A DNA stretch of 64,000 nt from Tortispora ganteri (taxonomy: Eukaryota). The stretch lies in NCBI GenBank assembly GCA_003707115.1, contig PPNB01000002.1, forward strand, positions 496,001 to 560,000. The letters run 5' to 3'. Below, piece after piece: positions 1-64,000 of this stretch (position 1 is the stretch's first letter; each line of letters starts with the position of its first letter). The position numbers were made by a program, and so were the translations under genes. The notes below the pieces were generated by a model that was given only the letters and a program-made list of their open reading frames with translations, was not told where the DNA came from and did not search any database.

Positions 1-3000
1 ATATCCTTTGATACTTTCAAATCTACAATATTAGTTCGCCCCGATTCCTTTTTGTTTGGAATGAGTTTAAAGGAGTTTACTATTATGGATGGAACTACAC
101 CAAATTCTCTATATTCGAAGATGGTTCGGTTGAACAAGTCTTATGAATCTGGAACGTCGTCTCACGAGGTCGAATCTCGTTTATCTTCTGTCCGTGAAAC
201 TGCCTATTTTGATGAAGAAGAGGACGAAGAAGACGTGAAAGATCCATTAGATGAGGATGACTTACTGGAAAATGAACCTTTCTTTCAATTCTCCTTAGAG
301 CAAAACCCTCTCGATGAGTTATCTGATTCTAAAATTGCTGCAAAAATCCGGAGCGTCGAACTGTTTTATAATCCCCATTTTGTTGAGGAAATTGTGCACT
401 TTTTCAAGCCCCCAAAGAAGCATATGGAGACCATTGGAGCTCTCTTACATGCTGCTTCTGCTACAGTAGAAGGCATTACTAACCAGACAAGAGCAGGTCT
501 CGAATATGCTTTACAAGAACATAAAACTGTAAGTGCAAAACTGGATATCCAAGCTCCGGTGATATATATTCCTCAGGATATCACAGACAAAAACTCTTCT
601 TGTTTAGTATTCAATATTGGCCATGTTTATGTTGGAAGCTCGTTAGCGAATAAAGAAACATTGAAAACTATTCAGGCTAAACAAAACAAGCAATATAATG
701 AACAAGATTGGAAGCTGCTGGAAGAGGCAATGTACGATCGGTTTAATTTACTGCTGAATTCTACAGAAATTCTCATTGCCCCTAGCCACGAACTTGCTAT
801 TGCTAGCCTGTCAGAATTGCAGTCTAAATACAGTTTGCTGGATAAAATATCTATTAATTTGCTTTTGGCAGTTTCAATTATGCCATCTGCTGCCAACCTC
901 ACTCGCGTTAAGATGTCCGCGAACCTTCCTGAACTGAAAGTAAGATTCTCGGATTGGAAGTATCATGCCCTAATGGAAATTATCAACGCATCAATTCCTC
1001 AGTTTGCTGATGAAAGTACTCCAAACGAATTACTCGCGGTTACAGAGGCTAACACGCCCAATGAACTTATTGATGATGATTTACAAACACCTTTTGACTT
1101 TGCTACGAATGATTCCACTGCGCTTGGTGATGCTATGCTTGCAAAACTACGTGGGGAAGACGTCTCAAGTGAAGTTGTTCCTGAAAGCAATGCCATTGTA
1201 TCGTCAGCCGACTTATACAAGCAAGGACAATTTGAATTTAGTTTCATTGTTGAGAAAGTGTCATGCATTGTTTCTCGTGAGTCTTTTGCTCCTGAAGAGA
1301 AGCACCATTTGCTTGCAAGCTTAGAACTGTCAAGGTTTGAGCTTTTATTTACGAAGAGGCAATTTGATATGAGTGCGAATGTAACACTGAGATCACTGGT
1401 TGTATTTGACCATCAGAATGGATCTGTTGATAACCGATCACACACACTTATTAGCTCATATGATACTAATGGAACCGATAACAGTGATGAAGCATTATTC
1501 ACTGTTAGTTACACTAAAATCGAAAAGGATCATCCAGAATATATATCTGGATATTCTGGTTTTGACCAAATCGTGGATTTATCACTGTCCACACTAAACT
1601 TTACGATAACAAGAAGCAGTGTTATTGAACTTTTCTCATTTCTTTTAGCTACGTTTGTTGATGGCAACAAACCGCCTGAAAATGATGAGCCTAAAAATGA
1701 GCTCACGAATACGGATGTTTCTGTCGAACCAAGTGAAGCAGAAGAAGAATCACGACTAAAACTTGAGCTGCAACTTTCGGGTATTAGCATAGTATTTGAC
1801 GACGATGGTAACAAACTTGCTACTTTGTCTCTTTCTAAGGCGGGTGTAAGTGTAACATTGGCCGGTGATGCTATGCGAGTCGAAGCAAAGCTTGGAAGGT
1901 TTTATCTTGAAGACAATTCTTTTTCGAACTTAACGAAAGAGAACCAGGATTTAAGAAAGTTGATTTTTATCGATGGTGATCAGTTAGCTGATTTTAAGTA
2001 CGAATCTAATGGGAAACTCATTGATGCTGCGGATTATGCTACTTCTTTATTATATTTCCGATGCGCATCTATAAATATCAGGTTTGCACAAGAACCTTTT
2101 AGCCAGCTTATTTCATTCCTAATACGGTTTCAGCGTATGAAAGTGTTTTATGATTCTGCTAGAGAAGCAGCCGTTGCTCAGGCTTCTCAAATTGAAACTC
2201 CCTCAAATATGAAACTTGATATTTTCATTGGTGCTCCTGTATTTTCATTTCCTCGAAAGTCTCCATATGGAACCCGTGCAGACTTTCTAGTTGCCGATCT
2301 CGGCGAAATTTCGATCCAAAACGAGTTTATATCGATGGATACTGCAGGTACATTACTGAATAAAATTGAGGCTAATTTAACACGCACAAAGATATCTTCT
2401 CAGATATGGACGAATGAGACTACGCGGCAGGATCTTGAAATTGTGAACGATTTGGATCTGGGATTAGTGGCTATCTGTGCTGATCATGATAAGATTCCTG
2501 ATAGATCAGAAATGGCTATTACGTCGAAGTTCAATGACGTGACATTCAATGTTTCTGATCTTCAATACCAATATATCATGTGGATAGCCGAAAGCCTTCC
2601 GAAGACACTATCAGGGGCCACTAAAGTGGATATAGATACTGATATAGAAGAGGGTTCGCATGTCAATGTTGAGCGGTTATCAAGAGAGAGCTCTATAACG
2701 TCTTCTTTTTCTGGAGATAGCGATTTAGTAGACCAGGCGGTATCTGCAGGAAGCGCATTAAGCGTTTTAAAAGAACCTCGGACGCAAGATACGGAGAGTT
2801 CAACACACCTTGCACCAGAGTTAATTCTTGAAAATACTGTAGATGTTTGGACTAAATTGGAATTATCTTTGGCTATGGGCAAGATAGGTTTGAATCTTTA
2901 TATTGACACCGAGAATGTTGACCAAGAGAATATAAAGGATTGCATACTTACCGAATTTTCATTGAATGATATAAGTGCTGATCTAAAGTTGACCAATACT

Positions 3001-6000
3001 GGAGACATGGAATCGGAAATCAGGGTGAGCTCATTTTCTATTATTGATCGCCGTTCAAATATCAACAGCTTATACAGAGAGATTATACCTACTTCCATTG
3101 AAAATGGATACCAATTCTCTGTGCGGATTAGTATTGCATCTGGGCTTCCAAGTACACTTTATGCGATATTAACTGTTGATAGCCCTCGAATTGTGTTTAA
3201 TTTGAGTTACCTCTTTGAACTGAAGCGATTTTTAAATGTTCCCGTATCTGTTACATCAGATAACCTTAGAGAGGATATTCAAGAAGTAACAGATGATTTA
3301 GAAGAGGAAGAAGATTCAAACCAACAGCCCGGAATGTCAATAAATTACCGTGTCAATGTCGTTAATGGATCTTTAATGTTCATTGAAAATCCAGAAATTG
3401 CAAACTCTTTGGCAATTGTACTGAGGTCACGTCAAATTATGATCTCACAACAGTCTTCTATGACTATGCTTATAAAGGACGTTGGAATGTTCCTAACATA
3501 CGCAGATGCGGTTGAAATCAAGCATGCGCGAATACTTGATGATATGTCCATTACATTTTCAATGAGCTCACAAACGACTTCGGAGACATTCAGCGTGACA
3601 AACATAGAGGTTGATATTGACAAAATTATTCTTCGTCTATCTTTGCGTGATATTCTTTTAGCATCTATGATTTTTAACAAGGCCATGGAATTTAGTCAGA
3701 AACAGACATCTCTGCTTCCTACATCCGAAGAAGTAGCTGAATTAGGGAAAACACAGCATATTAGGCACAAGGAAAGTTCCAATACAGCTATGCCGAGGAA
3801 GAAATCCAAAACGAACACTGGACCCAAAAATATAGAAGAACTGATTTCCAGAGAGGAGCTAGTTGTGAAATTCGCTGGACTGCGATTGATTCTTGTTACA
3901 TCTCCGCAGGAATTGCCAATGCTTGATCTATCTGTCGACCCGTTTAGTTTCACATTGCGGAACTGGAGCTCAGAACTTGAAGGAACACTCATTGTTGATA
4001 TGAAGTGTAATGTATACAATTTTTCGAAATCTGTATGGGAGCCGCTAATAGAGCCGTGGAACTTTGGCGTTCATTTTAATCGCTCTGGGTCTATTTCCAA
4101 TGAAATGGTTGTTGAGTTTAGGGCGCGAAAATCTCTGGAAATGAATATCACGACGAATACGATAGCCTTAACATCTCATGCAATACAAACGCTTTCTTCT
4201 CCGAAGGATATTGGTTCGAGAACAGTTGAAGACCCTTACTGGATTGTAAATGAGACCGGCCATAAGCTGATAATTACAGCCGACAGGATGGGCTATGGTA
4301 GCGAAGAAAAAGTACCAGTTGCTATAGTGGATAATCTAGAGGAGATTCCTTGGCATTTTAGGGACTGGCAGACCATGCGTGAGGATGTTGATATTGAAAA
4401 AGAAAATTCATTTGTTTCTATAAATTTTGATGATAACAAGTACATGGACGTTGAAAAAGTTAAGATCACAAGTGAAGGAATGGAATTGCATCCACTATAT
4501 CCGGATGATAATGGGTTTGTTCATAAACTCGTTTGTCAAGTGACTTTGGAAGATATTAGTGGAATTAAGAACATAAAGTTACGATCCACTTACAATTTTG
4601 CAAATACCACCGATATTGACCTTGAGATAATGGTAGAATGGAATGGAAATGTTAAAACATATTCAATAAAGCCCGGCACGGAACGTTCTATTCCTATTGA
4701 TTATGTGCAATCTGAGAACATAAGGATACGACCACTGACTCATAGTTTACGTCCCGGGTACGGCTGGTCCCGAAATACCTTGCACTGGAAATCCATGGTC
4801 ACTGATTCTACTAAAGTGCTTGAATGCGTTGAGGAAAAGAACATGGAACCTTTCTTTTTGCAAGCGCATGCTATTCCGGCTAAAGCTGATTTGAAAGCTA
4901 TGTTGAGGTACCCCTATCTTACTGTCCATTTTTCTGCCCCTCTACAAGTCCAGAATCTATTGCCGTTTGATATTCGATACCGGGTGTTTGATCGAGATTC
5001 GCGACAGACATGGGAAGGAGAGTTAAAGAAAGGTGAGAAGCAAAACATCCATTACGTCTTGCTGACGCACCTTCTTCTGTTGAGCATAGAAATTCATAGC
5101 CAAGGTTATTCAAAATCTAATTTTGCCATTCTTGTTAACAACACTCAAGGTGTGCAGGCCACGAGGGAGTATGATCTGAACTGTTCTAATGAGGAGTCTC
5201 ATAAGTTGCGACTGAAGCTGCACTACCACACACTTCCAGATTCTGGTGGAGCATTTTGTGTTTCAGTCTATGCCCCTTATATCATTTTGAACAAGACTGG
5301 ACAAGATATTCTGCTCAGAACTAAGTCTAACATTATGACCTCTAAATGTTCTCAGGAAATAACTGAAGTTGGAGATAAGCCGCGAATGGTTGCGGTTCCA
5401 AAATTGTTTTCGTTTACTGCTGATAGCGCAAGAAACAGAGCGGTTATTGAATCTGGAGAGATATATAAGAGTGCTCCTGTAAGTTTTGATGCTATTGGAA
5501 GCGTTAAAGAGGTCAAACTTCCCTCTGAAATCAAGCAATCAAGTATGTATTTAGGAATTGCCGTGGAAGAAGGCAAGGGAGATATCAGACTCTCTAAAGT
5601 GGTAACGTTAACGCCCAGATTTGTGCTGACTAACCGTGTCAATACTGATATTCGCGTGCGTGAATCTGGAAGTACATTATACCGGACTATCGAAAGTTCT
5701 AAGACTCTTCCATTTTTGTATTTCCGTGAAGGTTCTGATATGCAGGTTTCATTCAGCTTCAGCGGATCGAAAGCCCAATGGTCTGTTCCTGTTCGTATAT
5801 GTGACATTGGCCATATGCATGTGCGGTTAGTGAACAACGACAAGCATCACGATTTGCTGCGACTGGACATTTACATTGAAGGAGCCACAATATATGTTCA
5901 ACTTAGCCGAGAGAGTAAAGTTTGGCCGTACTCCATCAGAAATTACACCAACATAGACTTTATCTTCAGTCAAAGCGATCCGCAAGTTTTCTTGGACATC

Positions 6001-8088
6001 GATAAGGAGGCTGTACTTACTTCTACTAAGAGCAATTTCAAGCCTATCAAATACAAAATTCCACCTAAAAGCGTGATGCCATATGCTTGGGATTATCCTT
6101 CGGCGGCAAGTAAAGAGCTAGTGATCGAAGCGCGAGGAGTTGAGAGGCATGTTAACCTTGCAGAAATAGGTACGCTGCCTCCTCTTGTGATTCCATCTGG
6201 TGATTCGTTCGATGAAAACTACATCGTTCAATTCGATGTAGTCGCGGAAGGGCCTTCTGAAAGTTTAATGATCACTGAATACGACCCGGAAACTAGTCCT
6301 TACAAATTAAAGAACGGAAAGAGCCTTAGACGAGATTCTCGAACTACTCAGAAGTCATCAGAGAAAGATTTTGAAATAGAGACCGACAAATCCCCCATAA
6401 GCCTGCAGGTCACCTTAAAACTTCAAGGTCTTGGGATTTCATTAGTTAATAAGCACCACGAGGAACTATGCTATGTGAACATACGGGGTCTGGAAATGGT
6501 GTACACGGAGTCTGAAGAGTACCAAAGTATAAGCACCAAGATGAAATGGATTCAGATAGATAATGACCTATATGGTGGAATGTACCCGATTATTCTCTAT
6601 CCTACACGATTGCCTACCTCTGGTCTTGAGATTGAAAACCACCCCGTACTTTCTGCTTCTGTTTGTCGCATGAAAGACGATTCACATGGTGTCCTGGCGA
6701 TTAAGTATGCGACAATCCTTCTTCAGGAACTAACCTTTGAAGTTGACGAAGATTTTCTTTATGCGGTAATAGATTTCATTGATATACCTGGCGCAGCTTG
6801 GAACATTCAACAAAATTCTGTGCCTCTAGCCGACGGTCTCCTGGTTGTTGAACCCCCCGAGACTGGAGCCCCTGATACGGAAATTTACTTCGAAGTTTTA
6901 CACATTCAACCTATATTGATTAATTTATCATTCATGAGAACTGATAGATTCTCTGATGATGAAACTATTCCAACAGACACTGTTTTCGGGTACGTGCTTA
7001 ATGTTTTAACAATGGCCCTGGGGAACATCAATGACGCTCCAATTAAACTGAATGCTCTCTACTTAGAGAATCTGAAAGAATCATATGATTTACTTGGAGC
7101 TACTATGATCAGATACTATAGCCAAGAAGTGCTATATCAAATGCATAAGATTTTAGGGTCTGCAGACTTTATTGGCAATCCCGTTGGACTTTTCAATAAT
7201 ATTAGTTCAGGATTTATGGATATATTCTATGAACCATATATGGGATTTGTCATGAACGATAGGCCTCAGGATCTAGGTATTGGATTGGCTAAAGGCGGAG
7301 CTAGCTTTTTTAAGAAATCTGTATTTGGAATCAGTGACAGTGTGAGCAAAGTCACTGCCAGTTTAAGTAAAGGCCTTGCTGCGGCTTCTATGGACGAGGA
7401 TTACCAACGAAGACGCAGACAGCTTTTACGAAATCGGACGCAAAGAGGTCATTCTGGAGTTGCAAACGGTGCAAGTTCTCTTCTGAATGGAATTACGAGT
7501 GCTATTACCGGTGTAGCACTAACTCCTATGCAAGAAGCAAGCAAAGATGGAGCTTCAGGATTTGTTAGAGGTTTAGGTAAAGGACTGCTAGGTATTCCTG
7601 TTAAAACTGTTGCTGGAGTGTTTGATTTTGCCGGAAATATCAGTCAGGAGATTCGAGAGTCTACTTCTGTGCTGGACGATAAGCCCCTTGACAGAGTAAG
7701 ATTGCCTAGGTTTATTGGTAGGGAAGGAATATTGAGATCTTATTCTGAGAGAGAGGCGCTGGGTCAATGTTGGCTCAAACTGGCCAATGAAGGAGAATTT
7801 TTCAATCATGATTACATTGGGCACGTGACTATTCATGGTGGAAAAGCTGTGATTGTATCTTACGAGGAGATTATTATGATATCGATCAGCAAACTGCAAG
7901 CAGAATGGATTGTTCGCATCAAAAACCTTCGAAAAGTTGTTCAAGAGAGAACAGGGATTGAACTTATTGTGGAGCGTGAAGCCGAGGGGCCGTTTATACC
8001 ACTAGGAGATGCATCGAGTCGAGAGTATTTGTATGAAAAGATAAGCGAAGCGGTGAAAGAGTATAACCGGCTAGCTAGCGTTGATTAA
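1..8088 (+). CDS. VPS13: Vacuolar protein sorting 13, bridge-like lipid transfer protein (5' truncated by window edge)
   Basis: Frame is open from base 1, >2690 codons. Vps13 motifs include WEPLIEPW, PYAWDYP, KWIQIDN, HKILGSADFIGNPVGLF and C-terminal Gly-rich helices followed by a PH-like end. Confidence 0.97.
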   Translation: MSFDTFKSTILVRPDSFLFGMSLKEFTIMDGTTPNSLYSKMVRLNKSYESGTSSHEVESRLSSVRETAYFDEEEDEEDVKDPLDEDDLLENEPFFQFSLEQNPLDELSDSKIAAKIRSVELFYNPHFVEEIVHFFKPPKKHMETIGALLHAASATVEGITNQTRAGLEYALQEHKTVSAKLDIQAPVIYIPQDITDKNSSCLVFNIGHVYVGSSLANKETLKTIQAKQNKQYNEQDWKLLEEAMYDRFNLLLNSTEILIAPSHELAIASLSELQSKYSLLDKISINLLLAVSIMPSAANLTRVKMSANLPELKVRFSDWKYHALMEIINASIPQFADESTPNELLAVTEANTPNELIDDDLQTPFDFATNDSTALGDAMLAKLRGEDVSSEVVPESNAIVSSADLYKQGQFEFSFIVEKVSCIVSRESFAPEEKHHLLASLELSRFELLFTKRQFDMSANVTLRSLVVFDHQNGSVDNRSHTLISSYDTNGTDNSDEALFTVSYTKIEKDHPEYISGYSGFDQIVDLSLSTLNFTITRSSVIELFSFLLATFVDGNKPPENDEPKNELTNTDVSVEPSEAEEESRLKLELQLSGISIVFDDDGNKLATLSLSKAGVSVTLAGDAMRVEAKLGRFYLEDNSFSNLTKENQDLRKLIFIDGDQLADFKYESNGKLIDAADYATSLLYFRCASINIRFAQEPFSQLISFLIRFQRMKVFYDSAREAAVAQASQIETPSNMKLDIFIGAPVFSFPRKSPYGTRADFLVADLGEISIQNEFISMDTAGTLLNKIEANLTRTKISSQIWTNETTRQDLEIVNDLDLGLVAICADHDKIPDRSEMAITSKFNDVTFNVSDLQYQYIMWIAESLPKTLSGATKVDIDTDIEEGSHVNVERLSRESSITSSFSGDSDLVDQAVSAGSALSVLKEPRTQDTESSTHLAPELILENTVDVWTKLELSLAMGKIGLNLYIDTENVDQENIKDCILTEFSLNDISADLKLTNTGDMESEIRVSSFSIIDRRSNINSLYREIIPTSIENGYQFSVRISIASGLPSTLYAILTVDSPRIVFNLSYLFELKRFLNVPVSVTSDNLREDIQEVTDDLEEEEDSNQQPGMSINYRVNVVNGSLMFIENPEIANSLAIVLRSRQIMISQQSSMTMLIKDVGMFLTYADAVEIKHARILDDMSITFSMSSQTTSETFSVTNIEVDIDKIILRLSLRDILLASMIFNKAMEFSQKQTSLLPTSEEVAELGKTQHIRHKESSNTAMPRKKSKTNTGPKNIEELISREELVVKFAGLRLILVTSPQELPMLDLSVDPFSFTLRNWSSELEGTLIVDMKCNVYNFSKSVWEPLIEPWNFGVHFNRSGSISNEMVVEFRARKSLEMNITTNTIALTSHAIQTLSSPKDIGSRTVEDPYWIVNETGHKLIITADRMGYGSEEKVPVAIVDNLEEIPWHFRDWQTMREDVDIEKENSFVSINFDDNKYMDVEKVKITSEGMELHPLYPDDNGFVHKLVCQVTLEDISGIKNIKLRSTYNFANTTDIDLEIMVEWNGNVKTYSIKPGTERSIPIDYVQSENIRIRPLTHSLRPGYGWSRNTLHWKSMVTDSTKVLECVEEKNMEPFFLQAHAIPAKADLKAMLRYPYLTVHFSAPLQVQNLLPFDIRYRVFDRDSRQTWEGELKKGEKQNIHYVLLTHLLLLSIEIHSQGYSKSNFAILVNNTQGVQATREYDLNCSNEESHKLRLKLHYHTLPDSGGAFCVSVYAPYIILNKTGQDILLRTKSNIMTSKCSQEITEVGDKPRMVAVPKLFSFTADSARNRAVIESGEIYKSAPVSFDAIGSVKEVKLPSEIKQSSMYLGIAVEEGKGDIRLSKVVTLTPRFVLTNRVNTDIRVRESGSTLYRTIESSKTLPFLYFREGSDMQVSFSFSGSKAQWSVPVRICDIGHMHVRLVNNDKHHDLLRLDIYIEGATIYVQLSRESKVWPYSIRNYTNIDFIFSQSDPQVFLDIDKEAVLTSTKSNFKPIKYKIPPKSVMPYAWDYPSAASKELVIEARGVERHVNLAEIGTLPPLVIPSGDSFDENYIVQFDVVAEGPSESLMITEYDPETSPYKLKNGKSLRRDSRTTQKSSEKDFEIETDKSPISLQVTLKLQGLGISLVNKHHEELCYVNIRGLEMVYTESEEYQSISTKMKWIQIDNDLYGGMYPIILYPTRLPTSGLEIENHPVLSASVCRMKDDSHGVLAIKYATILLQELTFEVDEDFLYAVIDFIDIPGAAWNIQQNSVPLADGLLVVEPPETGAPDTEIYFEVLHIQPILINLSFMRTDRFSDDETIPTDTVFGYVLNVLTMALGNINDAPIKLNALYLENLKESYDLLGATMIRYYSQEVLYQMHKILGSADFIGNPVGLFNNISSGFMDIFYEPYMGFVMNDRPQDLGIGLAKGGASFFKKSVFGISDSVSKVTASLSKGLAAASMDEDYQRRRRQLLRNRTQRGHSGVANGASSLLNGITSAITGVALTPMQEASKDGASGFVRGLGKGLLGIPVKTVAGVFDFAGNISQEIRESTSVLDDKPLDRVRLPRFIGREGILRSYSEREALGQCWLKLANEGEFFNHDYIGHVTIHGGKAVIVSYEEIIMISISKLQAEWIVRIKNLRKVVQERTGIELIVEREAEGPFIPLGDASSREYLYEKISEAVKEYNRLASVD

Positions 8089-8169
8089 AGAATATGAAAG
8101 ATATATTGTGATTCCAGTTTTCTTATAAGATTACGACTACTGGTATAACAGGATCATCATATAGCTTCA

Positions 8170-9309
8170 CTATAGCTCATCATGTGCTTTTGAGTCAGTA
8201 TTTAAAGGATTTAAAGGCTTTTTAACAAAACTCGAGATCATTTCAAATGCCAATTCAGCAGCTGCTAAAGCAGTAGACTCAGAATTGTCATCGTAAGCTG
8301 GCGATACTTCGACTACGTCAAATCCGACAAAATTCAAATCTTCAAGGCCTCTAAAGATACTTCTGAGTTCTCTAGTAGTCCAGCCGCCTATTTCAGGTGT
8401 TCCAGTACCGGGAGCCATACCAGGATCGATTGTGTCGATATCGAGGCTCAGGAACACAGGACCGTCACCTACGACTGATTTGATCTTATTGATTATGCCA
8501 GTAACGCCTATGAAATCGATTTCATGTGCTTCAATGTATGTCCAACCTTGATTTTTATCGTCTAAGTAGTCAGAATAGTCTATTCCACTTAAACGTGTGC
8601 GAAGTCCGGCGTGAATACATGACCCATTCGCAAGTAGTCCTTCGCGGGCGGCCATCCAGAGCATAGTTCCGTGCGTGAACTCAGCAGAATTCTCATCGTC
8701 GTAACCCCATCCTGGATATTTATCGCCAGCCCAGGTATCAAGATGTGCATCAAAATGGATCATGTGAATTGGGCCATATATATCTTTAAGAGCCCTCAAT
8801 GCAGGAAGAGAAATACTATGATCTCCGCCTAACGTGACAAGTTGTGGATGTGGTTTTTTATCTAAAGATAAATTAGAGGCAATATTACTAGAAGCTGTAG
8901 GATGTTCTAATAGCTCTCTCATGCCTACCTCCATGTGGTTCAAAGCCACTTTAGGATTGAAAGGACTTGCAGGAATATCGCCGCAGTCGATGATCCGAGC
9001 CCAGTTGGCGTATGGGTTCAAGCCAGCACGGGCATTAAAAGAACGAAATCTGGTTTGTCTAGAACTGGCTGCACGAATCGCACGAGGTCCAAATCGTGCA
9101 CCAGGTCGATAAGAAACAACTGTATCAAATGGCACACCGACAACTGCGATGTCGAATGGTTCTTCAGGGTGCGTTAGGCATTTGACATGATCTAAATGTG
9201 CAAAAGATGTGATACCAGAGAAAGTAAGATCATAATCCCATTTTGCAGCCTGATCATCTAGTGATGCAGAAACATATGTGCCGAGAACCAATAATACAGA
9301 CACCTTCAT
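8170..9309 (-). CDS. Ureohydrolase (agmatinase/guanidinobutyrase family) with signal peptide and C-terminal HDEL
   Basis: Motifs RPGARFGP, GGDHSIS, DAHLD, SLDIDTIDP, GTGTPE and DVVEVSP; hydrophobic N-terminus; ends ...KAHDEL. Confidence 0.93.
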   Translation of the reverse strand: MKVSVLLVLGTYVSASLDDQAAKWDYDLTFSGITSFAHLDHVKCLTHPEEPFDIAVVGVPFDTVVSYRPGARFGPRAIRAASSRQTRFRSFNARAGLNPYANWARIIDCGDIPASPFNPKVALNHMEVGMRELLEHPTASSNIASNLSLDKKPHPQLVTLGGDHSISLPALRALKDIYGPIHMIHFDAHLDTWAGDKYPGWGYDDENSAEFTHGTMLWMAAREGLLANGSCIHAGLRTRLSGIDYSDYLDDKNQGWTYIEAHEIDFIGVTGIINKIKSVVGDGPVFLSLDIDTIDPGMAPGTGTPEIGGWTTRELRSIFRGLEDLNFVGFDVVEVSPAYDDNSESTALAAAELAFEMISSFVKKPLNPLNTDSKAHDEL

Positions 9310-9734
9310 GCTTATTTATTGATAATAATCAAGAAAATTATCGCCTATATATATACAGGTCGCAAGCGGCACTTAAGCGATAAGGTTTAGATACAGCCAA
9401 TACAACGGCGTGAATTGAAATAAGGTTTAGAGTACATATTGGCGTATTGACGGGTTACAACCGAATGGTGGTTATTGTAAAAATATATGTATAATTATCC
9501 GTAACTGTGAACATGATTTCACATATTAAAGTAGAAGTTAAAAGATCACAGCGACGATAGAGGATAGCGGTATGTTGTCACATAGCCGACAAGTAAACCT
9601 TAATACCAATGAGATACGCTCGGAAAACTTAGATAGAAGCCGATATGCTAAACGAACGCTAGCGGATCATTTATAAACGGAGACTGAAGAATTGGCGACT
9701 AGGGTGAGAAATAAAAAAGAGATCAAACAGCAAA

Positions 9735-10847
9735 CTAAGAACCGACCTTCCAATTGAGGTAGAACTCTTCGCGCGTAATGCACATCCAAGCAGACCGTTT
9801 GTGCGGCAAGTTGAATTCGCGATCCTTGTGGAAACCAGCTCCAGTGAGGTATCCGATGAGTTTTGCATTATCGTAGCGAGGTTCTAGCATAGCCTTGTCT
9901 GTGCGAACGTCGTCCAGAAATATAAAATGCTGAATAGATTGCAGCCACGCAGCAACCATATGAGGGCCGCGGAACTTCTCATCGCCCACGAGCAAGTGGA
10001 TACCTCTATCGAACGGGTTTACCGGCACTTGTCGTGAGAGAATGTCTTCTGCAGGCCAGTAAACTTCGGTGTACATAAACGGCTCGCCATCAAACTGACC
10101 TATCAAAGGATAAGTATGTTTGTCAGACAATATTTGGGCAAAATACTGAGCCTGTTTGTCTTCGTTATCACCTAATCCCCAGAACTTCGACACTCTAGGA
10201 TTGTTCATCCAGGAGGCCCACATATCGAAGTCATCTTGTTTAGCCATACGCAAGCTGAAAGTCTTTTTTAAATTAGGGATATATCTTTTGTAAACACAGC
10301 TACCTTGGGCTGGGTTGGGCAAACGCAAAGGATGATGAAATTCACCGGTATCCACGTAAACAATAGACGACCATTGTCTGTAGTTAGGGCGATAGTTCGT
10401 AAACATACGCGGCATTGATTGCAGGTATGCAGATCGAGAAAAAAAATACCGATCACCGTTCTGGACAAAGATACCTGCACCAAGGATTGCCGCTAGAGTC
10501 AGGTCTACGTTATCCGCAGCTGTAAACTTGACGGGTATCAAGGCATCGCTGAATGGTAGTCCATTCGCAGGAGCGGACAATGCCTCTAAGGGAAAAATAG
10601 TAGACCCCATAGATAATAAAAACCCTATTGCGCGCCATATACGAATGAGTCTGTCGCCATCAGCGATCAAATCCTCAATAGTAATGCCGCTGGTAATGTC
10701 AGCGGGAATTCGAATTGAGATGTCAAGAAGCGGCAATTTCCACTCTCCTGGTGAAATTGATTGAGCCAAAATCTCATATCCTGTCATATCTTTAATCGAA
10801 AGCTCATCAGCTGCTTCCGGAGAAGCCATTATACTGAACAAGTCCAT
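9735..10847 (-). CDS. sidL: N5-hydroxyornithine acyltransferase, SidL/SidF/IucB (AlcB-GNAT) family; no PTS1, so SidL-like
   Basis: Motifs HHPLRLP, WMNNPRVSKFW, EVYWPAED, DRGIHLLVG, EPRYDN and PHKRSAW are typical of fungal siderophore transacylases. Confidence 0.8.
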   Translation of the reverse strand: MDLFSIMASPEAADELSIKDMTGYEILAQSISPGEWKLPLLDISIRIPADITSGITIEDLIADGDRLIRIWRAIGFLLSMGSTIFPLEALSAPANGLPFSDALIPVKFTAADNVDLTLAAILGAGIFVQNGDRYFFSRSAYLQSMPRMFTNYRPNYRQWSSIVYVDTGEFHHPLRLPNPAQGSCVYKRYIPNLKKTFSLRMAKQDDFDMWASWMNNPRVSKFWGLGDNEDKQAQYFAQILSDKHTYPLIGQFDGEPFMYTEVYWPAEDILSRQVPVNPFDRGIHLLVGDEKFRGPHMVAAWLQSIQHFIFLDDVRTDKAMLEPRYDNAKLIGYLTGAGFHKDREFNLPHKRSAWMCITREEFYLNWKVGS

Positions 10848-11066
10848 TTGTAGTTTGTGTCAGAAAGTCAAGTGGATGAGACTGTAAAAACCTTAAATCG
10901 GGTATAATAAAAAGGGTGTACAGACGTGACCTACATATTGGCATAACAACCAAGCCCTAAATGTATAATCACTAGTCACGCGTCATTTGGGACATACCAC
11001 ACCAGCAGCAGTAAGACTCATCCTTTATACGATTAACGTAATTGTTACATATCAAATCAAATTATA

Positions 11067-12101
11067 ATGGTAAGTAAATAGATGCAAAGCAGCGGGGCCG
11101 ATCATCATGGCCAAATAAATTTACAATACAAAATTTTTTTTCAAAATGTATATCTTCTCTGAAGAACACTGTCTTGTTAAAGACAACGCTCTTCAATGAG
11201 AAGAAATTTAGAATGGCTTGAGTCTCGTAATGAGACTGTAGAGTGATGTGACGCCCATGACAAGCTTTTAGTTCATCATTTTTTATTATAAATTCGAACT
11301 TAGGCTAACCACTCAATGACCCAGGCCCCTAAGAAAGTTGCCCCCGCTCCTCTTTCTTCTAAGAAGACTTCTGCCAAATCTGGTGAGAACGCTCTTTTCG
11401 AGACCACTACACGCAACTACGGCGTTGGTCAAGATATCCAACCCAAACGTAACTTGACCCGCTTTGTGCGATGGCCTGAATACGTTCGTCTTCAACGTCA
11501 ACGTAAGATCTTACGTATGCGTTTGAAAGTTCCTCCTGCCATTGCTCAGTTCCAAACTGTGCTCGACAAAAACACCGCTACTCAAGCATTCAAACTTCTC
11601 AACAAGTATCGTCCCGAGACTAAGGCCGAGAAGAAGGTCCGTCTTACTAACGAAGCCGCTGCTATTGCTGAAGGCAAGAAGCGGGAAGACGTCTCTCCTA
11701 AACCTTATGCTGTCAAGTACGGTCTTAACCACGTTGTCTCTTTGATTGAGAACAAGAAGGCTAAGTTGGTTTTGATCGCTGACGATGTCGATCCTATCGA
11801 ACTCGTTGTTTATATCCCTGCTCTTTGCCGTAAAATGAACGTTCCTTACGCTATTGTTAAAGGCAAGGCTCGTCTTGGAACTGTTGTTCATTCTAAGACC
11901 GCTACCGCTGTCGCTCTCACCGAGGTCCGCTCTGAGGATGAGTCTGAGCTCGCTAAGCTCATCTCTACCATCAACTCTGGATACGCCGAGAAGGCAAATG
12001 ACGCTCGTCGCAAATGGGGTGGTGGTATTATGGGTGCCAAGGCCCAAGACAAGATCCGCAAGGCTGAAGCTCGTGCTGCTGCCGCCGCTGTCAAGGTCTA
12101 A
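11067..12101 (+). CDS. RPL8: 60S ribosomal protein eL8 (L8/L7a); exon 1 is ATG only (11067-11069), intron 11070-11324, exon 2 11325-12101
   Basis: ATG|GTAAGT donor, GCTAAC branch at 11304-11309 and CAG at 11322-11324. Splicing gives [10 protein letters not shown].... eL8 motifs [23 protein letters not shown] and WGGGIMG. Confidence 0.96.
11150..11265 (+). ncRNA. Structured intronic RNA, candidate H/ACA snoRNA in the RPL8 intron
   Basis: Hairpin 1: TGAAGA 11160-65/TCTTCA 11190-95 and TGTCTT/AAGACA. ANANNA (AGAAGA) at 11199-11204. Hairpin 2: ATGG/CCAT with AGTCTC/GAGACT. ACA at 11260-62. Confidence 0.5.
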
Positions 12102-12175
12102 AAGAAACGTTTCATGTAGGAATATGATCATGTCTGATTCTAAAAAAGTAGTTCATACTTTATACGCAATGTATT

Positions 12176-13918
12176 TTACCAAAATAGCCGCTTGCCGTTG
12201 AAAGACGTTCCTCTTTTAGTGTAACCCACAATTGTGTACTGCCACACGATTTCACCGTCGATCCACAGATTGTATGTCAATATAGGCTGATGTTTGCGCG
12301 AAAGATCTACATCAAATTGCCCGAGTTTCTGTTTGCCACCAGAAATATAATTAAGCATCACGTCTTCTTGATCAAATTGTTCAAATTCAATATAGAACCC
12401 TGGTGTGGCATACTGCTGGAATGGTGAAGTAGAGAATTCGTAAACAGGGTAGTCACCGTGTCTCTGTGGTGGAAATTCAACTGATCCAGCTTCATGTCGG
12501 TCGCCAGTCAGAATTACAACACCACCAACCTCTTGCATGACGCGCAGTATTTTGTTCCGTTCGTGAAGATAGCCTGCCCAGGTATCTTCTTCGTTAACGA
12601 TAACTGTACGCCAATTCTTAGTGAACGGAACAGAAAAGAATACAAACTTGAAAGGCTGGTCTTTGTTTGCATAGAGCCAATTGATGAGGTCTTCTAATTG
12701 CGTTTCGCCTAGCATAGTCTTTTCCGGGCCATCTGATACTGCGTTCGGAGACCTGTGGCTCCGGGTATCTGCGCAGAAAAATGGCAAGCCCAAGTAAGTG
12801 AACTGAAAATATTTAGATTCTGATCTCATTGAAGGAGGATTGGGATCACCTTGGTAGAAATCCCACGCGTAGTCGATAGATTCTTTCACTACAGAATCGC
12901 CCTGTGTGTTGTCGAAATCGTTTACGATCTCGTGATCATCTAATATGTTATAAATAGGTAGATTCGTCCAAGCTTCGTTTCCTTCTTTTGTCATAGAGTA
13001 GTAAACGTGTCTATAAAGCATCTGGAAATATGATCGGTCTTCAGATAATGAGTATGGTACATCGGCGTAGATAAAATCGCCGAGAAATACCATAAACTGT
13101 GCATCAGCTGCCTGTTGTCTATACAGATCAAAGGCTGCTATATGTCTCGGATCCTGCCGAGGACTGTATGGAAAATGCGGAAGCATGCATGAGACAGAAA
13201 GAAAGGAGAATTTATCGACAAACTGCGGGAGCGGTTCTGTGGTGAGGGTGACAGAGCGATTCAAGTCCGATGAGAAGAACATGTACTTGGTTCCGGGCAA
13301 GAGGTTGCTGACAGTGACAGTAGTTGTATAATCTGTAGACTCAAAGAGATCTACAGGAGCAATTTCTGCGACAGTTATAGAGTAATTACCAGTATCTAGC
13401 AGCACCATTTCAATATTGAAGGGTCGCGTAACGTTTGGTGCGCGTAGTGACAGAGTGGCGCTTGTTTGATTGACATATCCCGCGCGTATGTAAGTCAAAT
13501 CATATGTCGGATAGTTTAACTTTGCATAAATAAAGTCATAAGTGAAATAAGTCAATAATAAGTTAATTGCAAGAGAAATAGTAAATAGAATCGGCCTGTA
13601 TTTATCGAAATAACCCAATGTAACAAGTACAAGGTCCCATAAGCTAGAACCGATCTCTACAGGTTCAGAGGAACCATTCTCATATTGCCAATTATAATTG
13701 CTTGAAATTTCTGGTTTCTTTTTGAGAGTTTTAGAACTGCATGGTGGCTTTTTAAGGAATAATCCTAGAATCACTAGGCCCATACATAGGGCTCCTATCA
13801 TCAAAGTAGGTTCTAATACATTAGCTACAGGGAGATGTCTGAGAAACAGAAATATACCGAATCTGTAAATAAATGACAAAATCGCACTCGTTCCGATAAT
13901 TACCAATCGAAACGACAT
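12176..13918 (-). CDS. PhoD-like alkaline phosphatase/phosphodiesterase with N-terminal transmembrane segments
   Basis: Motifs FLGDFIYAD, DDHEIVND, DTRSHRS, TMLGETQ, DTWAGY and LTGDRH; three hydrophobic segments near the N-terminus. Confidence 0.88.
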   Translation of the reverse strand: MSFRLVIIGTSAILSFIYRFGIFLFLRHLPVANVLEPTLMIGALCMGLVILGLFLKKPPCSSKTLKKKPEISSNYNWQYENGSSEPVEIGSSLWDLVLVTLGYFDKYRPILFTISLAINLLLTYFTYDFIYAKLNYPTYDLTYIRAGYVNQTSATLSLRAPNVTRPFNIEMVLLDTGNYSITVAEIAPVDLFESTDYTTTVTVSNLLPGTKYMFFSSDLNRSVTLTTEPLPQFVDKFSFLSVSCMLPHFPYSPRQDPRHIAAFDLYRQQAADAQFMVFLGDFIYADVPYSLSEDRSYFQMLYRHVYYSMTKEGNEAWTNLPIYNILDDHEIVNDFDNTQGDSVVKESIDYAWDFYQGDPNPPSMRSESKYFQFTYLGLPFFCADTRSHRSPNAVSDGPEKTMLGETQLEDLINWLYANKDQPFKFVFFSVPFTKNWRTVIVNEEDTWAGYLHERNKILRVMQEVGGVVILTGDRHEAGSVEFPPQRHGDYPVYEFSTSPFQQYATPGFYIEFEQFDQEDVMLNYISGGKQKLGQFDVDLSRKHQPILTYNLWIDGEIVWQYTIVGYTKRGTSFNGKRLFW

Positions 13919-14273
13919 TTCCTCATTCCAGGTATATTGGCAATATGGACTAGTTTTAGTGTCTAGGGAGGGAACTAATGATACTGTGCGGCTATTAAAG
14001 TTTACAGAAGAAAATCAAAGGGTTATTGACGGCAAGAAAGATAATAGTATGTGGTAGAGACAATCAGCGTAAATTAGTCAAGTGGTGGTTGAGTGATAAA
14101 AAATTGTGCGTAAATGGTAAGCTCGTATTTTATGTGAAAAGCCCGGGAACTGCGCGATGTTGAGCATTGTGAGGATTGTGAGCGAACCTGAGTCGGCCTA
14201 TTGATTGTACAGTTTTCAGTATTGAATGAAAAATTAATATCCTCAAATTTTGTAAAAGTGCAATGCGTGAGTT

Positions 14274-15305
14274 TTAAAATTCGACATTCTGGCCAGCTCC
14301 TGTCATTCTAGCAAGATTAAAAAAAGCTCGGGCAACTTCGACGTCCATCACTCCAGTGCCCACACCTTTATAGACTGTGATCGCATCAGGATTATAGTAA
14401 TGCGTAGAAATCTCAGAGGCATAAGAATCTTTAAATGCCTCTCCGATTCCTTTAAGCTGATCTGCGCGTACTGAAGCACTATGCAGTTCACCAGATTCCG
14501 CAAGACACGACGCAGCGTCGTCAACAAGAATAGGGCCATCTTTAAGTGCTCGTTCGATAATGTCCGGACCAACCTCATGCATGTCATAAGTGTATCCACC
14601 AATAAGTACCAGAAGTGTACCTTGCGCAACTGATTCTGAGTCGTATAAAGGAACATCGAATGGCGCGCACGAAAGAATGACTTGCACCTTCGGAAGTATA
14701 TCAGGAAGGTTTTGTGTGACAGCAGAAGTGAAAGTGATTCCAGGTAAAGTGGATTCCAAATCTTGAATAAGGAATTTCAAGCGGTCGTTGTCTGACCGGT
14801 TCCAAACGTAAACATTGGTGAGTTTAGGGAGACATTTTGAGGCCAACTGGACGTGCCAGTACGCTTGCAGCCCTGAACCGAGTACGATAAGACTTTCTGT
14901 TTCGGGATTGGCATATAATGAAATAGCAAGTGAGCTACTGAGCGCGGTTCTAAATCCAGTAAGAGTTTTAGCATTAGCTATGCAAACAAGATGGCCATTT
15001 GCAGGATGTGTGATGGTGACGTAACCGGCGACAGCGCCTTGCGCAGTTACAGTGACATGTTTCATTCCATAAGAGATAACTTTCTTCTCGTCTTCTTTTG
15101 AAGTTGGTTCAGCTGCGAGACTTGCGGGCATCACTAAACCTGTCATTTCAGGAAACTCGAGAACCATGCGTTGAGGCTGAAGACCACCATCAAAGGGTGT
15201 CTTAGTAGTCAAAGCGACAGAGAGCATATCTTGAAACATTTGAAACTGTTCGCTGGTTAGCGATCCTGCCATTGATTTGATATAAAAATCAGATAGAACC
15301 AACAT
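14274..15305 (-). CDS. Ornithine cyclodeaminase/mu-crystallin family protein
   Basis: Motifs LVMPA, LTGFRTA, Rossmann LGSGLQAYWH, VWNRS, IGGY...MHE, ESGEL and YKGVGTGVMD. Confidence 0.88.
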   Translation of the reverse strand: MLVLSDFYIKSMAGSLTSEQFQMFQDMLSVALTTKTPFDGGLQPQRMVLEFPEMTGLVMPASLAAEPTSKEDEKKVISYGMKHVTVTAQGAVAGYVTITHPANGHLVCIANAKTLTGFRTALSSSLAISLYANPETESLIVLGSGLQAYWHVQLASKCLPKLTNVYVWNRSDNDRLKFLIQDLESTLPGITFTSAVTQNLPDILPKVQVILSCAPFDVPLYDSESVAQGTLLVLIGGYTYDMHEVGPDIIERALKDGPILVDDAASCLAESGELHSASVRADQLKGIGEAFKDSYASEISTHYYNPDAITVYKGVGTGVMDVEVARAFFNLARMTGAGQNVEF

Positions 15306-15719
15306 TGCGATTTTTGTCTGATATTTAGTGAATGCTGATACTTATCACTAGCAGCAGAATACAATAAGGTTATTCGGCCATTGTCAAGTATTGTTACCCT
15401 GCTGGATCTGCATTGTTTGCAACCGGCATAATTGGTTTTGTATAACAGTTAGCCAATATTTTTTATATATTTATTTATCTAATTTTATGACTTCAATGCA
15501 GTAGAGTTTTGCTAGCAATTTATTTTCTCTTTAGAAAGCCGTCAGCTGCATAGAACCGTGACTAGGCATGACTCGATATTGCCCTAGCGTCTCGGGAGTA
15601 ATTTAGGGTTATAGGGCTATAAACAGTCACGAAAATGTCCCAACAGCGAGTAGGTAACGCAGTGCTGCACTAGCAACGCAACACCAACACACTCTTTACA
15701 TTTACATACAACAAGAACA

Positions 15720-16484
15720 ATGGGTAGAGTTATCCGAAACCAGCGTAAAGGTGCTGGATCAGTTTTCAAGGCCTTGCGCCGTCTACGAAAAGGTGCTGCT
15801 AAGCACCGTGTTCTCGATTATGCCGAACGCCAGGGATACATCCGCGGTGTAGTTCAAGACATCATCCACGAGCCAGGTCGAGGTGCTCCTTTAGCCAAGG
15901 TCGTCTTCCGTGACCCTTACCGATACAAGAAGCATACCGAAACTTTCCTTGCCACTGAAGGTCTTGCTACCGGACAGAGCGTTTTTGCCGGCAAGAAAGC
16001 TTCATTGGTTATTGGAAATGTTCTTCCTTTGAGCGCTATGCCCGAAGGTACTATTGCTTGCAATGTCGAAGAAAAAATTGGTGACCGTGGTGCTCTTGGT
16101 CGTACTTCCGGCAATTACTGCATCATTTTGGGCCAGAACCCCGACGAAGGAAAGACTCGTATCAAATTACCCTCTGGATCTAAAAAGGTCGTCTCTAACC
16201 GTTGCCGTGGTGTCGTTGGTGTCATCGCTGGTGGTGGACGTATTGAGAAACCGTTGTTGAAGGCTGGACGCGCTTATCACAAATACAAAGTCAAGCGTAA
16301 TTGCTGGCCTAAGACTCGTGGTGTTGCTATGAATCCTGTCGACCATCCTCATGGTGGTGGTAACCATCAACACATCGGTAAAGCTTCTACTATTTCTCGT
16401 GGAGCTGTTCCTGGTCAAAAGGCCGGTCTCATTGCTGCTCGTCGTACTGGTCTCTTGCGCGGTACTCAAAAGACCAAGGAGTAG
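15720..16484 (+). CDS. RPL2: 60S ribosomal protein uL2
   Basis: [14 protein letters not shown]..., [21 protein letters not shown]. Confidence 0.99.
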
Positions 16485-16668
16485 ATATGATAGCTATGAT
16501 CTTCTTTTATTTTATGTAGTACTTTTCAGTTTGTAAATTGTGATACCGTAGCCCCCCCCCTTGGTTTATTTTTTCTCTCTTATACACGCAAAAACTTTAT
16601 TTAAATGTCTATATTGACATTTAACATCGACATCGACTAGTCACCTTTTTCATCACTTTTAACTACAA

Positions 16669-18312
16669 ATGCTGCCAGATAGTTTGATTTCACAACAACA
16701 ATTGTTCAAGTCTTTACTAGAAACGCTAGCACCATTTGATCCAGCGCTTTTGGCTGTCGTTGACGGTATCAAGTACACTGTGGCGGAGGTTGTAGCAGAA
16801 GACACTGACACGGCTTGGTCTGAAGGCATTCTCATTTTCTTGTGGGCAGATATATACTCGCCTCTCATAAAGGCTTATAAACCTATACTGAATGCGCTTT
16901 TAATAAAACAAAAGCATGAAAAGCTTTCTAAACGTGACTTTCAAGTTTCTGCGCCATTCTCTACTTTATGTAACTCAATTGTCAAACACTATAAAACTAT
17001 TCTTTCATCTTTGGTGCATTTCAACGAGCGAGTCGAACTCGTTGCTAATGAGATTGGTGTTATTATACCGAATAAAACCGATTATTTAAATGCTCCACAA
17101 TGCCTCGAACATGTGGTTTACCATATACTAATATGTATTGGCGATGCATATCGCTACCAGCACCAGTACGCTAACGTACTCGAAGAAAAACGCACTGCAG
17201 GCGTCGTACTGAGCATGTACCGATTAGCAAAGAGGTACTGCTCATACAAGGGACATGCTTTCAACCAGATGGCTTTGGTTTATGCTTCTATTGACTCTCC
17301 ACTCTCAGCTGCTTACTACTTCAGCTGTGCTGCTTCTTGTGCAGACCCCTTTTCTAGCAGCAAGGTGAACCTCATACATACTCTTGGCTCTAAATCAACT
17401 GACTGGGCTAAAAATACCAATAAACTTGATGAGAAATATGCAGCTTCATTTATTGAGTACTACTTCTCTATCCTTTGGAAGCTCGCAAAAGTCAATCAGT
17501 CTCCTGCCGACAACAATAAGATCACCAATGATGTCAAAAATATATTAAAAGCATTTAAAAAAAAATTGGCAGATAAAAAATTTAGTACATCCGTCGTTCA
17601 AAAGATCGTTGTACTGGCCGCATTGCATGCCTACTTGTACCCTTCTAAGTATACCGTCCAATTACTCTACGGTATGGCCTCTGCTTGTTTTGATATTCTT
17701 AATTCCTCTTTTATTCAATCAAAGAAATCTAAAAAACTGCCTTCCATATTGCAATCTTTAAAGGAAACTGATGTGCCAAATATGCCTTCAAATGAATCAA
17801 TGCATATCTTTAATGACACTTGGCTCAGAATGCTCAGTCCTACCGTCATACTCTACTCTTTTATAGCCGATTTCTCTAAGTCATCAAACCCGGAAAACTT
17901 GCTGGAATATGTGGAGTATCGGTATCAGGATTGCAAAACAAAAACTATGAAGTTGCTTCTTACAGAGCTATTTCCTGGCCTTGAAGCCAACGACGACACT
18001 TTGTCCGTCGTTAATTCTAGCGAGTATTTTCCTGATATTGAACTACCAGAACGTGCACTGATGCTTGATCTACCCTATCCGAGGTTTAATTTCGATCCAT
18101 TAATTGTGCGCAGACCTCCTAAATCAACTCCTCCGATACTCCTGTTGCAGATAGCTTTGGTGCAAGTCAAAGAGCTGCTTTGTCTTTATCTGAATGAAGA
18201 GAAATCGCGTAAATCATCAGTTGCGTCTGTTGAAGAAGTCACTAATTTTGATGATGAATCAGAGGACAACGAATGGGAAGAGATTTTATTTAGAGGAAGG
18301 GGTTCTACGTGA
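16669..18312 (+). CDS. Est1/Ebs1/SMG5-7 family 14-3-3-like (TPR) protein
   Basis: Est1-domain pattern LICIGDAYRY...YRLA...GHAFNQMA...AAYYF...PF; acidic C-terminal EEILFRGR motif. Est1 versus Ebs1/SMG7 orthology cannot be resolved by eye. Confidence 0.8.
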   Translation: MLPDSLISQQQLFKSLLETLAPFDPALLAVVDGIKYTVAEVVAEDTDTAWSEGILIFLWADIYSPLIKAYKPILNALLIKQKHEKLSKRDFQVSAPFSTLCNSIVKHYKTILSSLVHFNERVELVANEIGVIIPNKTDYLNAPQCLEHVVYHILICIGDAYRYQHQYANVLEEKRTAGVVLSMYRLAKRYCSYKGHAFNQMALVYASIDSPLSAAYYFSCAASCADPFSSSKVNLIHTLGSKSTDWAKNTNKLDEKYAASFIEYYFSILWKLAKVNQSPADNNKITNDVKNILKAFKKKLADKKFSTSVVQKIVVLAALHAYLYPSKYTVQLLYGMASACFDILNSSFIQSKKSKKLPSILQSLKETDVPNMPSNESMHIFNDTWLRMLSPTVILYSFIADFSKSSNPENLLEYVEYRYQDCKTKTMKLLLTELFPGLEANDDTLSVVNSSEYFPDIELPERALMLDLPYPRFNFDPLIVRRPPKSTPPILLLQIALVQVKELLCLYLNEEKSRKSSVASVEEVTNFDDESEDNEWEEILFRGRGST

Positions 18313-18500
18313 ATTTTTCTTTACGTTATAGGTGAAAATTATTTAAGATTGTTTGAAACGGGTTGAAACGTGAGAGAGTTAATGTGTTGGTATGTCACCT
18401 CAGATATGACTTTAACAGGGTTGAAACGTTGAAAAGCAGCGTTATTTTCTTTTGCTGTAATCGGTGACATCATTCTTAAATTCTAATAAGCATGGGTTGT

Positions 18501-19535
18501 CTATTCGAATTGAGGGTAGATGACCTTGGGAACAGGATAAGCAGGGCCGTTTTGGCGGATACCCCATGATGCGAGCCATTGTCCGCGTTTAACGCATTCC
18601 TCTAACGATAGGTTCTCTACCAGACCAGCAAGGAATCCACCAGCGAAAGCGTCACCTGCACCATTAGTGTCGACAATGCTCTCTTCTTTGATAGCGACGA
18701 CAGGAACGCGAGTGAGTTCGACAGAGTCACCTGATTTAGTGAAGATTAAAGTATCCTCGGTAGATTGCGTGATAATGACGACACGGGATCGCTTGGTATT
18801 CTCTTTAGGAAGATTAACAATTGACTTGCCCACTACTTCGAGGTCCTTACCGAGTCCATGAGACTCACCATATTGTGCAGCCTCATCTTCGTTTCCGATG
18901 AGGAAATCGGCATACGGAAGAACAGTGTCCAATTGATCTTTGAAAACAGTAGGAATGAATGGAGCTGACAGGTTAAGAGAGAAGACCTTGTTCTGTTCGG
19001 CGGCATGCTTGCCGAGCTCGACGATAGCAGGAACGCAAACGGTGAGATGGTAGCCCCCGACATAATAGTACTTAGCGCCCTCTACGAGAGACCAAATTTC
19101 AGGAGATTTTAGGTGCTCAAGTTTGTAATGATTTGCGGCACCGAGATCGGTTACCAGTGAACGATGGTGACCAGTAATGAGTACTGCGCATTTGCCGGTC
19201 TCGACCTCAGCGTCAACACGGTAGGCGGACTTGACACCCTCTTTAGCATTGGCGGCTCTGAGTGTTTCGGCGTATTTGTCGTTTCCGACGCAACCTACAT
19301 AGACGACCGAGTTAGGAGGCAGCATATACTGAGCTCCTCTAGCGGAGTTTTGAGCAGCGCCACCGGGCAAAACTAGCGGATTCTTTGTGAGGACCTCATC
19401 GAAAATAGGCATATGCTTTTCTTCAACGAGAATAGCGCTGTCGGCACCGAGTCCCCATTTATCAAGGTATGCCTGGTCGACATTCACCTGGATGTCAAGA
19501 AGAGGGTTTCCGAGACATAAAAGAGGATAAGACAT
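18501..19535 (-). CDS. ADO1: Adenosine kinase
   Basis: LGNPLLDI, GGAAQNSARG, LNLSAPF and the PfkB motif DTNGAGDAFAGGF. Confidence 0.97.
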   Translation of the reverse strand: MSYPLLCLGNPLLDIQVNVDQAYLDKWGLGADSAILVEEKHMPIFDEVLTKNPLVLPGGAAQNSARGAQYMLPPNSVVYVGCVGNDKYAETLRAANAKEGVKSAYRVDAEVETGKCAVLITGHHRSLVTDLGAANHYKLEHLKSPEIWSLVEGAKYYYVGGYHLTVCVPAIVELGKHAAEQNKVFSLNLSAPFIPTVFKDQLDTVLPYADFLIGNEDEAAQYGESHGLGKDLEVVGKSIVNLPKENTKRSRVVIITQSTEDTLIFTKSGDSVELTRVPVVAIKEESIVDTNGAGDAFAGGFLAGLVENLSLEECVKRGQWLASWGIRQNGPAYPVPKVIYPQFE

Positions 19536-19722
19536 TTTTTTATTATTCTATAAAGACTGACAAGCAAAAGGAAATCGCGTTAAGGAAAGACAGCTAAGGT
19601 ATTTAGTCGACCTAAAAAGTTGTTAAGCCGGGTAACTTTGTGCGAAATTTTGTGTGCCCTAGGAAGCAGTATATATAATGTGCGACGCAGATTTCGATAC
19701 GACATCGCTTGTTTTTTTGAAG

Positions 19723-19927
19723 GTAAGTTGGTTTGACGAGAAAAAAGATGGAAGAATACAAAAAGAGACGGCCATTGGGATGATGATAAACGATTTACGC
19801 AACTACAATTCTCTTAGACGACTTGTGCGGAGTAACAATTTTTGAGCTTTTTAACCCTGACACCAATGGACCGGACCTGTTTATCGGATATGTTAACCAA
19901 AATGAAGAAAGAAACTAACAAATGCAG
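19723..19927 (+). other. Spliceosomal intron of a non-coding snoRNA host transcript
   Basis: TATATAA at ~19672; AG|GTAAGT donor at 19723; ACTAAC branch at 19914-19; CAG ending at 19927. No ORF in the flanking exons. Confidence 0.75.
19772..19869 (+). ncRNA. snR47: Box C/D snoRNA, snR47/U36a-like (guide for the 18S Am619 equivalent)
   Basis: C box ATGATGA 19780-86; D box CTGA 19857-60; terminal stem CCATTGG/CCAATGG. Guide GAGCTTTTTAAC (19844-55) is complementary to conserved 18S GUUAAAAAGCUC, and the D+5 rule places methylation on the first A. Confidence 0.88.
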
Positions 19928-20082
19928 TTCTTGACGGTTAAACGTCGCCAATCAGTATTGTGGTCGACCGCTTGCCGTGGTGAGTTGACTGTGTAGGTAT
20001 GAATACGCATTCTACAGATAACGAAAAGAGGAATAGTTCATCTTGTAAACGTAAGAGTGACAATAGTACGTCAGTGCAGTTT

Positions 20083-20611
20083 TTATTTTAGCACAGCAAA
20101 AAGCTTAGGAGCGGCACATTCAGTGACGCAATGTTGTAAATGAAAGAATTCTTCGACGCAGTCTAGACAGTTAGTATCTGATTGTTCTTGTTCTAAAAAA
20201 GCCTTCACGATTAAGCCGTATAACTTCGCATTACTTACCTTCTTTGTACTCTTTGTCGGCATAATCTGGCTCCTCCATCTCCTTCGTAACGCGCTCAATG
20301 CATTCTTCTAAGTGGTGAACGAAAGGCTTGCATTCTGCAGTTTGGGCGCATTCGTCTTTGATGGCAGGGAAGGGATCTTCTGGTTCTTCTTCCTCCTCTT
20401 CCTCTTCTTCAGCCTCTTCTTCAGCCTCTTCTTCAGCCCCTTCTTCAGCTTCAGAAGGTTCTTCTACTTCTTCCTCTTCTTCTTCCTTTTACATTGTCAG
20501 TACTGCAAATTTCATAAGAATCTTAGAGATCGAACTTACCTCTTCAGCTCGAGCAACTGTCGGAGTTACGGCTTCGATGAGCTCCTCGTATAGGCTAGCA
20601 AGTATAGACAT
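20083..20611 (-). CDS. QCR6: Cytochrome bc1 hinge subunit; exons 20611-20540, 20485-20239, 20162-20083
   Basis: Two GTAAGT introns, with TACTGAC..AAG and TACTAAC..TAG ends. The spliced product has an acidic N-terminus, DPFPAIKDEC...C...HH...C and EDCVEEFFHLQHC...CAAPKLF. Confidence 0.93.
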
Positions 20612-20781
20612 TATCAAATCTAAAGGATCAAATCTATGACAGAATTCCGATTAAGTATTCACAGAAATTACAGAGTTTAATTACCAAGCAAAATATTTGT
20701 GAATGCTTCGAGAAAAACAGCTAGTGGTGTGGTTGGTTTGGGTGGTAGTCGGTCTATTAGAATGGAATATTCCTCGCTTTG

Positions 20782-20810
20782 TGATTGGTCAGTTGTTCGA
20801 CAGCCAATCA
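20782..20810. promoter_or_regulatory. Inverted pair of CCAAT boxes (Hap2/3/5 sites) upstream of QCR6
   Basis: TGATTGG 20782-88 and CCAATCA 20804-10, ~170-200 nt upstream of a respiratory-chain gene. Confidence 0.55.
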
Positions 20811-20927
20811 TACACCGCCTTGTTTTCGCTTTACTGATAGGACTCACCTGCATACACATGAATATGTAGTTTTTTGTTTCATTAATTATTAATTAGTAGT
20901 TTGCGTCTAACGAGTCATAGAAAGGCT

Positions 20928-22517
20928 CTAAAGGTGGTTGCCGCACAAGTAGGTGACCACGCGTGTAGAGGCAGGCACAGCCCGCTCTTCCTGTTGTAAA
21001 TGCTCGTCAGTAACTAGAGTACAATGAGTGGTCAATTTGTCCACTTCAGCTCTCATAGATCTCTGGAGTTCGGGGTCAGAGGTCATCATTACCACGTTAG
21101 ACTCTAGGTCCAGAGAGTGAGATCGCATGGTGTAATTAGAAGATCCAATCAGCGTGAGAACCGGGTTTTCATCGCCCGCGGTAGCCCATATACCTTTAGC
21201 ATGGTAAGACCATCCGCCTTCTTCATGTACGGTTCCGTTGCGCCATTCCAGCATATCTATGGGCGCATTGTTCTTTTTAATAAGATTGTAAAACTTCTTA
21301 GTCAATTCAAGGTACGCGCCCGCAATGTATCCAGCGGGGCCCCTGGCTCCGAAAAAACCGTTGGCCTCCGGGGCAGCAACGATAACAGTGCCTTGTCCTT
21401 TGGCTTTGAACAACGGGCTAGAATAGTCAGAGTGAACGTTGAAGTATCCTGCGGTTAGCCACCATTTCGGGTTAACAGGAGAGTTCGCAATATAGTTGGA
21501 GAGAGCGACAATAGCAGGATGTTCTGTAGACAATTGTTGATCAAGTATAGGAGTAAGCTGCGAAATAGGATACACAACAGTAACCGCTTCATTGGGACGT
21601 ACATCCTGATGATGAGTGTGAGAGCGCGGTCCTAGGAGTCTGGCCATGGCAAGAGTAGCTGCCGCTTTATAATTGGCAGCATCATGAACGGGGTTAGGAG
21701 CAATGTTAGTATCAGGCCATACCACATCAAAGACATTTTCGTCTGAAGGTTGGCAATCAAATGATAAATCCATTAAAGTTTTCTGCATATCGTGATAGTA
21801 ATCAGTTAGCGCGGCAGAATGGAACGTGTAATATCTGTCTTGTCTAATAGTGAAGTAGGCAGTACTCAAATTAGCACCCGATAGTATGACAGTATCATCG
21901 AAGCCGTATGCTTTCTGATGTTGAACACCTTTGCCTTCCCAGAAAAGTCTTGGCAGGAACTTCTTGCTAAGCCCGGAAAGATTCGGGGTATGGTAGAGAC
22001 GCACTGCGACTCTGTCGGGAAACTCGCGAACCAGCGGAATTAGCAATGATGCAGAGCAGGGGCCTTTAGGATGTTCTCTGGTTCCACGAAGCGCATCGAT
22101 TAGGATAGTGACTTGCAGTTCGCGATTTTTAAGGAGGGCATCACGCAAGCAGTTGACAAGTTCGTGTTGGCTAGGGCCAATATAGAGTGTTGATAAGAAA
22201 ATGCGCCGCTTAGCGGTAGATATTTTTTGTTTTAGTGTCTCATAAAAATCGGCCGGCAGCGAAATGATTTCGACCTGGCCCTTGCCTAAGAAAAACTTCG
22301 GTGCAAGGTTGTCGAGATATCGCATAAGCGGATGCACATAAGAGTTGATGGAAATGGTACCAGCATGATGAGCAGATTGCTGTTTTTGAGTAATAACTTG
22401 TGCAGTTGACATAATATTAGGAGATTTAGTGGATGAATAGCGATAATTGTGGTTGTATTGACAGTATGAAGAAATGCGCAAGAACTTCGACTTAAGGCGC
22501 GCGGGTCGATGTAGCAT
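20928..22517 (-). CDS. PGS1: Mitochondrial phosphatidylglycerolphosphate synthase
   Basis: Arg/Ser-rich presequence; RIFLSTLYIG and LIDALRGTR; two HK motifs (QHQKAYGFD...SGANLS and YHAKGIW...IGSSNY). Confidence 0.95.
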   Translation of the reverse strand: MLHRPARLKSKFLRISSYCQYNHNYRYSSTKSPNIMSTAQVITQKQQSAHHAGTISINSYVHPLMRYLDNLAPKFFLGKGQVEIISLPADFYETLKQKISTAKRRIFLSTLYIGPSQHELVNCLRDALLKNRELQVTILIDALRGTREHPKGPCSASLLIPLVREFPDRVAVRLYHTPNLSGLSKKFLPRLFWEGKGVQHQKAYGFDDTVILSGANLSTAYFTIRQDRYYTFHSAALTDYYHDMQKTLMDLSFDCQPSDENVFDVVWPDTNIAPNPVHDAANYKAAATLAMARLLGPRSHTHHQDVRPNEAVTVVYPISQLTPILDQQLSTEHPAIVALSNYIANSPVNPKWWLTAGYFNVHSDYSSPLFKAKGQGTVIVAAPEANGFFGARGPAGYIAGAYLELTKKFYNLIKKNNAPIDMLEWRNGTVHEEGGWSYHAKGIWATAGDENPVLTLIGSSNYTMRSHSLDLESNVVMMTSDPELQRSMRAEVDKLTTHCTLVTDEHLQQEERAVPASTRVVTYLCGNHL

Positions 22518-22984
22518 TTATATATACGCGAGTGGGAGGCGATACCGAGTATAATGGCAAAAGGGGAAACTTAGAAACAACACTTATTTAAGAAAAGAGA
22601 CTAAGGCCGGCAACAAATAGCAGAGCGAATTTTGAGAGTTACGACTATAGAGTCAAGAAAAATACAAGAGAAGGGAGGAATGAGTCAAAGCTTATCTGCG
22701 AATATTCAGCTATATCGCGCATTAAACCAATAGGAACATTTGAATGCAAAAATAGAGTGTAAGATAAGGCGGTATAGAGTTTTCATCTATACTACAGTTG
22801 ACCCGAATGGAGGGATCCAAAGCAACTTCCTGTAATAGACTCCGATCGCGATAAGCAAAGGAGCAGCCAAGCAGCCGCAGATTAGATTGCGCCTCAAGTT
22901 GCAATTGGTTCCGAAGAATGCACACTCTTCCGCTGAAAAGGTTGGAGGGAGGGTGGAATAAATAACGACGATGAAAGATAATTT

Positions 22985-23987
22985 AGTTCATTTTAGTCTC
23001 GATTTCAAAACACGTGCGAAAGTTTTGAATAGTCGGTAACATTAAGCGTGCCTTTCTCCGAAACTTTCTATACACTAAATGTCGCTTAGCACATCTTTCA
23101 GGGTGGTTTGAGCAGAAGGAAACTAATATCGAAATAAAGTTCTAACTGCAACTGTCACAGTAGCTTTTATGCGTTGAAAACGCAAAACCCTTTTGCAACT
23201 GAATATCGATCCGCTACCTTTGCGGTTAAAAGCACAAAAGAATAATTCTCAGGTTGAATACTTGATCTGTAGTGTATTGTAAGTGAGTCAAAATCATTGA
23301 AACTCAAAAATGTGCAAGCAAGTTCAAGCGCCATTCGAACCTAACGGCTATAGCGTTAAAAGTTCTATTAGACGGCCTTTGAGTCGTTAAACAAAAAAAT
23401 GGTACTAAAGTACCGGGTTAAATGCGGTACTGGATTGTTTTCAAATTTTAGTTCCACTTTTTGATGTAGAATGATTCTTTAGTTTAAGTCTAGATCAATT
23501 ACTTTGAGATCGCGTGAGCCTAACGACCGTACGGCGCCACCAGAAACAAAGTCGAAGGTAGCAGATCGCAAATTAACGTACTAACTAACGCCTTGCCACT
23601 AAAGATTTCTAAATTTATCTTTTCTTATTAGGGTAGTAATCTTCGACCCTAATTTCAGTTTCATTAAACCGAAACTAACGAGCTGCGCAGACTAATTAGG
23701 TCTGAGTCAGGAAAGGTTAAATTTAGTCGATCGTGTTTAGCGGGGTTAGGATCACATGACTTGATCTAGCTTTGAAAATTTACATACATCAGCTGTCACA
23801 TTTATAGTAATAGTTTCTATTACTATACAATGAAATAAAGTCAGGTCTTCCAGTTGGTTCAATATGTTTGCGGTAGTACTTGTGACAATATACCCAGCGA
23901 ACTCTCACAAGCACCCGCAGCCTTTGAAACTACATTATTGTTGCATGTGAATTATGTACTGAAATAAGATAATGAGATTTTTTGCAA
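22985..23987 (+). ncRNA. ~1 kb structured non-coding RNA, candidate telomerase RNA (TER)
   Basis: No ORF of 60 aa or more. Many nested long-range helices with plus-strand G-U pairs. Pseudoknot at 23158-23240. 5'/3' closure 22988-23007 with 23960-75, directly followed by Sm-like ATTTTTTG 23977-84. Template not confidently identified. Confidence 0.55.
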
Positions 23988-24179
23988 AGTATAACCCTCT
24001 CGAAGTACTTAGTTTTAATACCGTCATTCAGTACAAAATCAGTACAAGGGTGTGTGTTCCTGTTGGAGTAAATTAATACTGCCGGATTAGGGTTTGCAAT
24101 GCCTGCTAAACACACCAATACAATTCACAAAGCACACACTACCGCACGACGTGGTTTTGTAACACCGGAATTGACAGAA

Positions 24180-25161
24180 ATGGGTTATAACGATTTACCG
24201 GTAAGTAAAATAGCTAGATTTTGTGGTATTCTTGTGTATTTATTTTATATATTAAAAGAAACCGCTGCAAGTTTTGAAGGAGTATTGAAACTAACCACTG
24301 CGACTATTATAGGCCTTTGCAACACCAGCACAAGCGTTCGGAAGACGTCAAAGCGGTGACTCTACAAGAAGATCATCGTATGAGCAGCAGCAGTCTGTGA
24401 ATATACCTATCCAGCGAGTTCCTCCGCCACCGGCACCACTTAACAAGAAGATGAGTTCGCCTCTACAAAGTCACACAATATATGCTCAATCGGCGCCGCC
24501 GAATTCTTATTCTAATAGACCTTCACCCCGGCCGTCACAGATGTACGGGTCGATGCCGGCGTGTAGTACGAGCCGATCTCAGAGTCCTGCACAAGTTTCG
24601 CCGCGCAAAGTACTACCACCTATGACTCCGGAAGAGCATGCCGCCATAGTCTCATTATTTGCCAGTGGGGATCAAAATAAAACCGGATTTCTGAAGGACT
24701 CCGAGTTAGCCAAGATTTTAACAAATTATGACTTTTCACGGTTTAACCCGCGGACAGTAAGACTCATGGTGAGAATTTTTGGAAACACTAGGCAGGGCCA
24801 GCTAGATTTTGTTGAGTTTTGTCATCTTTGGCAGTATCTCAACGAATGGAGAAAGGTGTATTCTGAGTCTGATCAGGATAGATCAGGACTTATTTCGTAT
24901 GAAGAGTTTCGCAATGCGGTTATTCGATTTGGGTTTAGGCTTTCAGATAAGTTTATTACATTGTTATTCCGGACGTTTGCTAGCCGAATGGATCCTCGAA
25001 CAAACAAACCTGCCATTACGTTTGACATGTTCGTTCAGGCTTGCATTACATTACAACGAATGACACAGTTCTTTAAAGACGCCGACGCCGACAATGACGG
25101 GTTCGCTTCTTTTTCAGTTGAGAATTTTATGAGTATTGTGCTTGATCTGACAATTATTTAA
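24180..25161 (+). CDS. PEF1: Penta-EF-hand protein (peflin/ALG-2); exon 1 24180-24200, intron 24201-24312
   Basis: ATG...CCG|GTAAGT donor, ACTAAC at ~24290 and TAG at 24310-12, in frame with the 24397 ORF. Pro/Ser-rich N-terminus; F.EF..LW.Y...W, DQDRSGLI and TFDMFVQAC. Confidence 0.9.
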
Positions 25162-25326
25162 ATAATTGCGTCTTCTGGCTGGTTTTGAGGCAGCGATCGT
25201 CATGCTTTGCCTTGCTTCTTTGGCGAAAGGGGAGGGTATGCGAGCAGCTAATACTCCCAACTTGTACACTGACGCTTTCGTGCAGAAAACGACAAGAAAC
25301 GACGATATTCTGCTATTACATCGAAG

Positions 25327-25650
25327 ATGGGGAAATCACTGCGATCTAAAACAAAAATGAGATTTAAGAACATCAAACGACAGGCTGTATTTGCACCTGC
25401 GGAGGCGGCTAGAGCACAACGATTGGCTCAGAAGGATGAAGCATTGATGAAGGAAAAGCAAGACCAAGATCAAGATAAAATGGCAACAGATGAGGCCGCT
25501 GATGGTACTAAAACCACGCAAGACTCTATGGAAGTGGACACTTTAAGCAGAGAGAAGCGACTATTGAGAAAGAAGAACCGTATTTCAAAAAGTAAGAAAT
25601 CAATTTTGTTCCCGTTCCAGTTGAAAAAATTGAAGAAGAAAAGAAAGTGA
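25327..25650 (+). CDS. Small basic nucleolar pre-60S factor, YBL028C/DUF2423 (LLP-like)
   Basis: N-terminal MGKSLRSK...KR..VF...E.AR.QRLA; Lys-rich C-terminus. Confidence 0.75.
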   Translation: MGKSLRSKTKMRFKNIKRQAVFAPAEAARAQRLAQKDEALMKEKQDQDQDKMATDEAADGTKTTQDSMEVDTLSREKRLLRKKNRISKSKKSILFPFQLKKLKKKRK

Positions 25651-25916
25651 GGATACTGCGCAGTGCCCTGTAAGGCGAGGTACATGACTGGCTATGAATT
25701 CTTGGTTTTTATAAAAGAGAAAACAAAAATAACGCAAGAAGCACTACAGCTAGAATAAACAAATCAAATATAATATAATAGTGCTACATGTGATAAATAT
25801 GGTGCAACCAAGTAAACGGTGCTAGTACCGTTGCCAAGGGAAAAGTTTCTAACACAACTCGAGAGCGCCCGTAGCCGAAAATTCTTGGAAAGCGATAAAT
25901 TTAGAGGTAAAGAACA

Positions 25917-26186
25917 ATGTCAGAACTTGATCCACAAGCGTTAGCTAAATTAGACCAGGAGACTAGACAGGAACTTAGCCAGTGGGCACAGAAGGAGACA
26001 GAAAAGGCACAGCTTCAACAAAATGTGCATAGATTCACTGATATGTGCTGGAAAAAGTGCATTACCGAGCCAGCTACTTCTGGATCGCTTACGTCACAGG
26101 AAGAAAGCTGTATTACTAATTGTCTTAAAAGATTCTTTGATACAAATTCCATGGTTGTACAACTTGTTCAACGCAAAGCTCTTTAA
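25917..26186 (+). CDS. TIM8: Mitochondrial intermembrane-space small Tim chaperone
   Basis: Twin CX3C (CWKKC, CITNC); QQNVHRFT and RFFDT. Confidence 0.92.
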   Translation: MSELDPQALAKLDQETRQELSQWAQKETEKAQLQQNVHRFTDMCWKKCITEPATSGSLTSQEESCITNCLKRFFDTNSMVVQLVQRKAL

Positions 26187-26460
26187 AGTGGACTTTCCAT
26201 TGTATATATTGAAACATGAACATTAGCATTGCTTATTGTAGGGACGGGCTATGATAGTAACTGTAGGGCGTATTATATGAAAAAATGTAGTTATAAAGAC
26301 CGCAGTTAGTGTCTCTTTAGAAATATAAAGGCTGATAGCGGCCCTAAAGGCCAATCGAGTGCGCGAATGGTTGATCACACGATCGCTCAATCGACAGACA
26401 TCGCTATGCATATCCTGCATCACTAAATACGCCGTCTCCAGGACAGCGTGAAATTTTTAG

Positions 26461-26991
26461 CTATATAAACATCGAAAGAATACCGAATATTAAACCTGGG
26501 CTAAGGTTCCATCCGTCTTGGTGGTCTCTCTGGTCTAGCTGTTTCTGTGTAATATAATGCTTCGTATGTTCGACATTGTGTATCTTACTCTTGAGAGACC
26601 GTCTCTTTCTCCCACGTGCAGGCATACCGGCTGATTTGCCGTAGTTATTTTCTGAATCAGAGTCCGAGATATAATCATGCTCGTCGTCGGTAATAATTCT
26701 GGTGGTTTCATCGTCAGACGAATTATCGTCGGTAATAGACTCGTGTCGAGACCAACTTTCAGACGCCGACGGATAGCTACCCTCTAGCGCGCACTGTTCC
26801 TCTGTTATAAGCAAACTGGCGCGTCTTAAGACCGTATCATCGAACTTGAAACTGGTTATTTTCCGCAATGCTGCCATGCTGGGGACTGATTTCGTCGGTC
26901 CCAGCGGTCGTTTGGGCAGGTCGCTATCCGCGATATCGACAATTTGTGAGTATCCCACAAATGACGATGACCTCTTAGGTGTATTAGTCAT
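26461..26991 (-). CDS. Hypothetical Ser/acidic low-complexity protein with hydrophobic C-terminal tail
   Basis: ATG at 26991 (the track uses an upstream TTG), 176 aa. Basophilic kinase sites RRASL and KRSSS; ends LSPGLIFGILSMFI. No recognisable family. Confidence 0.6.
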   Translation of the reverse strand: MTNTPKRSSSFVGYSQIVDIADSDLPKRPLGPTKSVPSMAALRKITSFKFDDTVLRRASLLITEEQCALEGSYPSASESWSRHESITDDNSSDDETTRIITDDEHDYISDSDSENNYGKSAGMPARGRKRRSLKSKIHNVEHTKHYITQKQLDQRDHQDGWNLSPGLIFGILSMFI

Positions 26992-27167
26992 CGTATGAAT
27001 AGTCGACTCGACAACCAATACACTAGTATTAGCAATAACAGAGATGGTTGGGGTGGTCTTTCTGTTACGTTAGTATATATAGTATCTGCGGCTCAGATTT
27101 GTTGGGAGATCTACCCCACATTCCTCATGCGGATTAGCAGAATCTAGATGACTTGCCTGTGTTGACT

Positions 27168-27293
27168 AAGGGAATGATGATTAATGCGTTCAAAATTGAG
27201 CTCATAGCAAGTGTTTTAGTTACTAGTGGCGCACAACCGCAGGTTTCAGTAGAACGTGGTTCCATGTTTGAGACAAAAGACCTAACTGATCTT
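27168..27293 (+). ncRNA. Candidate box C/D snoRNA
   Basis: C box ATGATGA 27174-80; D box CTGA 27286-89; short AAGG/TCTT stem; TATATATA at ~27075. Short segments complementary to 5.8S and to the 18S 3' end. Confidence 0.4.
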
Positions 27294-27382
27294 GCCTGTA
27301 TTTAAGTAACTTTTGTACTTAGTGTAACTGTAGTACCAGATATACACCTCTTTGACAGAACCTACCTCTTTGTATAGCGGCA

Positions 27383-28087
27383 ATGAGCCAGTTAGTGCCG
27401 CTATCCTGTTCATTACTTTATGTTGCGGTTCTATATATAATTCCGCGTATTGATAATGATCCCGTTGCTAATATAAAGCGCCGAAGTGCAGCTGTGTCTC
27501 TAGCAACAGCAGTTTCGCTCTGGATCGCGTCGCGGTACACTTACAACTTAGGTGTCTTAGGGCCAATCGAAGTGATTGTTGTTAAATCCGCTAAAGCGAG
27601 CCTACTTGTTTGCTTGCTATTTATTGAACCGATATGCGAAGGTTTTATAAATGGCAAATTCTCATTTGAACCAATATCATGGGAATCTGCCAAACGGTAC
27701 GTGATCGGCCCAATCACAGAAGAACTAGTTTACAGAGCGTGCATAGTAAAATTCACGTCTATGTGGGTGTCACCGCTTTATTTCGGTATAGCGCATTTGC
27801 ATCATGCCTACGAAATGATATACCGCGAAGGCTATACTGTGTCGTATTCGCTGATCGTATGCAGTGTACAGTTCGTATTCACTACTGTGTTCGGTTGGCT
27901 TGCAGCTGTAATATACACAAATACAGGGTATGTATGGCCTTGCATTGCTGTACACATGATCTGTAATCTGATCGGTCCGCCGAATCTCGCAAAGCGTAGA
28001 ACCCGAATCGGTACTGTCATTGCATACTTTGGCCTGTTTTTGGGAGCAGGTCTGTTCTGGACATTCAAGCCCTTACTATTAACTTAG
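27383..28087 (+). CDS. RCE1: CAAX prenyl protease 2
   Basis: [26 protein letters not shown] and H..CN..G.P. Confidence 0.9.
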
Positions 28088-29103
28088 TTTGACTCAAGCA
28101 CTTGGTACGATCCTTTAGCAAGTCTGCAGAGTAGTCCCGATATCTGCAATTTAGAATTGACACCTTCCAAGACACGCATATGCACGAATCCTATTTCACG
28201 AATTACTTCTAGTCTGTCAAGTTCTCTCATGGGAATTAGTCTTCCAATTTTGAACATCGTAGAAACAATATCGACCGCACTGTAACCTTTCTGCCAAATT
28301 TGCGTCAGTTTGTCAAGCGCTTCATCTATTCGACGCGCTAGTGCGCTTACCATCATCGCACGGATCTGCATCGGGTGCGGTGCATCAACAATTTTCATTA
28401 CATTTTCATCAGTTATCTGGCCAAACCCAGACCACGTACTTTGCATGTTGTTAATTGCTTGGCGCATATCGCCCTCGGCTGTGAACACTAGTGCATGTAA
28501 TCCGGCATCTGTATAACTGACATTCTCAGCTTTAGCAATCTCCAGTAGCCTAGTGAGCACCTGCTTGTCAGTTGGTTTCGCGTATCGCAGAATAGCACAT
28601 CTCGATTGCAGGGGTTCAATGATTTTGTTCGACTGGTTACACGCAAATGCAAACCGCGTAGAGTTCGAGTATATCTCCATAATGCGCCGCAGAGCCTGCT
28701 GAGCACCAGTAGTCATACTATCAGCCTCATCCAAGATGATTATCTTGTGGCGGCCGGGGTCCAGGTTCACTTTACTCCGCGCAAAACTTTTGATCTGGTT
28801 ACGCACAACATCTATTCCGCGCTCATCACTGGCATTCAACTCTAAAACAGCATCCTTATACTTTTCACCAAGAAGCTGATGTGCTAGTGCTAGTATAGAT
28901 GTCGTCTTTCCAATTCCTGGCATACCAGATATAATCATGTGTGGCATATTACCATCGTTAGCAATTATTTTGAGCCGTTCAATCGTCTCCTCATTGCCAA
29001 CAATATCAGAAAGATACTGCGGTCGGTACTTCTCAACCCATGGTAAGTTAGCATTTGTGATGGTTACGTCGTTATCGCGTTTACTGCTTGATCCTGGCTG
29101 CAT
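28084..29103 (-). CDS. RFC4: Replication factor C small subunit (yeast Rfc4/human RFC2)
   Basis: [43 protein letters not shown] and [10 protein letters not shown]; first ATG at 29103. Confidence 0.95.
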
Positions 29104-29215
29104 CAAAAGGTCGCGTCAAATGGTAGATTGGTGGTGCGTGTATGCATTAGGGTTTCTACACCCATCTTACACTTACCTCTGGCGCGTCACGTGCGACCAA
29201 AACTACTGATTGACA

Positions 29216-29656
29216 ATGAACGAACAGCCTGTATCGATAAATGCACCTAGCAATGCATCGAGCACTGCATCTACATCCTATTTATCGTCTACGTCATCTT
29301 ATGCGGGTTCGGATGCCGATAGATCGCGAACTTCTGGGACAGAGTACGAGATTCTAGGGGACAAGGTGGCGTCTGCTTTCGATCTGGGCGCACTGGACAA
29401 GACATTAGCATTGCAAGCACGTTCCTCAGGTCGTCTAACGGCATCGTCGAACGAAGTCAAAGATATGTACGAGATGGTTCAAATGCGTTCAAATGCGATT
29501 ATCAAGCGTGTCAATCGCGGGTCAGAAGATGCAAAACTCATAGTAAAGGAACTGAAGCAACTCAGCGATAGGCTCGCCGCACTCGAATCAAAGGCCCGCG
29601 AAAAGTATCCGATCGAACATGCGCTCGTCTACGAAGAATCCAATACCGCTCTATAA
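29216..29656 (+). CDS. KXD1: BLOC-1/BORC subunit, KxDL family
   Basis: Ser-rich N-terminus, LDK.LALQA..SG.L, coiled coil and C-terminal YPIE, resembling fungal Kxd1; ATG at 29216. Confidence 0.7.
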   Translation: MNEQPVSINAPSNASSTASTSYLSSTSSYAGSDADRSRTSGTEYEILGDKVASAFDLGALDKTLALQARSSGRLTASSNEVKDMYEMVQMRSNAIIKRVNRGSEDAKLIVKELKQLSDRLAALESKAREKYPIEHALVYEESNTAL

Positions 29657-29949
29657 GCAATACAGTTATAATTGTTTTAAGACTTTTTTTTTTAAAGTTA
29701 GAAAGCCGCTTGCAAGGATACCTGTATCAATTTCTATCCGGTGGAGCTGGCTGCTAAACAATTTAAGCTCCATCGCGCGACGCAAGCCACACGAGCGCAA
29801 CTGCTGGACAGTGTCGCCGAGACTCTCTAAACGAAACTAATTTATTTAAAACCTATAGTACGGTCTGTGATACAATTATGGCCGTGCTTATGCAATCCAG
29901 CACGGGAACAAGCTTGCCGAGACCTGCCCAATCAGGAAGCTTCTTATAG

Positions 29950-29955
29950 CCGAGG
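29950..29955. promoter_or_regulatory. Possible FarA/Ctf1/Por1-type fatty-acid response element (CCTCGG on the minus strand) upstream of CRC1
   Basis: CCGAGG ~170 nt upstream of a carnitine-carrier gene; only a single hexamer. Confidence 0.35.
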
Positions 29956-30122
29956 ATACGATATGCACCACCTTAATGTACGCGGACTTGACCCCGGGTA
30001 TTGCACAAAACTCTAATTGATTATCTGGGGAAAAAAAACCTGCCTCCGGAGCTACTTAAACACAAGGTTGCCATATATCCTTCCCTTTAATCACTTCGGC
30101 TACTACTCGGTTCGCGCAAAAG

Positions 30123-31109
30123 ATGTCCGATTCTGCAGAAATTGATACAGTTATTGAGTCTAACCCTTTTGTAGAGCAGGTAAAGAGTTTCGTCGCTGGA
30201 GGTGTGGGCGGCGTGTGCTCGGTGCTCACAGGACACCCCTTTGACCTGCTCAAGGTGCGCCTGCAAACTGCTTCACCCGGTCAATACTCTGGCACACTCG
30301 ACGCTCTCAAGAAAACTATAGCTCATGATGGACCAAAGGGTCTATACAGAGGTGTGACTGCTCCACTGCTCGGCGTTACCCCTATGTTCGCGATTTCTTT
30401 CTGGGGCTACGATCTTGGTAAACAAATCGTAACTGCTACTACGCCTACAGGCCCAGGAGGATCGCTATCAATTGCACAGATCTCTGCAGCCGGTTTTATT
30501 TCAGCAATTCCTACAACTGCTGTCGCGGCACCTTTTGAGCGCGTGAAAGTCCTGCTCCAGGTCCAGGGTCAGGAGTCTACGACGCCTGCCGCTGGTGCGG
30601 CAGAGAAAGCGGCTGCTGGTGCGGCTGCTGGAACCGCTGCTGGAACTGCCGCAACTACTAGTGCACCTAAACCGCGCTACAATGGTACTTTCGACGTCGT
30701 AAAGCACCTCTACCGTGAAGGCGGCCTCCGCTCTATTTTCAAGGGCTCCGTCGCTACGGTCGCACGTGACGGTCCCGGAAGCGCCCTTTACTTTGCTACT
30801 TACGAGTACCTTAAACGGTCTCTTACGCCTAAAGATGCCGAAATGTCATTTAGTGCAATTCTCTTTTCTGGAGGTATGGCTGGTGTTTCTATGTGGTTGG
30901 TAGTGTTCCCGCTCGATACTATTAAATCCACTTTGCAGTCGCAGGAAGGAAACGCCAATTTTGTTAACATTACTAGACAGATCTATAGCAAAGGCGGATT
31001 CAAGGCGTTCTTCCCCGGTATCGGACCAGCTTTGCTCAGGTCTTTCCCCGCCAACGCTGCTACTTTCCTTGGTGTCGAACTCACTCATAGAGCCTTTGCG
31101 TTGCTCTGA
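30123..31109 (+). CDS. CRC1: Mitochondrial carnitine/acylcarnitine carrier
   Basis: Three PX[DE]XXK signatures; GHPFDLLKVRLQ, GVTPMFAISFWGY, RDGPGSALYF and RSFPANAATF. Confidence 0.93.
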   Translation: MSDSAEIDTVIESNPFVEQVKSFVAGGVGGVCSVLTGHPFDLLKVRLQTASPGQYSGTLDALKKTIAHDGPKGLYRGVTAPLLGVTPMFAISFWGYDLGKQIVTATTPTGPGGSLSIAQISAAGFISAIPTTAVAAPFERVKVLLQVQGQESTTPAAGAAEKAAAGAAAGTAAGTAATTSAPKPRYNGTFDVVKHLYREGGLRSIFKGSVATVARDGPGSALYFATYEYLKRSLTPKDAEMSFSAILFSGGMAGVSMWLVVFPLDTIKSTLQSQEGNANFVNITRQIYSKGGFKAFFPGIGPALLRSFPANAATFLGVELTHRAFALL

Positions 31110-31158
31110 AATGGATAACATTTTCACAAACACATATTATTTGTGAATTTTCCACCAG

Positions 31159-32433
31159 CTATTGTTCCATCCAGGACTCATCAGCGACCGTGCTTTCGTG
31201 TTGCCAAACATGAGTAACATCGACGAATGGCATCTGTTTGTATAATCTCACTAGCTGGTTTCGTGTATAGACATTGCCTTTCATGTAACCTTGGTCAATA
31301 AGACTGACCACTATCGATTCAATAGCATTGTAGTCCCACTCTGCGACGATTGGGTCCGTAGCCAGATCTCTTGAAGAGAATTCAATTGCCTTTAGAAGAT
31401 CGCTGAACCGAAGATCGGTGACTTGTTGAATGAGCATAACGCGTCTAAATAGGTTGCGCAAAATTAGGGTATCGATACGGTACCGCATTGTAGAATATAC
31501 TTTTATTGAAATAAGCAGTGCTTTAGTTTTTTCGATGTGCGAATAGTACGCCGACCGGTCGCCCTGTTTGATTGCAGCCACTGCAGGTCCGTAGAGTGAG
31601 TCCAGGTTATATGTTTGGAGCAGTTGGAGCGTCGGCATGTAGCCGAGTACAATAGATGCGGGCACAAGATGTAACAGAATTACTCTTTCGTTGTGCGGAC
31701 TTGTACCGTTACAGTGTGTGTATGCCCATAACAGATGGCGACGAGCGAGCAGGTACTGGTTACGGTAAAAGTAGAAGCGGCCAAGTTGACAGCGGTAGAA
31801 GACCTGCAGAGACATAGAGTACTGTGACATTTTTACAGCAGCAGTATGCATGTTAGCAAAGACGTTTGCACAGGATATAGGTTGTTCAAGTGTGAAATAA
31901 GTCTTGCAAAGAGCGACTGCGATATAGAGCAGAATTGATTTGCGTGGGCTATGCGGATCGCGGTCGCCTCGTATGGAATTGAAAAGTCGTAATATAATAC
32001 CTGAAAGATGCATGTTACGCGGATAATAAACGGTATTTGGAGGTAACCGTTTTTCTATGCGATCGAGCCGGTCAGCCTCTGATGCCAGTGGTAAGGCGAC
32101 ACCTATCACGTGCACAACAAGGCCATAAAGAATGGCACCTTGTGCAGATGCAAATGCCGTTTGTGTAGCCGCTGCAAGTTTCTCGACAAGATCAAACGTC
32201 TGGCGAACATCGTATGGATTCACATCACGGCAAAGTTGTAGATACGCATTAAGGACGAGTTCTATAGCAGGTGACAGGCCCGCTGCAGCAACAGCGGTCT
32301 CAATGTCAACAGTTTGCGCATCAATCTGGATAGTTGCTATTAGATCCTTTGAGAAGTCAAGGTTAAAGCAGTTTATGTAGTCAACTGCAGTTACAGCATT
32401 GCGCACCTGCGTGATCACAGCCTGTGTGGACAT
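31159..32433 (-). CDS. PCI-domain protein, PCID2/Csn12/Thp1 family
   Basis: YF.L.Q...C.NVF, Y...LGRFYF, N...IL..LVP, and a winged-helix end E.IVVSLIDQGYMKG. Confidence 0.8.
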   Translation of the reverse strand: MSTQAVITQVRNAVTAVDYINCFNLDFSKDLIATIQIDAQTVDIETAVAAAGLSPAIELVLNAYLQLCRDVNPYDVRQTFDLVEKLAAATQTAFASAQGAILYGLVVHVIGVALPLASEADRLDRIEKRLPPNTVYYPRNMHLSGIILRLFNSIRGDRDPHSPRKSILLYIAVALCKTYFTLEQPISCANVFANMHTAAVKMSQYSMSLQVFYRCQLGRFYFYRNQYLLARRHLLWAYTHCNGTSPHNERVILLHLVPASIVLGYMPTLQLLQTYNLDSLYGPAVAAIKQGDRSAYYSHIEKTKALLISIKVYSTMRYRIDTLILRNLFRRVMLIQQVTDLRFSDLLKAIEFSSRDLATDPIVAEWDYNAIESIVVSLIDQGYMKGNVYTRNQLVRLYKQMPFVDVTHVWQHESTVADESWMEQ

Positions 32434-32659
32434 ATATTTATTATAAACCTCGATTTATAATGTTTTTTGATACTCTTAGTTGTTGTTACCCGGCGCACAA
32501 AGGTGCTGCCGTGGCCTTAGTTGGGCTAGACCTATAAAGACAAGACAACCTTGTTAATAGTTCATTCACTGGACACCCTCTATATTGCTTTTTTTTGTTT
32601 GTTAAAAATCGTAGTAATTACGGTGATAAAAAGAAAAATTTACTTTTTTGGTAAATATA

Positions 32660-34519
32660 ATGATACATTACGTGTTTTCATTGCTGCTATTATGCGCAAT
32701 TGGAAGCGCTTTCTATCTCCCAGGGGTTGCGCCAAACGACTATATCGTTGGAGACTCAATACCAGTACTAGTCAATAGTTTGACACCATCTGGTGATTTT
32801 GACCTAAAATCTTTAATTGCATATGACTTCTATCATCCAAATTTTGACTTCTGTCAACCCGAGGATGGGCCTAAACAGGTCTCTGAGTCACTGGGATCGA
32901 TCCTATTCGGTGACCGTATATTCACGGCACCCTATAAGCTAAATCTCCTCGAGAATCAAGAATGTGTGCTCCTTTGTGCAAAAACATACAGTCCAAAACC
33001 ATCTCGGTTTATTAATCGTCGTATCCGAGAACACTACATCATGAATATGATCGTCGACGGCCTTCCTGTTGCTCGCGTTCACAAGAACTCCGCAACCGGC
33101 GAAGAGTATTACTCGTCTGGATTTGCCCTTGGTGAGCTTATAGATGGAACACCCTATCTGAACAACCACCTCAACTTCGAAATAGAGTATCACGTCACAA
33201 AATCGGGTAAGTACCGCATAGTAGGCGTTAGCGTCTCTCCTGCCTCTAAACACTCTGTCGTTGACGACCTTGGAAACCCTGACTGCTCCTCCACCGTGCT
33301 TATTTCTCTTGATGCAGATTCCGCCACAGAAGTAGTATATACCTACAGTGTCTCCTGGAAAGAATCCGCCACCCCCTGGGCGACCCGCTGGGACAAGTAC
33401 CTCGAAGTCGAAGACTCAAAAATTCATTGGTTTTCTATCGTCAATTCTTCGGCAATCGTTGTATTTTTACTAGGAATGGTTGGAGTCATCTTACTCAGAA
33501 CACTCCACAAAGATATCTCACATTATAATGAGTTAGACCTCGACTCCGGCTCGCAAGAAGAAACAGGCTGGAAACTCGTCTACGGCGATGTGTTCCGTGC
33601 ACCTTCGCACCCGTTGCTCTTGTCTGTCCTGCTGGGTTCTGGCGCACAACTGCTTCTCATGGGAATGACAGTTATTGTATTTGCTCTAATGGGACTTCTG
33701 TCGCCTTCTAACCGTGGTTCCCTACCGACAGTCATGCTCCTTGTGTTCGCGCTCTACGCCTTCTTCTCCGGTTACGTCTCAGCCCGCGCCTATCAGGTGT
33801 TCCAGGGCGAAAACTGGAAAATGGTCGTCCTTCTAGCACCTACACTTGTTCCCTCATGCGTATTCTCTGTGTTTATAATGCTTAACTTTTTCTTGATCAG
33901 CAAGGGCTCATCTGGCGCAGTTCCCTTCGGCACCATGGTACTAATTGTATTCATCTGGTTCCTGATTTCTGCACCTTTGTCATGCGCTGGCTCGTACTGC
34001 GGACTGAAAGCGAAAGCGTACGAGGCGCCAGTACGCGTGAACCAGATCCCCAGACAAATCCCCACGCAGCCTACTTACTTGATGCTTGTACCATCTATCT
34101 TCTGTGCTGGAATCCTACCATTCGGGTCAATATTCGTGGAATTGTATTTTATCCTGAGTTCTCTGTGGATGCACAAATACTACTATATGTTCGGATTCCT
34201 GTTTTTATGTTTTGGTATACTAATAGCGACGTGTGCTGCTGTATCGATCTTATTTGTTTACTTCCTGCTATGCGCAGAGAACTACAACTGGCAATGGCGG
34301 TCTTTCATGTTTTCTGGCGGTACTGCTATCTATATTCTGATCCACTCATTTATTTTTTGGATTACGAGAGCTTCTGGTTTTAATTTTGCGTCAGCTGTGC
34401 TTTATTTTGGCTACTCATTCATTCTAGCAGGGCTCGTGTTCCTGCTTACTGGGTTTGTGGGATTCTCGGCATCTTTTATGTTTGTTGACAGAATCTACCG
34501 GGCTATCAAAATTGATTAA
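32660..34519 (+). CDS. EMP70: Transmembrane 9 superfamily (nonaspanin) protein
   Basis: Signal peptide followed by FYLPGVAP; ESLGSILFGDRI, IHWFSIVNS, GWKLVYGDVFR, PVRVNQIPRQIP; ends IKID. ATG at 32660. Confidence 0.93.
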   Translation: MIHYVFSLLLLCAIGSAFYLPGVAPNDYIVGDSIPVLVNSLTPSGDFDLKSLIAYDFYHPNFDFCQPEDGPKQVSESLGSILFGDRIFTAPYKLNLLENQECVLLCAKTYSPKPSRFINRRIREHYIMNMIVDGLPVARVHKNSATGEEYYSSGFALGELIDGTPYLNNHLNFEIEYHVTKSGKYRIVGVSVSPASKHSVVDDLGNPDCSSTVLISLDADSATEVVYTYSVSWKESATPWATRWDKYLEVEDSKIHWFSIVNSSAIVVFLLGMVGVILLRTLHKDISHYNELDLDSGSQEETGWKLVYGDVFRAPSHPLLLSVLLGSGAQLLLMGMTVIVFALMGLLSPSNRGSLPTVMLLVFALYAFFSGYVSARAYQVFQGENWKMVVLLAPTLVPSCVFSVFIMLNFFLISKGSSGAVPFGTMVLIVFIWFLISAPLSCAGSYCGLKAKAYEAPVRVNQIPRQIPTQPTYLMLVPSIFCAGILPFGSIFVELYFILSSLWMHKYYYMFGFLFLCFGILIATCAAVSILFVYFLLCAENYNWQWRSFMFSGGTAIYILIHSFIFWITRASGFNFASAVLYFGYSFILAGLVFLLTGFVGFSASFMFVDRIYRAIKID

Positions 34520-34752
34520 TTGCGTATATCTGACGGGGGAAATATTCGAATAACAAAACGCGAACTACTATGAACGACTAAAGACTTTTGACGGGATCTA
34601 GTCGGCTGGGCCTGACCTTGCCCATTGGGACTTGGTCTTATAGGCCCGCTCTACCCATATTTCTCTCATTTTTAGTCCACTACCCCCACATTTTTTTTTT
34701 CTCATTCCTCATAGAGACCAAATTTGATTAATAAAAACCACATAAGATCGTA

Positions 34753-35259
34753 ATGGCTGGATCTGTATCAGGAGCGTTACTACGCAGACAGTTCCAAGAT
34801 CTAAATAGAGACGGGATACCAGGAATCTCCGCAGGACTCAGAAAGGACAACCTCTATGACTGGGAAGTGCTCATGGTAGGTCCTGAAGACACTCTTTATG
34901 AAGGCGGTCTGTTCCGCGCACGTATGCGGTTTCCTTCAGATTATCCAAATATGCCACCTGTGCTGAAATTCATTAGCCCCATGTGGCACCCGAACGTGTT
35001 CCCGGATGGTGTTGTCTGTATATCGATCCTCCACAGTCCCGGCGAGGACGAACACGGTCTAGAAGACGCAGGTGAGCGTTGGTTGCCTGTACATACTGCT
35101 GAAACAATTCTGCTTAGTGTCATGGCTATGCTATCTTCTCCGAATCTCGATTCTCCAGCTAACGTAGATGCCACAAAGCAGTACCGCGATGACTACCCAG
35201 CCTATAAGAAGCGCGTCCGCGAGATAGTTCGTCGTTCAATTGAAGAACTGCCGGAGTAA
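34753..35259 (+). CDS. Ubiquitin-conjugating enzyme E2, Ubc7/Cdc34 class with acidic loop (UBE2G1/Ubc15-like)
   Basis: HPNVFPDGVVCISILH with an acidic insertion, ERWLPVHT and SPANVDA. Confidence 0.9.
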   Translation: MAGSVSGALLRRQFQDLNRDGIPGISAGLRKDNLYDWEVLMVGPEDTLYEGGLFRARMRFPSDYPNMPPVLKFISPMWHPNVFPDGVVCISILHSPGEDEHGLEDAGERWLPVHTAETILLSVMAMLSSPNLDSPANVDATKQYRDDYPAYKKRVREIVRRSIEELPE

Positions 35260-35400
35260 ATCGCAGCGTTTACTCGGAATCCTGCGAATTAAATCACATG
35301 CATTATATGTGTTTTCTCGCTATAGACTACGAATTAATGCCAATCTACTAAATCTTTCGCTAATACACTCGTTATAATCGTTACGCACTGATGTACCCCC

Positions 35401-35838
35401 CTACTTGTCGAACGACGAGTCGAGGATATCAAACATATCGTCATTAGATGTTTTCGTAGACTTTTCATCCTTAGAAGACTTTGATCCGTTAGTTTCCTTG
35501 TCTTCGTCAAACCCAAATCGTCGCTGGAACCGCGCCATACGGCCACCGGCCTCCATTTGTGCTGCCAGCTCGGCTGCAATACTTGGATTCCATTGAGCCT
35601 GATTACGTATATCCTTGATATACCGCCACTCAGTGCGTGGAAAAACACTCTTTCTCATATACGTTGACCCGTCAGATAGCTCAACCCGGCAGTCGAACCG
35701 GTACGGCACATTCGGCCGCGTCTTGCCGATCTCCAGATGTCGCACAGGCCACTTTTTTACGCTCGATTTACCCGAAGGTGCAGCATATCCGCGTATTTGT
35801 ATGTATAGTGGACTCAATGCTTTTCTTAATCCGATCAT
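35401..35838 (-). CDS. MRPL36: Mitochondrial ribosomal protein bL31m
   Basis: Presequence; VELSDGST, DIRNQAQWNPS and GRMARFQRRFG. Confidence 0.85.
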   Translation of the reverse strand: MIGLRKALSPLYIQIRGYAAPSGKSSVKKWPVRHLEIGKTRPNVPYRFDCRVELSDGSTYMRKSVFPRTEWRYIKDIRNQAQWNPSIAAELAAQMEAGGRMARFQRRFGFDEDKETNGSKSSKDEKSTKTSNDDMFDILDSSFDK

Positions 35839-35909
35839 CGTTGGTTACTTTTAAGGTCGGACGCTGATAAAATTGCAAGTTAAATGTATTTTCTTTTTTT
35901 TACTGTCAA

Positions 35910-35924
35910 TAGGGTTAGGGTTAG
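35910..35924. promoter_or_regulatory. Tandem TTAGGG (Tbf1/Teb1-type) element in the divergent MRPL36/MED4 promoter
   Basis: TAGGGTTAGGGTTAG; similar elements at 43872-84, 45430-45, 53054-63 and 54256-68. Confidence 0.6.
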
Positions 35925-35972
35925 ATCATCACTCTGGTTTCACACAAACAACTTACATTGCGATAGCCAACT

Positions 35973-36698
35973 ATGAGCATCGGGGATGACCTTAAGACGG
36001 CGCTATCTGCGCTGCTTCTGGCTTTCGATAAATACCTTGATGCTGTAGCGATGTACCAGCCATATGATAAGCATGTAATGCGTCTAGAGCGTGCATGTGA
36101 AGATGTTAACAAAGAGCTTTCGATGCTTGAGCAACACCAACAGAATTATGAACTAATCACACAACTGAACGAAGACACCCAAAGAGCAGACAGTGAACTC
36201 AGAAATAGAATGAAACAGCTTGTTCAAATTAGACAAAGGCTTAATCAGCTGCCTAAACCGTCAAACATGTCTGTTCCAGAATCCCAGAAAGAAGTGTCAT
36301 ATACGGAACTGCTTGCCTATGCTACTAAAATCTCGAAATTCACTACTGCACCACCAGGATACGCTCAGGCTGCTGATGCTACAGAATCTCAACCGAAACA
36401 GGATTCACCAGATCCTGAAAATACCAAAATTGTACCTCCTGAGTACTCAAAACCCATCACATCGGTACCTGCGAATTTCCCTTGGCCCTCAGAAGACGAA
36501 ATGAGACGCGGCTGTTTGGCCGAATACAACGTTAAATCTCTGAAAAATGACAGACCAATCGATAATAATAATCTCCCAGTTGAACTGCCGCATACTGTTA
36601 CTAAAGATGAATCAATGTCCCCTACAGCGCATGATCCCATGGAGAACACAAATACAACTGTTGACTTAGACCTTTACGACCCTGACGACGAAAACTGA
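35973..36698 (+). CDS. MED4: Mediator subunit 4
   Basis: ELLAYATKISKFT..PP, PWPSEDEMRRG.L and C-terminal DLDLYDPD. Confidence 0.9.
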   Translation: MSIGDDLKTALSALLLAFDKYLDAVAMYQPYDKHVMRLERACEDVNKELSMLEQHQQNYELITQLNEDTQRADSELRNRMKQLVQIRQRLNQLPKPSNMSVPESQKEVSYTELLAYATKISKFTTAPPGYAQAADATESQPKQDSPDPENTKIVPPEYSKPITSVPANFPWPSEDEMRRGCLAEYNVKSLKNDRPIDNNNLPVELPHTVTKDESMSPTAHDPMENTNTTVDLDLYDPDDEN

Positions 36699-36754
36699 AT
36701 AATATGCTTGTTTTTTTTTTTATAAAAAAAATATCTAGTCCATAAATATTTTCC

Positions 36755-39034
36755 TCAAAACCAGTTTCGCACAACTGAACTCCCTCCTCCGCGAAGCGGC
36801 TTCACTATTTTCAAAGAGTTCAGCCCTTTAGATATGCCACTCACAGGCGTAGAAGATACCATTGATTTACCTTCAGCACTAAAAGAATGCATTTGTGCTT
36901 CTTCTAGTTTACTGCGAACTGACTCTAGTCTCGTTTCAAATTTACTACTATCAGCAGCAAGCTTTTCTTGCGAAAATTGCAGTAATGTCTCCAACGCCTC
37001 AATCCTTTCATTTCTGGAATTCAGCTTTCTTTCCGCAACAGCAATCTCTTTCTTTAAGTGCGAATTTTGCTCAACAAGCTGTCTCTGAACTTGTGTAAGA
37101 TGCTCCAAATTTCTATTCAAAAATAACATCTTCTTCTGTTGTGCACTTCCTGATGTCTTCATAAAATTGTCATAGTGTTCCCTGGTCTCGTCTAATTGAA
37201 TCTCCAGCTCTATAACCCTCTCGCACCTCTTCTCAACTTCAACCATTAAAGCTTTCTTTATTGCTTCAAATTCTTTCAGTTTAGAATTGTGCAAATCATC
37301 GTTATCGCTATCAGGTATCGGTCCAAATTCCGCATTCTGCACTGCTGAACTTATCTTAGACATTTCATCTAATTTTCGTATCTTCTGATGCATCTCATCA
37401 ATAATCTTATCTTTGCGACTGATTTCTTCATGTAGTTCTCGTATCTTAGAACGAGAAAAATCTTCGGACGTTCTCCAACTCTTGAATTTCGCCAACTGTT
37501 CGTTTTTTATCTCGTTATATGGCACATTCGCATCATCATCATCAAACAAGAGTAACTCGTCTGCTGAACTCTCGTCAGAAGACTCCTTTGCAGAGTCATT
37601 AATATCTATAGAATCCGAGCGCAGCTTCAAATGGCGCATCTCATGCACCAACTCTTTGAATGCTTCACGTACCTCGTTCAATTCTCGTGTCTTCTTATCG
37701 ACTTCTTGTTGCAGTGCAATAGACCTGTAGTCAGAATCGTCGTCGGCAATACTGCCGCTAAGGTTGTTCGTCGTGATTTTAACAGGGCTTTCTGGCACAC
37801 TAGCATCCGTGTTAGCACTATCCAAAGCTTTTGCTTTGCTGTTTGTCGCACTACTAGCATGTGCACCAAGTGCATCAATAAAGCTAACCCACACAGAAGC
37901 GTCTGGAGTTTTACCGTCTCTCCATTGTGAGAGTTCGGACTGTAAATCGCGTATATGGTGAGCAAACTTGCCAAGCTGCTGCTGAGAAGTGCGCAGAAGC
38001 AACTTAAGTTCCGTAGCTGAAAGTTCCGCGTTGATTTTGGCCTTGTTTCGAATATTCTTTGCCCTAGCACCAAAGCGCAAAGTAGATATGGTTTCTTGGT
38101 CATTGTAGGAAGACGGAGAGCAGTTAATGATAAGAGATGTTCGCGAATTACCACCGAGCGACTCTTGTAAGATTCGTGTAAGTTTTGAATCACGGTAAGG
38201 AATGTGCGAAGACTTGCTATCTGTAAGGGAATTGATTACCATGCCTAATGTGGAGAGGGACTTGTTAATCTTTTTTGCTTCCTCTAGAGTCTGACCTGAC
38301 GCGCCGGTTTTGCCGACTTTTTCAGAGCCAGCAAGGTCAACAAGGAAAAGCTGGCCAGATTTAGACGAGCCAGTTTCGAGATTTTTTTGAGAGACGACTA
38401 ATGAGAAAATAGCATGTGACCTTGAAGATTCTTGATTCATATTGGTAGACGCGACTGCACGCGACCGGGCACCTTGACGCATTACTTCAAAAACCTCTTC
38501 GACAGATGCAACATAAGTTTCAGTAAGTCCCTTGATATATACTCCACGTGACTTATCTTCATGAACGGGAAGATTGTCGTTAGCTATGTTTAGAAGATCT
38601 TTGACGCGTTCCATGTAGATTTCCATGTAGGAAACCCTAACGGTGTATTCGATGTTGTCAGGAGCAGTTAGAATAGAAGCAAATATTTGCTTTACTATAC
38701 GTGGTATAAGACCGCAAGAATGTGGGTCGTCTATTGAGGGGCCCATCATTGTGTATGATTTTCCTGAGCCGGTCTGGCCGTATGCAAGGACAGTGCCATT
38801 ATAACCGCTAAGAATGTCGTCTACTGTTGATTTGATGGAATAATTGAATATATCTTCTTGTGCGGAATCTGGAGTAAATACGCGATCAAAAGTAAAAGAA
38901 CCAGAAAAGTCTTTAGAAGTAATTCGACATGTGTCTTCAGAATCAAAAGAGACAAGTGAGGACGAGTTATTCTCTATCTCTAAAGCGTTCTGCGGTCTGA
39001 ACCTGGCGATTACTTTGATTGTATCTCTGCTCAT
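36755..39034 (-). CDS. Conventional kinesin (kinesin-1) heavy chain
   Basis: IKVIARFRP, YGQTGSGKS, SSRSH, LVDLAGSE and HIPYRDSKLTRILQESLGGN; fungal KHC tail RCERVIELE...QVQRQLVEQN...IVKPLRGGG. Confidence 0.95.
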   Translation of the reverse strand: MSRDTIKVIARFRPQNALEIENNSSSLVSFDSEDTCRITSKDFSGSFTFDRVFTPDSAQEDIFNYSIKSTVDDILSGYNGTVLAYGQTGSGKSYTMMGPSIDDPHSCGLIPRIVKQIFASILTAPDNIEYTVRVSYMEIYMERVKDLLNIANDNLPVHEDKSRGVYIKGLTETYVASVEEVFEVMRQGARSRAVASTNMNQESSRSHAIFSLVVSQKNLETGSSKSGQLFLVDLAGSEKVGKTGASGQTLEEAKKINKSLSTLGMVINSLTDSKSSHIPYRDSKLTRILQESLGGNSRTSLIINCSPSSYNDQETISTLRFGARAKNIRNKAKINAELSATELKLLLRTSQQQLGKFAHHIRDLQSELSQWRDGKTPDASVWVSFIDALGAHASSATNSKAKALDSANTDASVPESPVKITTNNLSGSIADDDSDYRSIALQQEVDKKTRELNEVREAFKELVHEMRHLKLRSDSIDINDSAKESSDESSADELLLFDDDDANVPYNEIKNEQLAKFKSWRTSEDFSRSKIRELHEEISRKDKIIDEMHQKIRKLDEMSKISSAVQNAEFGPIPDSDNDDLHNSKLKEFEAIKKALMVEVEKRCERVIELEIQLDETREHYDNFMKTSGSAQQKKMLFLNRNLEHLTQVQRQLVEQNSHLKKEIAVAERKLNSRNERIEALETLLQFSQEKLAADSSKFETRLESVRSKLEEAQMHSFSAEGKSMVSSTPVSGISKGLNSLKIVKPLRGGGSSVVRNWF

Positions 39035-39768
39035 TGTTAATCACACAAGTTTCGCGTAATATAAATCAATTAATACGCGTTTAATTCAAAACAGAATTCG
39101 TTTTTGGTGTTTCGTTAAAGCGCTTTCTCGCCTTTTTTCGGTGCGTGTTTACCTTGGTCAATGCTAAGTGTGTCCTACCACGTAGGTTTATTTGGTAGAA
39201 TTAAGGTTTTCTTTGGGGGGAGAGGTCAATGGTCGGTCACATGACCTTAACTTTCAGCTCAATGAGATCAATATTACAATGTCTTTATAAACACTGTACA
39301 ATGTCCACAAGTATGTTGAAGAAAAGTAAATAATGTAAAATATTTATGGTGGTTTCAATAACGCTGAAATTTTTCAATGAGTATTACAGTTGGTTTGTAT
39401 GTGAGTGGCTGCTATGTAGTGGGGGTCTATTATACACCCCAGATTGCCCCCCTACGGGACACTATTTGTTCCAAGTCTTGAGAATTAGTACACGACGTCC
39501 CCTTTTAAAAGCAATTAAATTATAACAATAAATTAAATCTCAGAAGAATGCATTCTATAGGATTTGCGAATCAATACGTCATTTTGCCAAAACAAAAAAA
39601 AAAAATCCATATGTTTATTACCCTGAAACAATAAGGTTCCTGAAACCCTTTTGTGCATATCTCAAGCTTTGATTTGCCTGCCTTCTCTCCCATCGACACT
39701 CAACCTGAGAGAACCCAACCCACCAACACTGTGCACACACCCTTAATTCTGCACATGACCTGCCCATA

Positions 39769-42279
39769 ATGGCTGTCGATGCTGACCAAGAAGCGCTCAA
39801 GGAAGTGATAAACCAACTCGAGGCCAATCGCAACGACAATCCGCGTACAAGTCACTCCGACCCCGACTCTGATTCTCATACTTTACCTCTACCTCCAGTA
39901 GATGATTACTCGGGCGGCTTGCCTACCCCGGTTCCAGCACCTCGCCCATCGAACCCAGTCCCGCAGAAACAACCGCAGGACTTCAATTTCGGAAAATCGT
40001 TAGGAGAAGGCAGCTATTCAACTGTTATTGCAGCTACAGACCGCCAATCGCTCAAGGAATACGCCATAAAAGTCCTAGACAAACACCACATCACTAAGGA
40101 GAAGAAAGTCAAGTATGTCCATATTGAAAAAGAAACACTCGTCCGTCTCGGCGATCACCCAGGCATCATACAGCTATACTATACTTTTCAGGACGCACAA
40201 TCGCTTTATTTTGTCCTTGAAATAGCTCCTAATGGCGAACTTCTATCCCTCATAAAACGCCTGGGCTCTCTCGACCTCGCATGCACCTGCTACTATGGCG
40301 CAGAACTTCTAGACGCAATCGACTATATGCATTCCAAGGGCATCATACACAGAGACATAAAACCTGAGAATATTCTCCTCAATAAGGATATGCACATCCT
40401 AGTTACAGACTTCGGAACTGCAAAAATAATGGACTACCCCGAAGGCTTGGACTACTCTCCGGAATCTCAAGATTGCCGCGCTAAATCTTTCGTCGGAACC
40501 GCAGAGTATGTTTCCCCCGAACTGCTCATTCAAAAATATGCAGGTAAAATGGCCGATATATGGGCCTATGGCTGCGTGCTTTACCAAATGGTCGCCGGCC
40601 GACCTCCTTTCAAAGCTGCAAACGAATATCAGACGTTCCAGAAAATCGTTAAACTAAGGTTCTCCTATCCACCGGGATTTCCCATAGGCCTTAGAGACCT
40701 TATAAAACAAATTCTCGTTCTAGAACCCGCAAAACGTCTACCTATATCTAAAATCAAGCAACATCAATTCTTATCTTCTATATCTTGGGACAGGGACGCG
40801 CTATGGAACTCTACGCCTCCAAAACTTGCACCATATCGCATAGGTTCGGAAAAGAACTCAGGCATATATAGGCATCGCTCAGCTGAACCTCAAGTCTCTC
40901 GCCCGTCGCACTCGCACTCAAACTCTGGGCCCTCGGCTCCGGCCTTCAATCGCATCATCTCCGGCGTCTCTTCTGTACCTGAAACAGGCGTTCCAACCCC
41001 ATCTGGCAATCTAGGTGGAGTATCATCTGCTGCTGCTGCAACAGCTGCTTTAAGCAAAATATCTCTGCGCTCGCGGCCGACCCCGACTGACAACATATCG
41101 CCGGCACCTAGTCCTATTGAAACTGCAAAACCGTCTCTACCGAAACCATCAATACCGGCAACTCGCCGAGTTCCTTCGTCTACCGGCACTAATTCTGTAC
41201 GATCGACTTCAAATAGCGCTGCACGTTCAAACTCTGCTACTCCACCGCTTCCTGGTCGTGGCTTTGTGGTGTCAACCTTCCGGGCTTCTAAAGGTGACTC
41301 AGAAAACTCCAACGGAAAGAATTCTAAACCTGCATCTTCAACTGTTTCTATTACCAGCAATGAACCCGCCGCTCAACAAAAAAGCGGTAGTTCTTCGCTT
41401 TATGCGTTTTCTGCCGCTACACTTGCTTTTAACGCCATTACTCGTCCGCTCGGTTCTGCCGAGAACAAAAAGCAACGCGAACGAGTGGTCAGACGCCCTG
41501 TTGGCTCTTCATCTACATCTACTGATGTTTCTACTGTCAAGACCGCTCCTCCTGCATCTACTGAGACAACATCATCCACACAGAGCGCACCTGCGCTTGC
41601 AACCACTTCATCTTCTCGGTTATCTGAAACTGACACTATGGCTAGCACTGCTACTCAAAGCACTTCCGGACATTCGCTGCGCGATCCACCTATTTACGCT
41701 AATACAGGTCCATCGAGCAGCATCGCTACTAGAGACTCTCGGAGTATTTCGGTTTCGTCGAAATCTACTTTTGACCCAGCTGCTCTTTTAGACGAATACA
41801 GAGACCAAATCAATGCACATGAGAACGAATCGGTGCTGCATATTGGTATTACTATGGTTTCCTCTGAACCACATTCTTACCTGAACAATATAGCCGACGC
41901 TCGTCGTCCGGATGGTCACATTAGAGACGCAGAAACTGCTGAAGAGAATACTAACAGTATTGCGGGCCGATTCAAGAATTCGAAGTTCTCTAAGTTGTTT
42001 TCACCTAAAAGAAAGAAGCATGTTATTATTGTTACATCTATGGGCCGGGTGCTCATCATTAGGGCAGACAAGTCCAACTGTCAGGAGATTTTGATTGCAG
42101 ATCCTAGTGTGTACATTCGTGAATACCCCTACAACAAGAAACTTGGTGCAGGTCTGTTTTCAATTCAGACTCAGGCTAGAGTATATACTATTGAAGACCC
42201 TAGCGGGACATCGGACTGGATGGAAGCGTTCAAAATTGCCAGCGCTATACATGAAGCTACATTAGACGCTCAGTCTTAG
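39769..42279 (+). CDS. PKH1: PDK1-family Ser/Thr kinase (Pkh/Ksg1) with C-terminal PH-like domain
   Basis: LGEGSYSTV, KEKKVKYV, HRDIKPEN, DFG, SFVGTAEYVSPELL and NEYQTFQKI. Confidence 0.92.
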   Translation: MAVDADQEALKEVINQLEANRNDNPRTSHSDPDSDSHTLPLPPVDDYSGGLPTPVPAPRPSNPVPQKQPQDFNFGKSLGEGSYSTVIAATDRQSLKEYAIKVLDKHHITKEKKVKYVHIEKETLVRLGDHPGIIQLYYTFQDAQSLYFVLEIAPNGELLSLIKRLGSLDLACTCYYGAELLDAIDYMHSKGIIHRDIKPENILLNKDMHILVTDFGTAKIMDYPEGLDYSPESQDCRAKSFVGTAEYVSPELLIQKYAGKMADIWAYGCVLYQMVAGRPPFKAANEYQTFQKIVKLRFSYPPGFPIGLRDLIKQILVLEPAKRLPISKIKQHQFLSSISWDRDALWNSTPPKLAPYRIGSEKNSGIYRHRSAEPQVSRPSHSHSNSGPSAPAFNRIISGVSSVPETGVPTPSGNLGGVSSAAAATAALSKISLRSRPTPTDNISPAPSPIETAKPSLPKPSIPATRRVPSSTGTNSVRSTSNSAARSNSATPPLPGRGFVVSTFRASKGDSENSNGKNSKPASSTVSITSNEPAAQQKSGSSSLYAFSAATLAFNAITRPLGSAENKKQRERVVRRPVGSSSTSTDVSTVKTAPPASTETTSSTQSAPALATTSSSRLSETDTMASTATQSTSGHSLRDPPIYANTGPSSSIATRDSRSISVSSKSTFDPAALLDEYRDQINAHENESVLHIGITMVSSEPHSYLNNIADARRPDGHIRDAETAEENTNSIAGRFKNSKFSKLFSPKRKKHVIIVTSMGRVLIIRADKSNCQEILIADPSVYIREYPYNKKLGAGLFSIQTQARVYTIEDPSGTSDWMEAFKIASAIHEATLDAQS

Positions 42280-42371
42280 ACATGACTTTGTTGCGCTTGT
42301 ACATTCTAATACAAATTGTTGTTCATTTATTATTTATCCATCATGTCATTAAGTATAAATCGCTTTTCTTC

Positions 42372-43790
42372 TCAAAATCCATCACTCGATGAAGAATCTG
42401 AGACCTGTATGTAGGTTTTTTCCTTTGGCACTCTTCTTTTTTTTGGAATCTTTTTTCTCTTTGAAGGAGGAGTTTCCTCGGGGCTAGGTAAGTAAGCAGG
42501 TGGTGATACAGTTTCAGCAGCTGGCACGAAGAAATTCTCAATTTTTGTCTGTTCAGAAGGCACAAGCAATTTGTATGTGCTGTAAGCTCCATACTTAATT
42601 AGCGCTTCAGGAAATTTGAAAGGTTTTGTCATATAAAGATTGGGCAGGTCTCTAAGAGAATAGTACTGGTCGCTTTGTTTAGCGTCTTCTAATTGTTCGT
42701 CTAATTCAAGAAGAGAAACGGGAGCGAAATGTAGTGAAATGCGAGCAGAATGTGTTGTAAGAGTAGCTTTAGCAAAGAAATTTGTTTCTTTTTGTGCAAG
42801 TAGATGTGAAGCATAAGCAGGAGCAAAAATGTGAGCAAATTTTAGTATTCCATCGACGCCTTTGAATCCAGGAAGGTTAATTGCAATTCTGTCATATATC
42901 TGAGAAATATGTGACTTTTGAGGATACGAAAATGGATCAATATGGCTGACAATTGGGGCTGAATAAAGATTAACTATATTCATTGGAGGAAACGAATCAG
43001 GTATTGAAGCATTTGTCCTTTTCGAGAGAATCTTTTCTTTGTTATTATGCAATATATCATTAACATATGCACGCCATTCTGCAATTTTATCATAAGAGTT
43101 TGACCTTGTTGCTTCAGCGAGTTTAGTGCCGAGTTCATTTTTGGCTAGAGCAAGCGCAATTGTGACTCCAATACCTTTTAAAGCCGTTGTATCGTAATCA
43201 CCACCTGCCATTAGTGCTATTAATTGAAACCCTTCTGTAGATAACCCGTTTGGTGTGCATAATTCCACTAGCGTAGAGTCACTGAAACCATCAGAGGCAC
43301 GTATAAGTGAGGAAGCGCCAAATACGAACGAATCGACATCTTCAGATATAATGAAATCGACAATTGATCGTTTCTGCAAGGAAACACATTCTGCTTCTGC
43401 TTCCCCTGGAGCCTGGAACCATCTGAACCCAAAATCTGTGATCCAACGTTTGTATACTTCAATTATAGGATCAAATACATGGTTGATTTCACGATTTCGT
43501 TTCCATGACGGCCTTTGTGGGCCATCAAGAACAAAAACTGCATCAATATTACATTTAAAAAGATGTATTAATCGAAGTAGAGTTGTTCTTTCTGGCATTA
43601 ATGTCTTCACTATACCGTCAAGGTTAGTGATATTCTCTGACTGGATCTTCCATATGGAGAAGTCGATCGCAACCCGTGGACGTCGATCATGTTCTAGTAG
43701 GAAATCTGCAGATAAATCAGCCAAATGCACTTGTCTAACATTAATTGCTTTCTTATTTATAAGCTCTTTCCACAATCCAGTCACCCCCAT
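42372..43790 (-). CDS. YEN1: XPG/Rad2-family nuclease, Holliday junction resolvase Yen1/GEN1-like
   Basis: MGVTGLW, RVAIDFSIW, FVLDG, APGEAEAEC, SEDVDSFVFGA and GGDYD...GIG. Confidence 0.8.
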   Translation of the reverse strand: MGVTGLWKELINKKAINVRQVHLADLSADFLLEHDRRPRVAIDFSIWKIQSENITNLDGIVKTLMPERTTLLRLIHLFKCNIDAVFVLDGPQRPSWKRNREINHVFDPIIEVYKRWITDFGFRWFQAPGEAEAECVSLQKRSIVDFIISEDVDSFVFGASSLIRASDGFSDSTLVELCTPNGLSTEGFQLIALMAGGDYDTTALKGIGVTIALALAKNELGTKLAEATRSNSYDKIAEWRAYVNDILHNNKEKILSKRTNASIPDSFPPMNIVNLYSAPIVSHIDPFSYPQKSHISQIYDRIAINLPGFKGVDGILKFAHIFAPAYASHLLAQKETNFFAKATLTTHSARISLHFAPVSLLELDEQLEDAKQSDQYYSLRDLPNLYMTKPFKFPEALIKYGAYSTYKLLVPSEQTKIENFFVPAAETVSPPAYLPSPEETPPSKRKKIPKKRRVPKEKTYIQVSDSSSSDGF

Positions 43791-44000
43791 AGCTTGGTTA
43801 ATGACAAAAATACGTGCAGTAGTTCTGCTTGGTTATTGTTTAATTATACCCAAATGGGAGATGTAATTAAATAGGGTTAGGGTAATCAATTTGGGAACAT
43901 CAACATTTTCAACCATTTTTACGATCTTTCTGTATCTAGTTTTTCTTTTCAGTTATTACAACTATTTGTTACCCCTCAAACCTTTCTATATAATAAAGCT

Positions 44001-45347
44001 ATGAAAATTAAAGCACTTAGTAGGTCAGCCGACACATATATACCATCAAAAAATAGCGAGGGCCCGCGCGTTTCACGGAACTTAGATCCAGCGCTGCACC
44101 CATTCGAAAAGGCGCGAGAGTACACAAAAGCATTGACTGCAACCAAACTTGAACGAATGTTTGCACAACCGTTTATTGGTCAGTTAGGTCATGGTCATAT
44201 TGATGGTGTGTACAGCTTATGCAAGAATGCGCGTAGTTTGAATGAGATCGGCAGCGGTAGTGGCGACGGCGAGATCAAGTTCTGGGACTTGACTACGCGG
44301 GACGAAGTTTATGGGTTCCAGGCGCACTCGGGTATGGTAACTGGCATGGCATTCACTAGCGATAGAAGTATGTTATCTTGTTCAAGCGACAAGACTGTGA
44401 AACTATGGAATGTTTCTGGACGTGAGACTGAACCGCAGCGTGTGTTCATGGGCGATTACGGATTCAACAGCATCGATACTCACCGAAATGAAGATACATT
44501 TGTGACTGGATCAACTGTTGTGCATGTATGGAATCAGACAAGAAATAAACCTATTAGTACAATGAACTGGGGCGCCGACACGGTATCTGCGGTCAAGTTC
44601 AACCAGACCGAAACGTCGCTAGTAGCTTCCTGTGGTAATGATAGGACGATTGTGATCTACGATCTTCGCAGTTCGAGTCCTGTGCAGAAACTAACAACTT
44701 CATTAAAAAATAACTGTTTATGTTGGAACCCCATGGAGGCTTCTGTGTTCGCTGCAGGCAACGAAGACCACAATACCTATATCTATGATATGCGGTACTT
44801 ATCGCGGGCTATGAATATCATGAAAGACCATGTCGCTGCGGTTATGAGTGTAGACTTCTCGCCTACGGGACAAGAGGTTGTTTCTGGTTCTTATGATCGC
44901 ACTTTGCGCATCTACGGGTTGAGAGACGGGCATTCGCGCGACATTTACCACACGAAACGTATGCAGCGCGTATTCAGCGTGGCGTTTTCAATGGATTCCA
45001 AGTATGTATTATCTGGATCAGACGACGGTAATGTCAGATTATGGCGCACCGAGGCTAGTAAACGGTCAGGGATAAAGAGCGCCCGTGAACGTATCGCACT
45101 AGAAGAGCGCGAGGCACTCAAGGAACGGTACAAACACATGCCTGAAATTCGACGCATAAGTCGACATAGACATCTGCCGAAATCTGTGAAGAAAGCACAG
45201 GAAATCAAGGCCACAGAAATCGCTAGTCTGAAGCGGAAAGAGCACAACAGGAGAAAGAACAGCAAACCCGGTTCAACTCCTTATGAAAAAGAGCGTGAGA
45301 AACATGTTGTAGGTGTTTCCATTGACGAATCAAAAAAATCTGCATGA
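44001..45347 (+). CDS. SOF1: U3 snoRNP WD40 protein Sof1/DCAF13
   Basis: RNLDPALHPFEKAREY, DIYHTKRMQRV, SGSDDGNVRLW and RISRHRHLPK. Confidence 0.97.
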   Translation: MKIKALSRSADTYIPSKNSEGPRVSRNLDPALHPFEKAREYTKALTATKLERMFAQPFIGQLGHGHIDGVYSLCKNARSLNEIGSGSGDGEIKFWDLTTRDEVYGFQAHSGMVTGMAFTSDRSMLSCSSDKTVKLWNVSGRETEPQRVFMGDYGFNSIDTHRNEDTFVTGSTVVHVWNQTRNKPISTMNWGADTVSAVKFNQTETSLVASCGNDRTIVIYDLRSSSPVQKLTTSLKNNCLCWNPMEASVFAAGNEDHNTYIYDMRYLSRAMNIMKDHVAAVMSVDFSPTGQEVVSGSYDRTLRIYGLRDGHSRDIYHTKRMQRVFSVAFSMDSKYVLSGSDDGNVRLWRTEASKRSGIKSARERIALEEREALKERYKHMPEIRRISRHRHLPKSVKKAQEIKATEIASLKRKEHNRRKNSKPGSTPYEKEREKHVVGVSIDESKKSA

Positions 45348-45503
45348 TTTTTCTTTTCTTCTTTTATATTTACTTACGCCTATTAATGACAATATTTTGA
45401 AGCTTTGCAGTCTATTAGCTTTACCTTTCAACCCTCAACCCTAACACTGACAATCGTAATCCCTTACATACATCCTGCTCATTCTATCAATCAAGAGACC
45501 AAC

Positions 45504-47792
45504 ATGGATTCGCTGAACTCGTTCGTCAGCAATCTAGACGATATAGACGAGTCTTCATATGACCCATGGATGGATTCTGTGCCCTCACAATCGGTGCTGC
45601 CGGCTGTAGGGACGCCCGAGTCACAATCCCGTATGAACTCGATGCTGCAGCATTCGACGCTTCCCGAATCATCAGCCACCGTTTCGAACGAATCTATAGC
45701 TGAGTCGTCTGATCTATCTGTCGAACAGAAATGTGAAGAGCTACAAAAACGGCTAATAGTGGCGTCAAGCAATGGCAAGCTCACCGATGTTAAAGAACTT
45801 CTCTCAGCGCCCTGCGCCGCCTACATTGCCATTGACGGCACTGACAGCGACGGTGCCAGCGCGCTCGTCTACGCAGCTTGTTTTGGGCACTTAGAAGTTG
45901 TTAAAGAGCTCCTTCAGGCGGGCGCAGATCCAGATATTCAGGACAAGTTCGAATGGACGCCACTCATGTGGGCTGCAAACAACCACCACACAGAAATTGC
46001 GTCTCAGTTGTTGGACTCTGGTGCCTCTCTAGATCTCAAAACTGCCGCAGGCCGCTCAGCTCTTGATTTTATCAGCCCAGGAACTGAATTGGCAGAACTT
46101 GTTAAGAAAAAGGGCTTCTTTCTACACGGTACTGCTGCCACCGCAACAGCCGCTGCTGGCGTTAGTGCCCTCGACAACGTCGACGACTTCTACAGCCCGG
46201 CAAACTTGCCTCCAACTGAAGATGACATGTTCGACCAATCCCGCCAGGATAAACTGCGCTTTGAATCAATGCTCAATGACGACGTAAAACTCGATACAAG
46301 TTGGATCCAGGACGATTTTCCCGCAGAACCCACAGAGGACGATATTCTAAACTTACCCGATTTTGACTGGAATAGGTGTCTCCCTGGCCAAATGTTCGTC
46401 TTTTCAGAGTCAGACATTGACCTTATTCTTGACACGTCTATATCCAAAATGCAGCCGCAGCGTTCTACTACCCAGAAACCTATACCTGCTAATGTCATCT
46501 TTCTCTCGGCACGGTTTGCTCTCTCCAGTGGCGATGCAAACCTGCTCGAAAACTTGCTAACTCCAGCTTTTGATAGAATCAGCGATGTTGTGCATTCACA
46601 CAAAGAAGATCCTTCTTTCCTGGCATATTGGTTATCCAACTGCTGTCTGCTGCTCTACTACCTGAAAAAGGACACTCAATTGGCTCCCGTCACTAAAAAG
46701 TACCAGTACAAACTACATGACCTAACATCTGAGATATATACTTTTGTTCATCGTGACGCTATACGCCTGATGGAAAAAGTTCTGGACCAATCCATGCTTG
46801 AACATGACACTATCCCCGGCCTTGATGATGTTCAGTTCCAGCATGAATGGCGGCTATTCCGCCGCAAGAAAACACACCACAGCTTTGCAGAACAAGATGG
46901 CCCTGCATACCTTCCTCCTCCCCCAAAAGAGAAGGCTAAACCTTCACCACGTTTGATCACATCTATACTAAGTTCGATCCTGTTTCTATTTGAACTCTAC
47001 GATGTCCATCCAGTCATATCAGTTCAAGTAATGCAACAATTGTTCTATTGGCTAGGTGCAACAATATTCAATCGCGTCCTCTCAAACCACAAATATCTTT
47101 CCCGCACGAAGGCTATGCAAATCAGAATGAACATTTCAATGATAGAAGACTGGTCCTCCTCAAACAATTTCACCCCGAAATTCGCCGATGATTCGCGCGA
47201 TTTCCCTGAAGATCTTATTGATCTAGCACGAACATACCTAGCAAACCCAATTCAACTTCTACAATGGCTGCAGTGCTTTTCAGGCCTTGAAGATGATTTT
47301 GATGGTCTTATAAATACCATCCAACAACTCAAGGCACTCACCCCTGAGCAACTTCTCTACGCAGTAAACCATTACCGTGCGGAAGTAGGTGAACCTTCCC
47401 TTTCAGCTACGAGCAAAGGGTATATTAAAGACACGGACAAGAAATTTCGCATCCAGATGCAAGAGAAAGAAGAGAAAAGCAACACTGCAGAGATAAAATC
47501 ACCAAGGCCACCAAATACTGGTCTTTTCATGGATGCTTCTTATGTACTACCGTTTTCTCCTCCTAGCTACCACGAGATGTTTGAAGCGTGGGGCGCCGGA
47601 CTCGGAGGAGTCAATACTGCGAATGCAAAGAAATATCAGCCTTCTCTTCCTCTTGAGTTTGTCTCAGCACTGGATGACGCAATGAGCAGCGGCTTGTCTG
47701 TTCCAAAGCGTGCTGTCCCGAATAGCATGGGCCGAGATTGGGATGATTTAGGTACTGGAACTGGGTCTAGTACAAATAACAACTGGTCTTAA
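45504..47792 (+). CDS. Ankyrin-repeat plus DIL (dilute) domain protein, YPR089W-like
   Basis: Ankyrin repeats (LVYAACFGH, WTPLMWAANN) and a DIL region (FNRVL...AMQIRMNISMIEDW...QLLQWLQ); ATG at 45504. Confidence 0.85.
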   Translation: MDSLNSFVSNLDDIDESSYDPWMDSVPSQSVLPAVGTPESQSRMNSMLQHSTLPESSATVSNESIAESSDLSVEQKCEELQKRLIVASSNGKLTDVKELLSAPCAAYIAIDGTDSDGASALVYAACFGHLEVVKELLQAGADPDIQDKFEWTPLMWAANNHHTEIASQLLDSGASLDLKTAAGRSALDFISPGTELAELVKKKGFFLHGTAATATAAAGVSALDNVDDFYSPANLPPTEDDMFDQSRQDKLRFESMLNDDVKLDTSWIQDDFPAEPTEDDILNLPDFDWNRCLPGQMFVFSESDIDLILDTSISKMQPQRSTTQKPIPANVIFLSARFALSSGDANLLENLLTPAFDRISDVVHSHKEDPSFLAYWLSNCCLLLYYLKKDTQLAPVTKKYQYKLHDLTSEIYTFVHRDAIRLMEKVLDQSMLEHDTIPGLDDVQFQHEWRLFRRKKTHHSFAEQDGPAYLPPPPKEKAKPSPRLITSILSSILFLFELYDVHPVISVQVMQQLFYWLGATIFNRVLSNHKYLSRTKAMQIRMNISMIEDWSSSNNFTPKFADDSRDFPEDLIDLARTYLANPIQLLQWLQCFSGLEDDFDGLINTIQQLKALTPEQLLYAVNHYRAEVGEPSLSATSKGYIKDTDKKFRIQMQEKEEKSNTAEIKSPRPPNTGLFMDASYVLPFSPPSYHEMFEAWGAGLGGVNTANAKKYQPSLPLEFVSALDDAMSSGLSVPKRAVPNSMGRDWDDLGTGTGSSTNNNWS

Positions 47793-47923
47793 ATAATTGT
47801 ATAAATTATTATGATTATTATTGTGCACAAGAGCCGAAAAGAGAAAAAAGAAACCGGACATTCTCATTATTCAATGAAACTTTAGTAAAGGTTTCTCAAC
47901 TGAAGAACTCTTCGGCATGAGAA

Positions 47924-49405
47924 TTATTGTGACCGGTTTTCTTTCCCGCTGAACAAACTCGTAATTCGCTTCCCTATAGACGTCTTTCGGCCTAACGGAT
48001 CTGACTGTGATGATTTCACATTCTCCTCGCGCTTTTCTTTAACTCCATTATCTGAAATCTGCCGTAATGAAAAGTATCGACGTTCCTGTTTGGAAGAAGA
48101 AGAAAGCGCCGCAGATGCAGCGCGCATCCTGTAAGTAGCTGCTCTAGCTTTATATTTTGGATCTGGCTCAGGTGAATAATTAACAGCATACTCGATTTGC
48201 TGAGAGAGAATAGACTGAGCTTTCCCCGAGAGCGCATTTTTTACCCTCTCTTCCAGTTTCTGAATTCTTAGTTCTAGCGTGTTATATTGTTCAGAACGTA
48301 TTTGGATCGCATTTTCTAGCATATGAAGATCAGCAATAAGAGCCGTTTTTTTATTGGAAAGTACCTCTATCTGTTCATTGTATTGATCCATCTGTGACTG
48401 ATAGTCAGCTGGGGCAATTTGAGGTATGCTATCAATTTTCGTCTCAAGACTATCAAATTTCTCTAGTAGTTGTTCAAGAAGTTTCTGGTTTGGTGAGGGG
48501 TCGTTAATGCTCGCTTTATCGAGTTTCTGCGTGATGTTGGATTCGATAGTTTTCGTAGAGGCCGCAATAACATCTGATAACTCAGATGCATTTTTTTGAA
48601 TCGTTGTAGATATCTCATTAGTAGTAGTTTCACGTTCTTGTCGTATTAGTGCTAATTCATTTAAAGAAAGTTCATTTGCTTTTGACAGAGACTGGATGGA
48701 GGAGATTATGGGTACTAGGTGTGCGGAAAGAATGCAATCGGTATCGGACTTTGATGGCAGTGATACAAGCTGTTCTGAGAGCTTAGGCAGCTGAGACTTC
48801 ATGTCCGTTAATTGTATTTGAATATCAGCAAAACAATCAACTAACGAATGAATATTTTGCAGAAGAGATTGCTGTGCCGCGAGTTGAGTTTCTGTATTTT
48901 GTATTGACTGAGATAGGGCAGGAATCTCTGCCATAGGGCCACGAACAGATTGTGCTATTTCATTGATGGCGCTGTAAGTTGCAGCTGCTTCAGATGCAAC
49001 CTTAGAGGTGCATTCAATGTTAAGTTCTACCTGTTTTCCGAATCCTTCTATGGAATTCTGAACGCTTGATCCTATATCAGAAAGTTTCTGGGTGAGGACG
49101 ATAAGGGAGCTGCCATTATCCTTTGATCTGTACACGAGGCCTTCAAATTCTTTAGATATACCATCAAGTGTGGACTGTATAAATGTGCATACCGATTGTA
49201 GCGAGTTCAATGCGTGCAAGATATCTTCAGTCTGAGTGGAGGACTTGTTAACCTTCTCCATATGGCTTTTGACGTAGAAATGGCGCGAAGGCGATCTGTC
49301 AGATAGGATAACGCCAGACGAGTTCGGGGAGTTTTGTGAAGTAGGAGGGTCGCTTAATAGCTTTTCATCGGAAGATTGAGGGGATTTCTTTTGTGCGAAC
49401 CCCAT
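47924..49405 (-). CDS. Hypothetical coiled-coil protein
   Basis: 493-codon ORF with heptad-rich helices, several SP sites and a terminal KEN sequence; family not recognised. Confidence 0.75.
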   Translation of the reverse strand: MGFAQKKSPQSSDEKLLSDPPTSQNSPNSSGVILSDRSPSRHFYVKSHMEKVNKSSTQTEDILHALNSLQSVCTFIQSTLDGISKEFEGLVYRSKDNGSSLIVLTQKLSDIGSSVQNSIEGFGKQVELNIECTSKVASEAAATYSAINEIAQSVRGPMAEIPALSQSIQNTETQLAAQQSLLQNIHSLVDCFADIQIQLTDMKSQLPKLSEQLVSLPSKSDTDCILSAHLVPIISSIQSLSKANELSLNELALIRQERETTTNEISTTIQKNASELSDVIAASTKTIESNITQKLDKASINDPSPNQKLLEQLLEKFDSLETKIDSIPQIAPADYQSQMDQYNEQIEVLSNKKTALIADLHMLENAIQIRSEQYNTLELRIQKLEERVKNALSGKAQSILSQQIEYAVNYSPEPDPKYKARAATYRMRAASAALSSSSKQERRYFSLRQISDNGVKEKREENVKSSQSDPLGRKTSIGKRITSLFSGKENRSQ

Positions 49406-49676
49406 AATGGCATCAGATGCGGCGTAAATATGCGGGTTGATGTGTACGCGGCTACAGGGTAAAAAGTAAACAAATAGGGTATGGGAAAGTAGAATGGGGT
49501 GGGTGGGTGAGTGAGCATATGTGAGTATAATGTAGGGTTTATGTTGTTATAGCAACCTATTAAGGGTTTTTTTTAGCTGTCACGGTGTATAACATTTCTA
49601 ATGGCCAGCATTTTGGGAACAAGCAAGAACGGTTTTGGACGCATCCACCTTAGGACTAACCACATACATATCTATA

Positions 49677-50087
49677 ATGCCTAAATTTTTAAAGCCTGGC
49701 CGAGTTGCCATTATTACACGAGGACGTTATGCTGGTAAGAAAGTAGTTATTATTAAACCCCGCGATGATGGTACTAAGAAGCACAAATTCTCACATGCTA
49801 TTGTTGCAGGTGTTGAACGTTACCCTTTGAAGGTCACTCGCACCATGGATGAGAAGAAGATTGCTAAACGAACGAAAATTAAACCATTTATCAAGGTCAT
49901 CAACTACAATCACATCATGCCTACTCGTTATACTATTGAGCTCGATTCACTTAAAGATGTTATTTCTGATGAAACCTTTAAGGAGCCTTCTCAGCGGGAG
50001 AATGCTAAGAAGACCATTAAGGCTGCTTTTGAGGCTAAATATCAAGCCGGCAAGAACAAATGGTTTTTTACTAAATTGAGATTCTAA
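49677..50087 (+). CDS. RPL27: 60S ribosomal protein eL27
   Basis: [10 protein letters not shown]...[20 protein letters not shown] and [15 protein letters not shown] at 49677. Confidence 0.98.
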
Positions 50088-50291
50088 ACAAAAAATCGTT
50101 CATGTAGTCTATGCTTTATGCGTGATGATTTTATTTAGCCTAAGTCTTTTAAGCAGAAAAAAAAAAAAGAAAAGATATAAAAGAAAAAACATGATCTTGA
50201 GATATTTCCTAGACAAGGCGAAGAAAAACCTTCTATGTGCCTATTGTAGACCTACCACTTTCTCCCTCTTCTTTTATTTTTTTGCACCACC

Positions 50292-51587
50292 ATGCCACCT
50301 TCATTTAATTATAAACAGATAATATCTGAATTGCCTGGTCTTATTAATTCAAGTATTCGTAGAAATTTACCAGCCGATGTCATTGCACGAATTAGAAGAC
50401 TACCTGACTTGTATACGGCTGTGAACGATCTCGCAAAGCAGCGAGACGCTGTACAACATCAAAGGAAACAGATCACTGATAAAATTAAGACTGAATCTAA
50501 AAATTCACCTGAATTTAAATATTTAATACAAAATGCAAATGATTTGAAGCCTCAATTTCAACAACTCGACTCGCAACTGAAACAATTACGCGCCGATCTC
50601 TACTCTATCGCGGACTCGATCCCGAACTTGATTCATGAGTGTACAAATGACACTGAACCAACAATAAAAGAGATATTGAACCCGCTGAATTATATTGAGG
50701 CGACACCAGACCGTGATCATGTCAAAATAGCTACTGAGCTCGGCCTCATAGACATCGAATCCGCTTCAAAAGTCTCGGGTACCTCATGGTACTACTTAAC
50801 GGGCTATGGCGTACTATTAGAACAGGCGCTTATCAATTACTCGCTCGCTAAAGCCGTTCAAAACGGGTTTCAGCTTATGGCGCCGCCTACAGCTGTACGA
50901 GCCCGTGTTGCTGCAGCCTGCGGGTTTCACCCACGTGACCAGAATAACGAAAAACAAATATACAATCTCGCTGACGAGGATCTATGTTTAATCGGTACTG
51001 CTGAGATCCCTATGGCTGGATGGGCTATGGACAAAGTACTTACTGACCTGCCGTTACTGAAAGCTGGTATCAGCAGATGCTACCGCGCAGAGGCCGGCGC
51101 TCGCGGCAGAGACACTAAAGGTCTCTACAGAGTGCACGAATTTTCTAAAGTGGAGTTATTTGCCTGGTGCGAAACGGCAGACCAGGCTGAAAATATTCTT
51201 GAAATGATCAGATCGTTCCAGACAAATGTAATCAAAGAGCTTGGACTCTGTGCACAAGTACTCGATATGCCTGCAAATGATCTCGGAGCATCCGCGTACA
51301 GGAAATATGACATCGAAGCATGGATGCCCGGTCGAGGCGATTACGGCGAAGTGACATCTACATCTAACTGTCTGACATACCAGTCGCAGCGACTCAACAC
51401 CCAATTTAAAGACAAAGATGGGAATTTGAAATATGCCTATACGCTTAACGGCACAGCCATGGCCGTGCCGCGTATTATGGTCGCAATTATTGAGAATTTC
51501 TATGACCCACGTTCTCATTCAATCGTTATACCTAAAGTCTTGCGACCGTACTTGTCAAACCAAGAACGAATAACTAAACTGACCTGA
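50292..51587 (+). CDS. DIA4: Seryl-tRNA synthetase, mitochondrial type
   Basis: LIGTAEIPMAG, CYRAEAGARG..TKGLYRVHEFSKVE, RKYDIEAWMPGR and TLNGTAMAVPR. Confidence 0.9.
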   Translation: MPPSFNYKQIISELPGLINSSIRRNLPADVIARIRRLPDLYTAVNDLAKQRDAVQHQRKQITDKIKTESKNSPEFKYLIQNANDLKPQFQQLDSQLKQLRADLYSIADSIPNLIHECTNDTEPTIKEILNPLNYIEATPDRDHVKIATELGLIDIESASKVSGTSWYYLTGYGVLLEQALINYSLAKAVQNGFQLMAPPTAVRARVAAACGFHPRDQNNEKQIYNLADEDLCLIGTAEIPMAGWAMDKVLTDLPLLKAGISRCYRAEAGARGRDTKGLYRVHEFSKVELFAWCETADQAENILEMIRSFQTNVIKELGLCAQVLDMPANDLGASAYRKYDIEAWMPGRGDYGEVTSTSNCLTYQSQRLNTQFKDKDGNLKYAYTLNGTAMAVPRIMVAIIENFYDPRSHSIVIPKVLRPYLSNQERITKLT

Positions 51588-52925
51588 TTATCTGTTAAGC
51601 AATAGCTGAATACTCTCGCGAAGTATTTCCGGGTCTTTGAACATGTCTGCGCGTCTAATTAGTTCATTATTCAAAGTCCGGTCGGCCAAAAGAACATCCA
51701 TGTCATGTGACTGTGACGCAGTCCACGTCTTTATAAAACTCGCTGGATCTGAATAAAGCATAGTGAAAAACTCTCTCTTGGATTTAAGCGCATTCAGTTC
51801 CTGGATATTAAAACAAACGTGGTCATCAAGCGCTGCTAGCTCAGGAGCAATATCATAACAGCTTTCAAGCGTCTTGGTCATCTCCTTCCTCATGGGATCG
51901 TCAACCTCAATCTTGATGTCATAATAGGCCTCCGCATGGTGAGAAGCCTTCTCCACATTTATGGTATAGAAAATCTCAATAGGTTCAAGTGGCTTCAAGT
52001 GACTGGTGAGCAGCTCAATAATTTGAGGGAACTGAATACGATCTCGCCCGAACAACTGGCGCAGTGCATCATCGCAGATGATTGTGCGTTTATCGCTCGG
52101 ATCCTGCAGCTTTCTGTATTTAATATACTGCCATATATGCATAACTACCGCGGGCTTGGTGGCGGACTGAACAGGAATAACCTTAGATAACTCATCTGAA
52201 AACGTAAAGTAGTCTGGAAACTCATTCAGCTGTATCAAGATACGTGCATTGACATTTTCGTCGCCCTTGCGGCGCACTTCAATCGCGTCCCATTCTTGCG
52301 CTTCTGGAGGCATCGACGATTTCTTCGATTGATGCCATTCTATCACATTAGAATCAGGATAGAGTTCTTCGTTTCTGTCAAGTTCAATTACAAGGCTCTG
52401 GAGCAGAGCGCTAAGTTTCGGACGCGGAGACTCTTCTGTGTTTTCAATAAGCTTTCCGTCTCCGTTCAGAAGTTTTCCCTCAATGCGAAGACACCATGAC
52501 GGGTTCATTCCGGTATCAAAATCAAATAGATTTTCTTCAGGAATTTCTCGATCCATTAATTGCCACGGCTGATCGGTGGCGGTATTAGATATGCACAGTC
52601 GTAATATACAGGTTCTTTTCATATTTCCACTTAACGAATCTTGCAGATCGAGCTTCTTGCGGCTGATCACTGCATCCAGGCTTTTCTCAGCTTCTAACAA
52701 ATTGTTATACATTTTGGACTCGGGAATTATCGCTTGCACCTTAGGATTGATGTTCTTATCTGTTGGCTTTCGGACAAATCTCGGCGCAGGTCCTGGTTGA
52801 TTGGGCGGTGGTGGTACTGGCGCGCCTGGACGCACGTTTGCTGGGCCTCTTGGACCAGAAAACTGTTGAATTTCAGGACCTCCCCTTATTGGTCCTGGAG
52901 TTTGCTGTCCTTGAAATGAGCGCAT
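51588..52925 (-). CDS. SNF12: SWI/SNF-RSC SWIB-domain subunit (Snf12/Rsc6/BAF60)
   Basis: KPTDKN, W.LRIEG.L, IEW, VRRKGDEN and SWIB WQYIK...LQD...I.CD..L..LF. Confidence 0.9.
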   Translation of the reverse strand: MRSFQGQQTPGPIRGGPEIQQFSGPRGPANVRPGAPVPPPPNQPGPAPRFVRKPTDKNINPKVQAIIPESKMYNNLLEAEKSLDAVISRKKLDLQDSLSGNMKRTCILRLCISNTATDQPWQLMDREIPEENLFDFDTGMNPSWCLRIEGKLLNGDGKLIENTEESPRPKLSALLQSLVIELDRNEELYPDSNVIEWHQSKKSSMPPEAQEWDAIEVRRKGDENVNARILIQLNEFPDYFTFSDELSKVIPVQSATKPAVVMHIWQYIKYRKLQDPSDKRTIICDDALRQLFGRDRIQFPQIIELLTSHLKPLEPIEIFYTINVEKASHHAEAYYDIKIEVDDPMRKEMTKTLESCYDIAPELAALDDHVCFNIQELNALKSKREFFTMLYSDPASFIKTWTASQSHDMDVLLADRTLNNELIRRADMFKDPEILRESIQLLLNR

Positions 52926-53440
52926 GTCCTATTTGTGTTGTTTGCGTGGTTAGTGAAGGCAAGGTTGACGGGGGATGAGAACTAGGCCTGATGAAAGTTT
53001 GCAAAGAAAGGTTCCTATTGGTTAAAAATATCACGTGACTCTATTGGGATTTAAACCCTAACCTGAATTTAAATGAATGTGATTGGACGGAATTTTTGAA
53101 ACCTTATAATTTAAACGATTGTGTTTAATTGGCTTTTTATCAACTGGTTTTGTATTGGGTAAACGAGTATACTTTATTGGCTGTTCAAAATTACGCGAAA
53201 CCTAAATACTACACTTTTATTCATTTTATTGTTTATCTCCCCATCAGCGTATGTAGTAGATGGCAAAATAGAAAAGTAGTTGAATGGAAAAATGTGTATT
53301 CTCAGATATAATGCCTTTTTAATCTTTCTGTGAGGTATAATGAGCGTTAACAGCGCCCTGTGTCACGGGCAGTACATGGAATACTAAATGACGTAGAGCG
53401 ATCACCAAAAATACTGTTGACATTCACTTATATGCAGCTA

Positions 53441-53989
53441 CTATTCACTAAAAGCTTCGGCTACCTTATTATCTTTTTCTCGTCTGAGTATGAAAAAAAA
53501 GGGATGAGAAAGATCGGTGCCTTTAAGATCCATTGCTCCTAACATTGTATCTCCATCAACTTTGTGAAATACGTCGTTAATCGGCAGATTGTCGTAAATC
53601 ATAGTAGCAGCAATTTTGCCTCTGTACTCAGTATTTCGCAATCTAGCTTTGAAATCAGACGTCTTCACTTCAGCTTCTATGTCTTTAGGAAGCGGATCAC
53701 CAGGAGTGTAAGAGAACTGAGCTTTGACAGGATCAAGAGCAAAGAAACTAGACTCGTCTTTAGTTTTGAATACAAGCGGGTGTACCTCTTCATAACTTTT
53801 GTAGTATTTTCCGTACCACTCAATCGCCTCTAGAAGGCCATCCATTGGATGGCCAGTATGCATTCCGCTGCCCCGCCAGGCTCCGATCATCTCCTGGGGT
53901 TCCGTCGCAGGCAAGGAATCGTACAGCTTAATAGCTTCACTGATCGGTACGGTCTCTAGCTTCACAGCTTCTTCAAATGTGAGTGACAT
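53441..53989 (-). CDS. GXWXG/DUF4334 family protein
   Basis: GAWRG...TGHPMDG.L....WYGK, ARLR..EYRG...ATMIYD.LPI.D.F.KVD and FF.L.R. Confidence 0.85.
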   Translation of the reverse strand: MSLTFEEAVKLETVPISEAIKLYDSLPATEPQEMIGAWRGSGMHTGHPMDGLLEAIEWYGKYYKSYEEVHPLVFKTKDESSFFALDPVKAQFSYTPGDPLPKDIEAEVKTSDFKARLRNTEYRGKIAATMIYDNLPINDVFHKVDGDTMLGAMDLKGTDLSHPFFFILRREKDNKVAEAFSE

Positions 53990-54330
53990 TGTTAGATAAA
54001 AGCAATTCTAGTTTAGTTTTCTCAGATTCGCGACGTCATTTATACGGCACAAGGCATGCGGGGGTCTTATAAAGTTTTCGGGGTCGTCTTGGTGCGGAAT
54101 CGACTATTAAAGGAACAGTCATTTCCAGATCTATTGCTGTAAAACAAAATTGATAGATGATATGCGTCAATTGTCCGAAAAAGTAGTCAAATGCAATAAA
54201 AATAAAATATTCATTATACACATACGCTGTTATGTTCATATTTAAACAATATGTTTAACCCTAACCCTTTAAATGAAATACTTATGAACTTTGACCCACC
54301 TAAACTACCACCCACACTTTCACCACCACA

Positions 54331-55581
54331 ATGGCGTCTATCGTAGAAGCGCAGAATGCTGCTGCGGCAGGTGACCAGCAGAAGGCTATAAAGATTTATA
54401 CATCTATAATTGAGAAAGATTCTGGTCATAATGCTGATGTGATTAAGGATCAGGAGACAGCATTGATGGACCTGGGTAAGATCTACAAGGACAATGGCGA
54501 CACCAGTGCATTATGCGAGCTAATCATAACAGCACGTACAGTTATGAGCAATTCAGCTAAATCCAAAACAGCTAAAATGATTCGATCGCTGATTGATTTC
54601 CTTGCTGCGATTCCTAATTCACTCGATGCACAAGTTGATGCCACCCAGAACTCCATACAGTGGGCCAAGAACGAACGCCGCCATTTTCTAAGGCAAAGCC
54701 TAGAGGCAAGGCTAATCTCTCTGTATATAGATAAACGCGCGTACATGCCAGCTTTACAACTCATTGAACCGTTGCTACGCGATCTCAAACGACTTGACGA
54801 TAAAATGATGCTCGTAGAGGTCCAGCTGCTCGAGGCTCGCATATACCATGCCCTGCGCAACCTGCCTAAAAGTAAAGCTTCTTTGTCCAGCGCTCGCACT
54901 TCCGCTAACTCAATATACTGTCCTCCTCTTTTGCAAGCTCAGCTTGATTTGATGTCCGGTATCTTGCATGCTGAAGAAAACGATTTCAAAACCGCCTTCT
55001 CGTACTTCTTGGAAGCAAACGAAGGTTTCTCGGCTCAAGAGGACCCAATGGCACTGTCTACTCTCAAATACATGCTTTTGTGTAAAATCATGCTTAATCT
55101 CAACGCTGATATACAGCAGATACTCACAGGAAAACTCGCGCAGAAATACGCCGGAAGAGGTATAGAAGCAATGAAGGCGATCGCCAAAGCGCACTCAGAT
55201 AGAAGTCTAAAAGGGTTTGAACTGGCTCTGAATGAGTACAGAGATGAACTGGCTTCAGATCCTATAATCAAAACTCATTTCTCTACGCTCTATGATGCGT
55301 TACTTGAACAGAACCTGCTCCGCGTGGTAGAGCTCTATTCTCATGTCGAAATATCTCATGTCGCTGAACTCGTTGGGCTAGACTCTCGCCAGATCGAGGG
55401 CAAGTTGTCTCAAATGATCCTCGACCAGATTCTTCATGGCGTGTTAGACCAGGAGAATGGGTGGCTCATTATATTTGATTCTCCTTCTAAGGACAAAAAG
55501 TATGAGGCTGCTATTGAAACAGTCAAAAATCTATCTGAGGTAGTTGACTTGCTTTACGAAAAGGCTTCTAAATTAAATTAA
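54331..55581 (+). CDS. RPN6: 26S proteasome lid subunit
   Basis: KSKTAK.IR.LID, FLRQSLE, LKRLDDK, DFKTAFSYF and LSQMILD (PCI domain). Confidence 0.96.
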   Translation: MASIVEAQNAAAAGDQQKAIKIYTSIIEKDSGHNADVIKDQETALMDLGKIYKDNGDTSALCELIITARTVMSNSAKSKTAKMIRSLIDFLAAIPNSLDAQVDATQNSIQWAKNERRHFLRQSLEARLISLYIDKRAYMPALQLIEPLLRDLKRLDDKMMLVEVQLLEARIYHALRNLPKSKASLSSARTSANSIYCPPLLQAQLDLMSGILHAEENDFKTAFSYFLEANEGFSAQEDPMALSTLKYMLLCKIMLNLNADIQQILTGKLAQKYAGRGIEAMKAIAKAHSDRSLKGFELALNEYRDELASDPIIKTHFSTLYDALLEQNLLRVVELYSHVEISHVAELVGLDSRQIEGKLSQMILDQILHGVLDQENGWLIIFDSPSKDKKYEAAIETVKNLSEVVDLLYEKASKLN

Positions 55582-55705
55582 TGAGATTTGAGTCCCGACT
55601 ACGCAATTCCTTCTGCCTTCGTTTCCTTAACGTCTTGTTATATTTTTTTATGTAGTGAGATATTCATAAACATGGATCCTAATTTTTTTTTTGGTTAGGA
55701 TTAAT

Positions 55706-58700
55706 CTATGCAGGAGTAAAGATGTCAAAACTTCCAGTGCCGACCTTGCAAGGCGTTCCGGTAACGAGCGCAGCACTAGGGCTGTCTAGTCTATCTGATT
55801 CACCATTGAGGACCGCTCTTTGCAGAAAGTTGCAGGTAGTTTCAAAACTCATTTTGAGGAATGGCGAAGTGAGCGATTCAATACCTTGTCGGTTAAACGG
55901 CAAGTATGATCCTTCTCGCGTCATAGTATCGGCTATGAGCTCCAAATGCCTCACATTGACTGCAATAGCGTATCTGCCAAAAACACCGCTAATTTCATTA
56001 ATAATAGTGTTCCTAGCTGCTTCCACGCCGTATGTCTGTAAAACTGAGAAAATGTCATTAGAGAGGATTCCATTAACGTCAATGAAATCGTCTTCTTCCC
56101 ACATAGCGGCAAAATTCACGCCTTCTGTCACGAGAGTAGGTTTTTCTCCGGGATTGACAGCTGGTTTGACACAGCGTCCAATTCTAGGAATCTCGCGTAC
56201 AACGACGTTTCGGCAAACGTCTTCTAAGATGTTCAGCATTAGAATTTTGCCATATTTGCTGCTATACTCCATTTGGAACGTGCACATGGTTCCTTTAGCT
56301 TTGTCAAACTTGAAGTCAATAATAGTGACGTTGTCGTAGGCGTTCATGTTAGCGAAATCTGGTTCGTCGGTCACTTTCTTTGTTTGCTCCGCTTCCGAGT
56401 CAGAGTCTTCACTTTCAGAGACGTCCATATCGTCATCAGAATCTCTGTTCTGGTCTCTTATACGCTGCTCGTCTTCATCACCGTCATCGTACGTAGACGA
56501 CTCTTTAGTTTGTTCACTGCGTTTAGCAGAAGTAGCATCTTCGTCTGCATTGTCATCGGCGTCAGACAAATCGGCCTTGTCATCGTCATCGTCATCGTCA
56601 TCGTGGGCACTCGCAGCTGTTAGTTTGCTTTTGTCGTTCTCACTAGCATCAGCTGCACGCGCAGAAATGCCAATTTCAGGCGCAGCATCATCCGTATTGC
56701 CTTCCATCATTTTCTCAATACGCTTGAGCTCCATGTTAACTTTCTTAGCAATTGTATGCTGGAACTTCTTGTGGAGAACTTCGCTGAGTTTGTCGCTGTC
56801 TATATCATACTCGTTGATGTATTCTTCCTTATCGAAGAACTCGATCGTCACATCATAGTTCCTGTAAGCGCGGCCGTCACGCCGTACAACAATCTTCTCA
56901 GACATAGTGATCTTGTCGACGAACTCCGATAGCTTTACACGATTAATAGACCTCGCAAACCCTTCTATAACCTTTTCTCCGACATCTTCTCGGATTGGCA
57001 GTACCATCTGAGGCGTCTTGATATTCGTAGAAGCAGTCATAACAATCTCTCGCATACGAGGAATACCTAGCGTGACGTTTGCGGCACCGTGACCAGCGAA
57101 ATGGAAAGTATTTAAAGTCATCTGCGTAGACGGCTCGCCAACTGACTGACTTGCAATAATTCCAAGTGCTTCACCAGGCTCTACAATAGATTGCATATAT
57201 TTGAGTTGCATGAGCGCCCTGAACTTCTTTGCAGTCAGCCCAGACTTGATTGTCTTACCGTTCTCATCCTTTCTTTTCGCGAACAAAGTGTTCTCGTTCT
57301 CCTTGATGAACTGCTCGAGTTTCTCCTGGAAAGCTTCTGACACAGCTCCAAGGTACACGCCAGGGTTATATTTGAGAATAGCAGGATCATATTTTGTGTC
57401 TTCTTCGTAGTGTGGTACCTTACCCTGCTTCGCAAGACTCTTTCTAACTTTCTTTGCGTAGGAAACTGCCTCGTCAATGTCGAGTCTGTCAAATGAGTTC
57501 TTCGGCTGGTGTTTCTGAAGAAGTGAATGGAAGTTGTCGGCGCAGAACTTGAAGTCTGTGAGATGGCTTTCCTTGACAGGGTCGATCGCATCGCCACCGT
57601 ATAGAAATTGAATAAGAGTGCCATCGCTGTTTCGCACAGTGTTGTCGTATTGTGCAGATACACCTTCGAGCGGTTTGATGAGACAGCGCTGCAGATAGCC
57701 TGAACGTGAGGTCTTCACAGCTGTATCAATAAGACCTTCGCGGCCAGCCATACAGTGGAAATAATACTCCTGTGGCCTGATTCCGCTGAAAAATCGACCT
57801 GAAATGTATCCACCAGCGCGTGCACGAGTTTCATATGGTTGGAATGACGGCAGCGTCTTGCCACTGATCATGACAGGCACTCGGCGGCCCTCTAAGGCTT
57901 GTTGGCCTAAGCAGCACATAATTTGAGAGACATTTACATTAGAACCTTTAGCTCCTGACAGGGCCATGGCCTGCATAGAGTTCTTTGGGAAATGCTTGTA
58001 CACGCCTTTCGGAATACACTCAGAGACAATTTTTGAGGTGACCGCATTGACTTTGGACTGGACAACCATATCCAGCAGAGCAAGTTTGTCATCGTCCTGG
58101 TAGATCTCAGTAAGACGGTGTTTGAGTTCTGGGTCGTCATTTGTGAGGTTTTTATTGTCTTCAAGACCAGCGACTTCGGCAGCTGCTTTCAGGCCTACAT
58201 CCTGTGAGTCCATCAGAATTTTCTTGCGGTCAGACTCACCCTGTGCGTTCAAATAGAGATCGTCCATACCACAGGTAAAGGCATGTGACTGTAGGAACTT
58301 GGTCAAAAGACGGCCCAAAATACTAAGAAGTTTTCCTGCAGCTGCAGGACCGTATATTTCAAAAATTGAGTGCACAAGACCTTTGTCAGCAGCACCAAAT
58401 TGCGATTTGTCAAGAACGCCGACCAGCAGACGGCCGTTCTTAAACAGTACGGTATTCTCTTCAGAGGACTCGCTCCAATACTCTCCTTTGACACGGCATT
58501 TGGACCTCAGGTTCAGTCCCGGGCGGTCCAGCGGTTGGATGTTAAGCAAAATAGTAGAGAAGATTTGTTTACCTGTCCACATCTGTTTAGGCTTGATAAT
58601 AGCCGGAGGTAACGTGATAATTCTACCGGTAGTAGTATGTCCGTCCTCTGGGCGCAGCGAGCCATAGACCAGCTGCTGGTACTCTTCGCGGGTGAAGAAA

Positions 58701-60673
58701 GTGTCTTTGCTGGTGAGCCATACGCCTGCGGATATGTGGTCCTGGATAAGACCACGTAGAGGTTTGCCGGAAGTTGGTGTGATGTATTGAGAATCAGTAT
58801 TAGCGAGGGTCATGGCTTCAATTCTGGCATTTTCGTTTTGCGGGAAATGCATGTTCATTTCGTCACCATCAAAATCGGCATTGTAGGCACCAGTGTTGGC
58901 GTAGTGAAGTCTAAGTGTCTTTTCACCAGGAAGTACACGCACCAAGTGACCCATCATAGAGGCCTTGTGAAGAGTAGGTTGACGGTTCATAATAACAACG
59001 TCGTGATTACGAATGTGGCGGTATACCTTTTTGCCGACAAAAGAGTGACCTTCGGTAGGTGTGAGTAGCTGGTTAGCGAGTGCTGTGCGTTGTTCAGTAT
59101 TCAACATAGCCAGAGATACCAAGGATCCATTCTCCTTTTGTACGTGGGTTGCACCTGGCCAAGTATTAGGTCCATTGATGACGGCCTGTCGAAGTTCTTG
59201 GAAATTGTAGACGGTGACTGGTTCAGGATAAGTGAGTTTGACGGCAAATACCGGCGGGATACCAATTTCGTTAGTTTCTATATTTGGATCAGGAGAAATA
59301 ACTGAACGAGCAGCGTAATTAACACGTTTACCCATCATATTCTTTCTGAAAAGACCTTCTTTCTTTTCGAGGATCTGGCGCACGCCCGGTGCTGTGACAG
59401 CGGTAGCGCTAGGGTTCTTGCTAGAATCGATGAACGAGTTGATGGCGACTTGGAGATTCACAAAAGTATTCATGAGTTGGCCGAAGAGTTCGAGGCGTGC
59501 TTTTGTATTAATTTTTTTGTTAGCGTCTAGCAGCGCCTGGTCGGACATCTGTTCATTGAGCTCTTTTATTCGTAGACAGATGTTCAAAATACGTGTAAGT
59601 ACCTCGTTTTGAACATGCTCGTGAATAGCATCACCCATTTTTGATGGCGGGCGGAACCTGTTTGGGGGTACCGAGATAACATCCACAAAGAACATTGACG
59701 ATGAGGGTTGTCTGTTGTCAGCAGACCGGAACACGAGCGAAAGTATTTTGTGTTCACGCTGAAAAAGACGCGAAAGGTGCTGGTATACTTCGTTGGAAAA
59801 GACGTAACGAGGTCCATCGGCGGCTTTCTTTAGTAGACGTGATGGGTCGGTGGCGCCAATTTCCGAGGTTTTATCAAAGAGCACATTTTCGCGCTCGATT
59901 CCCCTGGCTCTATTGTTAGAGAGCTGTTTAGGCGACAAAGGCAGTTCGAATATTTTAGAGAATCCATCTTTGCGGTAAGTAGGACTGAACATTCCGCAGT
60001 TATTGCATTTTGATCTGGTCAAAATGAGTTTCATGAAATCCTTAATGAGTTGTTTGCGAGACTCGGCAATTGCGGCTGTTTCTGGTTGATTAAAATGATC
60101 CGGATCTGATTTTGTGGCTCTAGCGATACAGGACTTGACAAAAGTGTTTCTGCGCTCGATCATAGGTCCAATATTTTGGAAAGCTGTGCCCATACCCCCC
60201 AAAAAGGTGTCATCCTCCATAGCCTCGTCTCCGTCATCGTCGCCGTCTTCAATTGTAATTCTATCGAGCTCCTCAGCGTCAAAGAGTAAACCATGCGCAA
60301 GTAGTTCAAGCTTACAAGCGAAACGGTGGACCTCGGGCATGGCAAGCCTAAATTGATGACAATAGATGCACATACTGCGCAAGAGTATAAACATCTGATT
60401 GAAGAACATAGGGTTGTAAAGCGCTATAGGCAATTCAATATGACCCGAATGACCAGGACAGAATCGCTCGTCAAGTCTACAGGTGGCGCAAGGGTGTCGC
60501 AAAACAGCACCAAGAGCCAGATCATATAGACCTCCAGATATGGGGTGGCCTAGGCTATCGAAGACCTGTGGGTTAACAATTTGCTTAACGGATATCTTTC
60601 TTACATCTTCAGGGTTCAAAAAACGAAAATCAACCTTCGTGATCCGTGATCCTATTGGTTGAGAAACATCCAT
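55706..60673 (-). CDS. RPA190: RNA polymerase I largest subunit
   Basis: GGLYDLALG, CPGHSGHIEL, LEKKEGLFRKNMMGKRVN, YNADFDGDEMN and TQMTLNTFHFAG; acidic expander region; ATG at 60673. Confidence 0.98.
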   Translation of the reverse strand: MDVSQPIGSRITKVDFRFLNPEDVRKISVKQIVNPQVFDSLGHPISGGLYDLALGAVLRHPCATCRLDERFCPGHSGHIELPIALYNPMFFNQMFILLRSMCIYCHQFRLAMPEVHRFACKLELLAHGLLFDAEELDRITIEDGDDDGDEAMEDDTFLGGMGTAFQNIGPMIERRNTFVKSCIARATKSDPDHFNQPETAAIAESRKQLIKDFMKLILTRSKCNNCGMFSPTYRKDGFSKIFELPLSPKQLSNNRARGIERENVLFDKTSEIGATDPSRLLKKAADGPRYVFSNEVYQHLSRLFQREHKILSLVFRSADNRQPSSSMFFVDVISVPPNRFRPPSKMGDAIHEHVQNEVLTRILNICLRIKELNEQMSDQALLDANKKINTKARLELFGQLMNTFVNLQVAINSFIDSSKNPSATAVTAPGVRQILEKKEGLFRKNMMGKRVNYAARSVISPDPNIETNEIGIPPVFAVKLTYPEPVTVYNFQELRQAVINGPNTWPGATHVQKENGSLVSLAMLNTEQRTALANQLLTPTEGHSFVGKKVYRHIRNHDVVIMNRQPTLHKASMMGHLVRVLPGEKTLRLHYANTGAYNADFDGDEMNMHFPQNENARIEAMTLANTDSQYITPTSGKPLRGLIQDHISAGVWLTSKDTFFTREEYQQLVYGSLRPEDGHTTTGRIITLPPAIIKPKQMWTGKQIFSTILLNIQPLDRPGLNLRSKCRVKGEYWSESSEENTVLFKNGRLLVGVLDKSQFGAADKGLVHSIFEIYGPAAAGKLLSILGRLLTKFLQSHAFTCGMDDLYLNAQGESDRKKILMDSQDVGLKAAAEVAGLEDNKNLTNDDPELKHRLTEIYQDDDKLALLDMVVQSKVNAVTSKIVSECIPKGVYKHFPKNSMQAMALSGAKGSNVNVSQIMCCLGQQALEGRRVPVMISGKTLPSFQPYETRARAGGYISGRFFSGIRPQEYYFHCMAGREGLIDTAVKTSRSGYLQRCLIKPLEGVSAQYDNTVRNSDGTLIQFLYGGDAIDPVKESHLTDFKFCADNFHSLLQKHQPKNSFDRLDIDEAVSYAKKVRKSLAKQGKVPHYEEDTKYDPAILKYNPGVYLGAVSEAFQEKLEQFIKENENTLFAKRKDENGKTIKSGLTAKKFRALMQLKYMQSIVEPGEALGIIASQSVGEPSTQMTLNTFHFAGHGAANVTLGIPRMREIVMTASTNIKTPQMVLPIREDVGEKVIEGFARSINRVKLSEFVDKITMSEKIVVRRDGRAYRNYDVTIEFFDKEEYINEYDIDSDKLSEVLHKKFQHTIAKKVNMELKRIEKMMEGNTDDAAPEIGISARAADASENDKSKLTAASAHDDDDDDDDKADLSDADDNADEDATSAKRSEQTKESSTYDDGDEDEQRIRDQNRDSDDDMDVSESEDSDSEAEQTKKVTDEPDFANMNAYDNVTIIDFKFDKAKGTMCTFQMEYSSKYGKILMLNILEDVCRNVVVREIPRIGRCVKPAVNPGEKPTLVTEGVNFAAMWEEDDFIDVNGILSNDIFSVLQTYGVEAARNTIINEISGVFGRYAIAVNVRHLELIADTMTREGSYLPFNRQGIESLTSPFLKMSFETTCNFLQRAVLNGESDRLDSPSAALVTGTPCKVGTGSFDIFTPA

Positions 60674-61066
60674 TGTTGAAAGCAAATGATTAGGTCCTGG
60701 CGCCTGGAAAAGTTTTGGTAAAGAGAATGGGAAAAAAAAAAACCAGTTAGAGTTTTGAAGTTGATGTTCAAATTTTAAGGTTTCTACGTAGTAGAAATAG
60801 CTGGATTTAACAAGACAATTTACAAGCCTTGATAGAAATTATTACTTGAATGATTTATTTGAATTATAAAATTTGATAATTGTTTTATTATAATACTAAT
60901 TTCTGTGATCAGTGGTGTTATAACTATTACTTACTATAGAAAGATTGTCGTAGACTATGATTGGCTATTACAAAACTCTAACATCTAGCAAACTGACCTT
61001 ACTACACCAACCAACACCTGCACTGTACCAACTAGTACAAAACCCCCCTCCACAAAGAGCCACAAA

Positions 61067-61972
61067 ATGAACACAGAATACCCCGGAAGGGGCTATGAAA
61101 ACAGCATAGATATGGGATATGGGATGGCTCAGCCGTCAAAGAAAGATAGGAAGAAACAGATTATAACAGAGGGACTCGCGCACTTGCAGGAAGCTTTCAT
61201 AGTACATAAAGATCATCATTATCGTCGGATTCTCCAGGACCTTCAGACCAAACTCACAGGAATTCGACTTGGTACAGATCCCGAGTTTCTCGAGATGTGC
61301 AGAGACCTGGAAGAGTCTAGGGATTACTACCTTGTTGAACTCAAGCTCTGGGATCAGTACCAACGGGAAGCCGCCCACAAGGAGTTCCAAGCAGAGAAAG
61401 ACCTTATACTTGAAGATCACGCCAGCAGGATCCAGGCAGTGCGGTCAAAACTTATTGCCCGTTTAGAGGGTCAGCGGAAACGATTGCGTGAAGACAAGGA
61501 TCTTCTAGATATCGCAAATGACCACTCGCTTATGCTGTCTGGAGGCACCCATGACCACTATACACGCTCCGACAGCCACCAACCGGAAGACTTCATAGAC
61601 AAGCGGAATTTAAGACGCCGCGCTGGACCTGGTGGCACACCGCTTTACGATATTCTCTCGGACAATGGTACATCGAGCCCTACAGGCAGCAGCCATCCAA
61701 AGAGACGATCGCGGCATGATACCGTAGGCGACGGCGGCGAAGGTTCCGGTTACGGATCGGCTACGGCTGGCACAGGCGCAAGCGACCACGAGCGACCTGG
61801 TCGTGATATAGACGATATAGCGGCATTCTGGTCCGATAGAGAGACGGGTGTGCGATCAAGAGGCAAAGAATCGCGATCTAACAAGTCATTTACAGGTGTA
61901 TCGAGCTTGACTTCAGAGGAAATTATTGATGATATTATGTTACTTAGGAAAAAGGCTAAACGGAAAATTTAA
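61067..61972 (+). CDS. SDS3: Sds3-like subunit of the Rpd3L/Sin3 HDAC complex
   Basis: SKKDRKK...L..L...F...KD..Y...L..LQ coiled coil; C-terminal L...EI.DD...L. Confidence 0.75.
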   Translation: MNTEYPGRGYENSIDMGYGMAQPSKKDRKKQIITEGLAHLQEAFIVHKDHHYRRILQDLQTKLTGIRLGTDPEFLEMCRDLEESRDYYLVELKLWDQYQREAAHKEFQAEKDLILEDHASRIQAVRSKLIARLEGQRKRLREDKDLLDIANDHSLMLSGGTHDHYTRSDSHQPEDFIDKRNLRRRAGPGGTPLYDILSDNGTSSPTGSSHPKRRSRHDTVGDGGEGSGYGSATAGTGASDHERPGRDIDDIAAFWSDRETGVRSRGKESRSNKSFTGVSSLTSEEIIDDIMLLRKKAKRKI

Positions 61973-62615
61973 AACGTTAACGCCTTATTCGAGTCTTCTT
62001 TTATGAGATCGTACATCTTTATTGGCATAATGGGTTTTCCTTGAGCATCAGCAACATACTTAAAAGGCATCTCCACCGTCTCCCGCTTATTGATATGTAT
62101 TTCAGGGTATGTCACATACGGGATTTTATCTAGCGGTGTACCTTCTAGCACGAGCTTTGTGACTCGCACAGCTGTGTCCGTAGTCATCTGGATATCACCT
62201 AACCGTCTACCTGCGAATCCGTACTTCCTCAACTCGCCAGTCCTGTCCTGAGGAGGATCATCTCCTGTGTGTGAAAGTTAGTTAGAATGTTTGTAATAAC
62301 GCATTATATTGAGAACTTACCTAAGATGCCGCCAAACAGCAGCCATTCAAATTGTTCAGCATCTTCTGGAGATAGATCTATTTCTGCTTTAGGGTCTAAT
62401 AAACATACTTTGACCGGATCAATGCCTTCAATGCTTCGAACATCTTTGGTAGTGCGCTGAATGTCTTCGAGCTCTTCAGGGAACAGATCTATGGTCTCCT
62501 GTGGAACTGAAGTCAACATGAAGTTCTCTTTACCAACTAAATTGCTGATCTCTTTGTATTCCAACTTGACCCAGTCCGATACGCCAGCCTCTAAATGCTC
62601 AATAACCACTTTCAT
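61969..62615 (-). CDS. SFM1: SPOUT protein-arginine methyltransferase; exon 1 62615-62321, intron 62320-62265, exon 2 62264-61969
   Basis: GTAAGT donor, CTAAC branch and CAG acceptor. The splice restores FGGILGDDPPQDRT; also VIEHLE, VCLLDP, QMTTDTAV and EMPFKYV. Confidence 0.9.
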
Positions 62616-62769
62616 GGCGGGGTGTAGCTAGTGAAAAAAGGTATTTGCAAAAGTCAATTAGAGTTTTTACCAGATCAAAATGATATTTCTTTATATACGC
62701 CTATTAAGACCCATATAAATACCAAGAATGTAACTATATAAATACATATTGTACTCTTTTCTAGAGGTA

Positions 62770-62939
62770 TTATATGGGTAGTGATATTTTGTGGATAGCG
62801 ACATCTGTTTTCATGTACCATTAAAGGAAAAAGCAGGTGCAAGTGTACACTCATATAAGTGAATTTCCCGAATTGGATTCTTGTCCGGATTAACGCGTAT
62901 ACAGACTATAATGCGGCAAGTAGACCACGGCTTACATGA
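62770..62939 (+). ncRNA. Candidate box H/ACA snoRNA
   Basis: TATATAAA 62735-42. Hairpin 1 CATCTGTTTT/AAAGCAGGTG; ANANNA (ATATAA) at 62853-58. Hairpin 2 CCG..TGG..CTTG..CCG / CGG.CAAG..CCA.CGG; ACA at 62934-36. Confidence 0.45.
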
Positions 62940-63015
62940 TGATATAATCATATACTATAATAAGACAACCAAAATTAACAATGCGATATTATATTTGGAA
63001 CTAGACACAAATAAA

Positions 63016-64000
63016 TTAATCAGAAGCTACTGCAAACATCAAAGTAGCACCTGCAAACATTGCGAGAATTTGAACTAACATTCTTTTCAACTCAGTCTGC
63101 GGAGGGTCACCTTTCTGCAGCTCCAGGAGTTCAGGGACCGCACCCACTGTTCCAATATATAGGAATGTGCCGGCAGTGAATGGTAGAACGAGATCTGATG
63201 CCGAAAGCCCTGTTCCAAACAGTCCGATGCTGTTCAATGAAGAGACAGACGGGTCTGCGCCAATGAAACTTTGAATTGCAATTCCTATGAGTGTTCCGAG
63301 GAATGCGCCAAGTGCCGTTATGAACTGGGCACCCATTGCCTGGAACTTAGTCATTCCACCAGAGATCAGGAGGGCAAAGTCGCCGACCTCGTGTGGGATC
63401 TCGTGAAAGAATACAGCCATTGTGGTAACAGAACCGACGCTAGTCGAGATATAGAAGGAGGCAGCGATCGCCAGACCGTCAGTGATATTGTGAGTAAAGT
63501 CTGCAGCCATATTGAGGTATGCAGAAGGTCTAATTACGGGGAGCGGCTCGGGTGCCTTTTCAGCTTTTTTATGTGCGGAACGTAGAGATCTTTTTCGTGG
63601 TGTTTCGAGCTCCTGTCTCGCAGAGGAGACAGCCGAGTCAGACTCGAGGTGCGAGTGCGAGTGCGAGTGCGAGTGCGAATGCGAATGCGAGTGGTCGTGC
63701 GCGTGGTCGTGGCCGCCGGAGGTCAGAATTCTAAGAAGTTTGTCAAGGAAGACGAAGAGCGCGAAACCAAAGAAGATGGCAGCGCCGAGGACGAGATTAC
63801 GCTTCTCATAGACCAAAACAAAGCGAACAGAGTCGTGGTCACCTTCACCAAGGAAAGTTTGCGGGAGCAGGTGGAAGAACACGTCACCGAGAAGGCCGCC
63901 AATTGCGAAGGAGACGAGCGTTGATAGACTGGCTGGGTTAATATCTTTAGGAATGAACATAAGAATGAGGTTAGGAGGTCCTGAAATATACGCTGTAGCA
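63016..64000 (-). CDS. YKE4: ZIP/LIV-1 zinc transporter (5' truncated by window edge)
   Basis: Frame is open to the window end (ATAYISGPPN). FAIGGLLGDVFFHLLP, His-rich loop, DFTHNITDGLAI and HEIPHEVGDFA. Confidence 0.93.
   Translation of the reverse strand, partial: ATAYISGPPNLILMFIPKDINPASLSTLVSFAIGGLLGDVFFHLLPQTFLGEGDHDSVRFVLVYEKRNLVLGAAIFFGFALFVFLDKLLRILTSGGHDHAHDHSHSHSHSHSHSHSHLESDSAVSSARQELETPRKRSLRSAHKKAEKAPEPLPVIRPSAYLNMAADFTHNITDGLAIAASFYISTSVGSVTTMAVFFHEIPHEVGDFALLISGGMTKFQAMGAQFITALGAFLGTLIGIAIQSFIGADPSVSSLNSIGLFGTGLSASDLVLPFTAGTFLYIGTVGAVPELLELQKGDPPQTELKRMLVQILAMFAGATLMFAVASD
63649..63693. repeat. Coding hexanucleotide repeat (GTGCGA/ATGCGA)n encoding the His-Ser tract of Yke4
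   Basis: About 7 tandem units, read as HSHSHS... on the minus strand. Confidence 0.85.

Follow-up and report, generated by a model that had tools for sequence, protein, structure and literature searches.

A structured, ORF-free intergenic locus in a Tortispora yeast as a tentative candidate for a minus-strand telomerase RNA gene

Does the long intergenic stretch between PGS1 and an EF-hand protein gene in a Tortispora yeast encode a structured non-coding RNA, and could that RNA be the telomerase RNA? Within the window (the whole 64-kb stretch of DNA that was analysed), the original prediction had singled out positions 22985-23987 as a plus-strand transcript ending in an Sm site, either the telomerase RNA of a poorly studied yeast lineage or another large RNA of the Sm class. 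The lineage was correctly guessed: PGS1 is identical to its T. caseinolytica counterpart at 445 of 465 residues (96%) and, judged by this protein, the window is from Tortispora, family Trigonopsidaceae. The locus and its flanking genes are as follows.

20928..22517, minus strand: PGS1, CDP-diacylglycerol-glycerol-3-phosphate 3-phosphatidyltransferase, the left flank (assigned by T. caseinolytica identity)
24099..25161, plus strand: EF-hand protein gene, PEF1-like, the right flank (EF-hand Pfam matches, E 1e-14)
22908..24051, no strand assigned: the whole candidate RNA locus, ORF-free, of balanced composition and high self-complementarity (helices with pair probability of at least 0.8)

The claim that this is the longest ORF-free gap of the window held up: 1933 nt are without an ATG-initiated ORF of at least 150 aa, the runners-up measuring 1392 and 1299 nt, and the gap is 1581 nt long if it is ended at the EF-hand ATG (24099). 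The EF-hand gene has an intron, whose GTAAGT start was read from the sequence at ~24200. From about 22900 to 24100 the GC and AT skews are both close to zero, in which this stretch differs from other gaps and from the purine-rich segment 22300-22900. The interval 22985-23987 is predicted to be structured, as had been proposed, but its limits were drawn too tightly, since helices with pair probability of at least 0.8 extend from ~22908 to 24051; all eight sequence features listed for it are present where they had been placed.

A protein-coding gene in the gap was ruled out by stops in every frame, by ORFs of at most 86 aa (the longest at 22722-22982, minus strand) and by a Pfam scan in which none of the three gap ORFs matched; inside 22985-23987 the longest stop-to-stop ORF is 57 aa. 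Because 13 plus-strand ATGs lie upstream of the EF-hand ATG, the gap was also ruled out as a long 5'UTR of that gene. A tRNA search of the gap found none, and a scan for bacterial-type promoters and terminators is uninformative for a yeast. Reads of four other sequencing runs from the same studies gave no match to 20900-25200 at 80% likeness, coding flanks included. Among the runs listed as sharing words with 22600-24100, two are DNA runs, with 0.88 of the words in common, and none is an RNA run.

Folding energies of the 1003-nt region were compared with those of 40 dinucleotide shuffles per strand. The plus strand of 22985-23987 folds at -248.3 kcal/mol, against -225.0 +/- 7.0 for shuffled sequence (z -3.33), and the minus strand at -252.4 kcal/mol, against -220.3 +/- 6.6 (z -4.83), so that the stability ascribed to the region survived this comparison on both strands. 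Nine further 1003-nt segments, seven from gaps and two coding, were folded on both strands as controls (n=18) and gave z values from +3.13 to -3.96; none of the 18 reaches -4.83, and the one that reaches -3.33 is a coding segment (-3.96). The 14 gap values run from +3.13 to -1.70 with none below, which upholds the view that the gap folds unusually well for a gap. Mean z over 200-nt windows is -0.34 and -0.56 in this gap and +0.52 to -0.11 in three other gaps, and is negative only here. The value of -3.96 from one coding control segment weakens the fold signal as evidence for an RNA. With moderate confidence, we take a structured non-coding RNA to be the most likely product of the ~1.15-kb ORF-free stretch from PGS1 to the EF-hand gene.

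Single-sequence prediction gives the following local elements.

22908..23064, no strand assigned: left-hand domain with 11-bp and 8-bp closing helices (probabilities 0.99 and 0.97), partly outside 22985-23987
23485..23772, minus strand: predicted closed 288-nt domain with a 9-bp perfect closing helix, CUAGAUCAA (23769-61)/UUGAUCUAG (23498-90), and flanking pairs
23565..23875, plus strand: alternative closed 311-nt domain (z -5.79), its central four-way junction common with the minus domain
23609..23726, no strand assigned: A/U-rich helix 23609-17/23718-26 plus 23621-24/23711-14 around three hairpins (probabilities 0.84-0.99)
23683-23710, 23655-23678 and 23627-23653, no strand assigned: the three enclosed hairpins, the last of them TTAGGGT/ACCCTAA
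23803..23827, no strand assigned: perfect 11-bp hairpin with a 3-nt loop (probability 0.98)
23869..23919, no strand assigned: hairpin of 10 + 5 bp with a 19-nt loop (probabilities 1.00 and 0.98)

The helix that closes the minus-strand domain has a predicted pair probability of 0.96. The segment 23480-23780 (301 nt) folds at -85.5 kcal/mol on the minus strand (z -5.04, none of 100 shuffles as good) and at -80.8 kcal/mol on the plus strand (z -3.07), and, in a telomerase RNA, the minus-strand domain within it would be the presumed core around the template. The alternative segment, 23565-23875, folds at -88.4 kcal/mol on the plus strand (z -5.79, again with none of 100 shuffles as good) and at -74.7 kcal/mol on the minus strand (z -4.33). 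The A/U-rich helix region is the stablest 200-nt window of the gap (z -3.66 and -2.97); A/U-rich strands lie at 23609-24, 23711-26 and 23543-53. The perfect 11-bp hairpin had been pointed out before, and it recurs in the inverted-repeat listing. An RNALfold z scan of the whole window placed the locus second, at -5.49, but two block-shuffled 64-kb copies gave top values of -6.07, -4.95 and -4.95 and of -5.31 and -5.03; because such copies give equal top z, the local fold signal is not significant window-wide. Overall, the fold consists of domains in series, each with its own closing helix, and does not make a single Y-shaped molecule. No pseudoknot or three-way junction was recognised in the predicted single-sequence folds, and no Ku or Est1 arm is recognisable in the region. 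Nested helices and 5'/3' pairing of the kind foreseen do occur (22988-23007 with 23960-75 in the plus-strand MFE fold), but they are found on both strands and so are not discriminating.

On these folds the strand is ambiguous. G-U pairs had been said to favour the plus strand, a claim that the whole-region MFE folds contradict, with 30 such pairs on the plus and 38 on the minus strand; the counts are 11 and 11 in 23480-23780, and 10 (plus) and 7 (minus) in 23565-23875. The plus strand is more stable by 13.7 kcal/mol in 23565-23875 and the minus strand by 4.7 kcal/mol in 23480-23780, and the whole-region z favours the minus strand.

It is plausible, though short of probable, that no stable RNA is made here and that the gap is a long intergenic or promoter region shared by two divergent genes, its complementarity being a chance tail together with palindromes that proteins would bind, for example the inverted TTAGGGT/ACCCTAA (Tbf1/Tay1-type sites). 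TTAGGG-type motifs are common in promoters of the window and stand in tandem at 35910, 43872, 53054 and 54256, 49-129 nt upstream of ORF starts. Strands that fold about equally, with equal G-U counts, are what DNA-level symmetry would give, and the same reading is favoured by the local z values of -5 to -6 that arise in block-shuffled copies of the window, by the coding control at -3.96 and by the absence of an Rfam match. It sits less well with the position of the region as an outlier to the 14 gap control values, with 200-nt means that are negative in this gap and not in the three others, and with near-zero skews that neither other gaps nor 22300-22900 display; moreover, 1.1 kb would be a long promoter for so compact a genome.

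If an RNA is made, its class is not apparent from known families. The region has no match in Rfam at gathering thresholds, and when 22300-24300 was compared with 4227 Rfam families by cmscan the sole match at E<=10 was to RT-6, at a chance-level E of 4.4. U1, U2, SRP, RNase P and MRP are ruled out as far as Rfam can see, and no Sm-class snRNA core (U1, U2, U4, U5) was matched at E<=10. A U2 snRNA, to which a 10-nt likeness around CUAGAUCAAGU had pointed, was dropped, the invariant branch-point-binding sequence being absent and an Rfam U2 match lacking. The proposed search with fungal telomerase RNA models in Infernal was also carried out and gave no match at E<=10 in 22300-24300; because these models are insensitive and clade-restricted, this null is weak evidence against a telomerase RNA.

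Another kind of structured non-coding RNA is possible but rather unlikely: one or more large divergent H/ACA snoRNAs, or a spliced plus-strand non-coding host transcript that carries them. Large H/ACA snoRNAs such as snR30/U17 are hundreds of nt long, are built of hairpin domains, evolve fast and are often missed by Rfam. The separately closed domains in series are in keeping with such an RNA, and 23796-23939 can be drawn by eye on the plus strand as hairpin, AAAUAA, hairpin, ACA, but the putative internal loops are too small for convincing guide pockets, no Rfam snoRNA family is matched at E<=10 and no perfect C box (RUGAUGA) is seen by eye on either strand. snR30 itself was rejected: in the gap its m1 motif is matched only with one mismatch, at 22731-22739, and such matches occur at chance level window-wide (23 found, 17.5 expected). 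A host transcript would be consistent with the consensus 5' splice site GTAAGT at 23279 on the plus strand and with the ACTAAC branch-point and CTAACG motifs: window-wide the plus strand has 15 and 14 of these, of which 3 and 4, respectively, fall in the gap. On its minus strand the gap has none of the three motifs. However, there is a single canonical 5' splice site, and by an estimate from the counts the motif clusters are marginal after allowing for the number of 6-mers. The window's other top structured locus (11094-11256) is intronic, which suggests that RNAs carried in introns occur in this genome.

We return to the reading with which we began. That the structured RNA is the Tortispora telomerase RNA, encoded on the minus strand, is the most specific identification for which the data leave room, but a tentative and by itself an unlikely one; for a telomerase RNA at this locus, the minus strand is the more probable of the two. 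The region has a size that would suit: the telomerase RNA of the early-branching budding yeast Y. lipolytica is intergenic and ~950 nt long, as described by Cervenak et al. (2019, PMC6746865). For a ~10-Mb genome, the prior that its single telomerase RNA gene falls in a given 64-kb window is <1%. The motifs that bear on this reading are listed below.

23737..23749, minus strand: template-like motif, plus DNA TTAGCGGGGTTAG, a 9-nt unit with 4 nt of redundancy (periodic-motif search)
23977..23984, plus strand: Sm-like ATTTTTTG, the 3' landmark of the original prediction (motif search)
23392..23400, minus strand: Sm-like AUUUUUUUG, directly after the hairpin GGUAC-UUUA-GUACC (motif search)
23304-23311, minus strand: second minus-strand Sm-like motif, AUUUUUGA (motif search)

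Since TTAGCGGGGTTAG reads telomere-like on the plus DNA, a telomerase RNA that uses this template would be minus-strand; it would read 5'-CUAACCCCGCUAA-3' at 23737-23749 and specify TTAGCGGGG repeats. The motif is among 10 periodic TTAG/GGG motifs counted over both strands of the window, and no other that would serve a minus-strand RNA is both G-rich and C-poor; a second template-like motif, 23637-23653, lies on the other strand of the same gap. The implied repeat would fit the TTAG-insert-GGG pattern described for telomeres of the Yarrowia clade (PMC6746865, PMC7857110). Within the family, the supplement of PMC7857110 gives an 11-nt putative telomeric repeat, TTAGCGAGGTG, for T. vinaria (Trigonopsidaceae), from which TTAGCGGGGTTAG is two deletions away (cyclic edit distance 2) and which has TTAGCG followed by a G-rich tail in common with the implied TTAGCGGGG. 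That repeat, however, is itself putative, has 11 nt where ours has 9 and comes from another genus. Sites with a cyclic edit distance of <=2 and a redundancy of >=4 nt number 4 on both strands of the window, compared with 2.0 per 64 kb in simulation, and the likeness therefore has a chance of ~0.05-0.1 of arising in a gap of 1.58 kb.

In the MFE fold the motif is paired, with a probability of 0.86-0.96, and may be no more than half of a stem. Keeping it unpaired costs the domain 9.2 kcal/mol and leaves it at -76.3 kcal/mol, still below the average of the shuffles (-64.2 +/- 4.2). It lies ~11 nt 3' of the 9-bp perfect long-range helix (probability 0.96). Literature searches for the 9-mer TTAGCGGGG and the 11-mer TTAGCGAGGTG returned unrelated papers only, and no telomere repeat for Tortispora was found in the literature searched. 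A metagenome scan for two tandem copies of TTAGCGGGG found them in at least 119 stretches; the three inspected (L033, L036 and L063) are high-GC and bacteria-like, their 9-nt repeats lie internally, and none is the end of a yeast chromosome.

The Sm-like motifs do little to settle the matter. The Sm site foreseen at the 3' end, ATTTTTTG, is present at 23977-84 but carries no evidential weight, because the background is about one such motif per kb on each strand: over the 64 kb, A(T)4-7G was counted 66 times on the plus and 64 times on the minus strand, and 2 and 5 times, respectively, within 22500-24100. Both minus-strand sites, AUUUUUUUG and AUUUUUGA, are buried in helices of the MFE fold. 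The features offered as specific to a telomerase RNA fail to discriminate, and they neither establish a telomerase RNA at this locus nor rule one out.

Were the locus a telomerase RNA gene, it might work as follows. We infer transcription of the minus strand, the RNA starting slightly left of the EF-hand gene, at ~23960-23990, and ending near one of the minus-strand Sm-like sites, which would bind an Sm ring. The 5' part would form a hairpin domain (23776-23965), followed by a core closed by the long-range helix 23772-23758/23511-23486, whose inner end, a few nt 5' of the template, would serve as its boundary. From 5'-CUAACCCCGCUAA-3' (23749 to 23737), telomerase reverse transcriptase would synthesise TTAGCGGGG repeats, realigning through the 4-nt CUAA redundancy. 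Pseudoknot-type elements would lie in the downstream A/U-rich four-way junction. A start of the minus-strand RNA near 23990 would crowd two promoters into the ~100 bp that separate it from the EF-hand ATG, which counts against the model.

The plus-strand RNA of the original prediction, a TMG-capped Sm-class or telomerase RNA of ~1.0 kb from 22985 to just past 23984, now seems improbable. The best single local domain is on that strand (z -5.79, 13.7 kcal/mol beyond its complement), 22988-23007 pairs with 23960-75 in its MFE fold, a hairpin (23994-24051) follows ATTTTTTG and there is room for a promoter in 22530-22950. However, no convincing template was found for a plus-strand RNA, the candidates being UAAUCUUCGACCCUAAU, half of which is taken up in an 8-bp hairpin, and two motifs without telomere likeness. 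The whole-region z favours the other strand, the G-U bias is absent and the Sm motif is at chance frequency; by eye no 5' splice site or branch point lies past the Sm site, and the RNA would end only 50-115 nt before the EF-hand ATG. It is very improbable that 23486-23772 is what remains of a small mobile element of the foldback (MITE-like) type, with inverted ends of ~15 nt: the inverted arms 23483-23507 and 23752-23776, with their 9-bp perfect core, and a dominance of Watson-Crick pairs, which lets both strands fold, would suit one, but blastn (word size 7) found no second copy within the 64-kb window, only chance-level matches of <=35 nt, the interior is a multi-branched junction and not one long hairpin, and the structure signal reaches well past 23486-23772.

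Because telomerase RNAs diverge so rapidly, every yeast lineage requires a solution of its own. TLC1 of S. cerevisiae, transcribed by Pol II, measures ~1 kb and has long arms, with its Sm site close to the 3' end; our region is of a similar size class, but has no Rfam match except the chance-level RT-6. The closest guide is Yarrowia, whose telomerase RNA, by the account in PMC6746865, was located via ~1.5 copies of its TTAG-insert-GGG repeat and was undetectable by standard sequence search. As described there, one helix encloses its core, another, lying upstream of the template, sets the template boundary, and an imperfect Sm site is found close to the 3' end; the model proposed here would have counterparts of each. 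In Yarrowia, however, the RNA is demonstrated: the same source reports that the repeat was known, that transcription was seen by RNA-seq, that helices were backed by 10 aligned species and that deletion removed telomeres (PMC6746865), whereas the Tortispora locus is known here from one sequence.

What the locus means depends on which reading is right. If it is neither a telomerase RNA gene nor another RNA gene, it illustrates that visible complementarity and an AU-rich Sm-like motif are insufficient to call a telomerase RNA; if it encodes another large structured RNA, that RNA would be an unclassified one. Our literature search found no telomerase RNA for Trigonopsidaceae, only the putative T. 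vinaria repeat, and a telomerase RNA at this locus would be the first for the family. It would predict a so far unreported telomere repeat, TTAGCGGGG, of the TTAG-insert-GGG form and intermediate between ancestral TTAGGG and the divergent repeats of budding yeasts. It would thereby add a data point on the drift from TTAGGG to long budding-yeast repeats, and a compact core that could be compared with those of Yarrowia and filamentous fungi.

The gap, a gene-free stretch in which the original prediction had placed a ~1 kb plus-strand telomerase RNA with a 3' Sm site (22985-23987), is flanked by two genes:

20928-22517, minus strand: PGS1, left flank of the gap
ATG at 24099, plus strand: EF-hand protein gene, right flank, with an intron beginning GTAAGT at ~24200

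It comprises 1933 nt without an ATG-initiated ORF of at least 150 aa (1581 nt up to the ATG at 24099) and is indeed the longest ORF-free gap of the window, the runners-up by the same measure being 1392 and 1299 nt. The first of these (19536-20927) contains the sole match in the window at the Rfam gathering threshold, a C/D snoRNA, SNORD36 (19775-19867, plus strand; 30.5 bits, cut-off 30). PGS1 has its closest database relative in T. caseinolytica NRRL Y-17796, whose protein is identical at 445 of 465 residues, with scattered differences; no other database match exceeds 48%. The window accordingly comes from a species that is sister to T. caseinolytica and belongs to the Trigonopsidaceae, a budding-yeast lineage that branched off early. 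The PGS1 ORF extends 64 codons further upstream (22326-22517, minus strand) than its T. caseinolytica counterpart as modelled, and the two align from residue 65 onwards. Since R, K and S are frequent in this extension, which resembles a mitochondrial presequence, the deposited model may be truncated.

A protein-coding gap can be ruled out, as stop codons are abundant in all six frames of 22985-23987, the longest stop-to-stop ORF is 57 aa there and 86 aa in the whole gap (22722-22982, minus strand), and none of three scanned gap ORFs matched Pfam. A long 5'UTR of the EF-hand gene is likewise excluded because 13 plus-strand ATGs precede its start. No tRNA was detected in the gap, nor any repeat that it has in common with the rest of the window. 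Across 22300-24300 the only Rfam match at E<=10 was to RT-6, at chance level, which argues against U1, U2, SRP, RNase P or MRP. Rfam telomerase RNA models are clade-bound, so this result says little about telomerase RNA.

Folding energy was compared with dinucleotide-shuffled controls, a check named in the original prediction, and both strands of 22985-23987 (1003 nt) folded better than 40 shuffles, with z -3.33 on the plus and -4.83 on the minus strand. Nine further stretches of this length elsewhere in the window (seven gaps and two coding), taken on both strands, gave 18 z-values from +3.13 to -3.96, the 14 from gaps ending at -1.70; none attained -4.83 and one, a coding segment, attained -3.33. 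The region taken as 1003 nt is therefore predicted to be moderately more structured than chance. In 200-nt windows the signal is focused at 23600-23799 (z -3.66 and -2.97), and the mean z is -0.34 and -0.56 for the gap, compared with +0.52 to -0.11 for three other gaps. GC and AT skews are near zero over ~22900-24100, which fits a self-complementary molecule; the plus strand of 22300-22900 is strongly purine-rich. Confident helices in the fold of 22900-24060 span 22908-24051, so the predicted structured stretch is broader than that first proposed. Two local domains stand out:

23480-23780, minus strand: -85.5 kcal/mol, z -5.04, 0/100 shuffles equally good
23565-23875, plus strand: -88.4 kcal/mol, z -5.79, 0/100 shuffles equally good

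When the entire window was scanned with RNALfold z-scores, the gap locus came second (-5.49). Because two block-wise dinucleotide-shuffled 64-kb copies gave comparable top values (-6.07, -4.95 and -4.95; -5.31 and -5.03), the local-domain values are within chance when scanned window-wide, and the weight rests only on the pre-specified location and on the long-range comparison with other gaps. First in the scan was an intronic structured element at 11067-11330 (core 11094-11256; z -5.96 minus, about -5.0 plus). The core lies within an intron (GTAAGT at 11070, GCTAAC, then CAG at ~11325) of a gene with its ATG at 11067 and is a candidate intronic snoRNA, with weak chance-level matches only in Rfam at E<=10.

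Every motif listed in the original prediction is present where it had been placed, including the Sm-like ATTTTTTG. As evidence for an Sm site the latter carries little weight, since A(T)4-7G occurs about once per kb per strand (66 plus and 64 minus in 64 kb; two plus and five minus within the gap). The claim that G-U pairs favour the plus strand fails, the counts being 30 plus and 38 minus for the full region and 11 on each strand within the core. Predicted strand preference varies with the cut of the domain: 23565-23875 folds better on plus by 13.7 kcal/mol, and 23480-23780 better on minus by 4.7 kcal/mol. What does not DISCRIMINATE is the Sm-like motif, the G-U counts, the strand preference and the Rfam result. 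The plus-strand model, counted here among the structured-RNA readings, is very improbable.

A telomerase RNA has to contain slightly over one telomere repeat unit. Both window strands were scanned for short periodic motifs (redundancy of at least 4 nt, period 6-14, unit with both TTAG and GGG), giving 10 sites, two of them in the gap. The candidate templates are:

23737-23749, read on plus-strand DNA: telomere-like motif TTAGCGGGGTTAG, from the periodic-motif scan
23637-23653: UAAUCUUCGACCCUAAU, the best candidate for a plus-strand RNA, half buried in an 8-bp hairpin

On a minus-strand RNA, 23737-23749 would serve as the template 5'-CUAACCCCGCUAA-3', implying the 9-nt unit TTAGCGGGG. The motif lies ~11 nt 3' of a perfect 9-bp long-range helix, 23769-61/23498-90 (predicted probability 0.96), which closes a predicted 288-nt domain and would act as a core-enclosing or template-boundary helix. 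Counting against a template, the MFE fold pairs the motif with 23519-24 and 23596-603 (probabilities 0.96 and 0.86), and it could be merely one strand of a stem. Forcing it open costs 9.2 kcal/mol, the domain still reaching -76.3, compared with -64.2 on average for shuffles.

The sole repeat found for Trigonopsidaceae, in a supplementary table (PMC7857110), is the putative T. vinaria TTAGCGAGGTG, two deletions apart from the unit implied here, which has the TTAG-insert-GGG form described for Yarrowia clade repeats (PMC6746865). Four sites on both window strands lie within a cyclic edit distance of 2 from the tabulated T. vinaria unit (redundancy of at least 4 nt), and Markov simulations expect 2.0 per 64 kb, so that the chance of one within the 1.58-kb gap is about 0.05-0.1; the likeness to this one tabulated repeat is suggestive, not strong. 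Neither a telomere repeat nor a telomerase RNA of Tortispora turned up in the literature covered. Metagenomes were scanned for the 9-mer in two tandem copies, and the three loci examined all proved to be bacteria-like high-GC repeats, in arrays of imperfect 9-nt units of TTAGCGGGG and TTAGCGGAG types:

L033, 2001-2160
L036, 1960-2071
L063, 60-350

These arrays, which have no relation to yeast telomeres, sit inside or at the ends of contigs that look bacterial.

The original observation holds in that a ~1.15 kb stretch is real, ORF-free and unusually self-complementary, but its telomerase-RNA-like Sm and G-U support does not. We slightly favour the view that some form of structured non-coding RNA is encoded by this stretch. 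That no stable RNA arises from the gap at all is a real possibility, though a minority one. Within the structured-RNA reading, a minus-strand telomerase RNA templated by 23737-23749 is rather doubtful, and to the same degree so is another RNA class. One or more large snoRNAs would suit the predicted series of separately closed domains, but no box motifs or Rfam matches in the gap support them. There are also hints of a spliced plus-strand non-coding transcript, or of a protein-binding motif: a consensus 5' splice site, GTAAGT, lies at 23279 on the plus strand, and 23341-23675 (335 nt) holds three ACTAAC branch-point motifs and four of the 14 plus-strand CTAACG in 64 kb, all three motifs being absent from the minus strand of the gap. 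The cluster is only marginally significant after allowing for the number of possible 6-mers; it may be due to chance, or may represent branch points or a Myb-type binding site. There is little to favour a foldback mobile element, as the interior is branched and a second copy was not found within the window.

Four of the 10 periodic sites are tandem TTAGGG of ~1.7 to 2.5 copies, 49-129 nt upstream of ORF starts, and a fifth overlaps one of them:

35910-35924: tandem TTAGGG
43872-43883: tandem TTAGGG
53054-53063: tandem TTAGGG
54256-54268: tandem TTAGGG
54254-54272: fifth periodic site, overlapping the 54256 site

The tandem sites look like Tbf1/Tay1-type promoter sites, and template-based searches for telomerase RNA in this genome must discount such promoter-type TTAGGG.
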